Positions 1 through 64,000 of a DNA stretch of 64,000 nt are shown here, piece after piece. Below the pieces are notes generated by a model, which was given only the letters and a program-made list of their open reading frames with translations, was not told where the DNA came from and ran no database searches. The stretch is taken from contig JBEKGM010000005.1 in assembly GCA_050012795.1 (NCBI GenBank), positions 21,574-85,573 of the forward strand, written 5' to 3'. The DNA comes from Candidatus Bathyarchaeia archaeon (GTDB lineage: Archaea > Thermoproteota > Bathyarchaeia > 40CM-2-53-6). Position numbers and translations under genes: made by a program. Positions within the stretch are counted from its first letter, which is position 1; each line of letters begins with the position of its first letter.

Positions 1-247
1 CTTCGAGCGGTTCGACGGTCCGAACGTCTATGAGGCCGTCAATGTTCTTCATCATTTGGTCGAATCGTTCGTATTCTGAGAACATGGTGAAGGTCATTCT
101 GGATAATCCGGGGGTTTCAGCTGGACCTACGGCGATGCTTTCGATGTTGAATGATTTTCTTCGAATCAAATTGGTGATCCGGTATAGGACACCAGGCTTG
201 TCTTCGACTAGGGCTGATATGATTCGAAGTTGTGCGTCCCTGTTCAA
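1..247 (-). CDS. ilvN: acetolactate synthase small (regulatory) subunit, N-terminal part; the gene runs off the window edge
   Basis: My translation of the minus strand from TTG at 247 gives LNRDAQLRIISALVEDKPGVLYRITNLIRRKSFNIESIAVGPAETPGLSRMTFTMFSEYERFDQMMKNIDGLIDVRTVEPLE, an ACT-domain pattern typical of IlvN/IlvH. The start overlaps the ilvB stop (TTGA). It is absent from the ORF track because no stop falls in the window. Confidence 0.8.
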   Translation of the reverse strand, partial: MNRDAQLRIISALVEDKPGVLYRITNLIRRKSFNIESIAVGPAETPGLSRMTFTMFSEYERFDQMMKNIDGLIDVRTVEPLE

Positions 248-1959
248 CCTACCATCATCTCCTTGATTCCTGCTCCTGGAGGCAGCATTGGGAGAACATT
301 CTCTTCGGGTGAAATTGGAATGTCAATTACCGTTGTCACTTCAGATTTGAGCGCCTTCTTGACTGCGTCCTGCAGGTCTGGGGCTGAGTCTACGCGAAGG
401 CCGGTTGCTCCGTATGCTTCAGCCAATTTGACGTAGTCGGGAACTCGGCCGAGATGAATTGACGAGTAACGGCCCTTGTAGAAGAACCGTTGCCATTGCG
501 CTACCATTCCAAGCACTCTATTGTTCAAGATGATCACTGTCACGGGGATATCTTCCTCTATGCTCGTCGCGAGAGAGTTCTCCGTCATCAGGAAGCTTCC
601 GTCTCCCGCGATGTCGATTACAGGTAGGTCTGGTCTTGCTACCTTGGCTCCGAGAGCGGCTGGGAAACCGAAACCCATCGTTCCGAGGCCGCCTGAGCTG
701 ATGAAAGTTCGCGGCTCGATCGCTTGGAAGTGTTGTTCACACCACATCTGATGCTGTCCCACTTCCGTGGTGACTATGGCTTTTGGTGGTATGAGCCGGC
801 GCAGCATCTTGATGGTTTCCACTCCGCTAAGGTGTGAGTTATCATTGAATTCAGCTGATGTGGCTGCGATTACTTCTTGAGCCTTCTTCGTCCAAGGTTC
901 TCTGTATCGTCCTAACATTCCTGCTTTTACTTCCCGTACTAGGAGTTCCAACGCTTTCTTTGCGTCGGCATTCAGCGAGATTACGGGCAGCTTGTAGTTC
1001 TTTCCGATCTCGGCCTTGTCTATGTCTATGTGTATGACTTTTGTATTCGGGCAGAATTTCTCGATCTTCCCGGTGGTTCTGTCACTGAACCTTGATCCTA
1101 CTACTAGGAGTACGTCGCATTCTGGAAGAAGCTTGTTTGTTCGTTCGGAGCCGTGCATGCCCATGCAGCCGAGTGATAATGGGTGATTCTCTGGGAAGAC
1201 GCCTTTTCCCATAAATGAGGTCACGACCGGGGCTACGAGTAGTTCCGCGAAGGCCTGCAGTTCCTGGTAGGCGTTCGCCATTTTAACTCCGCCCCCGGCA
1301 AGTATGATTGGACGTTCCGAGTTCAGTACGGTGCGAGCTATCGTCTTGACGATTGTTGGGTCTGGATCTGGCAATGGTTGGTATTTTGGAAAGTCTACGT
1401 GATCCGGGAATTCCAAGTCATCCTCGCCTTGTTGAACGTCTTTCGGCACATCCACTAGGACGGGCTGTGGTCGGCGAGTTGCGGCCAGATAGAAGGCTGC
1501 TTTCATCATGTGTGGTACATCCTTTACGCGGAGCGGTTGAAATGTGTACTTTGTGACGGAGGTTGCCATCCCTACAACGTCTGATTCCTGAAAACCGTCT
1601 GAGCCTATAACGTACGTTGGAACTTGGCCGGTGATTGCGACTATGGGTGAGGAGTCCATGTAAGCCGTAGCCAGACCGGTCATTAGGTTGGTTGCTCCAG
1701 GACCTGAAGTTGCGAGGCACACGCCTACCTTGCCGGATGCCCGCGCGTACCCGTCAGCCATGTGGGCGGCTGACTGCTCGTGGCGAGCGAGGACATGGCG
1801 GATTCCCTTGTACTCTCGAGACGAGAATTCCGCGTTCCGATAGTCAAGGAGAACGTCGTAGATCGGCATATTGGCTCCCCCAGGGTAACCGAATACGGCT
1901 TCTACTCCTTCTCTGTGCAAGGCTTCGACTACTGCTTGCGCGCCGGACATTTTTTTCAA
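244..1959 (-). CDS. ilvB: acetolactate synthase large subunit (ThDP-dependent)
   Basis: 571-aa ORF. N-terminus GAQAVVEALHREGVEAVFGYPGG, plus GDGSF and the ThDP-binding region. It is followed by ilvN. The start is TTG at 1959 or ATG at 1950. Confidence 0.95.
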   Translation of the reverse strand: MKKMSGAQAVVEALHREGVEAVFGYPGGANMPIYDVLLDYRNAEFSSREYKGIRHVLARHEQSAAHMADGYARASGKVGVCLATSGPGATNLMTGLATAYMDSSPIVAITGQVPTYVIGSDGFQESDVVGMATSVTKYTFQPLRVKDVPHMMKAAFYLAATRRPQPVLVDVPKDVQQGEDDLEFPDHVDFPKYQPLPDPDPTIVKTIARTVLNSERPIILAGGGVKMANAYQELQAFAELLVAPVVTSFMGKGVFPENHPLSLGCMGMHGSERTNKLLPECDVLLVVGSRFSDRTTGKIEKFCPNTKVIHIDIDKAEIGKNYKLPVISLNADAKKALELLVREVKAGMLGRYREPWTKKAQEVIAATSAEFNDNSHLSGVETIKMLRRLIPPKAIVTTEVGQHQMWCEQHFQAIEPRTFISSGGLGTMGFGFPAALGAKVARPDLPVIDIAGDGSFLMTENSLATSIEEDIPVTVIILNNRVLGMVAQWQRFFYKGRYSSIHLGRVPDYVKLAEAYGATGLRVDSAPDLQDAVKKALKSEVTTVIDIPISPEENVLPMLPPGAGIKEMMVG

Positions 1960-1988
1960 ATTTTCATTATACTCTCCTTAGAAGCATC

Positions 1989-2018
1989 AGCCCGTTTTCG
2001 AAGGTTCGAAAGCGGGCT
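1989..2018 (-). promoter_or_regulatory. near-perfect 13-14 bp hairpin between the cimA stop and the ilvB ribosome-binding region
   Basis: AGCCCGTTTTCGAAGGTTCGAAAGCGGGCT is self-complementary apart from one G-U pair. No oligo-T follows on the transcribed strand. Confidence 0.3.
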
Positions 2019-2138
2019 ACTGAAGAATAACGACGAGCGCGACGAGTACAGTAGACTGCAAGGATGCGGATCCCTGAAGTTTCGTCATCGCTCCGTAGAC
2101 CTTGAAATCCACCACGAACGGCCGTCGGCCTAATAAAT

Positions 2139-3746
2139 TTATTGTGAAACATCGTTGGGCCCTCCCCAATTTCGAGTTTCTTGGCGATTGCGCGAGTTAT
2201 TGGCGAGTTTTCTCAGTCCGTAGGAGTAGCCGTCTGCGAGCGCGTCGACGCTGGCTTGGATTATGTTAGTGGACGATGCGACCGTAGTCCACGTCTTATG
2301 TTTGTTACTGAAATCAATATACACTGCAACTCTCGCGGCGGTTGCAGCGTCGGAGTCAACCTCTCTGACTCGGTAGCCTGTGAGCTTTGCCGTGAACACG
2401 CTGGAGAATTGTTCGCTCAGGACCAGTCTCAAGGCCTGGTCGATCGCATTGACCGGCCCGTTGCCGTTCGCTTGCGTCTCCAGAAGTCTCCTATTAACCT
2501 CTACCTTCAGTCTGCATTGTGCAGATGCCATTGCCCCATCTTGGTGGGCAGTGACTCGCCAATCGACTATGTGGAACGGATCACGTTTTCTTCCAAGCGT
2601 TCTGAGTATAAGCAGGTCTAAGGTTGCTTCGGCGTTTTCGAGGTTGCATCCTAAACTTTCACAGCGTTTGACCGCTTTTAGAAGATTTGGCAGTCTCTTG
2701 TCGTCGCGTGAGAGTTTGAAGCCTACTCTCCGCGCCGCTAGGAGCAGGCTGGAACGTCCAGCTTGAGATGAGACGGTGATGAACCGGTGATTTCCAAATG
2801 CTGGCGGATCATAGAATTCGTAAGCTGCTTCAGCTTTTAGGACGGCGTCACCGTGCACCCCGCCCTTGTGAGCGAACGCGTATTTTCCTACGAAAGGTTT
2901 GAACTGGTCTTCACGGATGCCACTGATCTCACATATGAATCGGGAAAGAGTCGTTAGCTTAGTTGGATCTAGCTTAGTCTGAATTCCCATCAAATGCAGA
3001 TTAGCGATAACTTCGATTAAGTCTGCGTTGCCTACTCGTTCGCCCAGGCCGTTCATTGTTCCTTGCACGTGTGAGGCGCCAGCCGTTACAGCGAACAGCG
3101 TGTTGGCCGTCGCCATACCTCGGTCGTTGTGGCAATGTATTCCGATTGGTGTCCGAATGGTTTCGAAAACCTGTTTTGTGGCCTGATATACTTCGAGAGG
3201 AAGAGCCCCTCCTCGAGTATCGCATAGTACGACGGTTGAGGCTCCGGATTCTTGAGCCGCGTTCAAGACGGAAATCGCATAATCTGGATCGTTCTTGAAA
3301 CCGTCGAAGAAGTGTTCAGCGTCGAAGACAACTCTTCGTCCGTGCCTCAATAGGAAGCGGATTGAATCACGGATCATTTTCAGGTTCTCTTCGAGTGTGG
3401 TTCCTAGAACCTTCTCCACCTGAAATGACCAAGACTTGCCGAAGATCGTGACCGTCTTCGTTTCGGCTTTGAGGAGGTGCGCTAGGTTCGGATCATCCTC
3501 CGCATTCACGTTTGCTCTCCGTGTCATGCCGAAAGCGGTAATTTGCGTGAAAATTCCATTATCTAAGGACTTAGTGAGCTTGAAGAATTCCTGATCAGAG
3601 ACGTTAGTCTCATTCGGCCAACCCCCCTCCACATAATCAACGCCAGCCGTAATCAGGGCCTGTGCGACCCTTTGCTTCTGGGTTGATGTGAAATTGACGC
3701 CTACTGACTGGTTTCCGTCTCGGAGTGTTGTATCATAAACTTCAAC
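2139..3746 (-). CDS. cimA: (R)-citramalate synthase / 2-isopropylmalate synthase family (CimA-like long form); start codon unresolved
   Basis: The track ORF (2139-3632) begins at EGGWPNETN. My translation upstream in the same frame gives VEVYDTTLRDGNQSVGVNFTSTQKQRVAQALITAGVDYVEGGWP, the catalytic HMGL-like N-terminus. A C-terminal LeuA-dimer-like region is present. The frame is open up to the stop at 3789-3791. Confidence 0.85.
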   Translation of the reverse strand, partial: VEVYDTTLRDGNQSVGVNFTSTQKQRVAQALITAGVDYVEGGWPNETNVSDQEFFKLTKSLDNGIFTQITAFGMTRRANVNAEDDPNLAHLLKAETKTVTIFGKSWSFQVEKVLGTTLEENLKMIRDSIRFLLRHGRRVVFDAEHFFDGFKNDPDYAISVLNAAQESGASTVVLCDTRGGALPLEVYQATKQVFETIRTPIGIHCHNDRGMATANTLFAVTAGASHVQGTMNGLGERVGNADLIEVIANLHLMGIQTKLDPTKLTTLSRFICEISGIREDQFKPFVGKYAFAHKGGVHGDAVLKAEAAYEFYDPPAFGNHRFITVSSQAGRSSLLLAARRVGFKLSRDDKRLPNLLKAVKRCESLGCNLENAEATLDLLILRTLGRKRDPFHIVDWRVTAHQDGAMASAQCRLKVEVNRRLLETQANGNGPVNAIDQALRLVLSEQFSSVFTAKLTGYRVREVDSDAATAARVAVYIDFSNKHKTWTTVASSTNIIQASVDALADGYSYGLRKLANNSRNRQETRNWGGPNDVSQ

Positions 3747-3962
3747 GGACGCAGGAAGACCCGTGAAGCTGAATTTGGTAACCGCCTTTCAAAGTCGAAA
3801 TTGCCCTCGTTAAAACCGAATTTTAGAGACGGCTAAGATAAAAAGGTTCTGAAGATTGGCCTAGTCTCAGTTGACGCAGAAGTCAGTGTTTTGAATCATT
3901 TCCCTCGCAGTTCACCATTAGACTATTATTTTGTCTCAGCCGCTTTACATCAAGTGGATTCA

Positions 3963-5399
3963 ATGTCGCGATCATCAGACGTCCATCATTCGATAGGGAA
4001 TGAGTATCGCATTGAGACGGATAGTTTGGGCGAGGTCAGGGTTCCAGTCGATAAGCTGTGGGGAGCCCAGACGCAACGTTCCCTTGAGTACTTCAGCATT
4101 GGAGAGGATTTGATTCCGCGCGAGATGATTCCGGCTTATGCTATTTTGAAGATAGCCGCGGCTAATGTCAATTCCAAAATGGGATACCTCAAACAGGAAC
4201 AACGAGATCTCATAGTTCGCGCTTGCGACGAGATTTTGGAAGGAAAGCATCAAGATCAATTTCCCTTACACGTTTGGATGACGGGGAGCGGCACTCAGTT
4301 CAACATGAACGTGAACGAAGTGATTTCGAACCGCTGCTGCCAATTAGCTGGAAGTCCACTTGGGAGTAAGACCCCCGTGCACCCTAATGATCACGTGAAC
4401 ATGTCGCAGTCATCAAACGACACATTTCCATCCGCGATGTACGTCGCAGCAGCTAAAGGCGTAAGAGAACAGCTAATGCCCGCGGTGAAACAGCTGCGCG
4501 ATTCTCTGAACGCGAAATCAACCGAATGGAACGGGATTATCAAGATCGGACGCACTCACATGCAGGACGCTACCCCCATTACACTAGGACAGGAATTTTC
4601 CGGCTACGTCGGAATGTTAGATGATAACTTGAATCGCTTAGATGATAGCTTGAAGCATGTTTACCGATTATCGCTGGGTGGAACCGCAGTTGGAACCGGA
4701 ATTAACGCGCCTCCGGGATTTGACGTGGAGGTCGCGGCTGAAATCGCGAAGTTGACCGGGTTACCTTTCGTCACGGCTCCGAACAAGTTCACCGTACAAG
4801 GAGCACATGACGCGCTCGTTATGCTCAGTGGCACGTTGAAGACGCTGGCTACATCCCTGTACAAGATCGCAGACGATATTCGCATACTGAGTTGTGGACC
4901 ACGCTGCGGTTTTCATGAACTCGATATTCCAACCAACGAACCTGGTTCATCCATCATGCCGGGAAAGGTCAACCCCACGCAGTGTGAAGCATTGACGATG
5001 ATTGCAGTGCAGGTTATCGGTAACGATGTTGCAGTAACCTTGGGTGGAGGGGGCGGCCACTTGGAAATGAACGTTTACAAACCGCTCATAATTCTGAACA
5101 TAATGCAATCGATTCGAATCATGACTGATGGCTGCAACAACTTTCGGTTGTTTTTGGTGGAAGGTATGCAACCTAACAGAAAACAGATCGCTAACTTCCT
5201 CGAGCGCTCCCTTATGCTCGTGACTGCTCTTAGCCCGATAATTGGTTATGATAAGGCATCAAAGGTGGCTCAGTACGCCCTTGAGAACGATTTGACCCTC
5301 AAGCAAGCCGCGGTAAGACTAGGTCACATTTCAGAAGCAGAATTCGACCGGGTTGTTGATCCGGCGAAGATGGTCCACCCATATGTCGCTAAGGACTGA
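3963..5399 (+). CDS. fumC: fumarate hydratase class II
   Basis: [19 protein letters not shown] signature, with length and overall pattern of the class II fumarase/aspartase family. ATG at 3963 (MSRSSDV...) fits better than TTG at 3891. Confidence 0.93.
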
Positions 5400-5430
5400 T
5401 CCGCTTCGCACTTCAGGTTTGAATGATAGT

Positions 5431-5763
5431 CTAGGGTGAAGTTAGGATCCGGTTGATTGCGCGTCGGCACGCTTTGATCTTTCGTAGCCCAAGAAACTTC
5501 TTAACAACTTGACCCTTCGAGAAGATTAGAAGCGCTGGGATACTCATGAGGTCATAGCGGTCAGTGATTTCGCGGTTCGCGTCAACGTTGAGTCTGGCGA
5601 AACTCATTCTTCCCTTATACTCTTCAGCCATCTTCTCAATTAATGAGTCTGCAGTTTTGCAGGGAACGCACCAGTCAGCGTAAAAATCCACGGCTAGCGG
5701 CAATTTGGCTCTAAGCGCTTGTTCGAAAGTTTCTGATGTTAGTTCATTGAGTTGCACGCTCAT
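5431..5763 (-). CDS. trxA: thioredoxin
   Basis: 110 aa with a WCVPCK active site in a thioredoxin-fold context. Confidence 0.9.
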   Translation of the reverse strand: MSVQLNELTSETFEQALRAKLPLAVDFYADWCVPCKTADSLIEKMAEEYKGRMSFARLNVDANREITDRYDLMSIPALLIFSKGQVVKKFLGLRKIKACRRAINRILTSP

Positions 5764-5860
5764 CTCTCCAAGTCGCTGACATCCGCATCTTAATTGACGA
5801 TGTTCTCTGGCCTATAATTGTGCGCATTCCGATAACAACCTGTGGACACGGAACGCATGA

Positions 5861-6349
5861 GTGAATCAACTTGCATGGCAGCAGGCAGTCAGAAGAGCTT
5901 ATGGGCGGCACTCCGTTCTGGTTGCAAGATTAGAATGCGCATTCGCGAGTTCCAGCTCGGTGACTAAGAAGGTTGTGGAACTTTGGAGAGAGGCAGGCAT
6001 CGTACTGAGGCCGGGTGATGAACGTGAGGGAATTAAGTTGAAAATCCAACGGGACCCGGACCTGTTTCTAGTGGCTGAAGATGATCAGCAGATTCTAGGG
6101 GTAGTGCTCGGAGCATGGGATGGCCGACGAGGATTGATCAATCATCTGGCTGTGAGAGAAGGCTACAAGAGATCTAGAATGGGTAGGTCACTGGTCAGGG
6201 AGCTTGAGAGACGCCTGATCGGAAAGGGGGCGTTGAAGGTGAACGCGCAGATCTACAAGTCGAATGGAGTCTCTTTAGAGTTCTTCAAGTCGTTGAATTA
6301 TGAAGTGCAGTCTGACCTAATCATGGTCGGAAGAAATCTGAAGCATTAG
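5861..6349 (+). CDS. GNAT family N-acetyltransferase
   Basis: Acetyl-CoA binding region ...INHLAVREGYKRSRMGRSLVRELERRL..GA.. typical of GNAT motif A. The exact start is uncertain. Confidence 0.8.
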   Translation: MNQLAWQQAVRRAYGRHSVLVARLECAFASSSSVTKKVVELWREAGIVLRPGDEREGIKLKIQRDPDLFLVAEDDQQILGVVLGAWDGRRGLINHLAVREGYKRSRMGRSLVRELERRLIGKGALKVNAQIYKSNGVSLEFFKSLNYEVQSDLIMVGRNLKH

Positions 6350-6350
6350 C

Positions 6351-7415
6351 TTAACTAGCTTTCACTTCAGCCAGGGGTACATAATCGCAGATTGCACTAG
6401 GCTTCTCAAGAATACGGTTGATTGTTATTTCTCCAATAATCCTGCAGTACTTGTTTATTTGGCCCAGGTTCAAGACTATGCTTCTGAGGCTGACGGCAGT
6501 GTTCACGTCCTTAACGTACATTAACACTTTCTGGGTGAGGCGCCTCTCTTCACTTTCTGAAGTCTCCACCCTCTCGACCGAATCGTTAGAGATCTGAATG
6601 TCTGAAGCCAGAAGCGCCTTCATGCTGAGTTCTGAAGTCTTCATAACTTCGTTGGCGTACTTGCCCACCTCATTAAGGATTGAATCACTTACAGCTTCCT
6701 CGTCCTTCAACGCGATGACTTCGTTCGCAATATTCTCCGCTGAATCCGCCATCTCCTCAAGCGTCTTCGCTACAACCCTGTTCCCCGGAATATGGAGTGG
6801 TGATTCAATACCAATCCTCGTGCCAACACTCCTGTCCCTGATTGCGAGTAGCAGCTGGCGAACAATTAGCCAATAAATCCTATCCGACTCCTCCTCCATG
6901 TGGCCAACTTCCACCGCTAGGTCGGGTCTCCGCTCCACTAAGGCCTTGATAGAGACGTCTAGCATTGAGGAGAGTATGATGTGCAGCCGGCGCATCAGTC
7001 CATATATTGGAAATCGAGTTGGGTCAACGAAACTCTGCAGCGTGACTTGGCGGAGCGTCTGCTCCACGATGCTCAATCCGGTTAACCGCTGCGTCGTGGC
7101 TCGAATCTCATCGAGGTGAACTTTCTTCAATTCGTCTTTGGCAGCGATCTGGATGGTGTCATGGCCAAGAATGTAATTTGCCGTAATTACTCGGGTTAGG
7201 AGGTTGGTTGAGTTGCAGAGGTCAGCGTTTACGACGCAGTTCTTTACCTCTTCGCTCTTATGCTCCGTGCCAGGGATAAGTTTGAGGGAGCCATCATCTT
7301 CACGTTTTATGGAAACAATGTCTCCTGCTTTGAGCTTAACATCCTCGACCCATTCTCGTGGCAGTGATACTGTAAGGGTGGAATATCCGACTCTCTGGAC
7401 TTTCCTAGCTTCCAA
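6351..7415 (-). CDS. AbrB/SpoVT-domain plus PhoU-like-domain regulator (archaeal PhoU-type), paralog 1
   Basis: N-terminus LEARKVQRVGYSTLTVSLPREWV (AbrB-like swapped hairpin), followed by helical PhoU-like repeats. It aligns along its whole length with the ORF at 14954-16048. The TTG at 7415 matches the paralog's N-terminus; the track start is 7445. Confidence 0.8.
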   Translation of the reverse strand: MEARKVQRVGYSTLTVSLPREWVEDVKLKAGDIVSIKREDDGSLKLIPGTEHKSEEVKNCVVNADLCNSTNLLTRVITANYILGHDTIQIAAKDELKKVHLDEIRATTQRLTGLSIVEQTLRQVTLQSFVDPTRFPIYGLMRRLHIILSSMLDVSIKALVERRPDLAVEVGHMEEESDRIYWLIVRQLLLAIRDRSVGTRIGIESPLHIPGNRVVAKTLEEMADSAENIANEVIALKDEEAVSDSILNEVGKYANEVMKTSELSMKALLASDIQISNDSVERVETSESEERRLTQKVLMYVKDVNTAVSLRSIVLNLGQINKYCRIIGEITINRILEKPSAICDYVPLAEVKAS

Positions 7416-7526
7416 GCTAAGCACGAAGGAATATAGTTTAAGCACTAGAATATAGCTTTCAGTACTTGGTCCCGGAATTCAAACTAGAAGCCTTCGAGCA
7501 TAGAGAATGCGTGCCGATTCTTCACT

Positions 7527-8741
7527 TCACGTAGAGAACGCGTAAGAGAATACGTACTCGCCGATGCGTTGTACGCCAACTTTGATTCGGTCTTCGGGTT
7601 CACTCACGAACGTAAACCTGACGTGGCCCACTCCTTTGGATCCAAAGTATGACCCGGGAATAACGATGACTCCTTTTCGAGTAAGTAGCCGGTTGCAGAA
7701 GTCCTGCTCGTCCCTATCCATGAGCTCTAGGTAATGGCGCATGTCAACGAAGAAGTAGAAAGCACCGTCGGGCCTGACGAGACCTGCTTCAGGTAGGTAC
7801 TGCTTTATCGCCTCTTCCATGATGTCGCGTCTCTTCTTGTAAATTGGTAGAACGTAATCATGGAGGTATCGTTCCTTCACGTTATTCTTCAGGAAGGGTA
7901 GTACAGCGTATTGACTCAGGATGTTTGGCGCAAGCGTCGAGTACTGTTTGATCTTCTCGATGCCATCTATGAGTTCTGATGGGCCTATTGCGTAGCCCAG
8001 TCTCAATCCGGGTACGGATGCTTCTTTCGAGAAGCTTCCAACTGAGAGGACACGCTCATGCGCGCCAGGTAATGAACTGATTTTGGGCTGCTGCTTATCG
8101 TAGACGATGTCACGATACGTTGAATCGTTGACCAGCCAGAAATCATAGTCGATGGCTAGGTCGAGTAGTCCTTTGATGAAGTCTTGGTTGACGATTCTCC
8201 CGGTGGGGTTATCAGGGCTAAGGAGAACCACGGCCTTGGTTCTTTTCGTAACCACTTGTTTTAGTACCTCCAGACTCGGCTGGTAGCCCTCCTCCACATT
8301 GACTGGAAGCCATGTCGCGCGAGCTCCCGCCAGTTGGAAGGCTTCCAAGTAGCCGAGATAGGTTGGGTTGGTGAGAACCACCTCATCGTTCTTGTTGAAT
8401 AAAGATAGAAACGCGCAGAAGATGGCTTCCGTAGCGCCATCTGTCAGAATTAACTCCTTTTCAGGGTTGTACACTTCGCCATCGTGCTTCACCCAATCAT
8501 CTGCGATTAGCCTTCTCAACTCCAGAAAGCCACGTGTCCCACAGTACGCCGTGCTCCCCTGAGGATCCTCCCTCACTCTTCGAATAATCTCCTCGGAGAC
8601 TTCAGGGGGCGGTGGAAGGCTGGGTCCACCTCCACCGAATGAGATTAACTCTTTTCGTTCGGTTGCTTCAGCGAACAGGGCCGTTACGCGGCGGATGGGA
8701 GAGACATGTAAACTCGCGATTCTGTCGGAGAGCGTCACCAT
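7527..8741 (-). CDS. class I/II pyridoxal-phosphate aminotransferase (aspartate aminotransferase-like)
   Basis: SFSKEASVPGLRLGY (PLP-lysine motif), N-terminal SPIRRV and the NPTG motif. ATG at 8741 (MVTLSDRIA) is the probable start. Confidence 0.85.
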   Translation of the reverse strand: MVTLSDRIASLHVSPIRRVTALFAEATERKELISFGGGGPSLPPPPEVSEEIIRRVREDPQGSTAYCGTRGFLELRRLIADDWVKHDGEVYNPEKELILTDGATEAIFCAFLSLFNKNDEVVLTNPTYLGYLEAFQLAGARATWLPVNVEEGYQPSLEVLKQVVTKRTKAVVLLSPDNPTGRIVNQDFIKGLLDLAIDYDFWLVNDSTYRDIVYDKQQPKISSLPGAHERVLSVGSFSKEASVPGLRLGYAIGPSELIDGIEKIKQYSTLAPNILSQYAVLPFLKNNVKERYLHDYVLPIYKKRRDIMEEAIKQYLPEAGLVRPDGAFYFFVDMRHYLELMDRDEQDFCNRLLTRKGVIVIPGSYFGSKGVGHVRFTFVSEPEDRIKVGVQRIGEYVFSYAFST

Positions 8742-8940
8742 TAATGTGAGCCTGCATTGCCGCCTTTCATTAACGAGGGCTTGAATCATTCTAATTTAGT
8801 ATAAATACTATCCGTAGCGTAGTACTAGTTGATGATAGGGGTGCAGCGACGTAATACTGGAGTTTCGGGACGTCGTAAATACATTAAATGCGAAAGGGAA
8901 TTGCACCTTGCAGCTGTTATAGAATCACGAGGTTCCGCTA

Positions 8941-9363
8941 TTGTGCATGAATTACGTTGAGGGGGGTACGTGTCACGTGACAGGCCGGCAATGCCTGCTC
9001 GGAACCTCCTATGAGGTTAATCGTGAATGTGCTATTCGAGGCAATTTTGATGTGTGGATCACTTGCGACGATAGGGTGTTGATTAGTGATATTGGTCCGC
9101 CTTCTCCTGAACCGAAACGTTCTGTGGCATTGGGCGTTGGTAAGAGAGTGGCAGATGAGATAGCAGTACTTACGGCTCGAAACTCTGGGGAAATCATCAC
9201 TACGCAACAGAGATGTCGCCATTGTGCTGGAACATACTGGATCACTGATCACGAGTCTTCGGTCGCTAGACTGGGGCGACGGCACTTCTGTCCGAAGTGT
9301 ATAGAGAAGTTTGACAAGTGCAGCGTTGGAGAGTTTGACGTTCCGGATTACTGGTGCGGCTGA
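8941..9363 (+). CDS. hypothetical Cys-rich protein with C-terminal zinc-ribbon (CRHC...CPKC)
   Basis: 140-aa ORF in an otherwise empty gap. Its composition is more protein-like than the overlapping 204-aa minus-strand ORF. I recognise no family. Confidence 0.4.
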   Translation: MCMNYVEGGTCHVTGRQCLLGTSYEVNRECAIRGNFDVWITCDDRVLISDIGPPSPEPKRSVALGVGKRVADEIAVLTARNSGEIITTQQRCRHCAGTYWITDHESSVARLGRRHFCPKCIEKFDKCSVGEFDVPDYWCG

Positions 9364-9389
9364 GTTACTGCGTGGCCCAACTTGGTATG

Positions 9390-9980
9390 CTACGGGGATT
9401 TTTCCGCGCGGTACTCTAGTGGGTTCGACTTCACGAAGGCTCTGCCCTTCTCGATTGCGAGAGAGTTGAGTGATAGGAGGCTCTCCTTCTTGCCTGCGAG
9501 GAAGTGCTTCAAAGTTTCTTTCGTCACATCGGCGCCAAGGTTGGGTGTGCACAGTTCGAGAAACGCCCCAAACATCACTGCGTTAGCGAACATCTTGGTG
9601 TCGGTCTTCGATAGGTTCTCGTTGCGTAGGCTCTCCGCGATCTCAGTTGCTGGAATGCCGAAGCTTTCTACGTCGTCGCGTTCTGCATGAGTTTGGATTA
9701 GGGTTTGGTTATAGATGATGAGGCCTCTTGGACGTAGGTCGTTTAGGAAATCCATTGAGGGCTGATTCATTATTAGTTCGACGTCGGGTTCTTCAGCGAT
9801 TGGGTTATCGACGACTTGATCAGAGATTATGACGTAGCATTTCGCTTTGCCGCCTCGAGTTTCCGGACCGTACGATGGGACGTACGCTACGTGCTTGCCC
9901 TGGAGCATTGCAGTGTATGCCATGTAGTCGCCTAGGAGCATGATTCCTTGGCCGCCGTGGCCGGCAATTAGAACCTTCAT
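9390..9980 (-). CDS. 2-oxoacid:ferredoxin oxidoreductase gamma subunit
   Basis: MKVLIAGHGGQGIMLLG...YGPETRGG pattern. ATGA overlap with the beta subunit. Confidence 0.9.
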   Translation of the reverse strand: MKVLIAGHGGQGIMLLGDYMAYTAMLQGKHVAYVPSYGPETRGGKAKCYVIISDQVVDNPIAEEPDVELIMNQPSMDFLNDLRPRGLIIYNQTLIQTHAERDDVESFGIPATEIAESLRNENLSKTDTKMFANAVMFGAFLELCTPNLGADVTKETLKHFLAGKKESLLSLNSLAIEKGRAFVKSNPLEYRAEKSP

Positions 9981-10789
9981 TTTGGTGATGGTTTTTCAAC
10001 TCCGTATGTATCCCGGTAGACGCCTAACGGAAACCGTTTGATCACTTGCTCGTTGACGTAACGTTTCGCTTCAAGCACAGACATCTTCCAATTCACTGAA
10101 CATGTGCTCAGTAATTCTACGAAGGCGAATCCGCCTAGGGCCTGCACCTTGAACGCGTTTTCCACGGCTTTTTTTGCGTCAAGTAGATTCTTTATCGTGT
10201 ATACTTTTCCTCTAGGATTGGAGATCTCGCTCACAACTAAGCTAGCTCGTTTGACGTACGCAGCGCCGTCTATCTGCCCGATTAACTTTGACGCGTCAAG
10301 TTCTGTTCCGGTCAATGCGGGATCACGCCCGTATGGTGTGGTTGTCGTGACCTGACCTAGGAGAGTTGTGGGTGCCATCTGGCCGCCGGTCATTCCGTAG
10401 ATGCCGTTGTTTACGGCGAATATTGTTATTGGCGTTCCCCTCTTAGCCGCGTAGATGGTTTCGGCTAATCCGATGGACAGCGCGTCTCCGTCTCCTTGTA
10501 CTGTGAACACGGTCAGTTCTGGTCTTAGTCGCTTGACTCCAGCGGCTACTGCGGGTGCTCTTCCGTGCGCGGCCACGACATGGTCGCAGTTGAAATAGTT
10601 GTATGCTAGCACGCTACAGCCAACGGAATCTATCATTACAGTCTTCTCCCGTATGTCAAGGTCGTCCATGGCTGCCGCGATGAGTTTTGTGAGTGTCCCA
10701 TGTTCACACCCGGCACAGTAGTGAGTAGGGTTCTCAGTAAGTGACTTGATTTTTCCAACTTTCACTTTCAGAACAGACTGCTCGGTCAT
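9977..10789 (-). CDS. 2-oxoacid:ferredoxin oxidoreductase beta subunit (ThDP-binding)
   Basis: CAGCEHG N-terminal Cys motif and the GDGD ThDP motif. ATGA overlaps on both sides. Confidence 0.9.
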   Translation of the reverse strand: MTEQSVLKVKVGKIKSLTENPTHYCAGCEHGTLTKLIAAAMDDLDIREKTVMIDSVGCSVLAYNYFNCDHVVAAHGRAPAVAAGVKRLRPELTVFTVQGDGDALSIGLAETIYAAKRGTPITIFAVNNGIYGMTGGQMAPTTLLGQVTTTTPYGRDPALTGTELDASKLIGQIDGAAYVKRASLVVSEISNPRGKVYTIKNLLDAKKAVENAFKVQALGGFAFVELLSTCSVNWKMSVLEAKRYVNEQVIKRFPLGVYRDTYGVEKPSPK

Positions 10790-11862
10790 ACGGCAGCTAC
10801 CTCCAGCCTATGGACTTCGCGTTCTATTTCCCGCTCCGTGGGTATGATTCCTCCCCATCTTCCGAGGAAATCAATTGTCACTCCACTACCGACTGCAAGC
10901 CTCACGTCCTCAATCATTTGGCCCGTGTTTAACTCAACGTCGAGAAACCGTTTTCCTTCAGAACTCAGCTTCTGGAGAGCGCGTGATGGGAAGGGCCAGA
11001 GCGTGATTGGTCTGAATAATCCGACTCGGATTCCTTTTTTGCGTAGGGTGTTAACGACGCTTCTAGCAATTCTTGAGACGATTCCGAAGGCGATGATTAC
11101 AACTTCAGCATCTTCAGTGAGATACTCTTCGTAAAGTACCTCTTTCTCTTCTGCCGTTTTATACTTCTTGAAGATCCGGCCAATGTGTTCGTAGTGTTTT
11201 TCATAATCGAGCTCCATGGAGTTTAAAATGTGAGGGCCTCTGCCTTTCGAGTTGCCGACTGCCCATGATGAAACATCATAGTCCTGTGTCTCCCATGTGG
11301 GGAACTCAACGTCCTCTTTCAGCTGGCCGGTGAACGCGTCCCCTAATATGAGGACTGGATTTCGATACTTGAAGGCAAGGTCGAATCCAACTTTTGGAAG
11401 CGTGGCCATCTCTTGTACTGAGGCTGGAGCCAGTACGAATAATCGGTAATTCCCGTGTCCGCCGCCTTTTGTTGCTTGGAAATAGTCGCTTTGTTCAGGT
11501 CCGAGGTTGCCTAATCCTGGTCCCGCGCGACAAATGTCGACGATTAGGAATGGTAGCTCCATGCCGGCTGCGTACGAGAGGCCTTCCTGTTTCAGGCTGA
11601 AGCCGGGACCTGATGTTGCCGTCATAGTGAGGGCTCCGGTTGATGCTGCACCCAGAACCATGCTGATTGCTTCTAGTTCGCTTGATGATTGAATGAAGCA
11701 TTTGTACTTAGGATACTTCTTGTTACCGAACTCTCGGGCGAGGGTTTCCGGGATCTCGCTTGACGGGGTTATCGGGTACGCGAAATACGCGTTCAGTCCG
11801 GATTCTAATGCTCCGTACGCAAGCGCTTCGTTGCCTTTCATGTAGACTTTCTGATTGGGCAT
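10786..11862 (-). CDS. 2-oxoacid:ferredoxin oxidoreductase alpha subunit
   Basis: MKGNEALAYGALESGLNAYFAYPITPSSEI, a typical alpha-subunit N-terminus. Confidence 0.9.
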   Translation of the reverse strand: MPNQKVYMKGNEALAYGALESGLNAYFAYPITPSSEIPETLAREFGNKKYPKYKCFIQSSSELEAISMVLGAASTGALTMTATSGPGFSLKQEGLSYAAGMELPFLIVDICRAGPGLGNLGPEQSDYFQATKGGGHGNYRLFVLAPASVQEMATLPKVGFDLAFKYRNPVLILGDAFTGQLKEDVEFPTWETQDYDVSSWAVGNSKGRGPHILNSMELDYEKHYEHIGRIFKKYKTAEEKEVLYEEYLTEDAEVVIIAFGIVSRIARSVVNTLRKKGIRVGLFRPITLWPFPSRALQKLSSEGKRFLDVELNTGQMIEDVRLAVGSGVTIDFLGRWGGIIPTEREIEREVHRLEVAAV

Positions 11863-12111
11863 CTATGTTTTCGCCTGAACCTCCTGGATGGCATAATCTG
11901 GGCAAACCCAGTAGCAGATTGCGCAGCCTGTACAGGTTCCCTTGGTTCCCTGATACGTGAACTCTACTGGATGGAACCCGGCATGATTCAGTCTAGTCGA
12001 AAACTTCAGATTCCCTGATGGACATGACACAATGCACAACTCGCAACCTTTGCAGCGCTCCTCGAGAATTTTCACGTTGGCTCGTGGCCCTATCGTGGCT
12101 GTCTCGGTCAA
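11863..12111 (-). CDS. 2-oxoacid:ferredoxin oxidoreductase delta subunit (2x[4Fe-4S] ferredoxin)
   Basis: CKGCELCIVSCP and CTGCAICYWVCP motifs. The TTG start overlaps the upstream stop (TTGA). The delta-alpha-beta-gamma order resembles Kor/OorDABC-type clusters. Confidence 0.9.
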   Translation of the reverse strand: MTETATIGPRANVKILEERCKGCELCIVSCPSGNLKFSTRLNHAGFHPVEFTYQGTKGTCTGCAICYWVCPDYAIQEVQAKT

Positions 12112-12560
12112 GCTGCTATCTTCTCCTTCTCGTCCACGAAATTTTCCAGAACGTATCGAAGCATAGCGTAGTGCCGCTCTTCGTCTAATGCGAGCATTGT
12201 GAAGAGTGACTTTAGATGAAGATCAGTTACCTGAGTCGAGGCTCTCGTAAAGAACCGTAATGCTTCCTCTTCTAAGTTCATTAATCGTAGAAGCTCCTCG
12301 CGGCTCTCTTTCACGGGGGCTGATTCCCATTCACTCTTGGTCATGTAGGTTATTGCGGAGTTTAGGACATCGGCGTGGTGCATTGAATCTCTCATGAGTT
12401 TGGCGTACACAAGTTTCACGAAGCTGTGATCCGTCTCTCGCACCTTACGAGCGTAGACCTCAGTCTCCAGCTCTTCGTGGCGCATTTGCTCCTTTAACAT
12501 TGCCAGTAACTCATCTTTTCTCATACGCCGACATGAAAACCCCAGATGGTAATTACTCAT
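12108..12560 (-). CDS. ferritin-like / rubrerythrin-like four-helix-bundle protein (uncharacterised)
   Basis: 150 aa, helical, with paired acidic/His motifs (EELETEVY, MRDSMHHADVL, LEEEALRFF, LDEERHYAML). Translationally coupled to the OFOR delta subunit. Confidence 0.55.
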   Translation of the reverse strand: MSNYHLGFSCRRMRKDELLAMLKEQMRHEELETEVYARKVRETDHSFVKLVYAKLMRDSMHHADVLNSAITYMTKSEWESAPVKESREELLRLMNLEEEALRFFTRASTQVTDLHLKSLFTMLALDEERHYAMLRYVLENFVDEKEKIAA

Positions 12561-12608
12561 AGGATTGCTGTAGATATTCTATGTACTCTACTGTTTTTAA
12601 TTACACAC

Positions 12609-13385
12609 CTATTGCGGGATTGGCACAGCATTCGCGACGGCCATGTCCATGTAAGTGTACTTCCTGAGATCCGCAACCTGTTTTAGAGTTAACCTCGAAC
12701 ATGCAAACCCCCAATGGAATGAGATCCAGTCGCCAGGCTTCAAATTGTTCATGAAGCTTCGGCCGTTGACTCGTGAGATTACTCTTGCATGGGCGGGTTG
12801 GCCGAAGGATAGAAGCCCATCTCTTCTCTGAATGGGTTCGTATTCAACCGTCAAATTGCCATCCTTATCCGAGGAGAGAACGTTTCCCCAGGATATTCGA
12901 CACTTATCCATCAACTCTCCAACCTGATCATCACGTCCCGCAGCATTCGCAAATGCGTCCGGTACAGTACCCATGGTTGAGAACGCGTTGAAGACATGGA
13001 GCGCGTGATGCGGAAATGTTGCGAACGGCCTTGATTCGAATAACCTCTTGATATGTTCCTTAGGGAATTTTCGCTCCAATCTTTCTCTAAGGTGTTCGTA
13101 GAATCCAGCCCGAGGAATCTTATCGAGTAGGTCATTGCCGATCCAGTAGGCCTCTACAACTCGATAATCGAAAGTCTCTAAGCCCAGGCTTTGGGCGATG
13201 AATCTCAAGTATGGTTGAGCACCTTTGAATGCTTCGAGCGCTTTGAGAAGCTCCTTGCTTCGCTTGTTCGTTAGGCAAGCCTCAAGCAGGACTTCGTTTT
13301 CGTCAGGGCCACAATATCCGAGACGGTTCGGCATGAAACTGTGCCGGGCAGCTAGGACGGCTCCGTCGTCCTTTCCTGAACTCAC
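12609..13385 (-). CDS. conserved hypothetical protein (258 aa), immediately downstream of hypC
   Basis: Long ORF whose GTG start lies 1 nt after the hypC stop. Notable motifs are LGYCGPDEN, FPHHALHVFNAF and SFHWGFACS. It has no HypD motifs (no GPGCPVC). Confidence 0.7.
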   Translation of the reverse strand: MSSGKDDGAVLAARHSFMPNRLGYCGPDENEVLLEACLTNKRSKELLKALEAFKGAQPYLRFIAQSLGLETFDYRVVEAYWIGNDLLDKIPRAGFYEHLRERLERKFPKEHIKRLFESRPFATFPHHALHVFNAFSTMGTVPDAFANAAGRDDQVGELMDKCRISWGNVLSSDKDGNLTVEYEPIQRRDGLLSFGQPAHARVISRVNGRSFMNNLKPGDWISFHWGFACSRLTLKQVADLRKYTYMDMAVANAVPIPQ

Positions 13386-13386
13386 T

Positions 13387-13629
13387 TCAGAACATTCCTT
13401 CTGATGTTCCGAACTCCGTCCCTATTATTCTCAGCGCGTCGATTACTTCCTGTGCTTCAGATTCTTTGAGTATTTTAATAGCGAAGCCCCCTTGCACGAG
13501 CACGAAGTCTCCGACTTTTCCCTGAATTAAGCTGTTGTTAACGTTCTCTCGAATTCCTTGATCGCCATAGTCAACTGATACGAACTTACCGTTGACTGCA
13601 ATTATCTTGCCCGGGATTGAGAGGCACAT
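13387..13629 (-). CDS. hypC: hydrogenase maturation chaperone HypC/HupF family
   Basis: MCLSIPGKII... with the essential Cys at position 2 when started at ATG 13629. About 80 aa with an OB-fold-like pattern (DFVLVQGGFAI). Confidence 0.85.
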   Translation of the reverse strand: MCLSIPGKIIAVNGKFVSVDYGDQGIRENVNNSLIQGKVGDFVLVQGGFAIKILKESEAQEVIDALRIIGTEFGTSEGMF

Positions 13630-13765
13630 TTTCGTCATCACCCACCTGAATATCCGGCGCCTATATGTTTGTGAAACAATTCCCAGTTCTGGAATAATAT
13701 TGTAGCTTGTGGAGGTTGGAGAAGAGGTTCATTACGTTGAAGGATTTACAGGAAGCTGACGGGTA

Positions 13766-14449
13766 ATGGCAAAACGGACAGAGATCGTTACTTCTTCGGA
13801 GGATGAAGTGTTCGATATCGAATTAGAAGCGGACATCCTGAAGGCGAATAGGCAGTTAGCTCTGGAAAATCATGCTAAGCTGAAGGAGAACGATATCACT
13901 GCGATAGATGTAATGGGATCGGTGGGTTCAGGAAAAACATCCCTGATCAAAGCCATCGTTTCCCTCCTTAAGGCGACTCATCGAATAGCCGTGATTGAAG
14001 GCGATGTTACAACAACGATCGATGCAGACATCATCGCCTCAGAAGGTGTTCCTACGGTGCAAGTGAACACGGGTAAAGAATGCCATCTTGATGCTAACCT
14101 CATAAAGAAAGCACTCGCGCGGATGCAATTGTCCAAATTGGATCTAATCTTCATCGAGAATGTCGGTAACCTAATTTGCCCGGCAGAGTTCCCACTCGGG
14201 TCGGATAAGAGACTCGTTGTGATCAGCGTCACTGAAGGCCCATACATGGTTGTCAAGCATCCGATGATGTTCCATGAGGCGAATTCCGTGGCGATAAACA
14301 AGGTTGATTTGGCCGATGCAATGGGAGTTGATCCCTCTAACCTGAAGGGGGATATCTCTAGGCTAAACCCTAAAGCGACGGTCGTGTCCACTGACTGCAG
14401 ACACATGGTGGGTATCCGGGAAGTGATTCGCAGCCTGGGGTTAGCGTAA
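13766..14449 (+). CDS. hypB: hydrogenase nickel-incorporation GTPase HypB
   Basis: GSVGSGKTSLI P-loop, ENVGNLICPAEF metal/switch motif and NKVDL. Confidence 0.9.
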   Translation: MAKRTEIVTSSEDEVFDIELEADILKANRQLALENHAKLKENDITAIDVMGSVGSGKTSLIKAIVSLLKATHRIAVIEGDVTTTIDADIIASEGVPTVQVNTGKECHLDANLIKKALARMQLSKLDLIFIENVGNLICPAEFPLGSDKRLVVISVTEGPYMVVKHPMMFHEANSVAINKVDLADAMGVDPSNLKGDISRLNPKATVVSTDCRHMVGIREVIRSLGLA

Positions 14450-14468
14450 AGTCTAGAGATGGAGACGG

Positions 14469-14852
14469 ATGCATGAGTTCTCTATAGCAACCTCACTAGT
14501 CGACACGCTCCTAGAATTTGCCCAGAAAAATCAAGCGCAGGGCAAGCTGCTGGAGGTCCACCTAAAAATAGGTAAACTACGAGCAATCTCAATCGAACAG
14601 TTGAAGTTCTCATACCGAGTCCTGGCAAAAGACCAGTTCCTTAGCGGGTCCCGATTGATAGTCGAAGAGACTCCAGCCCTACTCCATTGCCCCAAATGTG
14701 GCTTCAGTAAGAATTTTGAGGTTGCAGATGACTCATACCACTTTGCACTTCCAAGCCTATCCTGCCCAAAATGTGGAGCGACCGTAGATCTCGAAGGCGG
14801 AGACGAGGTTGTGATTACCAAGGTCCGCATTAAGGCTCCCTCAAAGAAATGA
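14469..14852 (+). CDS. hypA: hydrogenase nickel-insertion protein HypA
   Basis: MHEFSIA N-terminal Ni site and two CPKCG zinc motifs. Confidence 0.9.
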   Translation: MHEFSIATSLVDTLLEFAQKNQAQGKLLEVHLKIGKLRAISIEQLKFSYRVLAKDQFLSGSRLIVEETPALLHCPKCGFSKNFEVADDSYHFALPSLSCPKCGATVDLEGGDEVVITKVRIKAPSKK

Positions 14853-14953
14853 CTGCAGCCATCAAAAGATCGATTTTCTATATAGAGTCACGTCGCAATA
14901 TATAACAGGGTTGAATCCGCACAATTACGTAAACCGGCACCGAGGAAAATAGA

Positions 14954-16048
14954 TTGGAGATCAGAAAAGTCCAACGCGTTGGACATTCCACGCTTACCGT
15001 CTCTCTTCCCAGCGACTGGGTTAGACAAGTGGGGCTTAAACAAGGAGGAGTAGTGACGCTTCGACTTTCCGAATTTGGAGAGTTGATCGTGACTCCTGGG
15101 AGTGAGCTTGAAGGAGAGGAGACTACAATTTGCAAGATCAACGCAGATGCCTGTAAGGATGGAACGGCGCTCGGGCGAATCATCACGGGGAACTATATTC
15201 TTGGTCGAGATACGATTATTGTCTCCTCCGAAGAGGGATTGACGGCGGAACAGACAACTGAGATCCGTGACTCAACCCATAGGCTGAGCGGGTTAGGTAT
15301 TGTTGATCAATCACAGAACGAGACGATTATTCAGTGTTTTCTTGACCCATCCAAGTTCTCTATCACCAGTCTCTTGTCCCGATTGTATAAGGTAGTGGTG
15401 TCGATGCTTGAGACTTCGATGCAGGCCCTAATGGATCAGAAATTCTCACTCGCGTTACAAGTGTTGGAGCTTGAAGGTGAAGCCGATAGACTATACTGGT
15501 TGATCCTGCGTCAAATCTTCCGTGCAATATCTAAGATACCACTGTCGCGTCACGCCGGTATTGAATCCGCCACAAACGCTGTTGGTTACCGAGCAGTGTC
15601 AAAATACCTCGAGGAGATAGCTGATTGCAGCGAATCAATAGCTAATCAAATTCTTAGCATAGCTGACGAAAACCAAACCCAATCCACCGCCATCATTAAC
15701 GAAATCTGCAAGACGGGAACAGAGGCGCTGGAGATCTGTAAAGGAGCCATGGATTCACTCTTCATGTTGGACAATGACCTTGCCAATCGAATCATCGCGA
15801 AGTGTGAGCGGTTTGAAAAGCTTGAAAGGGATTTAACAGAACAAGTCGTTTCTTCAGTTCCGAATCGTAAGACAGCTGTTGCGCTCAGAGGCGTAGTTTG
15901 GAATCTTACTGAAATCTCCCGATCAGCTAAGATGATCTGTGAAGTCGCCATCAACCGGTATCTGGAAGACAACACCGAGGTCTGCCGCTTCTGGAAGGAG
16001 CGGAAGAGCGGGGGAGAAATCCAATACCTAAAGAAACTAGTAGTCTGA
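14954..16048 (+). CDS. AbrB/SpoVT-domain plus PhoU-like-domain regulator, paralog 2
   Basis: MEIRKVQRVGHSTLTVSLPSDWV... collinear with the ORF at 6351-7415. By eye about 40% of positions are identical. Confidence 0.8.
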   Translation: MEIRKVQRVGHSTLTVSLPSDWVRQVGLKQGGVVTLRLSEFGELIVTPGSELEGEETTICKINADACKDGTALGRIITGNYILGRDTIIVSSEEGLTAEQTTEIRDSTHRLSGLGIVDQSQNETIIQCFLDPSKFSITSLLSRLYKVVVSMLETSMQALMDQKFSLALQVLELEGEADRLYWLILRQIFRAISKIPLSRHAGIESATNAVGYRAVSKYLEEIADCSESIANQILSIADENQTQSTAIINEICKTGTEALEICKGAMDSLFMLDNDLANRIIAKCERFEKLERDLTEQVVSSVPNRKTAVALRGVVWNLTEISRSAKMICEVAINRYLEDNTEVCRFWKERKSGGEIQYLKKLVV

Positions 16049-17493
16049 GACCTTTTTTTGAGCCGAAATCACTCGCAATCGTAGGCGCCTCAGAGACCCG
16101 GAATAGGATAGGTTACGTTCTAGCAGAGATTATGCTTGCAAACAGGCGACGAGGCATCTTCAAAGGCGAAGTGTACCTCGTTAACCCAAAGCACAAGGAG
16201 ATACTTGGCGAGAAGTGTTATCCGAGGGTCTCCGACCTTCCAAGAATTGCAGAAACAGTACTGGTCGCCATACCGTCGATTCACGTTCCGGAAGCGATAG
16301 ACGACGCTGGTCAGTCAGGTACAGTTGCCGGAATAGTCATATCGTCAGGATTCGCAGAAATCGGAAACATCGCGCTTGAGAAGCGACTAGTCGATTCCGC
16401 CTCAAAGTATAAGCTGCGAATTCTAGGACCAAACTGCCTAGGTGTCTACGATCCATATACCGGAATGGACACCCTGTTCCTCCCTGAAACGAAGCTATTA
16501 TCGGATGGCAGGGAAGTAATCGCGACACCCAGACCAAGGCGTGGATCAGTTTCGTTACTCACCCAGAGTGGCGCATTTGGGTGTGCAGCGCTCGACTATA
16601 TGGCTGGCCCCCACGGGATCGGAATAAGAAGATTTGTCAGCTACGGGAACAGGTGTGACGTGACCGAGAGCGAATTGCTTGAATACTTTGCAAACGATCC
16701 CAAGACTAAGGTCATTCTAACCTACCTGGAAGGATTAGCTAATGGCCGCGAATTCACGGAGAAAGCGAAAGAGATTACGAGAAAGAAACCAGTCGTAGCC
16801 CTGAAGGCGGGTAGATCAGAAGCAGGAAAGAGAGCCGCGGCATCTCACACAGCGGCATTAGCGGGCTCGGACCAAATCTATCAAGGAGCCTTCAGAGAAG
16901 CGGGCATCATAAGAGCTCAGAACGTTGAAGAATTCTTCGACTTCGCTCGTGCATTAGCGATGCAACCCCCAGGGCTCACAAACAATGTCGCAGTCGTGAC
17001 CAACGCGGGTGGTCCAGGAATTATTGCAACAGACGCACTAGAAGGTTCAGGACTAGAAGTTCGGAAATTCCCCAAACGGATAATGTCTAAGTTCTCCGAC
17101 CTCAAAGCTGACAAGAGACTGTTGCCGGTTCTCTCGGGCGCAAATCCGATTGACTTAACTGCAGAAGCAACCAGTCAAATGTTCGCACTGACCTTGTCCA
17201 TTCTGCTGGACGATCCGAGCATAGGAGGAATTGTTCTCATTGCATTGCACCATGCGCCAACTATTCTTGATGACGCTGTAGGAATGATAGCGGAGACCAT
17301 AGGGAAACGTACGAAACCTGTGACTGTTTGCGACATGGGGGAGACAGAAATGGCTGAGACCATGAGAACAATGTTCGAGAAGCGTGGAATCCCGTCATTT
17401 TCTATGCCCGAGCGTGCAGCGCGCGCGCTCTGGGCGCTCATTTACTACGGAAGATATTTGAGAGCTCACAATGTTACTGGTAGAAGAGGATAG
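16045..17493 (+). CDS. acdA: acetyl-CoA synthetase (ADP-forming) alpha subunit / CoA-binding NDP-forming acyl-CoA synthetase; start unresolved
   Basis: The track ORF starts at 16132. The same frame upstream encodes PFFEPKSLAIVGASETRNRIGYVLAEI, the CoA-binding Rossmann N-terminus. The catalytic-His region is AASHTAALAGSD. The only plausible initiator nearby is CTG at 16045, which overlaps the upstream TGA. Confidence 0.85.
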   Translation: MRPFFEPKSLAIVGASETRNRIGYVLAEIMLANRRRGIFKGEVYLVNPKHKEILGEKCYPRVSDLPRIAETVLVAIPSIHVPEAIDDAGQSGTVAGIVISSGFAEIGNIALEKRLVDSASKYKLRILGPNCLGVYDPYTGMDTLFLPETKLLSDGREVIATPRPRRGSVSLLTQSGAFGCAALDYMAGPHGIGIRRFVSYGNRCDVTESELLEYFANDPKTKVILTYLEGLANGREFTEKAKEITRKKPVVALKAGRSEAGKRAAASHTAALAGSDQIYQGAFREAGIIRAQNVEEFFDFARALAMQPPGLTNNVAVVTNAGGPGIIATDALEGSGLEVRKFPKRIMSKFSDLKADKRLLPVLSGANPIDLTAEATSQMFALTLSILLDDPSIGGIVLIALHHAPTILDDAVGMIAETIGKRTKPVTVCDMGETEMAETMRTMFEKRGIPSFSMPERAARALWALIYYGRYLRAHNVTGRRG

Positions 17494-17519
17494 GACGCCC
17501 CTTATCGAACAGGTCAACT

Positions 17520-18638
17520 TTGGAAAACATCAGAGCGTCCAAAATAGATTCACCCGTCACGGACCTTACCGAAGTCGTCCTAGAAAGTAATCTACGCAAG
17601 ATAATGTCCGTGATGGCTGAAAAGCGAGTTCATGAAATCCTGATACCTGACAAAAATCGATGCGGGATGATTATGCTATCGGACACTTTGCGTGCCAGCA
17701 TGGAGACAAAGCCCGAAACATTGGTAACTCATATCCCGGTCATGACGATGGAAACCACAGTGGGCGAAGCTGCTCGCATAATGGCAGATTACAAGATCAG
17801 CACGGTCCCAGTTTCAGACGGGCGTAAGATAACGGGGCAGGTAACCAGCTTGAGTCTCCTCCAATTGTTGAAAGGGAATCTACCAGACCAGAGAATATCC
17901 TCGATCGCCAAGGAAAGCCCTCTAACTATGAACGAAGACGACTCTGCAGCGACAGCCCGAGAACTCTTGTCACGCAAGCGGATCAATAACATTCCCATAA
18001 AACAAGGAGACAAGCTAGTCGGGCTAGTAACATCAACCCAAATTCTCGGGGTGCTGCCGGCTCCTCAGCGGGTTAGTGCAAAGTCGAGAAGCCCAGAAAC
18101 CCGATCCGGCTTGGATTTCCCAGTGAAAGACATTATGGATCCTGACCCCTTGACGTGCCCGCCTCAGACCTCTGCAGAGGAATCGCTGAGCAGAATGCTG
18201 AGCCTTGACAAGACGTGCATACTAGTCGCTCAATGGGACGAACTGCAAGGCATTGCAACTCACGGAGACTTCATCACTCTCCTGGCGGAACCAGAGGAGA
18301 AACCAGAAATCCCAATTTACATCGTTGGTCTCCCTGACGATCCCTTTGAAGCAGAAGTAGCCAAGCAGAAATTCAAGCGAACAATTAATCAACTACACAA
18401 GGTTCTACCCCAGATCCTCGAGGCCAGATCTGTAATCAAGTCAACATCAAAAGCAGCAGGGAAGGAAAAAAGGCGGTATGAAGTAGCAGTGCACATCAAA
18501 ACTCCGAAGAACTCCCATAGTTACGCGGCGAGCGGTTGGGAACTTGCAGAAATCTATGACACAATCACAGACAGGCTTAAACGGTTACTATCACAGAAGG
18601 AGCGACGGAGAAAACAGTACGCCAGAGAAAGTGAGTAA
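17520..18638 (+). CDS. four-CBS-domain protein with C-terminal HPF/RaiA (ribosomal S30AE)-like domain
   Basis: Four CBS-like repeats lie in residues 1-255. The C-terminus IYIVG..FEAEVAKQKFKRTINQLHKVL..RSVIKS..RYEVAVHIKTPKNSHSYAASGWELAEIYDTITDRLKRLLSQKERRRK follows the beta-alpha-beta-beta-beta-alpha pattern of E. coli RaiA/HPF (compare ..[36 protein letters not shown]). Confidence 0.7.
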   Translation: MENIRASKIDSPVTDLTEVVLESNLRKIMSVMAEKRVHEILIPDKNRCGMIMLSDTLRASMETKPETLVTHIPVMTMETTVGEAARIMADYKISTVPVSDGRKITGQVTSLSLLQLLKGNLPDQRISSIAKESPLTMNEDDSAATARELLSRKRINNIPIKQGDKLVGLVTSTQILGVLPAPQRVSAKSRSPETRSGLDFPVKDIMDPDPLTCPPQTSAEESLSRMLSLDKTCILVAQWDELQGIATHGDFITLLAEPEEKPEIPIYIVGLPDDPFEAEVAKQKFKRTINQLHKVLPQILEARSVIKSTSKAAGKEKRRYEVAVHIKTPKNSHSYAASGWELAEIYDTITDRLKRLLSQKERRRKQYARESE

Positions 18639-18676
18639 GCTTCAAGATGGTCTGCTAGGAGGCGAGAAAAGAGAAG

Positions 18677-20698
18677 ATGCTACTACCAACACAGATGAGA
18701 CGAATCGAAATCATTGTTCCAAAGAGAAAATTCGAAGACGCCATGCTCTACCTTCGCGAATTGGGCATCGTCGAGTTGTTGGACGTAAAGGAGATGATCA
18801 AGGGATATGGCGAAGGTGTCTCCCCTACCGCAGTATCCGATCGTCTCTATCGGCTAACGACTCTTGAATCAAAGATAAACTCGATAATTACAGCTCTTGG
18901 ACTCATCTCGCTACCAGGAGTCCAACCTACAATTGTCGACGCCCGCATGTCTGATGAACAGATTGTGGAGTCAGAGCGAAAGATAGCTGAAATCGAACAG
19001 AAAGTTACGTCTACGACGAATGAAGCAGAGGCACTGAAATCTCTCATCAATTACGCCGAACGACAACTCAAGCTAAGTATCGAGGAAATTGCTAAAATCG
19101 AAAACGTAAACTCACCGGAAGGCCGCAACAAACTTGAGGAAATAGTGAGCGGCATCTTTCAAACTCTGAAACCGTCGGAACTGAAGTTTGCTGAACCATT
19201 GAGTCAACTGATTGAAGAGAAGGGACTTGAGGACGCCGTTGTAAATGACATAACTAACAACGTGGCAAAATTACTCTCAACCAAACGAAGTGAGAGCGCG
19301 ATAGCTGACGCGGTCACACAGACTCTCGGCTTGAAAATGAAAGCAATGGTCAGAAGCAAGCGACTTTCATACGAAGCCACAAGCCGAATCGAGGAGGCTA
19401 AGAAACGGCTATCAGAACTTAATCATGAGCTCGATGAGGTAAAACGAGCTGATGGACAGTATCTCTTAGTTCAGCGGGAGATCGTGGGAGCAGAGCGATC
19501 ATTTGAACAGGCGAAAGGGCTTTGTGGGAAAACCGAATCAACATACATGATCGAAGGCTGGATACCCACAGCAAAGGTTTCACCCGTCACTGCTCAATTG
19601 AAGAAGATGTGCGAGGACGAAGTGATAATTAGAAGTTGGCCGAGTAAGAATAGTCCAACGAGTCTTCATAACCCTAAGAGCGTCGCAATTTTCCAAAAAT
19701 TAACGGTGGGATTTGGCATCCCTAAGAGTGATGAAGTTGATCCTACCGTGCTATGGCTCATCACTTACCCGATTTTCTTCGGATTCATGTTCGGCGACGT
19801 CGGAAACGGGATTGTTGTCATAATAATCTCAAGCATCATTTACATGTACAAACGAAGAGGCCTGGTGATACCCGACATAGCCTACGGGGGCATGGGTGGA
19901 GTGTTCAACATGGTAATCCAGGGCTCCGGGCTTCTAATCTTCAGCGGCGCCGCTTCACTCGTAGTAGGATTCCTCTATGGCACAGTCTTCGGAAATCTAG
20001 AATGGTTCAGAATACTCACTGGTTTACCCGGACCCTTATGGTTCGAGCCATTCGACAACATTCGACTGATGCTCAGATTGTCCATCACAATCGGAGTGAT
20101 CCACATCATGTCAGGACTCATCCTGGACATTTTCAATAAAGCGTACGTCAAAGATTATCGTGAGTTAATCTCAGGTCCCCTCGTCTGGCTGTGGTTCTAC
20201 GGCGCATTTGGCATAACGCTGCTTCAATACGGACTCAGATTCCCCAACTACCTATTCAACCCAACCAACAGCGTCGACATTTTCCTGAGGATAGGAGTCC
20301 CCCTCATCGCAATGATCGCCCTCAAGGCGTGGGCTGAAGGGCCTATGGGAATGATGCATGCGTTCGAATCGTTACTTGCATCGTTATCGCATACCATATC
20401 GTACGTTCGAATTCTCGCCATGAAGCTAATTGAAGATGTCTTCTATCACCTCTTCAACGGTGTCCTAATTTTCTTCTTAGCATGGGCAACGGTGGCTGGT
20501 GACGTGATAGGGTACACCCTGTTTGGAGCATTGACGGTGGTCCTAATCTTCATCCTAGAAACCGCATTCGTCTTCATGCAATCGCTTCGACTCCACTGGG
20601 TCGAATGGTTCCTCAAGTTCTACTCAGGTAGCGGGACCGAGTTCAAACCGTACGCCGCAGATAGAACCTACACGAGAGTAAGGGCCGGAATCAACTGA
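18677..20698 (+). CDS. atpI: V/A-type ATP synthase subunit I (a-subunit)
   Basis: 673 aa with an N-terminal soluble coiled-coil domain (MRRIEIIVPKRKFEDAMLYLRELGIVEL) and C-terminal multi-TM region containing SYVRILAMKL and LRLHWVEWF motifs. Confidence 0.9.
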   Translation: MLLPTQMRRIEIIVPKRKFEDAMLYLRELGIVELLDVKEMIKGYGEGVSPTAVSDRLYRLTTLESKINSIITALGLISLPGVQPTIVDARMSDEQIVESERKIAEIEQKVTSTTNEAEALKSLINYAERQLKLSIEEIAKIENVNSPEGRNKLEEIVSGIFQTLKPSELKFAEPLSQLIEEKGLEDAVVNDITNNVAKLLSTKRSESAIADAVTQTLGLKMKAMVRSKRLSYEATSRIEEAKKRLSELNHELDEVKRADGQYLLVQREIVGAERSFEQAKGLCGKTESTYMIEGWIPTAKVSPVTAQLKKMCEDEVIIRSWPSKNSPTSLHNPKSVAIFQKLTVGFGIPKSDEVDPTVLWLITYPIFFGFMFGDVGNGIVVIIISSIIYMYKRRGLVIPDIAYGGMGGVFNMVIQGSGLLIFSGAASLVVGFLYGTVFGNLEWFRILTGLPGPLWFEPFDNIRLMLRLSITIGVIHIMSGLILDIFNKAYVKDYRELISGPLVWLWFYGAFGITLLQYGLRFPNYLFNPTNSVDIFLRIGVPLIAMIALKAWAEGPMGMMHAFESLLASLSHTISYVRILAMKLIEDVFYHLFNGVLIFFLAWATVAGDVIGYTLFGALTVVLIFILETAFVFMQSLRLHWVEWFLKFYSGSGTEFKPYAADRTYTRVRAGIN

Positions 20699-20781
20699 GC
20701 TAACGCCGTTAGTTTGAACAAACACCATGGCCTGTTTATATCCGGCCATGTCGCTTGCGTATCAGACAATGGCAGATTTCG

Positions 20782-22110
20782 ATGCTGGAAGAGACGAGCC
20801 ATCTTGATGCCCTGCAGACTCACCAGAGTACGGACGAGATTGTAGCTGACCTGCAAGAATATGGGCTTACCAGGAACGAAGCACGCGTACTCTTCTTCTT
20901 AGCAAAGAACGGTTTATCGAGAGCCAGCGGAGTTTCAAGAGCAGTCCAGATTAACCGCACGGAAACGTACAGAACGATCAGGAACCTTCAACATCGCGGC
21001 CTCGTAGAAGCTACACTCGAGAGGCCCGTAAAGTTTCAGTCCGCATCATTCGAAGAGTGTCTCCGAATTCTAATAGACGAGAGAAAAACAAGGCTCAAGA
21101 TTCTCGAACGCCGCGGCGAGGACCTCCGCCGAATGTTCGATACTCTGCGGTCGGAACCTGTCCGACAGGAAATAGAACGATTCCAAGTAATCGAGGGCAG
21201 GCCCAGGATTGAACAGAAGCTGCAATCAATGTATACACAATCCAAGAGATCAGTGATGACAGTCCTGTCATCGTCCGAGTTGCTACGAGCAGACATTTCA
21301 GGCCTCTTTGATCCGCTTGAAGAATCCAATCGAACGAAAGTCAAAGTTAGAGCAATTACGTCAATAGATCACTCAAGTCTTGGCGTCGTTGAAAAATTAC
21401 CTGAAACGATTGAAGTGAGGCATCTTGATCTTAAGGCGCGGCCTGTTCCTCGAGTCACAATAATTGATGATTCGGAAGCTCTTTTTGAGATCACGACAGA
21501 TGAGGCACGGCGCAACGAGCAGGTGGCACTATGGATAAACAGCCGTCCCTTCGTAGGGAATCTTCAAGCATACTTCGAGGAAATGTGGACCTCTGGAACT
21601 CCGGCAAGTGGAAGAATCGAAGCACTGAAGAAAGGGATAGACTCCGATGATCTCAGAATCTACAAAGGCAGAAATGACGTAGCGCGCCAATTCAGCAGCA
21701 TGATTGAGAATTCTAGACAAAGCGTTGAAATCTGGACGACTATGCGCGGTATACAAGCGCTTGCCGATTTCAACTTCGCACAACTTGAGGAAGCGAAGGG
21801 TAGAGGCGTGAAGACTCGTGTTATCGCTCCAATCACGAGCGAGAATACGGAGGGGGCACGTAAACTAGTACCTGTCTCTGAACTCCGTTATTCTGAAGCG
21901 CTTGGACCTGCCGGGATCATCATCGTTGACCAACGCGAACTCATGCTATACGAAAGACTCCCAGACGATAATAACGCGGAGATTGGAGCTGACGTAGGAT
22001 TCTGGACCAATAGCAGACGCTTCATAGAGACTATGAGCAGAGCCTACGACGCACTCTGGAAAGGAGTATTTGCCATATATCCATCTAAACGTCGCGGACT
22101 CCACGGATAA
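20782..22110 (+). CDS. TrmB family transcriptional regulator
   Basis: N-terminal wHTH LQEYGLTRNEARVLFFLAKNGLSRASGVSRAVQINRTETYRTIRNLQHRGLVE followed by a long C-terminal TrmB-like effector region. Confidence 0.75.
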   Translation: MLEETSHLDALQTHQSTDEIVADLQEYGLTRNEARVLFFLAKNGLSRASGVSRAVQINRTETYRTIRNLQHRGLVEATLERPVKFQSASFEECLRILIDERKTRLKILERRGEDLRRMFDTLRSEPVRQEIERFQVIEGRPRIEQKLQSMYTQSKRSVMTVLSSSELLRADISGLFDPLEESNRTKVKVRAITSIDHSSLGVVEKLPETIEVRHLDLKARPVPRVTIIDDSEALFEITTDEARRNEQVALWINSRPFVGNLQAYFEEMWTSGTPASGRIEALKKGIDSDDLRIYKGRNDVARQFSSMIENSRQSVEIWTTMRGIQALADFNFAQLEEAKGRGVKTRVIAPITSENTEGARKLVPVSELRYSEALGPAGIIIVDQRELMLYERLPDDNNAEIGADVGFWTNSRRFIETMSRAYDALWKGVFAIYPSKRRGLHG

Positions 22111-22149
22111 GATTAGAGGCACGAGAGTCAACCAAACGAGGCGCACTCC

Positions 22150-22981
22150 GTGACCCCTAGAATTGGCTGCATGCTACCTACTGACACAACCTTCAGCCGC
22201 CTTGTCGAAATCACTCAGAACTGCGAGCGACTCGGCTACGACAGCATATGGGTATTAGATCATCTGGCCCCGTACTGGCTCAAGTCTGCTGCTAGTCTGG
22301 AATGCTGGACGACACTTGCTTCACTTGCTGCTCATACTCAGGATATCAAACTGGGCAGCTTGGTAGCAAACGCGAACCTGCGTCACCCCTCTCTCTTAGC
22401 CAAGATCACAAGCTCTCGATAACATCAGTCATGGACGCGTCATCTTGGGAATCGGTGCAGGAGACAGACTAAGCAAACAAGAATTGACCTCTTTCGGCTA
22501 TCAATACGAAACTATCGATGAGAGAGTGATACGTCTTTGTGAGACTATTCAAATTCTAAAGGGGCTCTGGAGTTCGGACGATTTTTCATTCATAGGCAGA
22601 CGCTTCCGCATCTCGCACGCAAGGCTTGAGCCTAAGCCTACTCAGCATCACTTACCGATTTGGATAGGCGGAAAACATCATAGGTTGCTGGATCTTGTTG
22701 CAGAATTAGCGGATGGCTGGAACTATTGGAATATCGATCGACGGCAACTGGTAAGTAAAACGAACTACTTGCGGAAAAGATGTGCGCGCTCGCACCGTTC
22801 GTTTAATCAAATACTTAAGTCATGGTCGGGGACGATTCCACGAAACTACTCAACGAACGAGCTTGTTGACTACTTGAAGACGCGATCGGTCGCGAAAACT
22901 GAATATTTCATCGGATATTTCGGCAAGTATACGAGGCGGGAGCTCCTGGAGGAGTTCGCCGACGTCGTGCACAAGCTATAA
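22150..22981 (+). pseudogene. LLM-class (luciferase-like, F420/flavin-dependent) oxidoreductase, frameshifted
   Basis: ORF1 (22150-22422) ends ...RHPSLLAKITSSR*. The adjacent frame, open from 22400, reads ..QALDNISHGRVILGIGAGDRL and continues as ORF2. Together they reconstitute the LLM pattern LAK.a.tLD.lS.GR..LGiGAG ... IWIGG ... ADGWN. Confidence 0.75.
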
Positions 22982-23090
22982 TCCGTTCACGCAAACTGAC
23001 AAAGACGCAGCCTCCATAATTACCACCAGCAAGCTATGTACCAAGCAAATAAGTAAGTGACACCCCCACAAAGAGCAGGGGCCTGTCTCG

Positions 23091-24101
23091 ATGAAACGCT
23101 CAATGAAGCTTTTCGAGCGTTTGCTGGACACCGACGTCAAGGCTGACTTACTGACGCTATTTCACAACAACTCTAACCTGTCTGAAACATCCGAAGGGCT
23201 CGCTAGAAGAATTGGCAGGAATCCCACAGAGGTGCGTCGCGAGCTTGATGATCTGGTCGAGCTGGGCATTCTAAGAAAGGTGGAAATGTACTCTTTTGGC
23301 GTTGACAGAGACATGGAAATTCAGGACGCAATCTCTAAGCAACTAGCTCTTGGAGAGATATCAGACAGCCAATTCGAAGTTGAGCGAATTGCAACTCTCC
23401 CTAAGATATCAACAGGCCTTGAGGTGCTGGATAGAGTCTTGCCCAGTGGAATGCCCCAAGTCAGCACGGTTTTAATTCTTAATGATCCTGGGTCCGGTGA
23501 AGAAAGCATTATCGCCCATTTCGTAAGCAAACAGGTCCAGGAAGAAAAATCCACAATCTATGTGACGCTGGATAACTTTCCGGCGAATATTCGGCAGATT
23601 GCACAGACGCAGATTAGTAAGGAAAATGTGGATTGGTCTTCACTGATGTTCGTTGACTGTTATTCCAAGACGGTTGGTGTGGAGAGCGACGAGCCGCACA
23701 TCGAGGATCCGGAGAATTTGTCAGCCATCAGCATAGCAATATCTGACATAATGAACAAGAAATCGATTTCTCTCATCGTCCTCGATTCGTTCAATACGCT
23801 TATTCGAAAGAGAGGCGTACGGTCCGCGATTGAATTTCTGCGCGTCATCGTTGCGCGCGCTCGTCAGGCCAAATGCTTATGCCTGGTCACCATGAACCGT
23901 AAGGCGTTTCATCCGGCCATGATTGCTTCTGCCCAAGATGTTGTCGACGGAGTGATCGAATTGAAGATTGAGGAGGGAACTGAAGGAATAGCACGTTCAC
24001 TGAGAATCCTCAAGATGGTGGGCACAAAACATGTCACGGCCTGGACGCCCTATGACATATCCGACGAGGGTAAGTTCGTTTCAGCCAAGACAACCTCGTA
24101 A
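23091..24101 (+). CDS. wHTH plus KaiC/RecA-superfamily domain protein with degenerate Walker A
   Basis: N-terminal wHTH-like region (LARRIGRNPTEVRRELDDLVELGILRKV). The KaiC-like core is ISTGLEVLDRVLPSG.P..STVLILNDPGSGEES ... LIVLDSFNTL ... DGVIELK...LRILKMVGTKH. The P-loop reads GSGEES instead of GxGKT/S. Confidence 0.7.
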   Translation: MKRSMKLFERLLDTDVKADLLTLFHNNSNLSETSEGLARRIGRNPTEVRRELDDLVELGILRKVEMYSFGVDRDMEIQDAISKQLALGEISDSQFEVERIATLPKISTGLEVLDRVLPSGMPQVSTVLILNDPGSGEESIIAHFVSKQVQEEKSTIYVTLDNFPANIRQIAQTQISKENVDWSSLMFVDCYSKTVGVESDEPHIEDPENLSAISIAISDIMNKKSISLIVLDSFNTLIRKRGVRSAIEFLRVIVARARQAKCLCLVTMNRKAFHPAMIASAQDVVDGVIELKIEEGTEGIARSLRILKMVGTKHVTAWTPYDISDEGKFVSAKTTS

Positions 24102-24112
24102 GGTAAATGACG

Positions 24113-25225
24113 TTATCCTAATTCCTTCAGTTTGGCTGGGAGATACTTGTCAACTATATACGCAAGTCCGTAGCGACTGAAAGCTTCCTGCTCTGCCTTT
24201 CTCTTGATTTTCAGAAAAGTTGCAATCTCTCGCTTCCAAAGCTTACCGTCGTACCGCGGGTCCTTTTCTAATTCGTAGAGTCGCTTGATGTCGAGATCGG
24301 TAAGGGGGTCGCTAGGGAGCTTGTAGTTCACTATATCTGAAGCCCAGACTCCAGCCCATTTGGCGTCAGGAGTATTCAGGTCTCTGAGATGAGCAGCATT
24401 AGCGGATCCGGCGATGATGACGTTTGCAATGTGCATTCCCCAGGGGTCAGCGTCGCAGAATATGTAGACTGGCAGTTTCAGTTCCTTGTTCATTCGGCGT
24501 ATTAGTCCGCGTGTAGCTCGAGGAGCCTGGCCTGCAGTGTGAATTAGCAAAGCCTTGTACTTCTCATGAACCCTTTCTTCAATGAACCGGGTGAATAAGC
24601 CTCCCTTCTCGATCGCAATGATTTTGTCAGCTTTGCATTCAACAAATTCGGAGTTCGTTAATGCTGGGCCAATCATCATTCCATCAGGATGCGAAGATAG
24701 ATTGAGCGTCTTTCCTTCGTAGCCTGGAACAGTGTATTGTATGGTGAGGTCCCCGAATATTGCGCTGCGTTCTTCTGGAAAGACGTTGAAGTCCTCCCGC
24801 GGGTGTCCAAGCACTGTCTCAAGATCAGTGATTATGTCATCGCTTTCCGCTTGGTCGGAAAAACTCATCTCGTAGGCTTGTGCAGAATAGAAGACGTCTC
24901 GTAAAGTGGACGTCTTCGCTTCCCGTGTGAGTTCATCGACGAACGATCCGGTCCACACAAGCTGCGTTAATGGTCTTACGTGTCTTATGTTTCGTGCACT
25001 TCTTCGTACGAAATGATCACCTAGGATATATTGCCTAGTGCCTTGATCGTATCGGATGTTCGTGATTGATCGGCTGGGCATCCTGATGGATGGCCATTGC
25101 TTTTGAGATAGTTGCGTGTAGATTTGTTCGCCTAACCCTTTGAGACTTGACAGTACTGTGACTCGTTTCTGCTCAACCCGGTTAGGCGACTTACTCGTCG
25201 TCTTGGTCTTCAATTTCTTCTTCAT
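24113..25225 (-). CDS. top6A: DNA topoisomerase VI subunit A (Spo11-like)
   Basis: 370 aa, with the TLRDVFY catalytic-Tyr region and a Toprim region (IAIEKGG, IFCDADPWG). Confidence 0.9.
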   Translation of the reverse strand: MKKKLKTKTTSKSPNRVEQKRVTVLSSLKGLGEQIYTQLSQKQWPSIRMPSRSITNIRYDQGTRQYILGDHFVRRSARNIRHVRPLTQLVWTGSFVDELTREAKTSTLRDVFYSAQAYEMSFSDQAESDDIITDLETVLGHPREDFNVFPEERSAIFGDLTIQYTVPGYEGKTLNLSSHPDGMMIGPALTNSEFVECKADKIIAIEKGGLFTRFIEERVHEKYKALLIHTAGQAPRATRGLIRRMNKELKLPVYIFCDADPWGMHIANVIIAGSANAAHLRDLNTPDAKWAGVWASDIVNYKLPSDPLTDLDIKRLYELEKDPRYDGKLWKREIATFLKIKRKAEQEAFSRYGLAYIVDKYLPAKLKELG

Positions 25226-26735
25226 GTGTCAAGACACTCTTGAGCATCGGGCTAACATCGGGCGGCTTACTTTTCTTCGCGAGTTTCGCTGAGAAGATAG
25301 CTATCTTGGGTAGATACTTTTGGAACACGTCTAGTCTACGCTTATCGTGTGCCAGGTTTATTTTCTTTGAAAGGAATAGGGATAACCGTCTGGCTACTTC
25401 TCTGACGGCATTTAGGATTTCTCTTTCAATGTCTGGACGGTCTGCAATGAATTCCTTTCCAACAGTCTTGTATGGAACTTTTGTGGAGCAGATATGAACG
25501 AAAACAGCAATTGGCATATCGACTGTAGCTTTGTAGTGTCGCCAATCAACTTCAGTGTTAACAACTTTCCATGAGACGTCACTTGCCTCATCAAAGAGCA
25601 ACGGGATCTTGTTTGCGAATCGGTAAAGTCTGATGCCGCTTCCAGCCTGAATTTGGCCACCATAAGCCACTCCAACTTCTACGATGAACGGAAATCCAGC
25701 ATAAGCAGACGGCTTCCGTTGATACACAGCCACAAACTCTGGAGAGAGCTCCTTCCTGATGCCCGCTTCGAGTAATTCCTCTCCTAGAGGAGATAGGCAG
25801 CTTGCGTCAGGTGCCAAGAATTTGTAGTTCTTCATTCCGTTAACAATTTGGACAATCTCCTCCGCAGAGAGCTTCTTCGGATTCTTCTTAGTCGAAATGT
25901 TGACTTGTGACAGAAATGAAGTCGCGATCGTCTTGCCGACTCTGTGAAAATGGGACTTTAGAAACGATACCAGAGTCCGTTCCTTCGTAAATTCGATCAG
26001 GCGCCTCATTGTTTCAACGTCGACACCATATGGGTGAGGAAGTGTTTCCTGCGGTGGCTTAGGCATTTGCATAGTCGCTCGATCAAACCGGTAAAATCGT
26101 CCTCTGGGATCAACATAGGTTATCGTTGCATATGGCGCAACGATTGCCGTCTGCATTAGGTAATCAAGGATCTTTGGCATGGCACGAGTGTAGTCAGCTT
26201 CAGTCGCGAAGTCAATTACTGTTCCATGCCATCGATCGTCATTTGGAAGAGTCTTGTGACTCAGGATCATGGGTTTGTTCTTTTGAATGTCAATTGTGAT
26301 TTCATAATGGTGAATCTTATTGGGGCCAGTGCTGGACATGATGCTGGCTTTTCCGTGTGTAGTGATTTGTCCGTATAATATGGCCATCTTGCCACCTAGG
26401 CCAAATGTTCCTCTGGTCTGTCGCAACTTGTACTTGGAACCGAAGAGTACCTGCCCGAATGCTGAGGGAATGATATCGTAAGGGATACCTATTCCATTAT
26501 CTTCAATGTGAATTCGGTATACTCCAGGACCGTCGGTGGGTCCTGATTCATGTGAAATCCTCAGGTAAATCTCAGGAGGAATTTCACGAGTCTCGCACGC
26601 GTCTAATGCATTCTCTACCAGTTCGCGGACGGTTGAGTATATTGCGCGAGTTGGGTTTGTGAATCCTGCGATGTCCCTGTTTCGATAGAAGAAGTCAGCT
26701 GCTGAGATCTCCTGGAAAACTTCTTGAAGCGACAT
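25191..26735 (-). CDS. top6B: DNA topoisomerase VI subunit B (GHKL ATPase)
   Basis: AADFFYRNRDIAGF.NP.RA.Y.TVRELVENALDA (Bergerat fold N-box) and DNGIGIP. Confidence 0.9.
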   Translation of the reverse strand: MSLQEVFQEISAADFFYRNRDIAGFTNPTRAIYSTVRELVENALDACETREIPPEIYLRISHESGPTDGPGVYRIHIEDNGIGIPYDIIPSAFGQVLFGSKYKLRQTRGTFGLGGKMAILYGQITTHGKASIMSSTGPNKIHHYEITIDIQKNKPMILSHKTLPNDDRWHGTVIDFATEADYTRAMPKILDYLMQTAIVAPYATITYVDPRGRFYRFDRATMQMPKPPQETLPHPYGVDVETMRRLIEFTKERTLVSFLKSHFHRVGKTIATSFLSQVNISTKKNPKKLSAEEIVQIVNGMKNYKFLAPDASCLSPLGEELLEAGIRKELSPEFVAVYQRKPSAYAGFPFIVEVGVAYGGQIQAGSGIRLYRFANKIPLLFDEASDVSWKVVNTEVDWRHYKATVDMPIAVFVHICSTKVPYKTVGKEFIADRPDIEREILNAVREVARRLSLFLSKKINLAHDKRRLDVFQKYLPKIAIFSAKLAKKSKPPDVSPMLKSVLTHEEEIEDQDDE

Positions 26736-26782
26736 CTGTGTTCGCCTATGTGAGAGGTTGTAATCGCTGACGTGATACGCGG

Positions 26783-27355
26783 CTACATGGGGGGTTTCTG
26801 CCAGAGTTCAAGGGTTTCTCTCTTCTTGCTTTCGCTCTTTATCTTTCTAAGTAATTTGTACACTGTGGAATGTTGTTTCCCTTTAAGAAGTAGTTCTATT
26901 GCTTCTCTTGCAGCAGTCACTGTTTCAAATTCGCCCAGCATCGAAATTGTATGCCCGTAAACGGAGACTTGAGCATTTGTCATTTCCTCTATTAGCCTTC
27001 GGATCTTTCCCTCACGACCGATCACGCGTCCTTTCAATCTGGCAATGTCTCGCTCGTTCCTTCCGAATGTTTCACGAAGATCGATGACATCTAGCACGAT
27101 ATCATCGTCAGTTAATTTGAGGGCTCGTTGCGGTGAGAAGCCTCGAGCAATAGCTACGACGACGTCCCTGGCTCGAAGGATTGTTGTCGGGTCGTCGGAA
27201 GCTGCAGCTGGAACAATATCCACAATACCATTTTCGCTCTCGATTACGAGCTGAGCCTTGAAGGCCTCTTCTATTTTGCTCTTAGTTGAGCCTTCCTTAC
27301 CAATTAGAACACCAAGCCTATCCAAAGGAATCGTGGTGCTGACTTTAGTTTCCAT
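26783..27355 (-). CDS. KH-domain RNA-binding protein (Dim2/Pno1-like)
   Basis: Two KH-like modules (LGVLIGKEGSTKSKIE; VIGREGKIRRLIE). It sits in the conserved archaeal aIF1A-Rio1-KH neighbourhood. Confidence 0.8.
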   Translation of the reverse strand: METKVSTTIPLDRLGVLIGKEGSTKSKIEEAFKAQLVIESENGIVDIVPAAASDDPTTILRARDVVVAIARGFSPQRALKLTDDDIVLDVIDLRETFGRNERDIARLKGRVIGREGKIRRLIEEMTNAQVSVYGHTISMLGEFETVTAAREAIELLLKGKQHSTVYKLLRKIKSESKKRETLELWQKPPM

Positions 27356-28139
27356 TCGCGCCAGTCACCCACTTCTTAAGTCTCTCTAAAGGTGCCACTG
27401 TGACACCTATCTTGCCGAAATACTGATTGAGTTGGGCTAGATCCCTCTCCAGGAAGATCTGCGCCATTTGGTGTTCTACGGTTACGCCTTGCGCGAAGTC
27501 AATCAACACGGGTTCCAAACCATCCATCATAATGTTGTATTCGCTTAGATCGCCATGAACCAGCTGAGCCTTTTGATAAAGGCGCCTAACCGATTCCGCG
27601 ATTTTATCGTAGACCTTTGCCGGGTGGTCAAGCGGAGTCTCTCTGAGCAATGGAGCCGGCCGCCCGTCGCTCCCTCCGATGAACTCCATCAATAGCACGT
27701 TTCCCACAACTTTCACCGGAGCCGGCACGCGTACACCTCCAAATTTAGCTTGTTGAAGGTTCCTGTATTCCTTCAACGCCCATAAATTCACGAGTGATCG
27801 GGTGTCCCGTCTAACGTTCTTGAATCTCTGATCACCTTGGATGTATGCAAGTCTCCCCCCTTTGAACTCACGGGAGGTTGTAAGGAAGATCTTAATCGCA
27901 ACTTGTCTGCCGTCCTTCCCAAGCCCCCAATAAATGCGAGCTTCCTTTCCAGAGCGAAGTACACCGTGAATAGTCTTCAGATCTCCGCGATTGAGCATCT
28001 TATAGACGATCATCAGAGTCGATCTATCGAATACTTCCTCAAGGGAGTCCATCTCCTCGCTCCGCTTTTCCTTCATCAGTTCCTGAACTTCATACCGAGC
28101 CACCCTTCGACGTAGCTTACGCTCTACTCTTGATTCCAA
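27345..28139 (-). CDS. rio1: RIO-type serine/threonine protein kinase Rio1
   Basis: VFDRSTLMIVYKMLNRGDL..IHGVLRSGKEARIY, HGDLSEYNIM and LIDFAQ. There is no N-terminal wHTH, so Rio1 rather than Rio2. Confidence 0.9.
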   Translation of the reverse strand: MESRVERKLRRRVARYEVQELMKEKRSEEMDSLEEVFDRSTLMIVYKMLNRGDLKTIHGVLRSGKEARIYWGLGKDGRQVAIKIFLTTSREFKGGRLAYIQGDQRFKNVRRDTRSLVNLWALKEYRNLQQAKFGGVRVPAPVKVVGNVLLMEFIGGSDGRPAPLLRETPLDHPAKVYDKIAESVRRLYQKAQLVHGDLSEYNIMMDGLEPVLIDFAQGVTVEHQMAQIFLERDLAQLNQYFGKIGVTVAPLERLKKWVTGANGN

Positions 28140-28169
28140 CTACGATACCCCCTCCTTCTTCCGGAAAAA

Positions 28170-28475
28170 TCAGACGGCAAGTCGCCCTTGACTACGGAGC
28201 CAATTTGACTGACTCTCAGTGTAACGCCAAAGGATGTCTCCTCTGGAATCAACTTGAAAATCCCACGGAGCAACCAACACTACGTCGCCCACTTTGATCC
28301 ACACTCGACGTTTCATCTTCCCTCTAATCCTACATACCCGTTCATGACCGTCACCACATTTGACGAGTAACCTATCATACCCAAGCATCTGAGTTACAAT
28401 TCCGAGCATTTGCCCTTCGTCAGGCATAACCATCTCTCGAAGTTCGCCCTCACTCAGAACTTTCTTCTTTCCCAC
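28170..28475 (-). CDS. eif1a: translation initiation factor aIF-1A
   Basis: 101-aa S1/OB pattern (RVCRIRGKMKRRVWIKVGDVVLV.PWD) in the conserved neighbourhood. Confidence 0.9.
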   Translation of the reverse strand: MGKKKVLSEGELREMVMPDEGQMLGIVTQMLGYDRLLVKCGDGHERVCRIRGKMKRRVWIKVGDVVLVAPWDFQVDSRGDILWRYTESQSNWLRSQGRLAV

Positions 28476-28539
28476 TCATTTCACCGGTTCAATCACGATG
28501 TGCGAGTTGAAGGTATTATGGGTTTTCCATCTCTATCCT

Positions 28540-28839
28540 TTACATCCGTACGATCTGGACATGGGGGACCCCGGCAATTCGAACGATCGCGGAAGGATCA
28601 ACTAACCGTTGTTGGACAGCAGCATCCACGATATGGCTCCCAACCAAGTTGGCTATATCGGCAGAGTCAATTTCACGCAATGCCTGCGTGACTGTTGCCT
28701 TAGCACCTTTGTAGAAATCGGCTTTCACTTCGAGTTTCAGTTTTCCTTCTCGAAAAGTCTCACCTATTAGGCTAGAGTCGCAGGCAGCCACGAGCCGGCA
28801 ATTTGGGTCCTGAAAAACTCTAAGGTATACTTCGTCCAC
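28540..28839 (-). CDS. DUF424-like small archaeal protein
   Basis: 99 aa. The pattern ...VAACDSSLIGETF.EG.L.L.V...FY.G resembles the archaeal DUF424 family. It lies between aIF-1A and aIF-2beta. Confidence 0.55.
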   Translation of the reverse strand: MDEVYLRVFQDPNCRLVAACDSSLIGETFREGKLKLEVKADFYKGAKATVTQALREIDSADIANLVGSHIVDAAVQQRLVDPSAIVRIAGVPHVQIVRM

Positions 28840-28854
28840 GTCGTTTTCACTTCG

Positions 28855-29265
28855 TTATCCAGAGAGGACGGAGGACCTTGCACCACAAGCCTCACACCTC
28901 AAAAAGAGGTATCTCCCTTCTTTCTCCATTTTCGTATCAGGACGGTTGCAGATTGGGCAAATAACGAATCTTTGAGCATAGATGGTTAACAACCTAGTTA
29001 CCGTTCCTACGTCGAACTTGCCCTGAAAGATCGCTCTGCTGCCATCCAGCGAAGCTGCTGTGGCCAATTCCCTTGAGAGGAACTTCAATAAATGATGGGG
29101 GTCTCTGTTCAATACGCTACTAATGTCTCCGAAATTCTGAACGATCGTCCTCCTCCCAATTCGGATACCAACAACCTTGGGTATTTCGAACCTCTCTCCT
29201 GTTCCAACCGCCTTGGGTAGGTTGGAATATGCCTTATCGAGCAATTTCGCGTAATCTTCGCTCAA
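28855..29265 (-). CDS. translation initiation factor aIF-2 beta subunit
   Basis: 136 aa with the C-terminal C4 zinc ribbon CPICNRPDT...CEACGA and the N-terminus YAKLLDKAYSNLP. Confidence 0.9.
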   Translation of the reverse strand: MSEDYAKLLDKAYSNLPKAVGTGERFEIPKVVGIRIGRRTIVQNFGDISSVLNRDPHHLLKFLSRELATAASLDGSRAIFQGKFDVGTVTRLLTIYAQRFVICPICNRPDTKMEKEGRYLFLRCEACGARSSVLSG

Positions 29266-29405
29266 TTTCTACCAGCATTAAACAGCATAACGAACCACAT
29301 ATTTGTTGATTCCCTTTTCGACAACTTCACTCTGATAGACTCCACAATCATTGTTAAGACCTTCCAAGATTGGTTGTGATGAACATGTGTGGAGGGGAGT
29401 CCGCT

Positions 29406-31037
29406 ATGGGAAAATGGATAGTGAACGCGGCATGGCCTTATGTGAATTCTGTACCACACCTGGGCACGTTCATCCACCTACTGAGTGCGGACGTCTTCGC
29501 TAGATATCTCCGCCTTAAAGGAGAAGAAGTAATCGCGGTTACAGGATCAGATGAACATGGAACACCAATTGAGATTGAGGCCATAAGACGAGGGATCCAA
29601 CCAAGAGAACTGACAGATCAGATTCACAGTGAGATTTGCAGGCTACTCAAGGCGTACAACATTAACTTCGATAATTACACTCGAACGGAGAGTCCTGTGC
29701 ACATTCAGTTTACGCAGGAACTGTACCGCAAGGTGTACGATAACGGGTATGTGTACACCCAGACTGTGAATCTGCCCTATTGCGAAAAGGATCAACGCTT
29801 TCTTCCTGACCGGTTCATCGAAGGAAAATGTCCTCATTGCGCGTTTGAAGCGGCACGCGGTGATCAATGCGACTCGTGCGGTCGAGTACTCGACCCTCTC
29901 GAACTAATCATGCCCAAATGTGTGTTCTGCGGGTCCACTCCAATTATAAAATCATCTACACACTGGTTCTTTGATCTCCCGAAATTCCGAGACAGGTTGC
30001 TTTCAGTCTTGAAGGCAAACAAGCAACTTCCAGAAAACGCGCGGAATTTCTCGCTTAGATGGCTAGAGGAAGGGTTGAAACCACGGGCTTTAACGAGAGA
30101 TAATAGATGGGGAGTTCCAGCGCCTTTTCCTGGAGCAGAGGGAAAGACCATCTATGTCTGGTTTGAAGCGGTGTTGGGATATGTCTCTGCGTCCATAGAA
30201 TGGGCACAGAACGCTGGCATGGAGGATAAATGGAAGGACTTTTGGTTCGACAGTTCGACTCGTAATGTACACTTCATAGGAAAGGATAACATCCCTTTCC
30301 ATGTGATCATTTTCCCTGCACTCCTCTTGGCCACTCATGAGAACTACGTGCTCCCCTGGCAAGTGGCCTCAACAGAGTTCATTCTGTTCGATGGCCAGAA
30401 GTATTCGAAGAGTAAGAAGATCGGCATCTGGATGGATGAGGCGTTAAAGGTTGCACCGGGAGAATACTGGCGCTACGTACTAATGGCGATTAGGCCAGAA
30501 TTGCGCGACGCTAACTTCACATGGCGCGATTTCGAGATGCACGTAAACAGTGAACTCAATGACGTTCTCGGGAACTTCATTCACCGCACGCTGGTATTCA
30601 TAAGCAACAATTTCGATGGGAAAATTCCTAAGGCAGACGTCTTCGATGAAAAAGATGAAGAGTTCAAGCGGCAGATCTCTGAAGCGCCTGGGAAGGTTAC
30701 CGCATTGCTCGATCAATTTCAACTAAAGACCGCGCTAGCTAGCATAATCGAACTAGCAAGGTCGGGCAATCAGTACTTGAGTGAACGCGAACCTTGGCAT
30801 CTCATTAAGGTCGACAGGGGCAAAACCGCAACTACGCTCTTTCTTGCGTCACAGCTAGTGCGGACTCTGGGAATTCTTATTTCACCATATTTGCCCGAAA
30901 CGGCTGGTCGAATAAGCGACCAATTAGGAATCAGACGAGATTTGGAATGGACCCAAGCAGGAAAACTCGACCTTGAACCAGGACATCAGATAGGGCAACC
31001 TGAACCATTGTTTCATAAGATAATTGTTCCAAAATAA
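29406..31037 (+). CDS. metG: methionyl-tRNA synthetase
   Basis: WPYVNSVPHLGTF (HIGH-type) and KYSKSKK (KMSKS), with knuckle Cys motifs CPHC..CDSCG and CVFCG. ATG at 29406. Confidence 0.95.
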   Translation: MGKWIVNAAWPYVNSVPHLGTFIHLLSADVFARYLRLKGEEVIAVTGSDEHGTPIEIEAIRRGIQPRELTDQIHSEICRLLKAYNINFDNYTRTESPVHIQFTQELYRKVYDNGYVYTQTVNLPYCEKDQRFLPDRFIEGKCPHCAFEAARGDQCDSCGRVLDPLELIMPKCVFCGSTPIIKSSTHWFFDLPKFRDRLLSVLKANKQLPENARNFSLRWLEEGLKPRALTRDNRWGVPAPFPGAEGKTIYVWFEAVLGYVSASIEWAQNAGMEDKWKDFWFDSSTRNVHFIGKDNIPFHVIIFPALLLATHENYVLPWQVASTEFILFDGQKYSKSKKIGIWMDEALKVAPGEYWRYVLMAIRPELRDANFTWRDFEMHVNSELNDVLGNFIHRTLVFISNNFDGKIPKADVFDEKDEEFKRQISEAPGKVTALLDQFQLKTALASIIELARSGNQYLSEREPWHLIKVDRGKTATTLFLASQLVRTLGILISPYLPETAGRISDQLGIRRDLEWTQAGKLDLEPGHQIGQPEPLFHKIIVPK

Positions 31038-31052
31038 TTGCGAGAGATCTAA

Positions 31053-31682
31053 TTGCCCGTCCTGAAAATCGATATGCACGTTCACACGGAAAACTCGCCT
31101 GACGCTCACACGAGGATTGGTGATCTGCCGAGGGTAATCAGTGAGAAAGGTTTGGATGGGATTGCGGTCACTGAACATAACTACTTTGATCCTCCGAGAT
31201 TTGACAACGTAATCATCCTGCCAGGAGTCGAAATCTCTTCTGCTGAAGGGCACATTGTTGCACTCGGCGTGCATGAGATCATCCCGCAGAGACTCTCCGC
31301 TGATGAGACTTTACGAAGAATTCATGACCAAGATGGGATTGCTATTATCCCACATCCGTATGACCCCGTGTGTGAATGTGTGAAAATATCCAATCTCAAG
31401 GTGAGGCCTGACGCTGTAGAGACCATGAATGCGGACGCGTTGTCTTTCGGATTCTCGAATTATCTCGCAAGAAGAGACGCACGTAAATTCAATCTTCCTC
31501 AAGTGGGAGGAAGTGATTCGCACATTCCTGAATCAATTGGCGACTGCTACACTCTAATTGACTCCCCCACCCGGTCTGTAGATGGCATCTTGTCTGCCAT
31601 ACGCAACGGAAAGACACATCCAGTCGGGCACGCGACCTCGGTCATGAACAAATGGCGGAAGCTCAGCTACAAGTTCAAATGA
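31053..31682 (+). CDS. PHP-domain metal-dependent phosphoesterase
   Basis: IDMHVHTENSPDA, VTEHN, IPHPYD and GGSDSH motifs. Confidence 0.8.
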   Translation: MPVLKIDMHVHTENSPDAHTRIGDLPRVISEKGLDGIAVTEHNYFDPPRFDNVIILPGVEISSAEGHIVALGVHEIIPQRLSADETLRRIHDQDGIAIIPHPYDPVCECVKISNLKVRPDAVETMNADALSFGFSNYLARRDARKFNLPQVGGSDSHIPESIGDCYTLIDSPTRSVDGILSAIRNGKTHPVGHATSVMNKWRKLSYKFK

Positions 31683-31693
31683 CAACGCGCAAG

Positions 31694-32563
31694 CTATTCT
31701 ATCTGGTCGAGCCCTAGAGTTAGGGCCATTTCGTTATCCCCGTCGGATTCAGGTTCAAGTTCATCAAGGTTCATGGAAAGTTTTCTTGATGATGGCGAGT
31801 AAGGGAAAGCTATTCCTGTTGCGACCAGAAAGACACTGGGTTCAACTTCACTTTCCCTGAAAGAGCACACGATAGTATTCGAAGGACACAGTGCTTTCGA
31901 TACCCATCTTGATGCGCGAGCGAGAGTCTTTCGGTCAATTTCTCGTGCTGAGATACCGAGAAAGACCTCTGGTTTGCATGAGAATTCGCTAACGGGCAAG
32001 AGTGCTCTTAACGCTCTCAGAAGGGCTTCTTCAACATTCGAGTTCGCCCTGGCCGAGCTGACCCTTGCCAGTTGTCCCCTCTCTAGCATACTCCTGAGGA
32101 GCCTTCTGCATGAAGCATTCGTTAACGATTCACAGATCCTAAAGGCGACATCCGAGTATTCTAATCTTACAAGGCCAGAACTAGAGGCCTTTTCTGTAGT
32201 GTCGACGATTATGATCGTGTCGCAGAATCGATGCATTAGTCGAAGATTTCGTGCTGTACACCAGTTGGTGAGGTTCGTTCCCGGCACGAGGCCAATTAGA
32301 AGAGAACGATCGCTTCTAGCTAACTCAGCAGCATACCGCACCTCAGCGTCAATCAACTTTCCCGCAATGAAGACGATGCCAGAACCCCGCTCTGCGACGA
32401 TCGTTCCGAATGGTTCGTGGCATGATTGATTCAGCATATCAAGACCGTGCAGTGCCATCTCATCATTTTCGAGACTGTTTCGTTCTCGTGATCTTAGCAC
32501 TGTCGACCGTTTGAAGAACCAGTCGAACCGGGGATACAAGGGAGATTGCGTGAGGCGCCTCAA
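31694..32563 (-). CDS. hypothetical protein; weak, degenerate FtsZ/tubulin-like pattern
   Basis: 289-aa ORF. By-eye collinearity with FtsZ segments (GIVFIAGKL..., SLLIGLVPG, CDTIIIVD, VFLVATGI), but there is no GGGTG(T/S)G signature and the N-terminus is short. Confidence 0.55.
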   Translation of the reverse strand: MRRLTQSPLYPRFDWFFKRSTVLRSRERNSLENDEMALHGLDMLNQSCHEPFGTIVAERGSGIVFIAGKLIDAEVRYAAELARSDRSLLIGLVPGTNLTNWCTARNLRLMHRFCDTIIIVDTTEKASSSGLVRLEYSDVAFRICESLTNASCRRLLRSMLERGQLARVSSARANSNVEEALLRALRALLPVSEFSCKPEVFLGISAREIDRKTLARASRWVSKALCPSNTIVCSFRESEVEPSVFLVATGIAFPYSPSSRKLSMNLDELEPESDGDNEMALTLGLDQIE

Positions 32564-32620
32564 TTCGGATGAAACTGTGTTTCGCAGTTACGCATGAATG
32601 AGAGTAGAAATCGACCCCCG

Positions 32621-32905
32621 TTAACCCCCGCCCACGGGCGGTATTATCGCGAAGGTGCAATCTTGTGTAATTAGCGTTTCAAATCCTTTGAGGGATGAAA
32701 TCAGGTTCTCACCCACTAGAAATTGAAGATTTGGCCGCGGATGGGCGGTCTTCGAATCAAAGATGTAGTCCTTCAATTGCGTGTGCCTTGTCACGATGAT
32801 CTTCAGAAGATCAAGAACGGTAATTCCTTGAGTTACGTTGAGAACTTCGTCACGTAGGTTGACCATTTCGCGTACTATAGCGAAATATTGTACTTTAACG
32901 TTCAT
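32621..32905 (-). CDS. MoaD/ThiS-family ubiquitin-like beta-grasp protein (SAMP-like), C-terminal GG
   Basis: 94 aa. MNVKVQYFAIVRE... ends ...IIPPVGGG. Confidence 0.8.
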   Translation of the reverse strand: MNVKVQYFAIVREMVNLRDEVLNVTQGITVLDLLKIIVTRHTQLKDYIFDSKTAHPRPNLQFLVGENLISSLKGFETLITQDCTFAIIPPVGGG

Positions 32906-33083
32906 GGCAGTTCACCATTCGAACTTCTCCGAGTTAATTGTATCGTTTTGGGTCAACTTGCTTTAGCCTCATCAATCCGGGTTACTCCGGGTTATTCTCA
33001 TCCTCGCCGACTAGGCACTGTCAATATTATTCAATTACGGTCCATGACCATATTAAATTAGTTCACCTTGCATCAATTTCCCC

Positions 33084-33860
33084 GTGGGTAATCTGACGAT
33101 GTCAATTGTTGACCCCTCAGCTTTCGTTGAGAGGCGGGATCTCTTGGGAGCGGATACTTGTGTCCGACCTGGGGCACGAATCGAAGGAGAGGTGAAGACG
33201 GGCGAGGGCGTGCTAATTGATTCAAACGCAATAATCCTCGGTCCCGTGAATATTGGAGATGGGACTTACGTGGGATCAAATTGTGTAATTGGGCATCCGA
33301 ACGTTTCCGAAATCACGGAATTGCGCCATACGCATCGGATCATCTCCAAAGGTCAAACGTTCATCGGAAAGAACTGTGTGATTCGGTCTGGTACTGCTAT
33401 CTATTCTGCGGTTAAGGTGGGTGATGACACGGTTTTCGGTCATAACGTCACACTGCGCGAAGAGGTAGTTGTGGGGAGTGGGACTAAGTTAGGAACGAAT
33501 GTTGTTGTTGATGGAAAGTCGAGTATCGGATCGAACGTTTCGATACAGACGGGAGTATACATCTGTACTTATTCAACCGTAGAAGAAGGTGTCTTCTTAG
33601 GCCCATGTTGCGTATTTGCGAATGACAAGTACGTGTGCCAGAAGGAGTTCAAACTGGTCGGACCGACCGTGAGGAAAGGAGCAAGCATAGGAGCAAATGC
33701 TATTCTATTTCCCGGCATCGTCGTTGGCGAAGGCGCGGTTGTGGGTTCGCAGGCCATGGTGAACAGAGATGTACCTCCGAGGAGCATTTACGCTGGTCTC
33801 CCAGCAAGGAAGATTCGAGATGTGCCAGCAAACTGGCGTTCTTCATTGCTGCAAAGGTAA
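33084..33860 (+). CDS. left-handed beta-helix (hexapeptide repeat) acyltransferase
   Basis: Many [LIV]-G-x4 hexapeptide repeats (IGDGTYVGSNCVIG, VGDDTVFGHNVTL, IGSNVSIQTGV, IGANAILFPGIVVGEGAVVG). Confidence 0.85.
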   Translation: MGNLTMSIVDPSAFVERRDLLGADTCVRPGARIEGEVKTGEGVLIDSNAIILGPVNIGDGTYVGSNCVIGHPNVSEITELRHTHRIISKGQTFIGKNCVIRSGTAIYSAVKVGDDTVFGHNVTLREEVVVGSGTKLGTNVVVDGKSSIGSNVSIQTGVYICTYSTVEEGVFLGPCCVFANDKYVCQKEFKLVGPTVRKGASIGANAILFPGIVVGEGAVVGSQAMVNRDVPPRSIYAGLPARKIRDVPANWRSSLLQR

Positions 33861-33949
33861 GAGGGGACACGCCAGAATGGATAAATATTGATCGTCCTAT
33901 TGACGGGGCAGTTCAATTCGGACACCGATGAAAGCGGAGCAAGCTGAGG

Positions 33950-35680
33950 TTGAAAATTAAACTCTTTGTTTCTGGCCTATTTCTAGTTCTGATTCTGGGA
34001 ATTCTCGCCCCGCACGTCTCAGCTGCTGCATCCCCGGCTACTTCGCCTTCGGGAGTTGGAATTGAGATTCAAAGAACTATCTCAGTGGGACCATTTGGGG
34101 TTATTCACATCAGTGACGCCTTCAACGTAACGAATACCGGAACGGGTTCAAGATCTTATCTTGATTTCGGATTTCTTAAGCAGTATCAGAACAACTTCTA
34201 TTACGTCTCAGCTCAGGATAATCTTGGCAGAGCGTTAACGATTGAAGTAAACGTAAATTCAACATCTGACTTTTACTGGCTACGAGTCCATTTTGCTCAG
34301 GAACTAGGCGCGGGCAGGACATACAAGTTCACCGTTACCTCCGTATTCAACAATCTCATCAGTGTGGTGGGAACAGGATTCGAATACAACTTCACGGCTG
34401 CTCCAGTACTCACGCAGGACGCCCAAGTCGCGAACGTAACCCTGCTTGCTTCGCAAGATTCCTCTTTTGTCACAATACCGAACTCCACTTACGTGTCGAC
34501 TCACGTGAATGGATTTCCGGCCTTGGTGAACACTTATAGGCCTTGGAGGGCCTACTCCATGATGACATTCTACGGGCCTTTTCGATCTGTAACTCAACAG
34601 ATAATTGACCTGATTTCAGCGAAACGCGACATAACAATTGGAAGAGACGGGACGCTGACTGTGACGGACAGCTACGCGTTGTTCAACCCGTCTATAGCGC
34701 TCACTACTCTCTCCCTCACTCTCCCCGATGGAGCGAACAACATTATGGCATATGACCCAGTGGGTGCGATGTGGACTTCTCCTCAGAATCCGGGATCACC
34801 CTACCAAGTCTCTGTCACTCCAAGGTACGGCTCGTTCAAGGGCAACGAATGGTTCAACTTCACCTTAACATACAATTTACCGCCATCAGAATATCTCAAG
34901 CAGACCAGTTGGTGGGGCGGATACAACCTCACAATGCCATTGTTCAACGACGACGAAGACCTGCTAATACCGCAGGCGACTATCAGAATCATTGCGCCTG
35001 GCGGAGTGTCGTTGGGAGATCCTAAGCTGCCTTCACAATCACCCATCACCCCAGACTTCAATGTGAGCGCAGATTACCGAACGATCAAGATACGGGATGT
35101 TACTAGTCTGAACAATCTGACGTTCGGAATGGCTGTTAACTATCTACCCTTCTGGTCTGCCGTTCGAGTACTCCCCTGGATCTTCATGCTGGAAGTAATT
35201 GCTTTCGCAGCGGTCATAGTGAACAAATATAGGCGGGGTCCAGAACTCGCGGTCCCCATCCCCGTAGAACGACTCAGAGAATTCGTCAGCCTATACGACG
35301 AGAGAATCGCCCTCTCCAGGGAATTAATCGCTATGGAGGAAGACGTGAACAGAGGCAGCCTCGTTAAGCATGAGTTCAGAAGAAGAAGTAAAGTGATCGA
35401 CCTCCGTTTGGATGAGATTAACAAATCACTTATGGAAGTGAAATCGGAGCTGCGTTTGGTAAGTCCGCGATATGATGAGCTGATCCGACGTATTGACAGG
35501 GCGGAAGCGGAATCTGAAGCCTCACGCGCGAGCATAGATCAAGTTCGCAGCCAATACCGCGCTGGCAAGATCACGCGAGAAACATTTGACACAGTAATGA
35601 ATGACATATCCAAACGGATAGACAGAGCAGAGTCAGTCCTAGAGACCATACTCATCACTCTAAGGGAAGAAGCAAGGTAA
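33950..35680 (+). CDS. secreted type I membrane glycoprotein, ribophorin-I/OST1-like topology
   Basis: Signal peptide (LFVSGLFLVLILGILAPHVSA), then about 390 aa of beta-rich ectodomain with many N-x-S/T sequons. One TM follows (VLPWIFMLEVIAFAAVIV), then a cytoplasmic coiled-coil tail of about 155 aa. Confidence 0.7.
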   Translation: MKIKLFVSGLFLVLILGILAPHVSAAASPATSPSGVGIEIQRTISVGPFGVIHISDAFNVTNTGTGSRSYLDFGFLKQYQNNFYYVSAQDNLGRALTIEVNVNSTSDFYWLRVHFAQELGAGRTYKFTVTSVFNNLISVVGTGFEYNFTAAPVLTQDAQVANVTLLASQDSSFVTIPNSTYVSTHVNGFPALVNTYRPWRAYSMMTFYGPFRSVTQQIIDLISAKRDITIGRDGTLTVTDSYALFNPSIALTTLSLTLPDGANNIMAYDPVGAMWTSPQNPGSPYQVSVTPRYGSFKGNEWFNFTLTYNLPPSEYLKQTSWWGGYNLTMPLFNDDEDLLIPQATIRIIAPGGVSLGDPKLPSQSPITPDFNVSADYRTIKIRDVTSLNNLTFGMAVNYLPFWSAVRVLPWIFMLEVIAFAAVIVNKYRRGPELAVPIPVERLREFVSLYDERIALSRELIAMEEDVNRGSLVKHEFRRRSKVIDLRLDEINKSLMEVKSELRLVSPRYDELIRRIDRAEAESEASRASIDQVRSQYRAGKITRETFDTVMNDISKRIDRAESVLETILITLREEAR

Positions 35681-35710
35681 CATCCTACCTTATAGACAAC
35701 CGGACACCTT

Positions 35711-37000
35711 GTGCTCCTTCCACAGCAACCAGGGTCCTTAATGAGTCAGGTTGAGATCGAAGAACTCGAGGCATGGCTCCGGCATACACTAGCTTCTAGA
35801 ATCAGTCAGGCTGAAAGAGAAAGAGACAAGTTACTCGCGGAGATCGCCAAGTCCGTGAATGCCCTTCCAGAATACTGTAACCAATTGTCGAAGAAAGCCG
35901 AACAGGACATGGAATCAAAGCACGACAACAGAGCCCAGTACAAAGCGGCGAAGACGCTTAGTAGACTCACGGCGCTAATTGCTGACATCTGTAAATCAGT
36001 TAATCTTACCAATGAAAGAGATACCACCTCATTGAGGGCACTCCAACGTGAATTATCCAAAACTGCCTCAGAAGGCACGCGGATTAGAAGTGAGCATCTC
36101 AACCAGATCAGACCGTTCTACATCATCGATACGATGACGCTTGGCGGAAACATAGACAAGCTGCGTCGACTGAGCGACGAGCTTCACAACTTCTTAATGG
36201 GGCGGGGTGGAGTACTGAAATCGTTTGAGGATCTCGATGAGAAACTGAAGTCAATAAACAAAATCAGATCGACTAGAGATTCGATTTCTGCGCAGAGAAA
36301 AACCGTAGAGAAAAAGCTTGCAGAGGTAACGAAAACTGATGAACTCTTGAGACAACAAGTCGATCAGGTTCGACAGAACCAGAAGATGAGAGAATACATA
36401 CGAATTGACGGGGAATTGCGGGATCTAAGGGTGGAACTTCTACGCACGGGATTTAGTAGATTGGGAAGACCGCTTAGAAAGCTAGCGTCCCTGTCAGAGC
36501 GTGGCAGTTACCCCTTGCCACTTGAAGTAAGAGAGAGCACTAAAGAGTATCTAAGAAGACCTTTCATGACGTTCATAAGCGAACAGGAAGGATATCCGAA
36601 GCTCAAGAGTGTCATGTCGGCGCTGTCCCATGCCGTTTCAAGTGGAAAACTCGCGCTAAAGCAGAGAGAGGCGAAGAAAGTGACCGATCGAAGTGAAGAG
36701 GTTGTTTCACATAACTCGCTTTTTGCAATTCAGACGAAGGCAAAGGATCTGAAACAGAAATATGACCAATTGATGATCGATCCAGAGACGGCATCACTCG
36801 TCGAAGAGATGAAGACGCTGAGGCAGAAGGGTCGCGCGAATCTCAAACTCAAGAAGGAATTGGATGATGAGCTCCGTAGAACCGGCGAGATTGAAACGAA
36901 AACTAATGATCAGATAGGTGTCCTGACAGAGGAAATCGAGGACTTTTCAAGCAAATTGGCAGGCGTAGAGGTAAAGATACAGTCTCCTCAAACTAGATAA
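35711..37000 (+). CDS. hypothetical cytoplasmic coiled-coil protein
   Basis: 429 aa, highly charged heptad-like sequence throughout, no enzymatic motif. The start may be ATG at 35741. Confidence 0.6.
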   Translation: MLLPQQPGSLMSQVEIEELEAWLRHTLASRISQAERERDKLLAEIAKSVNALPEYCNQLSKKAEQDMESKHDNRAQYKAAKTLSRLTALIADICKSVNLTNERDTTSLRALQRELSKTASEGTRIRSEHLNQIRPFYIIDTMTLGGNIDKLRRLSDELHNFLMGRGGVLKSFEDLDEKLKSINKIRSTRDSISAQRKTVEKKLAEVTKTDELLRQQVDQVRQNQKMREYIRIDGELRDLRVELLRTGFSRLGRPLRKLASLSERGSYPLPLEVRESTKEYLRRPFMTFISEQEGYPKLKSVMSALSHAVSSGKLALKQREAKKVTDRSEEVVSHNSLFAIQTKAKDLKQKYDQLMIDPETASLVEEMKTLRQKGRANLKLKKELDDELRRTGEIETKTNDQIGVLTEEIEDFSSKLAGVEVKIQSPQTR

Positions 37001-38798
37001 GAACTCTAATTCGCTGTTTCGAAACCAAAGCGCGTAAGAGGCTTTTCCCCAAATCCGATTTCTTTGAAACTCTGATCTGGCTTTTCTTACCGACGGTTGC
37101 GGAAAAGAGATACTCATCACCCACGTAGACGTTTGCCACTTTTCCTGTAAGGTCCTTATCGAAGGTTATGTCGAATCGATTACCAACTTCCTTAATCTCG
37201 TACTGAACCTCCTTACCCGAGCTGGGAGCGAGGGGTTCAACATCTAGCTTAATGCCTAACTTCTCCTCGAGCCTGTTGATAGTAACTCCCTTCTTGCCGA
37301 TCAGTATGGGTACGATATCATTGTCCACTCGGACGACGGCGCGGTTTGCGGAAATGAGTTTAGCCTCTGCATCAGGATCAAACTTCCTCACCTCTTGCAG
37401 TATTCTCTCTTCAGCAAGTTTGTTTGCTCCAGACTGGGCGGCCTGCACATCACTTACAGGGATTATCACGTTTTCTTCTCCGAAGGTGTAAATTTCGAAC
37501 TGCAGGTTACCCGTTTCGAAATCGTAAATTTCGACAACAGGTCTTGAAAGGTCTGCCTCAATCATGCCTGTGGGAACCTTCACAGTCAGCTTCAGAGTGA
37601 AAATGTTCCTCACTTCACCATACTGTATGAAGATGATGGTGTCAATCACATGAGGGATCATACCAAGCTCAACCCGCCCTATGAAACGCTGAATAGCGTC
37701 AATTGCTTCGCTGGCATGAACTACACCAATCATGCCGACCCCCGCTAACCGCATGTCCGAGAATATCATGAAATCTTTGGTTCGACGAACCTCGTCAAAA
37801 ACGGTGTAATCTGGCCTCACTAACAATAGGATTTCAGCAGTCTTCTCGAAATCGCCTTCGAGAGGCCCATACTGAGTGATTTCCGGACCGACCTGTAAGT
37901 CTCTTGGAGATTCCAACGTTTTGACTATCTTGTTCTGTTTGAGATAGAATTCAGCCAAAGATGAGGCGAAGGTGGTCTTCCCTGAGCCTGGCGGTCCCGC
38001 AATAAGAATGCCATCCGCACGAGTCGCCAGCCTCTCCATCAGTTTACTAGACAAGCGATAGTCTTGCAGAGTAAGGCTAACAACTGGACGGACAATCGTC
38101 ACTTCGAGACCGTCAGAGAACGGTGGTCGAGTTATTGCGACCCTGAATCGGCCAAGTTGGATCACCAGTGCGCCTGCTCGATTGATTTCCACAAAACCCT
38201 CGCGACTTACCCGGGCAGCCTCGGTAAGTTCTCTAATAATCTGTTCAATTTCTTCCATTGAGATCGGATTCTCAGAGAGGGGTACAAGTTCGAACTTTCC
38301 AGGCATGCCTCTTTTTGCAAGCGGGCGGGTTCCCTCCTTAAGGTGAATGCTCGACGTGTCCGGAGAGAAGTACTTCTCAAACGTCAGGTCAGTAGTCTTA
38401 ACTTCGCCGGGAACATGCTTGACCTCAACTCCCGACGCTTCTGCAACTAACGCCTGAACGTAATCAGCAGTGAGTAGGATACCATTCTCCGTTCTTGCAA
38501 CGTCGGTGATAAGTGCATCAAGCCGACCACTCCTCGCGAGTTTGATATCGTCAAAACCGGGACGCGCGCCCAAAAATGTGAGTTTTACGCCTTTTCCTTC
38601 GCAAAACACGCGAAGCTTCTTGATCTCCGTAAGGCCAACGAATCCTGGTTCGCGACCTTTCGATGCTTGGGCTTGTAATTCATCTAACACTGCGTTCGGA
38701 ATAACGACCTCTACGTCAGTATACCCTTCCTTCTCGATAAGGACGGGGACATTGCCATCAATTATGATCGAAGTATCCGGAATGAGTTTCCTAGTCAA
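36993..38798 (-). CDS. PIN-domain / PilT-like ATPase / KH-domain protein (PINA type, COG1855-like)
   Basis: N-terminal PIN (LIPDTSIIIDG...DELQ), Walker A IAGPPGSGKTTF, and a C-terminal KH-like GKKGVTINRLEEKLGIK. Confidence 0.85.
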   Translation of the reverse strand: MTRKLIPDTSIIIDGNVPVLIEKEGYTDVEVVIPNAVLDELQAQASKGREPGFVGLTEIKKLRVFCEGKGVKLTFLGARPGFDDIKLARSGRLDALITDVARTENGILLTADYVQALVAEASGVEVKHVPGEVKTTDLTFEKYFSPDTSSIHLKEGTRPLAKRGMPGKFELVPLSENPISMEEIEQIIRELTEAARVSREGFVEINRAGALVIQLGRFRVAITRPPFSDGLEVTIVRPVVSLTLQDYRLSSKLMERLATRADGILIAGPPGSGKTTFASSLAEFYLKQNKIVKTLESPRDLQVGPEITQYGPLEGDFEKTAEILLLVRPDYTVFDEVRRTKDFMIFSDMRLAGVGMIGVVHASEAIDAIQRFIGRVELGMIPHVIDTIIFIQYGEVRNIFTLKLTVKVPTGMIEADLSRPVVEIYDFETGNLQFEIYTFGEENVIIPVSDVQAAQSGANKLAEERILQEVRKFDPDAEAKLISANRAVVRVDNDIVPILIGKKGVTINRLEEKLGIKLDVEPLAPSSGKEVQYEIKEVGNRFDITFDKDLTGKVANVYVGDEYLFSATVGKKSQIRVSKKSDLGKSLLRALVSKQRIRVLI

Positions 38799-38918
38799 TT
38801 CCTAACTAATCCTGATTGGCTAGCAGTTACGATGTTGCGAATAAAAACAGTAGGTAAGTTCGATGAGCGAGAAAAACGCTACATAGAAGCAGTCTGAATG
38901 CACGTGTAAGGGTCCTTA

Positions 38919-39455
38919 ATGGAGCGATGCACTTCCACGACTAGAGTGTTCAATGGTCGAATTCTACACTTGCGAGTTGACAAAGTGGCCTTTGCTGATG
39001 GATTACAAGCAACTCGAGAGGTCGTAGAGCACCCTGGTGCTTCGGTAATAATCCCACTCCTCGAAAACAACAGCGTTCTGCTTGTAAGACAGTATAGGTA
39101 TGCTGTCGGTAGAGAACTTCTGGAAATTCCTGCGGGCACATGCAATGATGGCGAGCCTCCTGAGGTTTGTGCCAAGAGAGAGCTGCAGGAGGAAACAGGA
39201 TATGTCTGCGAGGAGTTAGAGAAAATCTTGGAATGCTACGTTGCTCCAGGGTACAGCACCGAGAAAATCCACTTCTATTTGGCAAGGAGATTACGTAGAA
39301 TCGGCCAAAATCCCGACGAAGACGAACGCATCACCGTGGTACCGCTTTCTATCACGGAAGCTCTGTCGAAAATACGCAACGGGGAGATTTGTGACGCTAA
39401 GACGATATGCGCCATCTTTAGGATGCTCGACTTTGTTAAACTCCCGACTCCTTAA
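38919..39455 (+). CDS. NUDIX hydrolase (ADP-ribose pyrophosphatase-like)
   Basis: Nudix box GTCNDGEPPEVCAKRELQEETGY. Confidence 0.9.
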   Translation: MERCTSTTRVFNGRILHLRVDKVAFADGLQATREVVEHPGASVIIPLLENNSVLLVRQYRYAVGRELLEIPAGTCNDGEPPEVCAKRELQEETGYVCEELEKILECYVAPGYSTEKIHFYLARRLRRIGQNPDEDERITVVPLSITEALSKIRNGEICDAKTICAIFRMLDFVKLPTP

Positions 39456-40122
39456 CAGGAAGTTTGAAGAAGGCCGGATGAGTCTCAGAGAGAAGCCCAT
39501 TCACTCGCTGTTTCAGCTTGCTCAGGTTAATACTATGGCATGTGCCCTCCTGAGGCAGCTTGACGTTAGCTCTCTTCATTATCGAGAGAGCAACCTCAGA
39601 CTCATCTTTCTGCAAGTGGACGAGGGACGCTGCTAGTAATATGATGCCTTGGAGTATCTCTCGTTCTGCACCCGTGGCAGTTCGCCAGGCTGCTTCTAAT
39701 GACTCGTGACTTTCCCAATAGCGTTCTTCGTTGAATAGTGCGATTCCGGTTGCAACTGCGCGTTCCGGGGTTGAAATTTGAGCAGGTAGATCAAGTTCCC
39801 TTAAGGTTAATGGCTCACCTAGGCCTTCAATGAGCTTTTTGAGACAAAGGTCCATCACTTTCTTCGAGGAGACTAGGAGATCAAACTCTATTGCCTCGTG
39901 ACTGACGCGCAGGTTTCCGACATCAGCATTCAGGATCTTGATCAGGTCATACGCTGTTTTCGTCAGTGCTCTACTGTCCTTCGGCGTGAAGCCTTGAGTG
40001 TTCTTGAGTCGAACTAGGAATCTCATCTGTGCGTCAATTTCAATAGACTGTAACAAACTTTTGGGAGAATCAATATTACGAAGAGGAACGAGAAGGTGAA
40101 TTGGTATTGGGCATGTCCTCAA
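39436..40122 (-). CDS. DUF309-domain protein with unknown N-terminal domain
   Basis: C-terminal FNEERYWESHESLEAAW......REILQGIILLAASLVHLQ matches the DUF309 pattern. The start may be internal (M33), because it overlaps the divergent neighbour. Confidence 0.65.
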   Translation of the reverse strand: MRTCPIPIHLLVPLRNIDSPKSLLQSIEIDAQMRFLVRLKNTQGFTPKDSRALTKTAYDLIKILNADVGNLRVSHEAIEFDLLVSSKKVMDLCLKKLIEGLGEPLTLRELDLPAQISTPERAVATGIALFNEERYWESHESLEAAWRTATGAEREILQGIILLAASLVHLQKDESEVALSIMKRANVKLPQEGTCHSINLSKLKQRVNGLLSETHPAFFKLPVKESGV

Positions 40123-40520
40123 GCGAATACGTCATTGATGGAAGCGCGGTAAACAAGCTTCTTGATCCCTTCAACTTTGAAGCCATTCTGCCCACTGCAC
40201 AACTCCACCATATGCTGCCAGGCCAAGTGTATGACATAATCGAGAAGAAATTCATCAAGAATCTGGCCGACGAGATTGAAAAATCCAAGGCTCAAACGGT
40301 GAAATTCGTGAATCTCGAGGCGATTGCCACCGGCGAACACAAAGACTACCTGCACCCGATATGTGCCGGACTCAGAGTCTTGATCGACTCCTTGATTGCT
40401 AAGAAGATAACGGTTACGGGAGTAGTGGAGAACCCGTTCAGTTTACCCTGGGATTTGGTTGCGAAACTTGATGCGAACTTCAAAGGATTACCTGCCCCAG
40501 GCCAGTCAACCCCACCATAG
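40101..40520 (+). CDS. hypothetical protein
   Basis: 139-aa ORF with plausible composition. I recognise no family. Confidence 0.45.
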   Translation: MVLGMSSSEYVIDGSAVNKLLDPFNFEAILPTAQLHHMLPGQVYDIIEKKFIKNLADEIEKSKAQTVKFVNLEAIATGEHKDYLHPICAGLRVLIDSLIAKKITVTGVVENPFSLPWDLVAKLDANFKGLPAPGQSTPP

Positions 40521-40586
40521 CCGCTACCCTTACGACATCAGCGTATGAGTCGACTGAACTGGATGTGTCTGAATTAATCATATGCG

Positions 40587-40603
40587 AGCAATAGTTAATT
40601 GCT
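40587..40603. promoter_or_regulatory. inverted repeat between a TATA-like element and the peroxiredoxin start
   Basis: AGCAATagttaATTGCT, 32 nt upstream of ATG 40635 and just downstream of AATTAATCATAT. Confidence 0.25.
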
Positions 40604-40634
40604 TCCACGTGTTCATTGTTCGCGTGTATCTGCA

Positions 40635-41096
40635 ATGTCGATTGAAGTTGGACAAAAACTGCCGGATTTCGAGCTTCCTGATCAGACGAGGGCATCAAAA
40701 TCTCTGATGTCTTTTTCAGGTAAGAATACTGTGTTAGCATTCTTTCCTGGAGCCTTTACGGGCGTATGCACAAAGGAGATGTGTACTTTCAGAGACTCCG
40801 TCCAGAAGTTACCTGGAAACGTAGTCGGAGTAAGCGTCAATGATCCTTTCACGAACAAGGCATTTGCTGACATGAACAGACTGCCGTTTCCAATCCTGAG
40901 TGATTATACTCGGGAGACCATTAAGAAGTACAACATTTTCCACAACGATTTTGCAGGTCTCAAGGGTTACACTGCTGCTAAACGTTCAGTTTTTGTCTTA
41001 GACCGGAATGGGATTGTGCGTTATAAGTGGGTCTCTGAAGATCCCGGTAAGGAGCCTGACTACGAGGCCATCAAAGACGTCCTTGGCAAGCTCTAA
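40635..41096 (+). CDS. peroxiredoxin (AhpC/TSA, Bcp-like)
   Basis: FFPGAFTGVCTKEMC active site. ATG at 40635 (MSIEVGQKLPDFELPD). Confidence 0.9.
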   Translation: MSIEVGQKLPDFELPDQTRASKSLMSFSGKNTVLAFFPGAFTGVCTKEMCTFRDSVQKLPGNVVGVSVNDPFTNKAFADMNRLPFPILSDYTRETIKKYNIFHNDFAGLKGYTAAKRSVFVLDRNGIVRYKWVSEDPGKEPDYEAIKDVLGKL

Positions 41097-41189
41097 GTTC
41101 GCAACGCACTTTCCTTACGCCATTAACTAAATTTCTAAGCGTTCTCAACGAGAAGAAACAGATCATAAAGAAAAAGGGGCGCAGGAGAT

Positions 41190-41795
41190 CTAGTCTATTC
41201 TGATCTCTCTGCCCTTAGGCTTCGCCTTCTGCTTCCGAAGGACTATCTCCAGAACTCCATTATTGTACGACGCTTTGGAGCTGTCCGGGTCGACGTCTGC
41301 GGGAAGCCCTGCTTCTTTGTAGTACTTTCGAGTCTGCGAATCAACGCGTATCGTGAGCGCATTTTCCGCAATCGTCGTTTTGATGTCCGACTTCTCGACT
41401 CCAGGCAGTTCTGCTAGTACTCGAACCTGCTCTGTCTCATTAATTACGTCGACGAGTGGTTCCCTAGTTTCGGTAGGCTCCAATGCGGGTTGATCCATCC
41501 CGAACAAGCCCGGCCTCTTAGATGGCTTGACGTTCCCGAACTCCTGTATGACAGGTTTACCGTCGGGTCCCATGGACATCGAGTAACCGTACACGAAAGG
41601 CCCAAATTGCCTAACCGTTGCCCCGTCGGGAAGTTTCCGCTCCCTCATCGAATCTACTTGCATGCCTTTGGCCATGTCCTCGAACATACGTTCAAAAACC
41701 TGGTCAAAATCGCTGAACCACTTATCCATCCAGCCGAAAGGCGACCGCCCTCGTTTGAACCATTCAGGCACATCATCTGACATTGTAGTATTCAC
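41190..41795 (-). CDS. hsp20: small heat-shock protein (Hsp20/alpha-crystallin)
   Basis: Alpha-crystallin domain VDVINETEQVRVLAELPGVEKSDIK...ASYNNGVLEIVLRK. Confidence 0.9.
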   Translation of the reverse strand: MNTTMSDDVPEWFKRGRSPFGWMDKWFSDFDQVFERMFEDMAKGMQVDSMRERKLPDGATVRQFGPFVYGYSMSMGPDGKPVIQEFGNVKPSKRPGLFGMDQPALEPTETREPLVDVINETEQVRVLAELPGVEKSDIKTTIAENALTIRVDSQTRKYYKEAGLPADVDPDSSKASYNNGVLEIVLRKQKAKPKGREIRID

Positions 41796-41832
41796 CTCGC
41801 ATCCGATCTTGTGTTACCATTAGTAACAGAAT

Positions 41833-41877
41833 CATATAAAATTTTACTAAAGGTAACAAACACGGTGTCCAGTTCGA
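41833..41877. promoter_or_regulatory. two related inverted repeats flanking a TATA-like box in the hsp20 / zinc-finger divergent intergenic region
   Basis: GTTACcattaGTAAC (41833-41847) and TTTACtaaagGTAAC (41863-41877) bracket ATATAAAAT (41854-41862). They lie 38-82 nt upstream of the hsp20 ATG. Confidence 0.35.
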
Positions 41878-41959
41878 CATTAGATGCGGAAGCGAAGAAA
41901 ACAATCGCTTAAATCTGGGCGAGAGATGCATTGTTTAAGGCCTAAATCGCCATCCCGTT

Positions 41960-42229
41960 TTGACGCACACTGAGTGGAGATTATTGATCTGCAAAGCGTG
42001 TAATGGTGACGGTGAAGTAAACTGTACGAAATGCAAAGGCAGCGGATCAGTACCAGTAAACTGTGTCGAATGCAAGGGTAAAGGAAAGATCAGTTCTGGC
42101 ACAAGCATGATCGAATGTGATATCTGCAACGGAAGCGGCAAAGTCGACGAGAAGTGCAATGAATGTTTTGGCGGCGGGTTGATTATGTGTGAAGCATGTG
42201 ACGGCACCGGTAGCGTGCCAGACAAATAG
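41960..42229 (+). CDS. stand-alone DnaJ-type cysteine-rich zinc-finger protein (6x CxxCxGxG)
   Basis: CKACNGDG, CTKCKGSG, CVECKGKG, CDICNGSG, CNECFGGG and CEACDGTG within 89 aa. Confidence 0.75.
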   Translation: MTHTEWRLLICKACNGDGEVNCTKCKGSGSVPVNCVECKGKGKISSGTSMIECDICNGSGKVDEKCNECFGGGLIMCEACDGTGSVPDK

Positions 42230-42249
42230 ACGGACCACAGTCAGAAACA

Positions 42250-42732
42250 TTGTCTATAAACGGCGGGTTCCGCCCCATGAGTAATTCCAGACTGCGTGAA
42301 GAAGTTTACGATTTACTATACGCGAAGCATAAGCCTGAACTCGCAATCCTCCGGCTCAACAGCATCTTGCGAGAACAACCTGAGAACGTGCAAGCTCTTT
42401 CGCTTAAGGCCTACGCACTCAACAAACTGGCCAACGCAATCAAAGACTGGGAGTATTCAAGAAGTGCTCTCGCGGCGGCTGGGAAGGCACTAGAGCTAAG
42501 TCCGCTTGACGATATTGCGCTGACGAGCAAGGGATGGGCATTGATCGATCTTGGAAAAGCCAGTGAATCAATTCCTTATTTGATTCAGGCTACAACGGCG
42601 AATCCTCGAAACGAGTATGCATGGTTTAATCTTGCGTGGGCACAGTATCTTACTGGGAACTTTGCTGTTTCTTCTGCCTCGATAGCAAAGGCTCTCGAAT
42701 TGAGTCCCAATAACGCCATTATTAGGAGATGA
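42250..42732 (+). CDS. TPR-repeat protein
   Basis: About four TPR-like repeats (..ALSLKAYALNKLANAIKDWEYS..AL.LSP.D..AL..KGWALIDLGK..EA...ATTANPRNEYAWFNLAWAQYLTGNF..S..KALELSPNN). It starts 20 nt after the zinc-finger gene. Confidence 0.75.
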   Translation: MSINGGFRPMSNSRLREEVYDLLYAKHKPELAILRLNSILREQPENVQALSLKAYALNKLANAIKDWEYSRSALAAAGKALELSPLDDIALTSKGWALIDLGKASESIPYLIQATTANPRNEYAWFNLAWAQYLTGNFAVSSASIAKALELSPNNAIIRR

Positions 42733-42795
42733 AAAAAGTTGATGATGTCTGGGAATTTACCTACTCATTTGAGACGGAAATCGTCCTCTCAGTAG

Positions 42796-44289
42796 CTAGC
42801 CCTTCGTTACTCCTATTGGTACTAATCGAGCAACTTTCGTCGCGATTCCTAACTGATGGCTAACCTCCGCGACACTGTCCACGTTCTTGTACGCTTCAGG
42901 TGCTTCCTCGCTTATTGTACCAAAGTTTTCTGCTCGAATCATGATTCCCTTCTTCGAAAGAAGTTCCTCAACTGCTCTAGCTGGATTGCGACGTTTTGCC
43001 GCGGATCGACTCATGAACCTGCCGGCACCATGGGCAGTTGTTCCAAAGCTCAGTTCCATGGCTTTCGAGGTGCCTATCAGGACCCATGAAGCGGTTCCCA
43101 TACTGCCCGGAATGAGCACAGGTTGTCCGAATTCACGATATTCCGGAGGAATCGCTTGGTGTCCTGGAGGAAAAGCTCTCGTCGCGCCTTTCCGATGAAC
43201 GTACACTTTCTTCTTGCCACCATCGACAACATGCTCTTCGACCTTAGCGATATTGTGTGCCACATCGTAGATTAACGCCATGTCAAGCTGATCCGCTGCC
43301 TTTCCGAATGTTTTCTCAAAAGACTCCCTTGTCCAGTGCGTAATCATTTGCCTGTTGACCCAGGCGAAATTCGCGGCAGATGCCATGGCACCGATATAGT
43401 CCTCTACCTCTCGACTCTTCGAGGGTGCGCATGCAAGTTGTCGATCAGGAAGATGGATCCCATACTTTCCGATGGCTCTTTCCATAACTCGCAGGTAATC
43501 GCTGCATACTTGATATCCGAAACCTCGACTACCGGTATGAACGAGGACAAGTATCTGACCCTCTTTCTTTATTCCAAGCTTATCAGCGACCGCGGAATCA
43601 ATTATCTTGTCAACCTTCTCAATCTCAAGAAAATGATTCCCACTTCCTAGGCTTCCCAGTTGTGGACTTCCTCTCTGTTTCGCTACGCCAGAAACTTTGT
43701 CAGGGTCCGCTGTCTCCATGCATCCATTTTCTTCGCAGTGCATGCGATCTTCGGACCATCCGTAGCCGTGGTCGATCGCCCATTCCACACCCTCTCGGGT
43801 AACTTTTTCCAAGTCTCCGGCGGACAACCTGCCAACCTTCCCCCTGCTTCCGAGGCCAGAGGGCACGTTCACGAACATTGTGTCAAGTAATTTGGACAGC
43901 ATCGGACGAACTTCTGTTTCGGTAAGGTTCGTTCGAATAAGGCGTACTCCGCAGTTGATGTCGTATCCAATTCCTCCTGGGCTCACAACTCCTTCGTCGT
44001 AGTCACTCGCAGCCACTCCACCAATCGGGAAACCGTATCCTTCATGACCGTCCGGCATAGTTATCGACCACTTTTGCAGACCGGGAAGTGTTGCTACGTT
44101 GGCACATTGTTGCAGGGTTGCGTCGGATCGCATTTTCTCGATAAGTGCGTCATCCGCATAAATGCGCCCTGGTACTCGCATTCCAGGCTGTGTGTCCTGA
44201 GGAATCTCCCAAATGTACTTGTCGACGCGTTTTAGCTGCACATTGCTTGAACCATGTCCGTATGCTCCTTGAGACATCCCATTCACCAA
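42796..44289 (-). CDS. rtcB: RNA-splicing ligase RtcB
   Basis: GYDINCGVR, GSGNHF, HTGSRG and TAHGAGR motifs. Confidence 0.95.
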   Translation of the reverse strand: MVNGMSQGAYGHGSSNVQLKRVDKYIWEIPQDTQPGMRVPGRIYADDALIEKMRSDATLQQCANVATLPGLQKWSITMPDGHEGYGFPIGGVAASDYDEGVVSPGGIGYDINCGVRLIRTNLTETEVRPMLSKLLDTMFVNVPSGLGSRGKVGRLSAGDLEKVTREGVEWAIDHGYGWSEDRMHCEENGCMETADPDKVSGVAKQRGSPQLGSLGSGNHFLEIEKVDKIIDSAVADKLGIKKEGQILVLVHTGSRGFGYQVCSDYLRVMERAIGKYGIHLPDRQLACAPSKSREVEDYIGAMASAANFAWVNRQMITHWTRESFEKTFGKAADQLDMALIYDVAHNIAKVEEHVVDGGKKKVYVHRKGATRAFPPGHQAIPPEYREFGQPVLIPGSMGTASWVLIGTSKAMELSFGTTAHGAGRFMSRSAAKRRNPARAVEELLSKKGIMIRAENFGTISEEAPEAYKNVDSVAEVSHQLGIATKVARLVPIGVTKG

Positions 44290-44347
44290 GAGAATTTCTG
44301 AGATGAGCAGGTCACTGATTTAAAGAGTCGGTGTCAAATCGTTGGTT

Positions 44348-46162
44348 TCAAAGCGCCACGTACTGGTCGATCCTCTTTTCGATCATCTTGAGGCTGTCTT
44401 TCCAGAAGTCAGGTTTCTTGATATTTATTGCAAATCGAGAGGCAAGCTCGGCGGGGGTTCCTTCTCCAGTGCTCGCTAGGAGAGATTCATATTCTGAAAC
44501 GAAAGATGCACCCTGCGTCATGTATATCGCATAGAGGCCTAAGCCGAAGAGAAGGCCGAAGGCATAAGGGAAGTTGTAGAAGGATAGTGTCGTACTATAG
44601 TAGTGAGGTTTCCAAGTCCACATGTAACCGTGTAAGCATGCGTCATCTAAGCCGTCACCGTATGTATTTTTCTGTGACTGAATCATTATCTCACAGAACT
44701 CATCAGCGGATAACTCAGACTTCTCACGCCTTTCGAATACTTGTTTCTCGAACAGGAACCTTGAGGTAATATCAACGATAACCTGTGTTGATGACATTAG
44801 TGATGATTCTAGCACGGCGAGTTTCTCATCACTGCTTGAGGCGTTAGCTAGAACCGCGTCAGAGACTATTGTCTCGCAGAAGATTGACGCAGTCTCAGCT
44901 AGAGTCATAGGAGTTCGAGTCTGCAGAACGGTCTTGCCAACTTGGCATTCGTTATGGTATGCATGTCCTAGTTCATGCGCTACAGTTGAGACTGCATCTA
45001 ACGAGCCATCGAAATTGCAAAGAACACGCGACTCATCTACGGCAGGCACTTCCATACAGAACGCTCCTCCCCGTTTTCCATCTCGTGGTTCAGCGTCGAT
45101 CCAGTTATGTTGGAAAGCTCGTTCAGTCAGTTTTGCTAACCGGCCGCTGAAGGTACCGAATTGTTCCACTATGAATTCTCGAGTTTCATCCCATGAGTAA
45201 TGATGATCCACAGTACCCACCGGTGCGAAGAGATCCCACCAAGGGAGCGCATTACAGCCCATGCGTTTCGCTTTTGCTTTGAGGTATCTTCTGAAGCTGG
45301 GAAAGGACTCTTGCATAGTCTCAATCAGTGTGGTAAGAGTCTCTCGATCGATGCGAGCCTGATCAAGTGAAGCGTGTAAAGCGTCTACGCGTCCTCGCCG
45401 TTTCGATAGCGTCACTACAGTCCCTTTCACACCGTTTAAAGCGGCTGCCAGCGGTTCCCGAACAGTCTTCCAGGCCTCTAGTTCCGCTGTATACGCTCGA
45501 CGCCTCACGTCCGGATCTTTATGGTGACTTAGGTTCAAGATTGATGTGATCGGCATTTTTTCTTTCTTCCCGTTTAGTTCGAATTCCACACTCAGCTGGG
45601 AGCAGATTGTCCCTTGGAGTTTAGACCAAGCGTTTCCGCCACTTAGTTCGAGGTCTGCGGCCAGCGATTCTTCTGGTTCACTCATCAGGTAGCGGCTTTG
45701 TTCTAAGACCTCTTTCAGATAGAATGAATGCTCCTTGCTCGGGCCGGGTAAGGCCAGAATATTAGAGAGACCTTCACCCAGACTCCTGGTCCAGCCATGG
45801 AAAAGTACGTCAATTTTCTTGACCCGGGTTTGAATTATCTCAAATTCTGATTCTGCACGTTTCGCAGAAGCATTGTACGAGTCGGTAGTCACAAAGGAGG
45901 CTACGAACGCGCTAATGGTGCTGAGGAGGCGTAGCAGAGAGTTCATGCGAGTTATGTATTCGTCGGCAATCTCTTTCAGCAGAGAGGTCTCGAGAGGGGA
46001 TAGCCCGGATTCGGTCCTTCCGATTCTATACTGGGTACAGTAAGCTTCGAGTTCAGCAATCTGTCCCTTGAGACTCTCAATGGCTGTTCTGAACTGTTCC
46101 GATTCCAAACTTGGATAAACATTGGATAGGTCCCAGTGCGGCAGCGATTCAGCTTTAATCAT
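44348..46162 (-). CDS. pepF: oligoendopeptidase F (M3B metallopeptidase)
   Basis: HELGHAYH zinc motif; 604 aa with an M3B-like layout. Confidence 0.9.
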   Translation of the reverse strand: MIKAESLPHWDLSNVYPSLESEQFRTAIESLKGQIAELEAYCTQYRIGRTESGLSPLETSLLKEIADEYITRMNSLLRLLSTISAFVASFVTTDSYNASAKRAESEFEIIQTRVKKIDVLFHGWTRSLGEGLSNILALPGPSKEHSFYLKEVLEQSRYLMSEPEESLAADLELSGGNAWSKLQGTICSQLSVEFELNGKKEKMPITSILNLSHHKDPDVRRRAYTAELEAWKTVREPLAAALNGVKGTVVTLSKRRGRVDALHASLDQARIDRETLTTLIETMQESFPSFRRYLKAKAKRMGCNALPWWDLFAPVGTVDHHYSWDETREFIVEQFGTFSGRLAKLTERAFQHNWIDAEPRDGKRGGAFCMEVPAVDESRVLCNFDGSLDAVSTVAHELGHAYHNECQVGKTVLQTRTPMTLAETASIFCETIVSDAVLANASSSDEKLAVLESSLMSSTQVIVDITSRFLFEKQVFERREKSELSADEFCEIMIQSQKNTYGDGLDDACLHGYMWTWKPHYYSTTLSFYNFPYAFGLLFGLGLYAIYMTQGASFVSEYESLLASTGEGTPAELASRFAINIKKPDFWKDSLKMIEKRIDQYVAL

Positions 46163-46231
46163 TATTCAACACGGTTTGCAGCAGCAGAGCTATCTGAAGT
46201 CCGGATTCTCATTCCTGTCTACTTCAGGATT

Positions 46232-46360
46232 TCATCCGTTGCTCATACAGATACCCATCATTATTGGCGAGCAGTGCGCACAGACATTGTAAGGTCCTGC
46301 ACTGCAGGATCCGCACCTTATACAGCGGGCATCGCAATTACGTGTCCCTTCAGAGGTCAT
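46232..46360 (-). CDS. putative Cys-rich microprotein (42 aa), paralog of the ORF at 57528-57716
   Basis: MTSEGTRNCDARCIRCGSCSAGPYNVCAHCSP... The motif CxRCxxCxAxPYxxCxHC is shared position-for-position with the second locus. It starts 16 nt after the nitroreductase stop. Confidence 0.35.
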   Translation of the reverse strand: MTSEGTRNCDARCIRCGSCSAGPYNVCAHCSPIMMGICMSNG

Positions 46361-46376
46361 GCTCACATCATCTCCA

Positions 46377-46913
46377 TCAATCAGTCTGCGGAAAATCACC
46401 GCTAAAGAGATCTTCAAGTGCTCTCCTCCCGGACGGAGGAGGCTCTTCGGCCGCGTAACCTAAAGAAAACATAACCACGGGTCGACCTGCCTTGTCGCCG
46501 ACAATTCCACGCACCGCGTCTTCATCAAAATCACCCACCCAAACGGTTGACAGCCCGAGGTCCACGGCTGCCAACATTGCAAATGACCCGGCTATGGTAG
46601 CATCCTGCACACTGTACAGTTCCCGCCCTCGGACACCATACTTGGGCTCGGTACGCGATGGATCAGTACAGAAAACGAGACAAACGGGTGCCTCTTCAAT
46701 GAAGCTCTGACCATGCGCGGCCTTCGCGAGGACTTCGCGCTTCGACTTTTCTCGAAAAACGTACACGTGATAAGCTTGTAAGTTGCCCGCGGAAGGGGCG
46801 AGGTTCGCAGCCTCAAATATCCTCCGTAGCTTATCCTCCTCGACTGGCTGCGGCTTGTAGGAGCGAACTGAGCGCCGCCGCTGTAACACGTTGAAGAACT
46901 CCATCATACTCAC
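46377..46913 (-). CDS. nitroreductase family protein
   Basis: RRSVRSY...LAPSAGNLQ pattern; 178 aa. Confidence 0.85.
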   Translation of the reverse strand: MSMMEFFNVLQRRRSVRSYKPQPVEEDKLRRIFEAANLAPSAGNLQAYHVYVFREKSKREVLAKAAHGQSFIEEAPVCLVFCTDPSRTEPKYGVRGRELYSVQDATIAGSFAMLAAVDLGLSTVWVGDFDEDAVRGIVGDKAGRPVVMFSLGYAAEEPPPSGRRALEDLFSGDFPQTD

Positions 46914-47204
46914 CGTGACTTAACTTTCAGCAACATCATGATCAGGGAGGCCTGAGAAGAGTTTCGAATATAGACTAATGACTGTTCGGTTCCAGTGGAT
47001 TGTCTCGCAAGCACGAGATCCACATTTGTGTTAACGTTTGTGAACGTCAAGTGGGAATTAGTGTTATGGGCATCTTCGCCATATCCTACCTTAAGGAGAG
47101 AAGGTCATCTCGCTGGCCACCACTCACTTATGCCGTAGGTCATGTTTTTCTCCCTCTCATTTATTAATAATTGAACAAAAGTCTCTTCCTTTTAGTGGCT
47201 TCTA

Positions 47205-48296
47205 ATGAGTAGGTCGCGGGTTAGGGTACGTTTTGCTGTCATGTCAGTGATCTTGCTGGCGATACTCGTCTCCTCGAGTAAATTCAGTTCGGCCTATGGA
47301 CAGTCGTATCCGAACATCACATCATACAGAGTTACCGGCGCACCAGATTATAATGCTCCTGGAAACGAAACTTTCTGGAATACAATCGATTGGACGAATG
47401 TGCCTCTCGCCGCATCAGTCTCACCCGGAGGCGGTCATACTTCAGAAGTTTCAATAAAATCAGCGAACGATGGATTCAACATCTACATCCTCTTGAAATG
47501 GACCGATAAGGTTGGACCATCTTTTGGCACCGACAGTGAAGTCTACAGCGCTCCGAATGGAACGTTGATTCCTCTGAGCGCGGACGTTACAGGAAATGTA
47601 ACTCAACTTTTCCACAATTCCACATATTACTATCCGGATAGAGTTGCTGTGCTCTGGTTTATTGATGGTAATAGACAGCAATCGCCTGCAATGGAGCTTG
47701 GATCGAACGGAGCTATAACTGGTGGGGCCGCGGACATTTGGCATTGGCAGTCTACGCCAACAGACAATAACCCCAACGATTCGGCTTTCCCAGGAGGGTA
47801 CACGGATCCCGCAGGGAATGCCATCTATCCGAATGACAACATGTCCTTCGCAGAAGACGATTTCACTAACATGACAGGATTCTTCGTGACTGCTGGCAAC
47901 TTTGGAGCTGGCGCACCTAACCTGGACCCATACGCGGACCCGTTCATTATACACGTTGGGAACGCGTTTTCTGATTTCAATAAGACATGGTCAGTTGAGA
48001 TGGTAAGAAGCTTCGCAACATCCGATCCAATGCATCAAGTCCAACTGAAAACAGGAGCCACCTACTATACTGCGTTCGCAGTCTGGAACGGTCTACTGGG
48101 GGAATCAGCTCACATCAAGTCGGTCTCGCAATGGTTTACTATAACAGTGAGCGATAGCCCTCCACCCTACCTGTCGACAACTCTCACTGGTCAAACTCCA
48201 GCAGTTGCCCCCACACTCGCAGCCGCAGTCGGACTGGGGCTCTTAATTACAGGCATCATAATCGGAATCGCAGTTAGATCCAAGAATAAAGGTTGA
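47205..48296 (+). CDS. membrane-anchored extracytoplasmic DOMON/EB_dh-like (putative haem b-binding) protein, in the position of CbsA
   Basis: Signal peptide, then W..IDWTNVPL...VSIKSANDGFNIYILLKWTD, DRVAVLWF and GAADIWHWQS (EB_dh/DOMON-like patterns). Many N-x-S/T sequons and a C-terminal TM anchor. It lies directly upstream of the Rieske and cytochrome b genes. Confidence 0.55.
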   Translation: MSRSRVRVRFAVMSVILLAILVSSSKFSSAYGQSYPNITSYRVTGAPDYNAPGNETFWNTIDWTNVPLAASVSPGGGHTSEVSIKSANDGFNIYILLKWTDKVGPSFGTDSEVYSAPNGTLIPLSADVTGNVTQLFHNSTYYYPDRVAVLWFIDGNRQQSPAMELGSNGAITGGAADIWHWQSTPTDNNPNDSAFPGGYTDPAGNAIYPNDNMSFAEDDFTNMTGFFVTAGNFGAGAPNLDPYADPFIIHVGNAFSDFNKTWSVEMVRSFATSDPMHQVQLKTGATYYTAFAVWNGLLGESAHIKSVSQWFTITVSDSPPPYLSTTLTGQTPAVAPTLAAAVGLGLLITGIIIGIAVRSKNKG

Positions 48297-48300
48297 CAAT

Positions 48301-48933
48301 ATGGGACCTGAAAGCGACCAATCACGTCCGAAGCACGAAAAATCCCGACGCAACTTCCTCAAAATTGCAATATCATTTTCGACACTGCTACTAATAGGAG
48401 GAATCGCAGCCCTTACCAGGTCCCTCACAAACCCAGCTCCACAAGGCCAGAACACCGCACTGCAAGTCTTTCCGCGAGTCAAAGTGGCACAGTTAAACGA
48501 TCTCCAGACTAACCAACCCGTTCTGTTCAACTACCCTCTCGATAACGAACCGAACATACTAGTAAAGTTAGGACAGAAAGCCGAAGCAGGCGTCGGGCCC
48601 GACGGAGATATCGTCGCCTACAGCGTCCTTTGTCAACACCTAGGTTGCGTCTTTGCGTTCCAAGCTCCTGGAACGTCACCGAAATGTAATTCAGGATACA
48701 AAGCGAGTTCGCCGGTCGGATACTGTTGCTGTCACGGCAGCATTTTCGATTTCCTGCATCAAGCACAGGTCGTATCTGGGCCATCACCGAGACCACAACC
48801 CCAGGTCATACTCGAGCTCGATGGCTCAGGAAACATTTACGCGGTCGGGATGACTCCTCCGACGATTTTCGGACATAACACGGGATCATCTGACGTCTCT
48901 TCAGATCTGCAAGGCGGTACTCCTGTAACATGA
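48301..48933 (+). CDS. Rieske [2Fe-2S] protein with twin-arginine signal
   Basis: SRRNFLKIAI Tat motif; CQHLGC and CCCHGS cluster-binding boxes. Confidence 0.9.
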   Translation: MGPESDQSRPKHEKSRRNFLKIAISFSTLLLIGGIAALTRSLTNPAPQGQNTALQVFPRVKVAQLNDLQTNQPVLFNYPLDNEPNILVKLGQKAEAGVGPDGDIVAYSVLCQHLGCVFAFQAPGTSPKCNSGYKASSPVGYCCCHGSIFDFLHQAQVVSGPSPRPQPQVILELDGSGNIYAVGMTPPTIFGHNTGSSDVSSDLQGGTPVT

Positions 48934-50396
48934 CAATAGAGAGCGATACCAAGACGGTTCGTCTGGTCAAATGGCTCGACACACGTCTTGGCCTATCCTA
49001 TCCCTTACTTCGGCCAGTTCCCGCTTATGCGATAAACCCGTTCTATTGGCTTGGTGCATTGCCCGTAGTCGCTTTCCTTATTCAAGGCATAACAGGCGTA
49101 ATCATGATTCTATATTACGTACCTACCCCCACCGCCGCCTATACGTCCACGCAATACATCTTCAATCGAGTATACTATGGTAGATTTCTCGAGACAGTTC
49201 ACCTGTATACAGCCTATGCCATGATCATGCTCGCGTTCATGCATCTGATGCGCGATTACTTTGTTTCCGCCCATAAGAAACCACGGGAGATTATGTGGGT
49301 AGTCGGAATGATAATGGGCTTCGTAACGTTAGGATTTGGATTCACTGGATACTTGTTGCCGTGGACCGTAGTGTCGAAATCCGCGACGGATGTCGGAGTT
49401 GGAATGATCGACGCGTTGCCTTCGGTGATTTCTTCTCGCTTAAGCTTTCTAGTAGTCGGCGGAGGAGGAGATGCCACGGAATTATTACGATTCTACGACC
49501 TGCATATTATTGTGCTCCCAGCAGTCTTGCTTGCACTGTTGACAATTAAGTTGTACATGCTTGAGGTCCACGGAATATCAGAGCCAACTGGCTCGAAAAA
49601 AGATACGGAACAGATCGCGATCTTTCCAGACGTCACGATATATCTCATGGAGCTTGCAGCAATGTTCGGAGCCGCCATGCTTCTAATCTCAGTGCTTTTT
49701 CCGCTGACGCTTCCTCCACCTTACACACCAGCATTAGCGTCACAATCAATTGCGCAGCCAGATTGGTACTTCCTCTGGGTCTATCAAATACTCAAAATTT
49801 CAGTGTTCGAAGGACCCGGCCTTCCGATTGCACTTGGCATGGTAACATTGATCTTTATCCTACTCGTTTTGCTACCATTCATCGACCGCGGTAGTTCTAG
49901 AGCAATAGTTCAAAGACCGATCTTCGTTACGTTAGGATTAATCTTCATTGGGGAAATCATCGTGCTAGCAGCCTGGGGACTGTTGACGCCTGGTCAAATT
50001 ATCCCGCTTGGACAAGCGTTACTGGTACTAGGAGGGGTTGCACTGATAATAGTGGTGATTTCGTTAAGTGCGTTTCATTTCTTCGCGGGAAACGCGAAGC
50101 ATACCGGGTCACCGAAGAACACGATGGGTAAGTTTAACGCGTCTGGGATAACAGCTGCTTTTGCCATAATTGTTTCAGTCGGGGCGCTAGCGATTGGGAC
50201 TTCCCTCTCGAGCATCGTACACATCATTCTGAACGGAGCAGATTTAACCTCAGTAGCCACGCTCGGAGCCGGACTGTCCACTCTAGCGCTGATGATCGTC
50301 ACGTCGCTTTTCCTTCTTTACATGTCCGACCGCACTACAGGCAGACTCAGAATGAGAAACGCATTCTTTGAAAGGATTGCGAGATCATGGAACTGA
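48930..50396 (+). CDS. cytochrome b (fused b6/subunit IV-like, extended C-terminus)
   Basis: Conserved N-terminus (..WLDTRLGL..), with His pairs in FLETVHLYTAYAMIMLAFMHLMRDYF and later helices. About 12 TM segments. ATGA overlap with the Rieske gene. Confidence 0.9.
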   Translation: MTIESDTKTVRLVKWLDTRLGLSYPLLRPVPAYAINPFYWLGALPVVAFLIQGITGVIMILYYVPTPTAAYTSTQYIFNRVYYGRFLETVHLYTAYAMIMLAFMHLMRDYFVSAHKKPREIMWVVGMIMGFVTLGFGFTGYLLPWTVVSKSATDVGVGMIDALPSVISSRLSFLVVGGGGDATELLRFYDLHIIVLPAVLLALLTIKLYMLEVHGISEPTGSKKDTEQIAIFPDVTIYLMELAAMFGAAMLLISVLFPLTLPPPYTPALASQSIAQPDWYFLWVYQILKISVFEGPGLPIALGMVTLIFILLVLLPFIDRGSSRAIVQRPIFVTLGLIFIGEIIVLAAWGLLTPGQIIPLGQALLVLGGVALIIVVISLSAFHFFAGNAKHTGSPKNTMGKFNASGITAAFAIIVSVGALAIGTSLSSIVHIILNGADLTSVATLGAGLSTLALMIVTSLFLLYMSDRTTGRLRMRNAFFERIARSWN

Positions 50397-50647
50397 ACAA
50401 AGTCATACTAAGCCTCTTAATATGTCTGCAGCTTATCTCGGCCACGTTCCTATGGTCGCTTAATGCCGCCGACGTCATCAGTGAAGTGAAATTCGCCGTC
50501 TTCCTAGCGATTGACCTGTTATGCTTTGCCATGGTGGCTTATTCCTATCGAAAACTGAAGAGAGGCGTGCTGATTAGTCCCGTCTGGATACTGTTGGGGT
50601 CAATTGGATTAATTGTGTTATTATTTTCAGGCCTCTTCTTCCCATAG
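50387..50647 (+). CDS. small hydrophobic protein (86 aa, 3 predicted TM), possible accessory subunit
   Basis: The ORF overlaps the cytochrome b stop by 10 nt and is strongly hydrophobic. Confidence 0.5.
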   Translation: MELNKVILSLLICLQLISATFLWSLNAADVISEVKFAVFLAIDLLCFAMVAYSYRKLKRGVLISPVWILLGSIGLIVLLFSGLFFP

Positions 50648-50744
50648 GCGAGCCGCTGTTTACACTCTATCTCCAGATGGAAGATGATGCGTGCATGGGT
50701 GCAGAATCAATTCTTAGGTTCAAGTAACGCGCCCTTGTGACTAG

Positions 50745-51314
50745 GTGGGTTCAATGTCAGTCGATAAAGTATCCTTTTGCGCTCATGTTGTGGAGAGGCT
50801 TCCTAAGATGCAGGATATGGCAGAAAAACTAGACAATAGCGAGAACTTCGGTGACGTTTTCGAGATTGTCAAGAGATCGGTTAAGGAACAATTGGGAAAG
50901 GAACGGGCAGGGCTGATGCTCGTGCTTGCAGATCTCCCAATGCATCTCGGTGCTTTTCATGGCGTGGGCACTAATTCTATTGTTATGAACCGGGCGCTCC
51001 TAGATCGAATAGTTAAAGGCGGAAATTCGAGGATTCAAGTCAACTCGTTTGTCTACTCGATACTGCTTCACGAATACCTTCATTCTCTAGGAGTAATCGA
51101 GGAAGAAGATGTTAGAAGTCTAGTACGGGACATTTCATTGAAAACTTTTGGAAATGATCATCCTGCATCCAAGATTGCCGCTGAAGGCCCCTGGTCGATG
51201 CTTCCGCGATCATGGTCACCTGAACAGGTTGAGTCAGACTACGTTCCTCAATCTCATCGCGAAATGGAATTAATCAAGGACTTCGATCGTTCACATTCCA
51301 GATACATCAGTTGA
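50745..51314 (+). CDS. hypothetical protein with HExxH motif (putative metallopeptidase-like)
   Basis: SILLHEYLHSLG. I recognise no other family features. Confidence 0.55.
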   Translation: MGSMSVDKVSFCAHVVERLPKMQDMAEKLDNSENFGDVFEIVKRSVKEQLGKERAGLMLVLADLPMHLGAFHGVGTNSIVMNRALLDRIVKGGNSRIQVNSFVYSILLHEYLHSLGVIEEEDVRSLVRDISLKTFGNDHPASKIAAEGPWSMLPRSWSPEQVESDYVPQSHREMELIKDFDRSHSRYIS

Positions 51315-51327
51315 TTGAACTGTGCGA

Positions 51328-51654
51328 TTATTCAGCACTCCAGGAATAACCACACTTGGTGCACGTAAACCTCTGCATGGATCTTTCCTGCCTCACTCCG
51401 GCATGCTCACCTGAAACTAACCCGAGACTATGAAATGCTTCCTTATTGTCGCAACGAGGGCATACTTTAGCGACCTTCCTGTACTCCAATTTCGAAGGAT
51501 CTAGTACGTCAACAACGCCTGCAGAACTTTCGCGTGGCGTTATCTTCACGACGTCGACTATCTCCGTCCTTAGTTGATAACCGCACTTGGAGCACACAAG
51601 GCCTTCCCTGGTTTCCTTCATGTAGGCACCGCATTTCTCACAGAATTTCAACAA
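51328..51654 (-). CDS. transcription factor S / RpoM-like zinc-ribbon protein, non-canonical C-terminal loop
   Basis: N-terminal ribbon FCEKCG...CSKCG and C-terminal ribbon CPRC...CTKCGYSW. The loop between them is longer than canonical and lacks the RSADEP motif. Confidence 0.75.
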   Translation of the reverse strand: MLKFCEKCGAYMKETREGLVCSKCGYQLRTEIVDVVKITPRESSAGVVDVLDPSKLEYRKVAKVCPRCDNKEAFHSLGLVSGEHAGVRQERSMQRFTCTKCGYSWSAE

Positions 51655-51750
51655 TTCACCCTCTTTTGAAACTCACCTGAAGAGAACTACTGCTCACCTT
51701 TGTCGTCAGTGAAATGGATGAATGACGCGTGGTAAGCCATTAAGGTGGCC

Positions 51751-52002
51751 TTACTTTCGCCGCTTTCTCTTATGCAACTTGGTTTTTTTCAGCTTTCCGA
51801 ATCGACGAAGAACAGTCGTGGCTGCAGATTCAACAATCAGCCTTCTTCCGTCAAGCCTGACATGTAACATTGCCCCTTTACCGAACGGGAAGTTCGAATC
51901 AGTTGTCAGTTTTGTAGGGAGGTAAATGCGCGGCGATTCATACACTCTACCGTCTGGCATTTTCTTCTTCGTTATCACGTAACTAGTTACTGCTTCCCTC
52001 AT
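51751..52002 (-). CDS. hypothetical small basic protein (possible AbrB/SpoVT-like fold)
   Basis: 83 aa; PRIYLPTKL... then HVRLDGRRLIVES; Lys/Arg-rich tail. Confidence 0.45.
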   Translation of the reverse strand: MREAVTSYVITKKKMPDGRVYESPRIYLPTKLTTDSNFPFGKGAMLHVRLDGRRLIVESAATTVLRRFGKLKKTKLHKRKRRK

Positions 52003-52166
52003 GCTTTGACACTTTCGGGTTCAAAATTAGACGGATAATCCGATTGAGATAACGGATAGTACCGCAAACATGTAAAATTGGCTAGTCACGTACGATTGGT
52101 TTGCGGCTTTTCAGTGTCAATCTCGAATGTAGCCATGTACAGAACCATGTAAAGATTCCAAAAACC

Positions 52167-53708
52167 TCAGGCCAATTTGGCTCTGCGGCGCCTAACGAAA
52201 ACGAAGAGAAAGCCGAATGAAAGGCCGGCTATAATTGATTCCACTGGAAAACTAGGCAGACCGATACTCCAGTATGGGTTGCCTTCTTGACTTGACGAGA
52301 ATGCGGTGACTTGCGTCGTCATCATCGTCGTCAACGGACCCACAAAATTGGCTGGCTCTATCAGGGGTTGTTGCGGTGGTTGACTGAACTCGAACGAGTT
52401 CATCATGTTGTTCGCCGTCATGTCTCTGGTTCCCAGCAACGGCAGGTTGAAGTTGTCTTCAGCCAGTCGCAGGAGGGATGCGAATTCGTATTGCGTGTGG
52501 TCGATGAACCCATGTTTCGCCCATGGTGAGATTACGAGGGTTGGTACTCTGAAGCCTTCTCCGAAGGCATCGACCTTTGGAGGAGGGACATGGTCGTAGA
52601 ACCCACCATAATCGTCTTAGGTGATGATTATCGCAGACGATTGCCAGTATTGGCTCTGCATGACCTGGTTCACTAGGTATGAGACGTAATCCATTCCGCA
52701 GTCACTCCTCGCAGGTGGATGTTCGCTTGGCAGCCGCCCCTTGCATGCGGCGGGGTAGGTTGGTGGAACCCAGCTACCAGGGATAATCCATGAGACTGCG
52801 GGGAGCTGGCCATTCTGGATAGCGTTGACGAAGGCTTGCGTATTCTTCACGTGCTCAACAAGCTGATCAGGATTATTCTGGAAGAATGTGAAGAGGGGTA
52901 GGACATCCCAAATGTTGGGTTTCGTTGGTCTAGCCTCACCATCATACTATGACCACGGCACGTTCGCGTTACTAAGTTCCTGAGCAAGCGTTGACCAGTC
53001 CAGAGAGAGGCCTTGCCAATTATAACCTGAAGGAGGATTGTCTACTATTCCCCCGTTCTGAATCCACTTGCAGTGAGTTTGAAGGCAGAGTGGAGGCAGG
53101 TTGCTCACAGGCCCGTTTGTTCCAGAGACAATGTATAGGTGGTTGGGAAAGCTTGGGCCCATCAGGGAAGAGAAGAAGTTGTCATCCAACACGTACTGAC
53201 CAGCGTAATCCCAGTAGTAGGGTATGTCACTCCTATCATAGTACCCCATCGTCAGAGTACTGCCCTCCGCAGCAACGAATCCATCCATCTTCCCATTATC
53301 GTAGGCCATGTGCGCAACCGACCACGCATGGCTCAAATCTCTGCCAATTGACTCGGTGTCGAGGTGAAACAGCGCAGAAGAATTAATTGGTTGAAGATCG
53401 TCCGGATCAGCCACACCCGGCGGAAGTTCATCACCCCAGATCATAATCGGTTGTGCCACGTTCAAATGGAACGGGCGAACGTACCCCAGGCTTGTCTGGT
53501 TAGGGTCAAGTGGAATAGAAGTATCAAGCGAAAGCCCATTCACACCCGGATACGTTCCGAAATAATTGTCGAACGAATGATTCTCTTGAACGATGAAGAT
53601 CAAGTGTTGAATTCTTGAAGTCCCGTAAGCGTAAGTGGCGGTTGGAGAGGTGACACTGAGGCCCAGGGCTAGGATAACGAGAATTGAGAGCGCGAGAAGC
53701 TGTCTCAT
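52167..53708 (-). pseudogene. secreted phosphoesterase-family protein (phospholipase C / acid phosphatase AcpA type) interrupted by two in-frame stop codons
   Basis: Three track ORFs (52947-53708, 52617-52850, 52167-52439) share one frame. Read-through gives signal peptide, then IFIVQENHSFDNYFGTYPG ... NVPWS*YDGE ... VSWIIPG..SEHPP ... [19 protein letters not shown] ... [12 protein letters not shown] ..., then a C-terminal TM and RRRR anchor. The stops are TAG 52947-52949 and TAA 52617-52619. Confidence 0.85.
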
Positions 53709-53784
53709 GTCTCAAAGTCCCCTGCACGACTTACGGGTATAAAAGACGTTGTGAACGTATCGTACAGCGGTGTAGGATGGCTTC

Positions 53785-54384
53785 ATGAACTTCATCGGTA
53801 TCGACCTTGCTGGATCACCTAATCGTCCAACTGGCTTCTGCGTAGCAGATTCCAAATTGCGAGTTGAATGCAAAGTTCTCCATACTGATAAGGAGATACT
53901 TGAAGCGGTCGAGAAAGCGGCAGGCGTGATTGCTGCTATTGATGCTCCGTTGGCTTTACCTAAAGGCCGTCACTGCCTTGAGGAGCACTGTCGAGGCCGC
54001 GTTCATTTCCGCGCATGTGATCGAGTACTCTCCCGAATGCGAATAAAGTATTTCCCGATTACGATTGGACCTATGCGTATGCTTACTTCACGAGGTATGC
54101 TCCTCGCTAAGCAATTAAAGCGACTGGGGGTTGAATCGATAGAGACTTTCCCTGGAGGCGCGCAAGATATACTTGGCATCCCAAGAAAACAGGCGAGTCT
54201 GGAAGCGCTTCAAAGAGCATTGGCAAGAATTTGCACAGGCGACGTCCTTGAGCGAGAGTTAACAGGGGATGAACTCGACGCCATCAATTGTGCGTTGGTA
54301 GCTAGGGATTATGCGAGTGGAAGTTATTTAGCGATCGGTGATCCGTCAGAAATACTCATGATTCTGCCCCGACCAAAGTCATAA
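53785..54384 (+). CDS. DUF429-like protein (RNase H-like fold predicted)
   Basis: MNFIGIDLAGSPNRPTGF...IDAPLALP pattern. Confidence 0.65.
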   Translation: MNFIGIDLAGSPNRPTGFCVADSKLRVECKVLHTDKEILEAVEKAAGVIAAIDAPLALPKGRHCLEEHCRGRVHFRACDRVLSRMRIKYFPITIGPMRMLTSRGMLLAKQLKRLGVESIETFPGGAQDILGIPRKQASLEALQRALARICTGDVLERELTGDELDAINCALVARDYASGSYLAIGDPSEILMILPRPKS

Positions 54385-54531
54385 GGCCTGACTTCGCAAG
54401 CGTGCAATACACAATCATGATTTCACGGTAGCTAGCTGTCCACGATCCGTTTAACTATGTGTCTAGGTGACTCAAATTGAGTTCCGGAGCCCTTGATTGA
54501 ATTAGCTGCAATCGCGCCCATTCGTAAAGAA

Positions 54532-56109
54532 ATGGACGAGCCCGTACGTGCCGAGTCTGAGCACTTAATCAATGCTCGATTTGTGTCCTACCTCTCTGAT
54601 GAATCCGGTTTCGGCCCAGGGAAAGCCTCCATCTTGTTCATTCCGAACAGTGAATTCCAAGTGGCTCAGTTTCTGAAAGAGATGAATGAGAAGAGGATCC
54701 CAGTCACAATATCGGGAGGACGCACTGGGATTGTTGCAGGAGCCGTCCCCGAAGGGGGTGCCTTGCTCTCGCTGGATAATATGAATGAAATTACCGCTAT
54801 CAAGTGGGATGAGCAGAGCAAAGAGTGGCGACTCACGTGTCAACCTGGAATTAGACTTAGAGATCTGCAGCAGAAGATAACAACAAAGAACTTTGGGAGA
54901 GAGACTCACGATGCTGAATGGAAAGATCTTCCGCGGTTCTTGAACGATCCCTCTCAGTACTTCTATCCTCCCGACCCAACCGAGGACACTGCTTCACTGG
55001 GAGGGACTGTTGCAACTGATGCGTCGGGAGCAAGAACATACTTCTACGGACGCACGCGTGAACACGTCAGAGCCATCCGAATTGTCTTACCAAACGGAGA
55101 GGTACTCGATCTGCGGCGAGGCGAACATCTTACGGACTCGAAGAGCACGATTCGGCTGGGTCACCTTGACGGCACTACGACTGACATACCATTGCCGAAG
55201 TACGAGCGGCCGAACGTCAAGTGTGCAACTGGCTACTACAGTAAGATGAACATGGATCTGCTCGACCTTTTCATCGGATCAGAAGGCACGCTTGGAGTGA
55301 TAACATCCATCGAAATCGCGTTGAAGAAGAAGCCGCAAACAGCGATGTTCTTAGCTTTCTTTTCTTCAATTGACGATGCGATTGCATTTGTCATGCAAGT
55401 TCGCTCGACAGCGCGAAATAGTGACAAAATGGCAGTTTACTCATTGGAGTACCTAGATTCCAACTCACTCAGACTCTTACACGAGATCAACGAAGATGGA
55501 AAACTGGGGATGAAATTACCCACGAACAGGGCGGCAGCCATCTTGTCAGAATTTCAGTCCACAGAAACCGCTATTGAACTCCTCATTGAATACCTTCAGT
55601 TACACCATTCACCTGTAGACGAAACAATTAGCGGTATCGACGAACGCGACAAAGAGCGATTACGAACCGTGAGACACTCTATCCCTGAGGCAATAAACCG
55701 AATTATTGCCAAGAGGAAAAACGATATTCCAAGATTGCATAAACTAGGAACAGACACAGCTGTGCCAGACGAACGGCTCATCGACATCATAAAGATCTAC
55801 GGTGACCGACTCGTTGAGAGTAAGCTGGAGCACTTCGTGATCGGCCACATTGCGGAGAACCATCTTCATGTCAACATTCTTCCCCGTTCTCTTCCAGAAC
55901 TGGAGAGAGGTGAGCAACTTGTACGCATTCTTGCACAGGACGCGGTCGATATGGGCGGGGTGGTTTCAGCCGAGCACGGGATAGGAAAGATGAAACGGAA
56001 CTTTTTGGGAATAATGTTCCAAGACGAAGAGATCGAAGGAATGATATCTACAAAACGCGCAATTGACCCCAACTGGATCCTTTGCAGAGGAAATATCTTC
56101 AGCGAATGA
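54532..56109 (+). CDS. FAD-linked oxidase (GlcD / D-lactate dehydrogenase-like)
   Basis: PCMH-type FAD-binding region (PVTISGGRTGIVAGAVP, LFIGSEGTLGVITS) and C-terminal SAEHGIGK. Confidence 0.85.
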   Translation: MDEPVRAESEHLINARFVSYLSDESGFGPGKASILFIPNSEFQVAQFLKEMNEKRIPVTISGGRTGIVAGAVPEGGALLSLDNMNEITAIKWDEQSKEWRLTCQPGIRLRDLQQKITTKNFGRETHDAEWKDLPRFLNDPSQYFYPPDPTEDTASLGGTVATDASGARTYFYGRTREHVRAIRIVLPNGEVLDLRRGEHLTDSKSTIRLGHLDGTTTDIPLPKYERPNVKCATGYYSKMNMDLLDLFIGSEGTLGVITSIEIALKKKPQTAMFLAFFSSIDDAIAFVMQVRSTARNSDKMAVYSLEYLDSNSLRLLHEINEDGKLGMKLPTNRAAAILSEFQSTETAIELLIEYLQLHHSPVDETISGIDERDKERLRTVRHSIPEAINRIIAKRKNDIPRLHKLGTDTAVPDERLIDIIKIYGDRLVESKLEHFVIGHIAENHLHVNILPRSLPELERGEQLVRILAQDAVDMGGVVSAEHGIGKMKRNFLGIMFQDEEIEGMISTKRAIDPNWILCRGNIFSE

Positions 56110-56164
56110 GAGCTCGAAGAAGATATGGCCTTCAGACCGAAGAAGTAAGAGGCAGGATCACTAA

Positions 56165-57013
56165 ATGGACATAAACTACGCCGAAAAAATCGCAGAGGAA
56201 TTATGGGACCTAGACGTGACTCCCTGGAAGAAACACTGGGTCCCCATTTTTCGACAATTCTCCCAAGAACTCATCCGCATCGCAAAGCTCAGCCCAGGAC
56301 AACTCATCCTAGACGTCGGTACAGGCACAGGCATTGCTGCCTTCGAAGCCGCGAAACGAATCGAACGCGGATTCGTGATAGGAATAGACCGTTCACCGAA
56401 AATGATCAGCGCAGCCCGCGCAAACAACGAAAAGAACAAACTTCGAAACGTATTCTTCATTGACATGAACGGAGGCCACATGCTCTTCCCGGATAGGCTA
56501 TTCGCTCGAGTTCTATCAAATTGTGGAATCTCACCCGGCACATTTCCGCAAACAAGTAGAGATATTTTCAGGGTGCTACGCGATGACGGTACGTTGATCC
56601 TTAGTGATTGGCACTTAATTGATGTACCTCCTCACAGGACTTTTAGCGAAATCCTACGAAGGTACAGAACGGATAGTCCGTCTCGAAAACTGGGTAGATG
56701 GCGTGAAGCGCTTGCCATTTTAGAGCGCGTCGGAAATCAATATGGCGATTCTGAAAGAGCAGTATTGCAAAGAGCAGGGTTCAAGAGAATAACTGAACGA
56801 ACAAAGAACTTTCAGATAGTTCTTCCGAGCATGCAAGCCTACTTGAAAATGAGGTTCGAGAGAATTGCACTTAGACAAGAACTCCTCGAATTGTCTCCAA
56901 GTCGTCGGCGCGAGCTCCTAACGGAGCTAAAAAGAAGTTTAGCAATGCACATACACAACGGACAATTCACATTCAAGTGGAACGTACGTTTCATTTCAGC
57001 TGCAAAACGATGA
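56165..57013 (+). CDS. class I SAM-dependent methyltransferase
   Basis: Motif I ILDVGTGTGIAA. Confidence 0.85.
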   Translation: MDINYAEKIAEELWDLDVTPWKKHWVPIFRQFSQELIRIAKLSPGQLILDVGTGTGIAAFEAAKRIERGFVIGIDRSPKMISAARANNEKNKLRNVFFIDMNGGHMLFPDRLFARVLSNCGISPGTFPQTSRDIFRVLRDDGTLILSDWHLIDVPPHRTFSEILRRYRTDSPSRKLGRWREALAILERVGNQYGDSERAVLQRAGFKRITERTKNFQIVLPSMQAYLKMRFERIALRQELLELSPSRRRELLTELKRSLAMHIHNGQFTFKWNVRFISAAKR

Positions 57014-57019
57014 AAATGA

Positions 57020-57460
57020 TCACGAAGATTCAGCTATTTGAGGGGCGAATCGAGCCGCCCAAGACACGATTTTCGTGCAGCGTTCCAAGTGAACCCGTGC
57101 TTGGTATGCTGCTCTACCCTCCTCCGTCTTCAGGTCCAACCCTGTAAGCTCACGACATTTGCATGTACCAAATTCCTTGACGAAAGCTGAGTAGAACCGG
57201 TCCACCGCCCTGTAACATCGATCACGACTCTCTTCAGCAGAATTTCGTCCCACAGCTAATCCGATTCGCATAATTCCGCCGGTTAATGCTCCGCACACGT
57301 CGCCATTTCTGCTCAGACCACCACCAAAACCCGTAGCAACTCTTGGAATGACAGTTTCGACCTTGCCAAGTAACACATCTTGAGTGGTGGCAAGTAGGAC
57401 AGCCTCCGCGCAGTTGTACCCAGAATTGAACAGACGCGTCGCGTTATTCTCAGGAGTCAT
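57020..57460 (-). CDS. C_GCAxxG_C_C family protein
   Basis: GYNCAEAVLLA, CGALTGG and the C-terminal Cys pair CKC...C. Confidence 0.8.
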   Translation of the reverse strand: MTPENNATRLFNSGYNCAEAVLLATTQDVLLGKVETVIPRVATGFGGGLSRNGDVCGALTGGIMRIGLAVGRNSAEESRDRCYRAVDRFYSAFVKEFGTCKCRELTGLDLKTEEGRAAYQARVHLERCTKIVSWAARFAPQIAESS

Positions 57461-57527
57461 AGTTCAACTGGGACGCGAAGAACGCAATATACACTCTGCA
57501 TGAGTTTCTTAATGGAAAGACATCAGA

Positions 57528-57716
57528 CTACCGCAAGTCGAGGTCACAATGTACACATGGCCTGTATGGGCTCGCTCCACATCGCGTGCAACGTTCACAA
57601 ATCTTGTTCAAGTATGTATAGCAACCGCAGCAGCGTAAATCCAATTCGCTTCCAGCGTCAAGTGAGAAGTTAGAGATGCCGTGCAGATCAGAAACCATTT
57701 CCATTTCACTACTCAC
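57528..57716 (-). CDS. putative Cys-rich microprotein (up to 62 aa), paralog of the ORF at 46232-46360
   Basis: ...RCCGCYTYLNKICERCTRCGASPYRPCVHCDLDLR. It shares CxRCxxCxAxPYxxCxHC with the other locus and sits in an intergenic gap between two minus-strand genes. Confidence 0.45.
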   Translation of the reverse strand: MSSEMEMVSDLHGISNFSLDAGSELDLRCCGCYTYLNKICERCTRCGASPYRPCVHCDLDLR

Positions 57717-57905
57717 CTCTATTCACCTCCATTCAACTGTCACTAAGTAGGAAGTAGTTATACACGAATTTAGGTCAGGGAATCGAATAACATTGAACCT
57801 TATCGTTGGAAGCGCCGTCTGCGCCGCGTTCATGATACTCCCAACACACTGGAATGTCAACTTATCATGTGATAAAGCCTTCTCATCCTGAGGACCCAAA
57901 TCAGC

Positions 57906-58805
57906 CTACGTTATTAAGGCAATCAAGAAACCTGCGCCAAGCAGCAGAATAGTCAACAGAATCATGACCACGTTCAGCCCTAGCGCAGGCACTAAGTTCG
58001 ACGTGTTTTCATATTCTTTCATCACGATGCAAGAGGCTTTGTAAGCAATCGGAAGTGTGAGTAAGGCTACTAGGACGCTTGCTGGGACAAGTCCAAAGAG
58101 AACGGAGCAAACGATCGAGATATATGTTGCAGCGGTTGCAATCACATACAACACTGCGGCGCGCCGCTGACCCAAAAGTATCACTAAATGTTTCCTTCCA
58201 CCGAGTCTATCGGCCTCGACATCTGGAAATTCATTAAGGAAAAGTAACAGACCGACTAGTATTGTGACAGGAATGAAAATAGCTAAGGCGACACAATCCA
58301 CATTCCCAGTCTGCGTGACGTAAACCCCGAGACCCATGACTCCGAAACCAGATCCAGCAACGATCTCACTCAGTGCATGAATTCTCGAAATAATCGGTGT
58401 ATAAAATACGATGGCAATTGTTCCATAGACGACCAAGGGCAAAAGAACGAAAAAGAAGAGCGTGAGAAAGTAAACACCGATTGCCCCTGCAACAGCGAGA
58501 CACATGATGGCGACCAGTAACGCAGAGGAACCCTTCATCTTTCCCTTTACGAGGACCTCTACGCCTCCACTGAACGGGGTCTTCACAGTTCTGGAATCAA
58601 TCAATGATTTATAATCGAAATAATTATTGAAGGCGTTCACGGAGGCATGCAACAACAAAGCCGCGAAAAGAACCACAACCGCGTTAACGACGCTGAAGGT
58701 TCTATGAGAATAGAAAGCTGCAGACAGGTTCGTTACAACAATCACGACAGTGAGCGGAAGAAAATTGGCCCGAGTGATTGATATCAGGTTGTTCAAGACA
58801 ATCAC
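57906..58805 (-). CDS. UbiA-family aromatic/isoprenoid prenyltransferase
   Basis: About 9 TM segments; Asp-rich motifs NNYFDYKSLID and NEFPDVEADRLGGRKHL. Confidence 0.85.
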   Translation of the reverse strand: MIVLNNLISITRANFLPLTVVIVVTNLSAAFYSHRTFSVVNAVVVLFAALLLHASVNAFNNYFDYKSLIDSRTVKTPFSGGVEVLVKGKMKGSSALLVAIMCLAVAGAIGVYFLTLFFFVLLPLVVYGTIAIVFYTPIISRIHALSEIVAGSGFGVMGLGVYVTQTGNVDCVALAIFIPVTILVGLLLFLNEFPDVEADRLGGRKHLVILLGQRRAAVLYVIATAATYISIVCSVLFGLVPASVLVALLTLPIAYKASCIVMKEYENTSNLVPALGLNVVMILLTILLLGAGFLIALIT

Positions 58806-59067
58806 ACTCTTAATTCCAAGTTATGCTGAGCAGGTTGTTACAACGCACGATACCATTATGCCCTAATCGAGTCGTGATGTGAAATTCTTCCACTGCGTAT
58901 CGATTCGTTGCTTGTGTCACATCTATGAAAAGATAACGACTAACTTCGCGGGACTGGACCGAGAACCTCATAATGTTCGAATTGCCTCTTGAAGCATATG
59001 GTGATGATTCCTGTCCGGTCTCAGTGAGGAACGGATTAAGTCAATTGTTGACGAGAGATTCAAGCCC

Positions 59068-59196
59068 ATGAAATGCCCTAGATGCGGAAAATCAATTTGG
59101 GAGATTGGGAATATTCACATGCCTGACAGAACGATGAAGATGTTGAACCTGCGAATAATCAGATGTACATCCTGCAGTTACACGTCTGAATGGTAG
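59068..59196 (+). CDS. putative zinc-ribbon microprotein (42 aa)
   Basis: My translation: MKCPRCGKSIWEIGNIHMPDRTMKMLNLRIIRCTSCSYTSEW*. It has CPRCG...CTSC, lies in an intergenic gap, and is below the ORF-track size cut-off. Confidence 0.35.
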   Translation: MKCPRCGKSIWEIGNIHMPDRTMKMLNLRIIRCTSCSYTSEW

Positions 59197-59205
59197 CAGA
59201 ATTTA

Positions 59206-60060
59206 CTACGGATGACTTGAATTCTGTGTGAGCCTGCAGCGTCCGTAAAGCGCTTGCCGAATACTCCTCACCAGAAGATAGTTGCTCCCAACCAGAATCA
59301 CAAACGTCAATCCAACAAACCAAGGTTGATAGATCGCTAGAGTCATGGCCAATGCTTCTGTTCCCGCAGTCTGTATGAGATTCCCTAAGAATAGCCCGGC
59401 GCAGGTAGGACATGCAGTAAACAATCCTATGATTGCTCCGAATCCCCCAACCCAGCGAAGGCCGACGCCTTTCGGTTTGTTGTCAAACGTGAAGCGCCCT
59501 AACGCAACATTATGCCCGACCAGCAAAGAGACGACTATCATCAGTATCACATTCATTGGAATCAGTAACAACCCGAGATGATTGGTTAAATACACAGTGA
59601 AGATTGGAATGAAGCCTGGTCCATCGCAGCAGACGGTCGTCACAATGGAAGGAATATTGACGAAATAATCTGCTGCAAAATTCCGATCTGGCCGATAGAT
59701 GATGATACTAGACACAGCGGCGTAGAATAACCCGTACAGGATGGCAGAGATTAGTAGTGTGCGTAAGTATCTTCGAGTCCCGAGAATTTTGCCCACGAGC
59801 GATGTGAGAGATGGCGAACTATTTTGCACAGATGCGTATGAGCCCAAGAACAGCTTGATCCCGAGTAGTGAAGCACACAATCCGACTATGGATAAACTGA
59901 ACGTTAAGTAGGCTAGCAACTTCAGTGCATGCAACACCGGATTCGTAAATACCTTAACGGATGATGCGAGCAGCCAGTAGATCATGAGAGAACTCCCAAC
60001 GGTCAATATACCGAGCATAACATTGATGGCCCCAGTCTTATGCTCGCGGCGGGTTGACAT
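59206..60060 (-). CDS. polytopic membrane protein with CCDGPG and CPTCAG motifs (uncharacterised)
   Basis: 284 aa with about 6-7 TM segments. It starts 16 nt after the radical SAM gene's stop. Confidence 0.7.
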   Translation of the reverse strand: MSTRREHKTGAINVMLGILTVGSSLMIYWLLASSVKVFTNPVLHALKLLAYLTFSLSIVGLCASLLGIKLFLGSYASVQNSSPSLTSLVGKILGTRRYLRTLLISAILYGLFYAAVSSIIIYRPDRNFAADYFVNIPSIVTTVCCDGPGFIPIFTVYLTNHLGLLLIPMNVILMIVVSLLVGHNVALGRFTFDNKPKGVGLRWVGGFGAIIGLFTACPTCAGLFLGNLIQTAGTEALAMTLAIYQPWFVGLTFVILVGSNYLLVRSIRQALYGRCRLTQNSSHP

Positions 60061-60076
60061 ACCGAGCCGCCATGCT

Positions 60077-61558
60077 TCACGATATTACTACGGGGTTAGC
60101 TAGCTTTCTCTCGATCGCTTCTCTATGAATACTGTTCATCGTGCAGAATGGGATTATTCGACCATCGGGGAGACCATAATGAATCCCGCAGCGTTGCACT
60201 CTTTCAAGGTCGAAGTTGTACGGGTCCATAAAATGCATTGCACCAATCATTATCACTTGCCGCATTAACCGTCCGAGCGCGTCGTAAGTTCCCTCTCGAA
60301 CTACACCGCTCACTAATGGCCTAACCACTTTCAGATTGAGGTGTTTGAAGCTTTGCACCATTTTCAACTTCGCTCGAATAGTGTGACCAGCTTTGGCTAA
60401 TTCAGCCACATCGTTCATGCTGCTCATGAAGGCATCAACATCAGCATATCTTGTGATAGGGGTTATCCGACCGTTCTCAACGAACACGAAGGTGGCCATA
60501 CCACAGTGCTCATGCATCGTAAATTCCGGAAATCTCGTTCCTTTCAATGCCCCAACAGCTCGAGCAAATGGGACGACGAATGGAACTGGCAGAAAATCAC
60601 CTCGCCGAATCTGCCCATCCGTTTGTTCTTCAACTAATCTCATGAAGTCAGGGATTGTTATTCGGTACTCGGCGAGTTTGTTGCGATCAATCCTTCCAGT
60701 CACAGAGACAGGTTGGACGTTGACACATCGTATTACGCCATGATTCTTTGCAGCGAACTTGACTATTCGACCAAGTTGATTATCATTTACGCCTTTGACG
60801 AGCGTCACTACAAGAATGGCGCTATCATGTCCCAGCGATTTCAGATTCTCAATAGCCCTCAGCTTTGTCGGAAGCAGGTCGAGTCCTCGAGTGATCAAAT
60901 AGGGATCTGATGTTACTCCATCAAATTGTAGGTAGAAACTGGACACATCTGCTGCCTTCAACCTCTTAAGGTATGGAACGTCGTTCGCTATTCGGACGCC
61001 GTTGGTATTCACTTCCACATGGTGAATCCCCTTTGCGTGAGCGTATTCCACAATCTCTGGAAGATCATCCCTCAGCGTTGGTTCTCCACCACTCAACTGA
61101 AGCGCCTTAACTGCCACTGGTTTGTTCGCAGACAAATTATCTATGATGCCTTTTATTACGTCAATACCGAGTTCGTATTCGTATCCAGCAGATGCCGCGT
61201 TTGCGAAGCATATCGGGCATTTCAGGTTGCATCGATTTGTCACGTCAATAATTGATAGGATTGTCTGAGATTTATGATTCTGACAAATTCCGCAATCGTA
61301 TGGGCATCCGTTCACTGTTTGAGTTCGCGGATTCTCAAGCCCATCCCCTACAACCGCGTACTTCCGAGCACGTTGCCATTGATCGAAATCTGACCAATAC
61401 AGATCCTTATACTCACCGTGACGGGGACAGGACTTGCGCATAACCACCATTCCCGCCTCTTCGCTCAGCTTCCCCTGAATCACCGCATGGCATTCTGGGC
61501 ATATACTTGACACGGCTTTCAGAAAATTCTCCATATGATCGCATCCCAAATATACCAT
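60077..61558 (-). CDS. radical SAM protein, MJ0619 / tetraether lipid synthase (Tes, GDGT-MAS)-like
   Basis: N-terminal ICPECHAVI...CPRHGEYKDLYWSD. Auxiliary Cys GCPYDCGICQNH, rSAM box TNRCNLKCPICF, SGGEPTL, then NVQPVS and HCGMATF. From memory, this layout matches the class-D rSAM/Tes family. Confidence 0.7.
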   Translation of the reverse strand: MVYLGCDHMENFLKAVSSICPECHAVIQGKLSEEAGMVVMRKSCPRHGEYKDLYWSDFDQWQRARKYAVVGDGLENPRTQTVNGCPYDCGICQNHKSQTILSIIDVTNRCNLKCPICFANAASAGYEYELGIDVIKGIIDNLSANKPVAVKALQLSGGEPTLRDDLPEIVEYAHAKGIHHVEVNTNGVRIANDVPYLKRLKAADVSSFYLQFDGVTSDPYLITRGLDLLPTKLRAIENLKSLGHDSAILVVTLVKGVNDNQLGRIVKFAAKNHGVIRCVNVQPVSVTGRIDRNKLAEYRITIPDFMRLVEEQTDGQIRRGDFLPVPFVVPFARAVGALKGTRFPEFTMHEHCGMATFVFVENGRITPITRYADVDAFMSSMNDVAELAKAGHTIRAKLKMVQSFKHLNLKVVRPLVSGVVREGTYDALGRLMRQVIMIGAMHFMDPYNFDLERVQRCGIHYGLPDGRIIPFCTMNSIHREAIERKLANPVVIS

Positions 61559-61695
61559 TAAACCTTGGACCGTGAGTTCGCTCCACCTAAACTTTGGTTA
61601 TGTACAATGTAGAGAGTAATTTCTTACAGGTTATACGGCTACTCGGAAAAGATTACCTATGTGCAATAACATGTTGCAGCCTCGGTAACGAGCAC

Positions 61696-64000
61696 GTGCA
61701 AGTCACAAATTACGCGCTAACCATGGACTTGGATTTCCGGAAACTGAAGTTCACTGGCAGGGTCCGAATCCAGCTGCGATCAGGGCATGATGCTGTTTTG
61801 AACTCTGTCGGACTCGACATTCAGAGTATAGTTCTGAATGAGAAAGCGGTCGGCTTCAAACAGAACGGAGATGAACTGGTTATTCAAACAGGCCCCTTTG
61901 AAGGGATATTGGAAGTGGAGTATGCAGGGACCGTCCCGGATTCTTTGGTTGGAATCTACAGAGCCCCATACGACCATTCGCAGATTGTGACTACACATTT
62001 CGAGGCAGCGCAAGCGAGGCGGATGCTGCCCTGCGTTGATCGTCCAGACGCTAAGGCCGAGTTTAGGATCGCTGTCAAGATCGATAAGGAATTGACCGCC
62101 ATTTCAAACATGCCTATAGAATCAATAGTTCCAGATGGAGAAAAGAAACTTGTAATATTTCAGAAGACGCCGCGAATGTCAACCTATCTGCTGTACCTTG
62201 GAGTCGGCAAGTTCGAAGAGCGAACAGAGAAACTGGGCAAGACGGATGTTATAGTGGCGACCACACCTGGAAAAGTGAAGCTCTGCGCATTCGCTCAGGA
62301 TGAAGCAAAGAAGGCGATAGATTTCTTCGAGTCATACTATGCAATCCCGTACAAACTTCCGAAGATACATTTGATTGCCGTACCCGAGTTCGCGATGGGC
62401 GCGATGGAGAATTGGGGAGCAATCACCTTTCGCGAGTCAGCCTTACTCATCGACGCAAATAGCAGTACAAGGATGAGAAAACGCGTCGCCGAGATTGTGG
62501 ATCACGAGCTGGCTCACCAATGGTTCGGAAATCTCGTAACCATGAAGTGGTGGGATGACATTTGGCTCAACGAGAGCTTCGCCACATTCATGGCGTCTAA
62601 AGTGGTCGATTCGCTTCACCCAGATTGGAGAATCTGGGAAGATTTCATGAGAAACGAAACAGCAGGAGCCATGGAAAGAGACTGCTTGAAGAACACCCAC
62701 CCGATCCGAGTTCCAGTCAAATCGCCGGATGAAATCGAACAGATCTTTGATGAAATAAGCTACGGTAAAGGAGCGAGCATCCTCCGAATGATCGAAGCGT
62801 ACATTGGAGAAGACGCGTTTGAGAAAGGCGTCCGTCAATATCTCTCGAACCACGCCTACTCGAATGCTACTGGGAACGACCTCTGGAATGCGCTTGAAAC
62901 AACCTCAAACAAGAAAGTGCAGAAGATCATGAGCGGGTGGATCCAGCAACCAGGATACCCCATGTTGACAGTGGAGGAGAAGGAAGGGAAACTGACCCTG
63001 CATCAAGAGAGATTCCTCATCTCCGGTGTCCCAGAGGAAGGAGTCTGGCCCATGCCAATCACACTGGAGATCAACGGCCACTCTCAGAGCATCCTTATGG
63101 ATTCCTCCGATCAAACCCTGGACACAGGGACCCCTATCAAATCATTGAAAGTCAACCTTGATCGAACAGGTTTCTATTTGGTACGCTACGTTGGATCAGA
63201 AAGTTTACTGTGGAACAGCAGGCTTTCCGCCATCGATCAATGGGGGATAGTTTTTGACGCCTTTGCTTTCCTGCTGTCAGGGAAGATAGCCTTCCCAGAC
63301 TACGTGAACCTTCTCAAACGTTTCACAACAACAGCTGAGTACCTTCCAATTCACGAAATCTCTGACCAACTCTCGTTCTTAAATACGATCGCGCGGCCAA
63401 GAATATCCGACTTCTCAAGGACGTTTCATCGGTCTCAACTAGATTTGCTCCGCGAGAAGGCGGATGAGAATGCACTCGTACTACGGGAAGCAGTCGCGAA
63501 CAGACTGACATTAGTTGACGAAGCATACGCACGTGAATTGGCAACCAACTTCAAAGAGTATGATAGTGTGCCTCCGGACATGAAGCAAGCTGTCGCGCTA
63601 GCATACGCAAGGTCAACTGAAGACTATGATAGCCTAATCGCTGCGTATAGAAGGAGCAATTCTGATGAGGACAAACTCAGACTTCTGACTGCAATGACAG
63701 CGTTCACGCACGGGCAACTCGTCAATCAGACATTAGACTTCACGCTGACTACGGAAGTCAAGAGACAAGACACAAGGCTCATACTAGTAACTGCAACTGG
63801 AAATCCGGATGCGCGAGACAACACATGGAAATGGCTGCAGGAGAATATTGTAAAATTGGAAGAGAGGTATGAAGGCACAGGAATTCTCTCTGGAACATTC
63901 CTGTCTATCATCCCCATACTAGGGATAGGAAGAGTAGAAGAGATGAAGATGTTCTTCACTAACCACAAGATCCCCGATGCCGAAGTCGGTGTCAATGCTG
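61696..64000 (+). CDS. M1-family aminopeptidase (tricorn-interacting factor F3 / aminopeptidase N-like); runs off window edge
   Basis: My translation: ...NYALTMDLDFRKLKFTG...HFEAAQARRMLPCVDRPDAKAEF...GAMENWGAITFRE...HELAHQWFGNLVTMKWWDDIWLNESFATF. The start is GTG at 61696 or ATG at 61600. There is no stop before 64000. Confidence 0.9.
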   Translation, partial: MQVTNYALTMDLDFRKLKFTGRVRIQLRSGHDAVLNSVGLDIQSIVLNEKAVGFKQNGDELVIQTGPFEGILEVEYAGTVPDSLVGIYRAPYDHSQIVTTHFEAAQARRMLPCVDRPDAKAEFRIAVKIDKELTAISNMPIESIVPDGEKKLVIFQKTPRMSTYLLYLGVGKFEERTEKLGKTDVIVATTPGKVKLCAFAQDEAKKAIDFFESYYAIPYKLPKIHLIAVPEFAMGAMENWGAITFRESALLIDANSSTRMRKRVAEIVDHELAHQWFGNLVTMKWWDDIWLNESFATFMASKVVDSLHPDWRIWEDFMRNETAGAMERDCLKNTHPIRVPVKSPDEIEQIFDEISYGKGASILRMIEAYIGEDAFEKGVRQYLSNHAYSNATGNDLWNALETTSNKKVQKIMSGWIQQPGYPMLTVEEKEGKLTLHQERFLISGVPEEGVWPMPITLEINGHSQSILMDSSDQTLDTGTPIKSLKVNLDRTGFYLVRYVGSESLLWNSRLSAIDQWGIVFDAFAFLLSGKIAFPDYVNLLKRFTTTAEYLPIHEISDQLSFLNTIARPRISDFSRTFHRSQLDLLREKADENALVLREAVANRLTLVDEAYARELATNFKEYDSVPPDMKQAVALAYARSTEDYDSLIAAYRRSNSDEDKLRLLTAMTAFTHGQLVNQTLDFTLTTEVKRQDTRLILVTATGNPDARDNTWKWLQENIVKLEERYEGTGILSGTFLSIIPILGIGRVEEMKMFFTNHKIPDAEVGVNA

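Follow-up and report, generated by a model that had tools for sequence, protein, structure and literature searches.

Maturation of [NiFe]-hydrogenases is viewed as a pathway of six proteins, HypA to HypF. The locus described here raises the question of whether a further protein belongs beside them. In a 64-kb stretch of Bathyarchaeia DNA (the window), the minus strand carries hypC, an ORF for a 258-aa protein, a ferritin-like ORF and the genes for the delta, alpha, beta and gamma subunits of a 2-oxoacid:ferredoxin oxidoreductase (OFOR), in that order, with hypB and hypA divergent from them. The first-pass annotation placed the 258-aa protein in the ‘HypD slot’ and offered two readings of the arrangement: either this protein is a novel partner of HypC, or a HypC-like chaperone has been recruited to a different metallocentre linked to the OFOR.

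Divergent from hypC on the plus strand lie hypB (13766..14449), encoding the nickel-inserting GTPase (TIGR00073; 3.7e-71, 239 bits against a cut-off of 121), and, second in the same unit, hypA (14469..14852), encoding the nickel metallochaperone (Pfam HypA; 2.2e-24). This hypA-hypB neighbourhood is kept in those Bathyarchaeia loci with long enough flanks. The hypC ORF opens at GTG 13641 on the minus strand (13641..13387; Pfam HupF_HypC 2.3e-18, 66.5 bits; TIGR00074 55.3 bits against a cut-off of 48). Its functional start is almost certainly ATG 13629 (MCLSIPG; 13387..13629), since the orthologues begin at this MCLS and HypC requires an N-terminal Met-Cys, with the cysteine becoming residue 1 once the protein is processed. 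The resulting 80-aa product has the family score, the N-terminal MC(L/I)xxP and the length of approximately 80 aa that define HypC, and carries Gln at the position of the conserved His51 of the Escherichia coli protein. A TATA-like box, AAACATATAGG (13660..13670, minus strand), is found approximately 30 nt 5′ of the hypC ATG and is conserved in orthologous loci, occurring in the form ACATATAG in six of the seven compared (L003, L004, L005, L007, L011 and L014; missing in L013); it is a putative archaeal promoter of a unit comprising hypC and the 258-aa ORF, whose GTG start lies 1 nt behind the TGA stop of hypC, as annotated. The window had been reported to lack hypD, hypE, hypF and hydrogenase subunit genes, and phmmer searches of the 64 kb with E. 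coli HypD, HypE, HypF, HycE and HycG and three [NiFe] large-subunit sequences agree, recovering nothing else at E<1e-3. Rfam and tRNA scans of the window gave zero matches, and a promoter and terminator scan of positions 9000-15200, made with bacterial models that are ill-suited to an archaeal host, gave counts no higher than those of shuffled sequence.

The 258-aa ORF (13385..12609, minus strand, GTG start) contains all three motifs first noticed in it, LGYCGPDEN, FPHHALHVFNAF and SFHWGFACS. The profile search proposed for its product identifies it as a member of the DUF6390 family (PF19927; E 1.9e-55, 188.4 bits against a cut-off of 25), with a near full-length match (profile positions 3-239 of 244) and no NCBIfam match. 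The family comprises about 1,300 clusters at 50% identity, and a literature search (for DUF6390, and for HypC-like combined with EamA) yielded no relevant paper and no mention of DUF6390. An AF2 model (pLDDT 82.6, pTM 0.84) predicts helices at residues 8-162, a beta domain at 165-232 and a terminal helix at 234-253. The protein can be divided into an all-helical N-terminal domain (residues 1-161; 12903..13385, minus strand) and a C-terminal HypC-like domain of an OB fold plus helix (residues 162-258 and stop; 12609..12902, minus strand). A PDB fold search with the N-terminal domain alone (model pLDDT 73) found nothing better than E=3.

Several lines of evidence connect the C-terminal domain to HypC. 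Among 350,542 PDB chains, the top Foldseek matches were the HypC chains 2z1c_B (probability 0.98), 3vyr_A and 3vys_A. Two independent hhalign alignments of DUF6390 with HypC gave probabilities of 93.6% (E 2e-7) and 90.1% (E 1.6e-6), and a PDB profile search aligned the motif around H224, GDxVSxHWG, with GDWVIVHTG of Thermococcus kodakarensis HypC. BLASTP of the 258-aa protein against the window's own HypC gave a single 13-residue match (E 0.19), so that profile methods were required, and the isolated domain scored 16.1 bits against Pfam HupF_HypC (E=0.013), below the cut-off of 28.5. Judged by profiles and predicted fold, the C-terminal domain of DUF6390 is descended from HypC. Its approximately 95 residues share with HypC/HybG (PF01455, TIGR00074) the OB-fold barrel followed by a C-terminal helix, and Cys162 and His224 occupy the positions of HypC Cys2 and His51; the hhalign MAC alignment spans just the second half of the OB fold, and the register of C162 with Cys2 was taken from the Viterbi alignment together with the motif and the fold match. 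In addition to its sub-threshold family score, DUF6390 differs from HypC/HybG in that its cysteine is internal rather than part of a processed N-terminal Met-Cys, that an 18-residue hairpin is inserted and the OB fold comes after a helical domain of 160 residues, and that its relatives carry transcription-factor and transporter fusions, an architecture not reported for HypC in the literature surveyed.

Seven residues (C25, G26, G83, H127, C162, H224 and W225) are invariant across 82 diverse representatives that share 26-54% identity. C25 and H127 fall in the N-terminal domain, where H126 and H130 are mostly conserved, while C162, H224 and W225 belong to the HypC-like domain. The four invariant Cys and His residues may form a Cys2His2 site where the two domains meet, which could bind Ni(II), Fe(II), the iron unit borne by HypC or possibly a small Fe-S cluster. 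In the canonical pathway, HypC Cys2 and HypD Cys41 jointly bind Fe(CN)2CO (PMC11565642), and His51 lies near Cys2 and matters for HypC function (PMC9002611, PMC12134894). The HypCs linked to DUF6390 keep Cys2 in 85 of 86 cases and have His at position 51 in just 16 of 86.

One reading of the ‘HypD slot’ is that, in lineages without HypD, its role as HypC's scaffold partner has passed to DUF6390. The gene sits directly after hypC, the usual place of hypD; HypD is absent from all 135 DUF6390 loci (±10 kb) as well as from the window; and most partner HypCs lack His51, which in E. coli is tied to efficient HypC-HypD binding (PMC9002611). By analogy, C25 might also be compared with HypD Cys41. Replacement is nevertheless very unlikely, and in a functional sense the slot description is not supported. 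Homology to HypD is rejected by hhalign (probability 0.14% against the E. coli protein) and there is no fold similarity: the N-terminal domain is all-helical, the CGxHxH, GPGCPVC and GFETT motifs and the C-terminal [4Fe-4S] cysteines are absent, and DUF6390 is approximately 110 residues shorter. HypE and HypF act through HypD, yet hypF is found directly 3′ of DUF6390 in L087 and hypE 5′ of it in L118, and DUF6390 therefore coexists with the canonical cyanide-ligand machinery. The fusions to transcription-factor domains would also be unexpected for a scaffold enzyme.

Whether DUF6390 tracks hypC was assessed in the 98 loci with enough upstream DNA, out of 135 loci each covering ±10 kb. A HypC-like gene with an MC start lies directly upstream of DUF6390, or one EamA gene away, in 70 of these, and because it recurs in so many independent loci, the adjacency of hypC and the 258-aa family is far beyond chance. 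Hydrogenase or hyp genes are present in 81 of the 98. The hypC-DUF6390 pair is kept in Bathyarchaeia, Chloroflexota, CPR/Patescibacteria, Gammaproteobacteria and Actinomycetota, mostly translationally coupled and mostly within [NiFe]-hydrogenase loci, and genuine [NiFe] large subunits (RICGxCxxxH, DPCxxCxxH) are encoded near DUF6390 in Chloroflexia, CPR, Gammaproteobacteria and Actinomycetota. With the pair conserved across phyla and a HypC-like domain within the protein itself, the earlier suggestion that the 258-aa protein is a novel HypC partner gains ground, and the protein is a good candidate for this role. However, hypC is commonly the last gene in hydrogenase operons, and part of the adjacency could stem from operon-end insertion or ancient tandem duplication. 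Moreover, among loci with sufficient flank, approximately 17%, most of them in Spirochaetota, consist of EamA-DUF6390 only, with housekeeping neighbours and no hydrogenase within 10 kb; the core function may thus be transporter- or ligand-related, not hydrogenase-specific.

Domain fusions bear on the same point. Relatives of DUF6390 are fused to EamA (EamA::DUF6390) and to HTH domains (XRE::, PadR::, GntR::, ArsR:: and ::MarR), the HTH fusions being backed by clusters of 15 and 17 members. The fusion proteins keep all seven invariant residues and are all encoded in [NiFe]-hydrogenase loci, beside ABC systems (NikA-like in 3 of 4 cases), NicO, MFS or Nramp transporters. DUF6390 relatives thus combine one domain with several unrelated DNA-binding partners, as sensors of one-component regulators do, and this pattern in hydrogenase and transporter loci is, as far as domain architecture can tell, the signature of a ligand-sensing module. 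The HTH-fused relatives can be likened to NikR and other metal-responsive one-component regulators in joining a ligand domain to a DNA-binding domain, and in lying beside nickel-type importers that serve hydrogenase synthesis, although the DUF6390 fold is unrelated to NikR and the window protein has neither an HTH nor any other DNA-binding domain. The MFS and EamA transporters encoded nearby are similar to carriers of organic anions or amino acids, so an organic ligand fits as well as a metal.

DUF6390 might do nothing but sense a ligand or regulate in partnership with an adjacent EamA, MFS or ABC transporter, for example as a nickel- or metabolite-responsive module in a NikR-like role that has no direct interaction with HypC and whose place beside hypC is historical (through tandem duplication) or an operon-end effect. 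Such a role would account for the fusions to five HTH families and to EamA, for the position of fused regulators next to NikA-like ABC operons, NicO or MFS genes, for the Spirochaetota loci without hyp genes and for the MFS gene that usually comes straight after DUF6390 in Bathyarchaeia. We regard it as rather unlikely, as the tight hypC-DUF6390 pair occurs in five phyla and is found also without an adjacent transporter (in the window, L003, L004 and L052), DUF6390 keeps exactly those HypC residues that are important for the iron unit, and the partner HypCs depart systematically from the usual His at position 51. A catalytic role is distinctly improbable. DUF6390 could in principle be an enzyme acting on a HypC-bound group, for example by making or processing a CO ligand precursor under anoxic conditions with its Cys and His residues as catalysts, and the invariant Cys/His pairs, the novel N-terminal domain and a wide spread among hydrogenase groups would suit this; however, the repeated fusions to DNA-binding domains and transporters point to a binding or sensing module instead, the protein resembles no enzyme fold, and it is also present in aerobic H2 oxidisers and in hydrogenase-less loci.

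The remaining genes of the minus strand bear on the proposed link to the OFOR. Pfam matches agree with the earlier call of a four-subunit enzyme encoded in one operon (9390..12111, minus strand): delta, with two [4Fe-4S] clusters (11863-12111; Fer4 families), alpha (10786-11862; POR_N and PFOR_II), TPP-binding beta (9977-10789; TPP_enzyme_C) and gamma (9390-9980; POR). The ATGA overlaps ascribed to all of these genes occur at the alpha/beta and beta/gamma junctions, whereas delta and alpha merely abut (TAGATG). The ferritin-like stop does overlap the TTG start of delta (CTTGA). This ferritin/rubrerythrin-like product has a marginal match to Pfam Rubrerythrin (23.0-23.4 bits against a cut-off of 22.8) and contains, by eye, one ExxH (EERH) and one DxxH (DSMH). 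Its length was put at 150 aa, but the gene most likely starts at ATG 12524 (MRKDELL; 12108..12524, minus strand), giving 138 aa, because ATG 12560 falls within a non-coding element whose conserved counterparts in relatives contain no ATG; with this start, the spacer behind the 258-aa ORF would be 84 nt, not 48. The ferritin-like gene appears to be the first of the OFOR operon, and in relatives it is invariably directly 5′ of OFOR delta.

The conserved non-coding element, TACATAGAATATCTACAGCAATCCTATGAGTAATTAC (12549..12585, minus strand), combines a TATA-like box with a GTAATTAC palindrome and has 19 invariant columns across 13 Bathyarchaeia loci. It is conserved with either a DUF6390 or an MFS gene upstream and always precedes the ferritin-like/OFOR block, of which it is the putative promoter/operator. 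In the first 16 Bathyarchaeia loci, the MFS gene is present in 14 and the ferritin-like/OFOR block in 13; the order hypC-DUF6390-(MFS)-ferritin-like-OFOR is seen in 13 of these and in six further metagenome loci. This conserved order, along with the tight spacing in the window, is what speaks for the idea that the 258-aa protein and the HypC-like chaperone work on a metallocentre outside hydrogenases, one tied to the ferritin-like protein and the OFOR. The comparative data largely refute this idea, which we consider extremely unlikely: the block adjoins DUF6390 in Bathyarchaeia only, the MFS gene mostly lies between, the promoter-like element is always 5′ of the ferritin-like gene, L001 and L002 lack the block and have Hdr-Mvh [NiFe] hydrogenase genes nearby, and hydrogenase genes are the partners in every other lineage. 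The ferritin-like and OFOR genes look like a separate, separately promoted neighbouring operon that is not part of the hyp module.

Taken with its HypC-like domain and four invariant Cys/His residues, the adjacency of DUF6390 to hypC in at least five phyla makes it probable that the family assists hydrogenase assembly as a metal-handling helper or sensor that has so far gone unrecognised. In its specific form, the reading we favour, with leaning rather than confidence, is that DUF6390 is a HypC-like protein of [NiFe]-hydrogenase clusters that binds metal through a Cys2His2 site, acts as an accessory or sensor in cooperation with HypC and does not substitute for HypD. In the window, hypC and DUF6390 would share a transcript of just these two genes that diverges from hypBA, and the 258-aa protein would be expected to contact the co-translated HypC, a variant without His51, directly. 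Through such a site, the DUF6390 module may read out a ligand connected with the supply of metal to hydrogenase, or pass it on, whether by loading or receiving a metal unit or by gating the supply, and would supplement the HypCDEF pathway without replacing it. A precedent for specialised accessory proteins with a HypC domain is HupF of Rhizobium leguminosarum (PMC3534401), a HypC paralogue that acts as an extra maturation protein beside a normal HypC in a hydrogenase cluster; HupF, however, still has its Cys at the N-terminus and is extended at the C-terminal end, while in DUF6390 the Cys is internal, the added domain is large and N-terminal, and there is a further Cys/His pair. In a bolder and improbable version, DUF6390 would be a self-contained analogue of HypC and its partner cap, with Cys162/His224 and Cys25/His127 together holding an iron unit in an unassigned step of [NiFe]-cofactor assembly. 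This step could be iron delivery to HypC, or the formation or holding of an Fe-CO intermediate under anoxic conditions, and relatives with an attached HTH domain would use the same bound state for feedback control over the transcription of genes for nickel transporters and hydrogenase.

Where the iron for [NiFe] maturation comes from, and how the CO ligand arises anaerobically, are questions that the field has yet to settle (PMC10847431, PMC12134894). DUF6390 is a sizeable family whose genes are firmly linked with hypC in the hydrogenase loci of archaea and of no fewer than four bacterial phyla. The family has a HypC-derived domain with a conserved Cys2His2 constellation and seems to have found a second use as the sensor part of transcription factors. 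If DUF6390 binds nickel or an iron unit, it would be a new and directly testable component of hydrogenase metal supply or regulation, and would be relevant to the heterologous expression of hydrogenases from these lineages.

On the minus strand of the window, hypC (ORF 13641..13387; almost certainly translated from ATG 13629 into an 80-aa product, MCLSIPG...) is followed after 1 nt by a 258-aa ORF (13385..12609), with hypB and hypA divergent on the plus strand. This arrangement, described in the first-pass annotation, is confirmed by the coordinates and by Pfam and NCBIfam assignments of HypC, HypB and HypA. The reported lack of hypD, hypE, hypF and hydrogenase structural genes likewise holds, as phmmer searches of the 64-kb window with E. 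coli HypD, HypE, HypF, HycE and HycG and three [NiFe] large-subunit queries found nothing further. The DNA is bathyarchaeal, and the closest genome locus, L003, is 93% identical.

HMM searches identify the 258-aa protein as a full-length member of the Pfam family DUF6390 (PF19927; 188 bits), of which no mention was found in the literature searched. Searching 1.84 billion cluster representatives with a profile recovered 1,320 members at E<=1e-3, of which 829 reach E<=1e-10. In the AlphaFold2 model (pLDDT 82.6, pTM 0.84), residues 8-162 form an entirely helical N-domain and residues 165-232 a beta domain, after which comes a terminal helix. The C-domain is HypC-like. Among 350,542 PDB chains, the best fold match of the whole model is Thermococcus kodakarensis HypC (2z1c_B, probability 0.98); further top matches are HypC within HypCD and HypCDE complexes, with generic OB folds (ribosomal uS17) next, and the N-domain alone has no fold match in the PDB. 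Profile-profile comparison of DUF6390 with HypC gave 93.6% (E 2e-7) using our own alignments and 90.1% (E 1.6e-6) using independent ones. HypC was again top in a profile search of PDB sequences, with GDxVSxHWG aligned to GDWVIVHTG, and the isolated C-domain matched the Pfam HypC model at E=0.013. The position of the 258-aa gene after hypC might suggest a literal replacement for HypD; this is unlikely, as its product is not similar to HypD.

DUF6390 occurs in a conserved hypC and hydrogenase context. Loci from species-representative genomes (48) and metagenomes (80), plus those around selected proteins, were screened using a HypC HMM together with queries for Hyp proteins, hydrogenases and transporters, yielding 135 non-redundant loci, 98 with at least 1.5 kb upstream. 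A HypC-like gene lies on the same strand, immediately upstream or with only EamA between, in 70/98, in line with the earlier proposal of a HypC partner. One or more hydrogenase or hyp genes occur in 81/98, EamA is immediately upstream in 38/98, and HypD was found in 0/135. Bathyarchaeia carry hypA-hypB and divergent hypC-DUF6390-(MFS), with hypC immediately upstream in 16/16 loci of the first set; Chloroflexia carry SSU-LSU-cytochrome b-HycI-HypA-HypC-DUF6390 and then a NikA-like ABC system; and Pseudonocardiales (Actinomycetota) carry SSU-LSU-HycI-...-NifU/Rieske-NHL-HypC-DUF6390::MarR. In CPR and Gammaproteobacteria, hypC-like-EamA-DUF6390 and a 125-aa gene adjoin Nramp and a small [NiFe] hydrogenase, whose large subunits have canonical nickel-binding motifs. 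The eleven Spirochaetota loci contain only EamA-(EamA)-DUF6390 amid housekeeping genes. DUF6390 is directly followed by hypF in locus L087 and preceded by hypE in L118; the family therefore coexists with canonical cyanide-ligand genes.

Several observations accompany these loci. The ~125-aa gene always follows DUF6390 in the CPR/Gammaproteobacteria hydrogenase loci (L044:10729-11118, L046, L037, L038, L040, L061:9689-10066), has no Pfam or NCBIfam match and probably encodes a further accessory protein, likewise uncharacterised. A Buchananbacteria (CPR) large subunit (L018:12778-14079) terminates exactly at DPCIACATH without a C-terminal extension, and endopeptidase processing would therefore not be needed. 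Loci labelled Methylomirabilota (L004) and Acidiferrales (L013) are probably mis-binned archaeal contigs, because their hypBA/hypC/DUF6390 gene order is of the Bathyarchaeia type, at 83% and 64% identity.

Across 82 representatives 26-54% identical to the window protein, only C25, G26, G83, H127, C162, H224 and W225 are invariant, with H126, H130 and C229 kept in most; a Cys2His2 site is predicted between the two domains. Viterbi profile alignment pairs G167 with HypC G7, thereby placing C162 on HypC Cys2, and H224 falls in the E. coli His51 column. In HypC, Cys2 binds the Fe(CN)2CO unit together with HypD Cys41 (PMC11565642), and His51, near Cys2, is important for function and HypD interaction (PMC9002611, PMC12134894). 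DUF6390-linked HypC-like proteins keep Cys2 in 85/86 cases, and position 51 is His in 16/86 (otherwise Gln 27, Asn 15, Tyr 14, Asp 10 and a few others), set against the single baseline that HypC His51 is highly conserved (PMC9002611). The HypC of the window carries Gln at this position, and the matching residue of DUF6390 is invariably His. Such complementarity hints at a functional pair without proving it, and the 86 HypCs may form a distinct subtype.

Among the best 150 representatives, fusions comprise EamA::DUF6390, XRE/HTH_3::DUF6390, PadR::DUF6390, GntR::DUF6390, ArsR::DUF6390 and DUF6390::MarR, all retaining C25, H127, C162 and H224; for the PadR and MarR forms, support comes from clusters of 15 and 17 members, drawn from several sources and partly carrying NCBI accessions. 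A domain repeatedly fused to unrelated DNA-binding domains usually marks a ligand-sensing module. Fusion neighbourhoods are [NiFe]-hydrogenase loci with transporters: PadR::DUF, a 394-aa ORF, a NikA-like ABC system and SSU-LSU; NikA-like ABC, HypC, XRE::DUF, a second NikA-like ABC, HycI and LSU; NicO, SSU and LSU opposite ArsR::DUF-MFS, then HycI and HypA; GntR::DUF and an ABC importer, with SSU nearby; and Nramp, EamA::DUF and LSU-SSU. The 394-aa ORF (L055:2972-4156), between PadR::DUF6390 and the transporter, has no Pfam or NCBIfam match.

The alternative that HypC and the 258-aa protein serve a metallocentre linked to the downstream OFOR, raised in the first-pass annotation, is unlikely. 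The ferritin-like/OFOR block follows DUF6390 only in Bathyarchaeia; an MFS gene immediately follows DUF6390 in 14/16 loci of the first set, standing between it and the block where both occur, and loci L001/L002 have Hdr-Mvh hydrogenase genes instead of the block. The block also has its own conserved 37-nt non-coding element, TACATAGAATATCTACAGCAATCCTATGAGTAATTAC (12549-12585, minus strand), found before the ferritin-like gene in 13/13 aligned Bathyarchaeia loci irrespective of the upstream gene (19 invariant columns). Combining a TATA-like box with a GTAATTAC palindrome, it is probably a promoter and operator for some regulator. Upstream of hypC stands another, distinct TATA-like box that is also conserved, AAACATATAGG. 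From this conservation, hypC-DUF6390 and ferritin-like-OFOR are read as two putative transcription units. All four OFOR subunits are confirmed by Pfam, the ferritin-like ORF having only a marginal Rubrerythrin score. Two details required correction: the delta/alpha junction is TAGATG, so the OFOR overlaps are not all ATGA, and the ferritin-like ORF, given as 150 aa, most likely starts at ATG 12524 (138 aa) because ATG 12560 falls within the element conserved in relatives.

The hyp/OFOR region is flanked by AbrB/MazE-PhoU fusion paralogues (6351-7445, minus; 14954-16048, plus), both kept in relatives (26-member cluster, 15 loci). A Cys-rich 140-aa ORF (8941-9363, plus), convergent with the OFOR operon and 72% identical to the same-place ORF of locus L005, is a real conserved, uncharacterised gene. 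A class I/II aminotransferase (7527-8789, minus) and an ADP-forming acyl-CoA synthetase-like protein (16132-17493, plus) flank the OFOR, fitting an amino-acid fermentation route from 2-oxoacid via acyl-CoA to ATP.

Taken with its HypC-like domain and hydrogenase context, DUF6390 would bind a metal or cluster at its Cys2His2 site, interact with HypC, and sense or hand over its ligand within hydrogenase metal supply. The NikA-like, NicO and HypAB context favours nickel, and iron or the HypC-borne unit is favoured by the HypC residues that DUF6390 has kept; a Cys2His2 [2Fe-2S] cluster is a less favoured candidate, as is an organic ligand, consistent with the neighbouring MFS and EamA types. DUF6390 represents a new variant among HypC-related accessory proteins and deserves experimental follow-up.

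Follow-up and report, generated by a model that had tools for sequence, protein, structure and literature searches.

The window, a stretch of 64,000 nucleotides from contig JBEKGM010000005.1 of a Candidatus Bathyarchaeia archaeon, contains on its plus strand, at positions 17520 to 18638, an open reading frame coding for a protein of 372 aa that begins with a TTG start and ends with a stop codon at 18636-18638. These limits, taken from the list of open reading frames, coincide exactly with those given in the initial annotation. A check of the start showed that the TTG start located eight codons upstream in a relative (locus L006) reads TTA in the window. A homolog search returned 324 proteins at E≤1e-3, most of which are 375-390 aa long with the same layout as the window protein, and two independent metagenome contigs carry a protein identical to it. 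This indicates that the open reading frame is not a chance one. The host is archaeal, with the closest GTDB loci being Bathyarchaeia MAGs at ≤87% identity, and the window also encodes Topo VI A/B, TrmB, RIO1 and A-ATPase subunit I. Neither paralogs nor further hibernation factors are present within the window, and no tRNA or Rfam matches were found. Scans for sigma-70 promoters and intrinsic terminators, models that are not applicable to archaea, gave results at the level expected from shuffling. Some orthologs have been named 'CBS domain-containing protein/ribosome-associated translation inhibitor RaiA' by JGI.

The gene, hereafter hibA, lies between two genes on the same plus strand. Upstream, a gene for an ACD-like CoA ligase (CoA_binding_2, Succ_CoA_lig, Ligase_CoA_2; 16132 to 17493) stops 26 nt before hibA. 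Downstream, a gene for A/V-type ATPase subunit I (V_ATPase_I; atpI; 18677 to 20698) starts 38 nt after the hibA stop, and no further ATPase subunit gene adjoins atpI. An energy-metabolism context had been proposed from these neighbors, both of which are indeed as described. However, atpI is directly downstream at only 14 of the 52 GTDB loci with the family, synteny is absent at the other 38, and the ACD-like/atpI arrangement is confined to one soil Bathyarchaeia clade with at least 49% identity. The synteny is thus specific to a clade rather than a feature of the family and constitutes weak functional evidence, so genomic context was rejected as family-wide evidence of function.

The N-terminal part of the protein is a tetrad of CBS units. 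Pfam CBS (PF00571) matches in four stretches with E=7.6e-26, the best being residues 127-179, and the full-length AlphaFold2 model (pLDDT 83.6) places four CBS units within residues ~21-258. Both the PF00571 check that had been proposed for this protein and the model thus uphold the four CBS repeats originally assigned to residues 1-255. Specifically, Pfam CBS and AlphaFold2 secondary structure delimit CBS1 (residues ~21-65; 17580 to 17714, plus strand) and CBS2 (~66-122; 17715 to 17885, plus strand), while CBS3 (~123-181; 17886 to 18062, plus strand) holds the best Pfam CBS stretch and CBS4 (~200-258; 18117 to 18293, plus strand) is seen by Pfam CBS and AlphaFold2, with motif conservation adding to the assignment of these last two units. 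Canonical G-x-x-T/S-x-x-D-type motifs are kept in CBS3, where the ribose-phosphate motif shows little or no variation at G168, T171 and S172, and in CBS4, where the G-I-A-T-x-x-D motif has an invariant T247 and a D250 conserved to 85%. By analogy with the characterized proteins described below, CBS3 and CBS4 likely form a putative adenylate site. An 18-residue loop in CBS3 (residues 182-199, PQRVSAKSRSPETRSGLD; 18063 to 18116, plus strand) lies where P. abyssi HibA has its PTC-inserting loop, and MAFFT aligns it without an indel to HibA residues 190-207. This loop has a low pLDDT (54-63), yet its residues R184, S189 and L198 are at least 92% conserved. A Foldseek search with the full-length model matched the tetrad to SriA/B/D, Dri, MJ1225 and AMPK-gamma, with 9znf_4, 9zng_7 and 9e7f_3 at E~1e-15 to 1e-13; this search is dominated by the CBS tetrad and is uninformative on the C-terminus.

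An HPF/RaiA-like domain, delimited by AlphaFold2 topology, Foldseek, profiles and conservation, occupies residues ~265-359 (18312 to 18596, plus strand). It is followed by a basic C-terminal tail (residues 360-372, KERRRKQYARESE; 18597 to 18635, plus strand) that prolongs the last helix and is modeled at low confidence. The C-terminal ~110 residues are modeled by AlphaFold2 as β266-269, α275-295, β301-310, β318-327, β332-339 and α342-371, the β-α-β-β-β-α order of HPF/RaiA, which is seen in both the full-length and the C-terminal-only models. When the C-terminal-only model was compared with the PDB, the top 34 Foldseek matches were all HPF, RaiA, pY or RafH (probability 1.00, TM 0.5-0.74, ~100 aligned columns), with the fold assigned from a predicted structure of pLDDT 78.7. 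The AlphaFold and Foldseek comparison suggested in the initial annotation thus gave the topology expected of an HPF. Conservation within the protein also peaks in this domain, with a mean column conservation of 0.79.

At the level of sequence, homology of the C-terminal domain to HPF is visible only via profiles. PF02482, which matches four of 28 family C-termini, does not match the window protein alone even at E≤10, and TIGR00741 matches it at E=0.1 with 13.1 bits, under the cutoff of 40.9. The single-sequence hmmscan test against PF02482 that had been proposed therefore fails at threshold. A profile of the C-terminus built from close relatives only (A2) recovered nothing relevant from the PDB. 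In contrast, the same region broadened through a search of 1.84 billion representatives (profile A3) gave E-values of 9.4e-5 for S. aureus HPF and 6.3e-4 for E. coli HPF, and HPF/RaiA made up 13 of its top 15 PDB matches. Below threshold, TIGR00741 was matched by 20 of the 28 family C-termini (best E=1.8e-4), with no family besides TIGR00741 matched by more than two of them. These results, together with the Foldseek matches, support the original reading of the last ~100 residues as RaiA/HPF-like. The proposed alignment of the β3-β4-α2 segment and the D-x-L-K-R-L helix with RaiA also agrees with the HMM alignment to S. aureus HPF. With scores under the PF02482 and TIGR00741 cutoffs, the protein thus falls outside the curated bacterial models despite its homology to their members. 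The C-terminal profile also recovers Nitrososphaerales CBS4+HPF proteins at E~1e-22. The relatives include HPF-like proteins that stand alone, 100-140 aa in length.

Fusions of a CBS tetrad to HPF were described by three groups in 2025-2026 (Madru et al., Nat Commun 2026, PMC13324472; Souza, PMC12934967; Nissley, 2026), with the fusion reported in 42-47% of archaeal species. The view that HPF is generally a bacterial solution, on which the initial annotation had relied, is thus out of date. Members named HibA or Hib include P. abyssi PAB0961 (PDB 9SR9-9SRF and 9T7H), T. barophilus TERMP_00697 and T. kodakarensis TK1186 (PMC13324472), while AHA is Haloferax volcanii HVO_2384 (Souza et al., bioRxiv 2026, PMC12934967). 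Cryo-EM, AMP binding, deletion phenotypes and the inhibition of translation in vitro back the role of the family, with 70S binding, occlusion of the mRNA/tRNA sites and translation inhibition demonstrated in P. abyssi/T. barophilus HibA and H. volcanii AHA (PMC13324472; PMC12934967). The AMP/ATP site of HibA and AHA is the CBS3/CBS4 junction (PMC13324472; PMC12934967), and the CBS module of P. abyssi HibA binds AMP with a Kd of 12 µM, which is tighter than ADP or ATP (PMC13324472). A Nitrososphaerales lineage served as seed in the AHA survey (PMC12934967). The genome lists of the published surveys and supplements mention Bathyarchaeia 149 times, and no explicit statement of HibA/AHA in Bathyarchaeia was found in them.

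We compared the window protein with these characterized members. A single alignment stretch joins the full-length profile to P. abyssi HibA (9sr9_H), residues 29-370 versus 19-371, at an E-value of 3.8e-18 that is owed largely to the CBS part. The MAFFT alignment is likewise collinear, with the domain boundary at 270 corresponding to 262, and the likeness extends to the CBS tetrad and to the 18-residue loop at the PTC-loop position. However, there are several differences. The window protein is just 16-17% identical to HibA in each module, its loop sequence is unrelated and its C-terminal domain is more compact (111 versus ~125 aa). For the C-terminal domain alone the link is weak: in targeted HMM scoring its profile reached 9-11 bits (P=2-6e-5) with the C-termini of Thermococcales HibA, whereas bacterial HPF scores 23.8 bits. 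With hhalign, the comparison to the P. abyssi HibA C-terminus, given as a single sequence and also as a Thermococcales profile (Neff 1.6), yielded a probability of 8-14% (P=0.002-0.004) over ~45 columns. A homolog search from P. abyssi HibA returned Thermococcales only among the best 120, and thus provided no bridging diversity. The hosts differ as well, with P. abyssi a hyperthermophile and the host of the window protein a mesophilic soil Bathyarchaeia. AHA, by its published description, has an AMPK-gamma-like N-terminal CBS tetrad and a C-terminal HPF domain as in the window protein, which also conserves the CBS3/CBS4 motifs where AHA holds two AMP. HibA and AHA structures are absent from both Foldseek result sets, the library of which extends to 2026-04-08 and presumably predates them. 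The best PDB sequence match, 9l96_a, is a 406-aa CBS protein of acidic, halophile-like composition whose alignment covers the CBS part and, of the C-terminal domain, just the first strand; a literature search found no paper describing this entry.

Comparison with other hibernation factors further places the protein. It shares its C-terminal fold with bacterial and plastid HPF, RaiA (YfiA, pY) and the N-domain of long HPF (PF02482, TIGR00741, COG1544), and the similarity to bacterial HPF is nearly domain-wide (profile columns 19-109 versus HPF 15-103), including a D-x-L-x-R-L-type last helix and the basic tail. It differs from bacterial HPF in scoring under the curated thresholds and in being fused to a CBS tetrad, which in HibA/AHA contacts the large subunit. 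The dimerization domain of bacterial long HPF (PF16321) gave no Pfam match in the window protein, in which nothing follows the last helix but a short basic tail. Structurally nearest to the CBS tetrad are SriA-D/ARC-A/P of Methanosarcina and Methanolobus and Dri of Pyrobaculum, none of which contain an HPF domain, whereas the window protein has an HPF-like C-terminal domain. Hib has been described as a SriA-HPF fusion, and Sri and Hib are anti-correlated across genomes. Structural matches of the same kind (Sri, Dri, MJ1225, AMPK-gamma) have been published for the AHA/Hib CBS tetrad (PMC12934967).

With its architecture, fold, profile-level HPF homology, collinearity with HibA and archaeal (Bathyarchaeia) origin established here, the gene product is very probably (probability of about 0.87) a Bathyarchaeia ortholog of HibA (Hib, AHA), an archaeal ribosome hibernation factor. 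The central proposal of the initial annotation, a CBS tetrad joined to an HPF/RaiA-like domain in an archaeon, is correct, as seen by the fold, the profiles and the match to the characterized HibA/AHA family, but that family was already known. Since it has been published by three groups, the window protein is an ordinary member of a known family. From homology with P. abyssi HibA and H. volcanii AHA, both seen by cryo-EM, we infer that the protein binds ribosomes and nucleotides, what its PTC loop does and its physiological role. By this analogy, the HPF/RaiA-like domain and basic tail would, like bacterial HPF, occupy the mRNA/tRNA channel of the small subunit at the A and P sites, while the N-terminal CBS tetrad would dock on the large subunit and the CBS3 loop would probably reach into the peptidyl-transferase centre. 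With these contacts made by one polypeptide, we propose that an empty 70S would be clamped, blocking mRNA and tRNA binding and protecting the ribosome in starvation or stationary phase. The CBS3/CBS4 junction would probably bind AMP, ADP or ATP.

It is possible, though rather doubtful, that ribosome binding is turned on and off directly by AMP or ATP occupying the CBS tetrad, which would be a mechanistic refinement of the HibA assignment and not an alternative identity. Consistent with such energy-charge gating, which the initial annotation had proposed, are the conserved ribose-phosphate motifs of CBS3 and CBS4, the preference of the HibA CBS module for AMP noted above (PMC13324472) and the two AMP molecules that AHA holds at the CBS3/4 junction (PMC12934967). 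ATP is also reported to mobilize the factor in the unrelated two-protein ARC system. However, the distribution of ribosome-bound states of P. abyssi HibA is unchanged by AMP or ATP, native HibA complexes contain no nucleotide and the authors could not conclude a direct role of ATP in HibA release (PMC13324472). Nucleotide gating of ribosome binding is thus a hypothesis even in the characterized members.

Two other readings concern what the protein is rather than how it is controlled. The short gaps of 26 and 38 nt to the ACD-like gene and atpI, a gene order kept in one soil Bathyarchaeia clade and the known non-ribosomal roles of CBS tetrads would suit a metabolic or transcriptional regulator (HhpR/CM-3 or AMPK-gamma-like CM-6) whose C-terminus serves, for example, the ACD-like enzyme or ATPase subunit I. 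This is very improbable given that the C-terminal domain has an HPF fold with ribosome hibernation factors as every top structural match, that it has HPF profile similarity and that conservation along the protein is highest there, as expected of an rRNA-binding domain; moreover, the same protein family occurs without this synteny at 38 of 52 loci. There is equally slight reason to favor a 100S-type dimerizing factor like long HPF, or a factor acting on the small subunit only like standalone HPF or Sri/ARC, in place of a 70S clamp. To bind the 30S, an HPF-like domain would be enough by itself, and the relatives do include the short standalone proteins mentioned above, but the protein ends 13 residues past the last helix core without a long HPF dimerization domain, and it keeps a full, conserved CBS tetrad and PTC-loop equivalent, as in 70S-bound HibA/AHA.

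In regards to the origin of archaeal HPF, an early transfer from Bacteria (Madru et al., PMC13324472) and inheritance from LUCA (Souza et al., PMC12934967) have both been proposed. An unlikely idea, prompted by the compactness of the domain and by its scores of 23.8 bits with bacterial HPF but 9-11 bits with Thermococcales HibA, is that the C-terminal domain of the Bathyarchaeia/Nitrososphaerales-type HibA may have evolved slowly and stayed close to the bacterial form of HPF. If so, these sequences could act as a bridge for deciding between the two proposals. A weaker reading of the soil clade is that hibA may be co-transcribed with the solitary A-ATPase subunit I gene and the ACD-like gene, which, if true, would couple hibernation to energy conservation either physically or in regulation.

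How archaeal ribosomes hibernate stayed unanswered until 2024-2026, and the CBS-tetrad-HPF fusion is now the most widespread archaeal hibernation factor known, joining bacterial HPF to AMPK-gamma-type energy sensing. The window gene adds nothing new in kind. As PF02482 and TIGR00741 both miss the window protein, it is annotated only as 'CBS domain-containing protein'. The fusion was recognized correctly from the raw sequence at first reading. The family, with its canonical architecture, spans soil Bathyarchaeia, an abundant uncultured lineage in which dormancy is ecologically important.

The ORF list gives hibA as a 372-residue ORF at 17520..18638 on the + strand with a TTG start, exactly the coordinates of the initial annotation. 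There are 324 homologs at E<=1e-3, mostly full-length proteins of 375-390 residues, and two independent metagenome contigs encode a protein identical to that of the window, which together argue that hibA is a real gene. Some orthologs are named 'CBS domain-containing protein/ribosome-associated translation inhibitor RaiA' by the JGI pipeline. In the closest relative, GTDB locus L006 (87% identity), the TTG start lies eight codons further upstream; the window has TTA at this codon and lacks another codon (aga) (window 17502-17522 versus L006 3980-4003). Thus, the TTG at 17520 is the first usable start, leaving an N-terminus that is 7 residues shorter.

From its gene content (Topo VI A and B, RIO1, TrmB, a KaiC-like ATPase and A-ATPase subunit I) the window DNA is archaeal. 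No tRNA genes were found by ARAGORN, and no Rfam families at gathering score, in the whole 64-kb window. Relatives of the window protein are encoded at 64 species-level GTDB loci, nearly all from Bathyarchaeia including Hecatellales, with the closest GTDB relative (87%) being a Danish soil MAG. Three loci, L008 (DATKOK010000102.1), L018 (DATIYC010000034.1) and L033 (DASQZS010000182.1), carry bacterial GTDB labels (Methylomirabilota, Acidiferrales, Acidoferrum); the full archaeal hibA synteny is present as well on L008 and L018, and all three are probably mis-binned Bathyarchaeia contigs.

The order HypB-HypA-PhoU-like-ACD-like-hibA-atpI-TrmB is kept in relatives with at least 49% HibA identity, and this whole HypB-to-TrmB synteny is absent from Bathyarchaeia with 31-44% HibA identity. 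The energy-metabolism context read from the neighbourhood is therefore a clade-specific gene order: the ACD-like gene (16132-17493) and atpI (A/V-type ATPase subunit I, 18677-20698, +; PF01496, E=2.9e-38) do flank hibA, but only 14 of the 52 loci with enough flank have atpI directly downstream, making this weak functional evidence. The gaps of 26 and 38 nt around hibA allow co-transcription with its neighbours, likewise a weak indication of function. Note that atpI is solitary: its neighbours are hibA upstream and TrmB downstream, neither of them an A-ATPase subunit gene, in contrast to the usual archaeal atp operon. The hydrogenase-maturation genes HypB (cobW family) and HypA (13766-14852, +), beside a DUF6390 protein (12609-13385, -), adjoin the conserved hibA block; in relatives HypC is found beside DUF6390, and the arrangement is kept in the same clade. 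Two paralogous 364-residue proteins with an AbrB/MazE-type N-terminal and a PhoU domain are encoded at 6351-7445 (-) and 14954-16048 (+), one of which falls within the conserved block upstream of hibA. Elsewhere, a 576-residue ORF at 33950-35680 (+) matches Ribophorin_I (PF04597, E=5.6e-16; residues 247-354 versus profile 253-358 of 437), a protein resembling an oligosaccharyltransferase subunit of the eukaryote type, here in a Bathyarchaeia genome.

We analyzed the domain content of the window protein with curated models. The sole Pfam family matched was PF00571 (CBS), in four stretches (E=7.6e-26), and NCBIfam returned generic CBS-containing families. As a single sequence the protein has no PF02482 match in Pfam even at E<=10, and its last 118 residues match TIGR00741 (HPF/YfiA) only below threshold (E=0.1; 13 bits, where the cutoff is 40.9; over positions 17-101 of the 102 in the profile). 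Curated HPF models thus miss this protein. However, when the 28 members of A2, a C-terminal profile from close relatives only, were scanned singly, 20 matched TIGR00741 (best E=1.8e-4) and four matched PF02482 (best E=0.0037), while no other NCBIfam family was matched by more than two. Searched exhaustively against 1.84 billion cluster representatives, the C-terminal profile had 162 matches at E<=1e-3, many of them proteins of 365-410 residues with the domain C-terminal and others standalone (~100-140 residues). The A2 profile found nothing relevant in the PDB. The broader A3 profile, built from 68 of the 162 matches, found S. aureus HPF (E=9.4e-5, 2.9e-4 and 3.7e-4 for three constructs) and E. 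coli HPF (E=6.3e-4 and 3.1e-3), with HPF/RaiA accounting for 13 of the top 15 matches and profile positions 19-109 aligned to HPF 15-103. Two refutation criteria of the initial annotation gave split outcomes: the single sequence falls short of the PF02482 threshold, with homology recovered by profiles, whereas the predicted fold passes. The A3-HPF alignment reproduces the RaiA/HPF correspondence drawn there by eye (β3-β4, the D-x-L-x-R-L helix and the basic tail).

The predicted fold gave a clean result. A full-length AlphaFold2 model from 48 homologs (pLDDT 83.6) contains four CBS units followed by β266-269, α275-295, β301-310, β318-327, β332-339 and α342-371, and the C-terminal 111 residues modelled alone (pLDDT 78.7) fold in the same β-α-β-β-β-α order, that of HPF. 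Foldseek matches to the full-length model are dominated by the CBS tetrad (SriA/B, SriD, MJ1225, AMPK-gamma and Dri, E=1e-15 to 1e-12). For the C-terminal model the top 34 PDB matches are all HPF, RaiA/YfiA/pY or RafH from bacteria and chloroplasts (E from 2.5e-5, probability 1.00, TM 0.5-0.74, ~100 aligned columns), with the first unrelated protein at rank 35.

This architecture is that of the recently described HibA/Hib/AHA family and is already known. Cryo-EM showed HibA bound to hibernating 70S ribosomes of P. abyssi. The protein comprises a four-CBS module (1-269) and an HPF/RaiA-like β-α-β-β-β-α domain (270-392) that occupies the 30S mRNA/tRNA channel, while the CBS module takes three positions on the 50S, in one of which loop 190-207 is inserted at the PTC (Madru et al., Nat Commun 2026, PMC13324472). 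HibA inhibits in vitro translation and the family is reported from 47% of archaeal genomes (PMC13324472). H. volcanii AHA (HVO_2384), described independently, is laid out in the same way and carries two AMP where CBS3 meets CBS4; its 3,160 homologs span 17 phyla (Souza et al., bioRxiv 2026, PMC12934967). Hib, the 'SriA-HPF/RaiA fusion', was reported from 42% of archaeal species (Nissley et al., PMC13004131).

The full-length window-family profile aligns with P. abyssi HibA (PDB 9sr9_H) in one stretch (29-370 versus 19-371, E=3.8e-18). The window protein was aligned by MAFFT to 57 diverse full-length representatives, seven Bathyarchaeia homologs and five Thermococcales HibA; the alignment is collinear, placing P. 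abyssi loop 190-207 at window 182-199 without an indel, residue 270 at 262 and 387 at 370, although the CBS module and the C-terminal domain share only 17% and 16% identity, respectively, with P. abyssi HibA. With the C-terminal domain alone, the link to Thermococcales HibA is weak, both by hhalign (probability 8-14%, P=0.002-0.004, ~45 columns) and with the A3 HMM (9-11 bits, P=2-6e-5 as pre-specified single tests, versus 23.8 bits for S. aureus HPF). Such weakness is expected: searches seeded in one phylum had limited sensitivity, and nine phylum-specific seeds were used (Souza et al., PMC12934967), while divergent HibA members were accepted on architecture and predicted fold (Madru et al., PMC13324472). 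CBS4+HPF proteins of Nitrososphaerales (Nitrosocosmicus, Nitrososphaeraceae) are, however, within reach of the window C-terminal profile (E~1e-22), and this lineage was among the seeds of the AHA survey (PMC12934967). The best PDB sequence match is 9l96_a (also 9l98, 9l9c and 9l9v), a 406-residue 'CBS domain-containing protein' of acidic, halophile-like composition whose lower-case chain name suggests a ribosome complex; it is possibly a haloarchaeal HibA/AHA, and no mention of 9l96 was found in the literature searched.

By homology with the characterised members, the window protein most likely would clamp vacant 70S ribosomes: its HPF-like domain would occupy the decoding/mRNA channel of the 30S and its CBS tetrad would lie on the 50S, the CBS3 loop pointing to the PTC, with a putative adenylate site at CBS3/CBS4. 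It is from this homology that ribosome binding, the function of the loop and nucleotide binding are inferred. Conservation over 48 Bathyarchaeia homologs peaks in the HPF-like domain (column mean 0.79, 47% of columns at 0.9 or above), ahead of CBS1-3 (0.63-0.68), a pattern that fits binding of invariant rRNA. Loop 182-199 is predicted disordered (pLDDT 54-63) and yet R184, S189 and L198 are at least 92% conserved, a pattern that fits a segment ordering only on the ribosome. Ribose-phosphate motifs are best preserved in CBS3 (G168, T171, S172) and CBS4 (T247; D250 at 85%), at the very junction that takes up adenylates in HibA and AHA. P. abyssi HibA prefers AMP (12 uM) over ADP (65 uM) and ATP (113 uM) in binding; its ribosome-bound states are unchanged by AMP or ATP and the native complexes are without nucleotide. 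Energy-charge gating, as proposed in the initial annotation, is hypothetical even for characterised members.

Overall, the initial annotation was correct that a CBS tetrad is fused to an HPF/RaiA-like hibernation domain in an archaeon, as indicated by fold, profile homology and the match to the published family. The fusion would have been striking before late 2025; the window protein has the canonical architecture with no deviating feature, and belongs to an uncharacterised Bathyarchaeia ortholog group. In sequence, its HPF domain seems nearer to bacterial HPF than to the C-domain of Thermococcales HibA. This apparent closeness could inform the HGT-versus-LUCA question on archaeal HPF, but could equally reflect rapid evolution of the Thermococcales proteins.

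Follow-up and report, generated by a model that had tools for sequence, protein, structure and literature searches.

A paralogous family of cysteine-rich microproteins in Bathyarchaeia, with a conserved eight-ligand pattern and subtype-specific gene neighbourhoods

Two short open reading frames in the window, which is the whole 64 kb stretch of Bathyarchaeia DNA analysed here, belong to a family of cysteine-rich microproteins that is under purifying selection, is preceded by ribosome-binding sites and comprises at least four subtypes, each of which is fixed in its own gene neighbourhood. The favoured reading, at a probability of roughly 0.6, is that this is a paralogous family of Bathyarchaeia with a metal-stabilised core, in which each paralogue would serve as a small accessory or regulatory partner of its neighbour. 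In sediments, peat and soils the Bathyarchaeia count as one of the most abundant groups of uncultured archaea, and their carbon metabolism around pyruvate, acetyl-CoA and acetate has been inferred largely from gene annotations. Small archaeal proteins with cysteine knuckles are already known, and what is new here is a family that no model describes and that has a distinctive pattern of eight ligands. Neither Pfam nor NCBIfam returned a significant match for the two copies or for 73 family members, and no published description of the family was found in the literature.

Two paralogous genes in the window

Copy B lies on the minus strand at 57528..57716 and encodes 62 amino acids between a GTG start and a TAG stop (VSSEMEMVSDLHGISNFSLDAGSELDLRCCGCYTYLNKICERCTRCGASPYRPCVHCDLDLR, with the C-terminal end RCCGCYTYLNKICERCTRCGASPYRPCVHCDLDLR). 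Copy A, at 46232..46360 on the same strand, runs from an ATG start to a TGA stop and encodes 42 amino acids (MTSEGTRNCDARCIRCGSCSAGPYNVCAHCSPIMMGICMSNG). The earlier note had aligned the two without a gap over 19 residues with 10 identities, an alignment that BLASTP reproduces (E = 4e-6 in a single comparison), the identical residues being five Cys together with R, A, P, Y and H. The motif common to both copies is C-x-R-C-x2-C-x-A-x-P-Y-x2-C-x-H-C; in the six-frame translation of the 64 kb window its strict form (C.RC..C.A.PY..C.HC) occurs twice, in copies A and B, and several relaxed versions likewise occur exactly twice. The note's placement of both copies on the minus strand within short intergenic gaps also holds. 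Copy A is flanked by genes for a nitroreductase (46377-46913, with its stop codon at 46377-46379) and an M3 oligopeptidase F, PepF (44348-46162), and copy B by genes for a UbiA prenyltransferase (57906-58805) and a C_GCAxxG_C_C protein (57020-57460). Judged by the conservation of their sequences, the two are genuine protein-coding genes and represent two paralogues, of types A1 and B respectively, of one family.

For copy B, six protein orthologues with 72-84% identity were recovered among proteins predicted from metagenomes, where type B is represented by 13 loci, and these orthologues preserve the gene order UbiA - small ORF - C_GCAxxG_C_C. The dN/dS ratio of copy B, calculated by the Nei-Gojobori method, is 0.07-0.3 and mostly 0.12-0.2. 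The N-terminal 27 residues are weakly constrained, and there follows a Cys-rich domain (57531..57635, minus strand; residues 28-62) with the predicted ligands C29, C32, C40, C43, C46, C54, H56 and C57, in which dN is ~0.03-0.07 against a dS of 0.4 to >1, so that dN/dS in the Cys-rich half of the protein is about 0.05-0.1. The first codon of the orthologues is either GTG or ATG and its position is unchanged. A Shine-Dalgarno site, GGAGGTGA (57723..57730, minus strand), stands 6 nt before the GTG start and is found at the same distance in 13 of the 14 type B upstream sequences, the remaining one (L044) having GGAGGCGA. The open reading frame antisense to copy B is open in many orthologues; it diverges faster and has stops in L058. 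The L001 contig, whose name suggests a long-read assembly, carries an orthologue in which an insertion of 1 nt breaks the frame and the downstream sequence is preserved. This break seems to be either an error of assembly or a very recent lesion.

Upstream of copy B, the alignment of 11 orthologous upstream regions delimits a conserved non-coding leader (57805..57881, minus strand). It contains a BRE/TATA-like box, AAGGCTTTATCA (57870-57881, minus strand), and an invariant putative hairpin of the form GTTGG...CCAAC with an inner GCGC/GCGC stem (57805-57845, minus strand), for which RNAalifold predicts 11 pairs with 0 compensatory changes, the stems being invariant across the orthologues. A coding upstream ORF was considered in this region and rejected: it is open in most orthologues, but neither its frame nor its amino-acid sequence is conserved. 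The window gave no match in Rfam or tRNA scans.

Copy A as the sole query of a word-index protein search gave 0 matches, and its orthologues were obtained solely through the degenerate DNA pattern scan described below. The scan placed 21 loci from JGI metagenome contigs in type A1; their 20 distinct nucleotide sequences have a median dN/dS of 0.19, with synonymous variation in the Cys codons and with R7, C9, C13, C16, C19, P23, Y24, C27, H29, C30 and C38 invariant. Right after the nitroreductase stop, and 6 nt before the ATG, copy A has the Shine-Dalgarno-like sequence GGAGATGAT (46367..46375, minus strand); most A1 orthologues have GGAGGTGA or GGAGATGA at the corresponding site and a few have weaker variants. 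A longer reading of copy A from a TTG start (to 46417) was rejected, as it overlaps the nitroreductase gene and the TTG is unconserved, the orthologues beginning no more than two codons from the ATG at 46360.

The nearest genome, represented by contig CAWJRR010000022.1 of a Bathyarchaeota MAG (L007), lacks a 185-bp segment (46191..46375) that holds the whole of copy A together with its ribosome-binding site, as seen by blastn and pairwise alignment. The flanks in L007 are intact, with 96.6% amino-acid identity for the nitroreductase and 92.6% for the peptidase, and the stop of the nitroreductase abuts the start of the peptidase. Since 20 other A1 loci retain the gene after the 3' end of the nitroreductase, L007 has most likely lost copy A. 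A mobile-element origin of the segment was rejected, because the junctions show neither terminal repeats nor a target duplication and because many relatives retain the gene in place. With copy A deleted in L007 and the frame of copy B broken in L001, neither gene is demonstrably essential. A flanking gene for an FAD oxidase is matched at 93% identity in L007 and at 79% in another Bathyarchaeia MAG.

Survey of the family in metagenomes

The extent of the family was established from DNA, by scanning JGI metagenome contigs with the pattern TGY N6 TGY N6 TGY N9 CCN TAY N6 TGY N3 CAY TGY. Of the 113 matches that it gave, 89 belong to the family; the other 24 are chance or unclassified matches, and 17 of them have in-frame stops. 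The 89 family loci fall into 35 of type C, 21 of type A1, 20 of type A2 and 13 of type B. Type A1, to which copy A belongs, has about 42 residues and the consensus ..TRNCDARCxRCGxCGAGPYNVCxHCSPxMMxICMSNG; type A2 has 42 residues (MDLQERECSGDRCPQCxxCGALPYQACAHCSxEMMNxCLSNG); type B, which includes copy B, has about 62 (...RCCSCYTYLNKICERCSRCGASPYRPCVHCDLDLR); and type C has about 43-46 (..IGRCAECRDxYGxDxCxxCTICGxxPYxxCxHCPPSxxLGG). Types A2 and C each have a dN/dS of 0.21. Profile-profile comparison links the subtypes with probabilities of 95-99%, within a set that was itself collected with the motif, and profile searches also recovered members without the P-Y pair. The proteins are 42-62 amino acids long, and in the protein profile searches no case was found in which the domain is fused to a larger protein.

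The distribution of the family appears archaeal. Archaeal hallmark genes, among them those for Alba and TFX, are present at family loci elsewhere. In view of these genes and of the Bathyarchaeia matches, the family members labelled as bacterial in two NCBI records probably come from mis-binned contigs. The one match in a scan of viral contigs, on a contig of 7,666 bp, appears to be the chance match L107 of the metagenome set. Within the 64 kb window there is no copy of type C or A2. The window's own oxidoreductase operon (9390-12111, minus strand) has 24-35% identity to the enzymes linked to type C and is, on that level of identity, a distant paralogue of them.

How can a family of this kind have been overlooked? 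A profile of the whole family retrieves 15 proteins among 5.8 billion clustered predicted proteins, and a profile built from copy B-type sequences and copy A gives 7 matches among 1.84 billion representatives, one of which is repeat junk. The 15 proteins in that enormous set, against 89 loci in the JGI contigs, mean that gene callers nearly always miss the family, which bears out the guess of the earlier note that gene finders pass over such ORFs. Six-frame motif scans of raw DNA can thus recover real small genes that are absent from protein databases.

The same data bear on whether these reading frames are genes at all. The earlier note had argued that chance ORFs would not share this spacing, and had named homologues, purifying selection and a translation signal as the points on which to check it. 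The first yielded the six protein orthologues of copy B and the metagenome loci, the second a frame constrained in every subtype and the third, at the level of sequence, conserved Shine-Dalgarno sites before the starts. The opposite reading, of chance ORFs or of conserved non-coding DNA that happens to be open, draws on the small size of the frames and the absence of annotation and on nothing else. It is barely credible in view of dN/dS values well below 1, synonymous variation at invariant Cys codons, conserved start codons with ribosome-binding sites and the presence of the family at 89 loci, and it is refuted by the dN/dS analyses together with that count. The note's third, unrelated mini-ORF of zinc-ribbon type (59068..59196, plus strand; 42 amino acids, with CPRCG and CTSC knuckles) likewise turns out to be conserved and under selection, with 71-93% amino-acid identity in L007, L001, L058, L005 and L083 and a dN/dS of 0.04-0.17. 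Its matches to Pfam zinc ribbons are weak.

Ligand pattern and probable metal

Fundamental to the family is its core, [C-x2-]C-x7-C-x2-C-x2-C-G-x2-P-Y-x2-C-x-H-C. Numbered as in copy B, the residues that do not vary among 73 family sequences are C32, C40, C43, C46, C54, H56 and C57, with P50 and Y51 almost as constant. Types B and C have an additional Cys three residues before C32, which creates a CxxC knuckle. Type A lacks this additional Cys and has in its place an invariant one that follows the last Cys of the core by eight residues. The eighth Cys is therefore always present and it is its position that moves, so that the total stays at eight ligands, seven Cys and one His. No other feature of the sequence argues as strongly for two four-coordinate metal sites as this constancy of eight ligands with one of them moving; the sites would be tetrahedral and would most likely consist of one Zn(Cys)4 and one Zn(Cys)3His. 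Structure prediction adds little at this level of detail: AlphaFold2, with 16 sequences as input, gave a mean pLDDT of 54 for copy B and 62 for copy A, too low for settling the fold or for assigning ligands to sites, and the copy A model had no match in the PDB by Foldseek. Sequence searches of the PDB gave no significant match with the family profile and none at all with the A-type profile.

In spacing the family resembles the structural-zinc lobe of the medium-chain (MDR) alcohol and polyol dehydrogenases, with which it shares an identical C-x2-C-x2-C-x7-C that is invariant in the 73 sequences (C40, C43, C46 and C54 in copy B; C13, C16, C19 and C27 in copy A). In horse liver alcohol dehydrogenase the structural zinc is bound by Cys97, 100, 103 and 111. 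The likeness extends to the loop itself, which reads CRFCDECKSGHYNLCPH in xylitol dehydrogenase (7y9p) and CIRCGSCSAGPYNVCAHC in copy A. The similarity is not significant, as the PDB profile search returned xylitol and ketose reductases at E = 1.7 and 3.8, and since a profile of A-type sequences only failed to recover a dehydrogenase this is a lead and not a demonstrated relationship. The two also differ in setting, the lobe being a one-zinc loop within an enzyme of ~350 residues whereas the family members are free-standing peptides with four further ligands. A RanBP2-type zinc finger, whose pattern is W-x-C-x2-4-C-x3-N-x6-C-x2-C, was rejected as a model, given a non-significant match to 2k1p at E = 0.37, no conserved Trp and the lack of the first Cys in type A. 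The dehydrogenase and RanBP2-finger similarities imply different ligand topologies.

Zinc ribbons and the DZR domain are likewise short and built from paired Cys knuckles, and DZR has two metal sites. Pfam DZR (PF12773) is the commonest weak match to the family, found for 11 of the 73 members, but with a best E of 0.013 it is not significant; the gathering threshold is not reached, and copies A and B themselves have 0 DZR matches. The contiguous C-x2-C-x2-C triad and the C-x-H-C knuckle of the family are atypical for zinc ribbons.

Another group for comparison is that of the haloarchaeal zinc-finger micro-proteins with C(P)XCG motifs, such as HVO_2753 and HVO_0758, which are stand-alone proteins of fewer than 70 residues with Cys knuckles (PMC6562870, PMC10716476, PMC11241148). 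The present family resembles these in size, its members of 42 to 62 amino acids being no longer than 70 residues. It differs in having one CxxCG (CTRCG in copy B; copy A has CGSCS) where the haloarchaeal proteins have two C(P)XCG motifs, its remaining knuckles being CxxC or CxHC; in having eight conserved ligands that include a His as opposed to four; and in its host, which belongs to the Bathyarchaeia and not to the haloarchaea. The NCBIfam model NF041910 (HVO_0416) matches 3 of the 73 members with a best E of 0.016, far below its curated cut-offs, and the model for HVO_2753 (NF041909) matches no family member, its sole match being the unrelated third mini-ORF. According to the title of one study, zinc is not bound by several haloarchaeal proteins in which zinc fingers are predicted (PMC11241148).

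What is the alternative to zinc? The C-x2-C-x2-C triad of the core could, together with a remote Cys, hold a [4Fe-4S] or [3Fe-4S] cluster, in which case the proteins would be mini-ferredoxins or redox sensors for neighbouring redox enzymes. The family has the triad in common with small [4Fe-4S]/[3Fe-4S] ferredoxins, along with its occurrence in anaerobes and next to ferredoxin-dependent enzymes. Type C even has a C-P after its last Cys (HCPPS) that recalls the C-P of ferredoxins, and always follows 2-oxoacid:ferredoxin oxidoreductase genes, while copy A follows a nitroreductase and copy B precedes the putatively redox-active C_GCAxxG_C_C protein. However, the fourth Cys is 7 residues away and does not have the x3-C-P spacing of ferredoxins; neither the C-x2-C-x2-C-x3-C-P motif nor an HMM match that would mark a 4Fe-4S ferredoxin was found, and the proteins are too short for the ferredoxin fold. 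The sole Fer4 match is that of Fer4_2 to copy A at E = 7.1, the recurring weak matches being to zinc ribbons with no Fer4 family among them. One cubane would also account less well than two mononuclear sites for the invariant His and for the conserved number of eight ligands. Type C operons with the order gamma-delta-alpha-beta already encode the delta ferredoxin subunit, and those with the order alpha-beta-gamma adjoin a separate gene for a Fer4 protein on the opposite strand. An iron-sulfur cluster is accordingly a doubtful reading, yet, given the triad and the oxidoreductase context, a serious rival. Zinc is the more likely metal on the strength of the CxxCG and CxHC knuckles, the invariant His, the dehydrogenase-like spacing and the weak matches of zinc-ribbon type, and also because A2 goes with an enzyme outside redox chemistry, acetyl-CoA synthetase, a link that at the same time counts against the cluster. 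Whichever metal it may bind, the Cys7His pattern, with its eighth ligand shifted from the N- to the C-terminal side, offers a compact system for the evolution of small metal-binding folds.

Gene neighbourhoods and proposed role

Each subtype has its own genomic context. Type A1 lies ~14 nt after the nitroreductase gene and is followed by the gene for PepF, with that for RtcB further downstream, and type B lies between UbiA and C_GCAxxG_C_C. In 16 of 17 loci type A2 is found ~40 nt upstream of an AMP-forming acetyl-CoA synthetase, and the genes upstream of A2 differ from locus to locus; a conserved TTTTAGTTT box ~30 nt before its ATG suggests that A2 is transcribed from a promoter of its own with a very short leader. 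Type C closes operons of 2-oxoacid:ferredoxin oxidoreductase genes, which have the order gamma-delta-alpha-beta-C or alpha-beta-gamma-C. The annotated recurring neighbour clusters also include a methyltransferase and PrpD, and the four subtype contexts have no obvious shared biochemistry. Because the links of A2 and C persist in changing surroundings they are unlikely to be mere synteny. The evidence from neighbourhood is weaker for A1 and B because the genomes sampled are close relatives, and the conservation of gene order around these two types could simply reflect that relatedness.

The position of the genes raises the question of whether the peptide is needed for its own sake. In a regulatory upstream ORF, or leader peptide, it is the act of translation and not the product that controls the downstream gene. 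Such an arrangement would suit types A1, A2 and B, each of which is located 40-70 nt upstream of a co-directional gene; A2 also has a conserved TATA-like box of its own and precedes acetyl-CoA synthetase as the first cistron. It is nevertheless improbable for the family, since the same residue pattern across paralogues in unrelated contexts shows selection on the product, and since type C ends its operon and is followed in most loci by a gene on the opposite strand.

The neighbourhoods also speak to the idea that these are RiPP precursors, whose Cys-rich cores would be cross-linked by a radical SAM enzyme in the manner of SCIFF/ranthipeptides or of the methanogen TIGR04165 peptides. The proteins are indeed short and Cys-rich, and in type B the weakly constrained N-terminal part of 27 residues is followed by a conserved Cys-rich part. 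Yet neither a radical SAM enzyme nor any other maturase is found among the annotated recurring neighbour gene clusters, the four subtypes adjoin unrelated housekeeping enzymes, and types A and C have almost no leader before the Cys-rich core. No family member is matched by the NCBIfam precursor models at E <= 1, TIGR04165 having matched solely the unrelated third mini-ORF (E = 0.28). RiPP precursors are on this evidence very improbable, even more so than leader peptides.

This returns the argument to a metal-stabilised microprotein that acts through its neighbour. The core would carry a C-terminal tail that is specific to the subtype, the tails being CMSNG in type A, HCPPSxxLGG in type C and HCDLDLR in type B, and it is these tails, together with gene context, that suggest a role as partner or regulator. 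Each paralogue would then probably assist or regulate, as a small partner, either the protein that the neighbouring gene encodes or that gene's expression. For copy A the partner would be the nitroreductase or oligopeptidase F and for copy B the C_GCAxxG_C_C redox protein or UbiA, and elsewhere in the family the partners may be acetyl-CoA synthetase and 2-oxoacid:ferredoxin oxidoreductase. A precedent for the layout is Brz of Halobacterium salinarum, a small zinc-finger protein whose gene lies directly upstream of the gene that it regulates and in the same orientation (PMC2253796); the pairs of A2 with acetyl-CoA synthetase and of B with C_GCAxxG_C_C are arranged in the same way. The five-subunit oxidoreductase of the Aquificae was considered as a precedent for type C and rejected, its extra subunit being an unrelated, CODH-epsilon-like protein of 21-28 kDa (PMC10052474).

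A bolder form of this proposal would see in the family hitherto unrecognised small subunits of enzymes of central metabolism in Bathyarchaeia, or regulators dedicated to them. On this view type C would be an extra subunit or assembly factor of the oxidoreductase, A2 a partner of acetyl-CoA synthetase, and copies A and B sister adaptors, the one for the nitroreductase or PepF and the other for C_GCAxxG_C_C. In this extended form the proposal is rather unlikely. Two branches of the family are all the same tightly linked to 2-oxoacid:ferredoxin oxidoreductase and acetyl-CoA synthetase, and in this sense they supply missing parts, as candidate small subunits or regulators, the interest of which rises if the links to these two enzymes prove to be physical. 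If true, the bolder form would mean that in a globally abundant lineage of uncultured archaea the acetyl-CoA node is under control that depends on a metal and may sense redox state or zinc.

Other cysteine-rich small ORFs and the oxidoreductase operon in the window

The third, unrelated zinc-ribbon mini-ORF to which the earlier note had drawn attention (window 59068-59196, plus strand; 42 aa, MKCPRCGKS...RCTSCSYTSEW) is likewise a real conserved gene: its versions in five related loci share 71-93% amino-acid identity with it, and dN/dS is 0.04-0.17. Its counterpart is absent from the called genes of L001, a related metagenome locus. A further small ORF of 89 aa (window 41960-42229, plus strand) consists almost entirely of CxxCxGxG repeats (CKACNGDG, CTKCKGSG, CVECKGKG, CDICNGSG, CNECFGGG and CEACDGTG), which are similar to those of the DnaJ cysteine-rich zinc-finger region, although the ORF differs in being a stand-alone small protein.

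The window also contains a four-gene 2-oxoacid:ferredoxin oxidoreductase operon (9390-12111, minus strand), in which delta, an 82-aa subunit of the 2x[4Fe-4S] type (11863-12111, minus strand), is followed by alpha, beta and gamma. Its identity to the enzymes linked to type C, the microprotein subtype encoded last after such genes, is only 24-35%, and no microprotein follows the operon.

Variation among the family members

At conserved positions, both window copies differ from the consensus of their subtype. The residue after the third core Cys is Gly in at least 90% of A-type sequences, and copy A has Ser there (residue 20, 46301-46303); residue 31 of copy B (57624-57626), which is Ser in most orthologues (RCCSC), is Gly. 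Comparison of window 46191-46375 with L007 at about 1903-1905 reveals a clean 185-bp presence/absence difference: what this closest genome lacks is precisely copy A together with its ribosome-binding site. The junctions of the segment show no visible repeats.

In L001 (10001-10190; ENA ERZ25039512 contig_40114) a single inserted base, CGCAGGTG as against CGCGGTG in relatives, shifts the frame of the copy B orthologue, and the codons downstream of the insertion are preserved. The name of the contig points to a long-read assembly, so the frameshift probably reflects an error of assembly and not a pseudogene.

Two family members carry bacterial MAG labels, Candidatus Acidoferrales for locus L124 (NCBI GCA_035517955.1) and Methylomirabilota for protein P0016. 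Both contigs were probably mis-binned: that of L124 encodes an archaeal TFX regulator together with the oxidoreductase operon of archaeal type, and the sequence of P0016 belongs to the copy A type.

The leader of copy B

The intergenic leader of copy B (57717-57905, minus strand) is conserved nearly as well as the coding region. Part of it can be read as an upstream ORF of 36 codons (MNAAQTALPTIRF...VEWR*; 57723-57833, minus strand), the TGA stop of which lies within the copy B Shine-Dalgarno site. Most orthologues have 32-39 open codons here, and neither the frame nor the amino-acid sequence is conserved across them; in the related locus L044 a T-to-C change abolishes the stop, fusing the ORF to copy B. 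Of particular note in the leader is the stretch at 57805-57881, where a BRE/TATA-like box (AAGGCTTTATCA) is accompanied by a predicted hairpin, GTTGG...CCAAC with an inner GCGC/GCGC stem, that is invariant and shows no compensatory changes. As a candidate, the leader could represent a cis-regulatory RNA.
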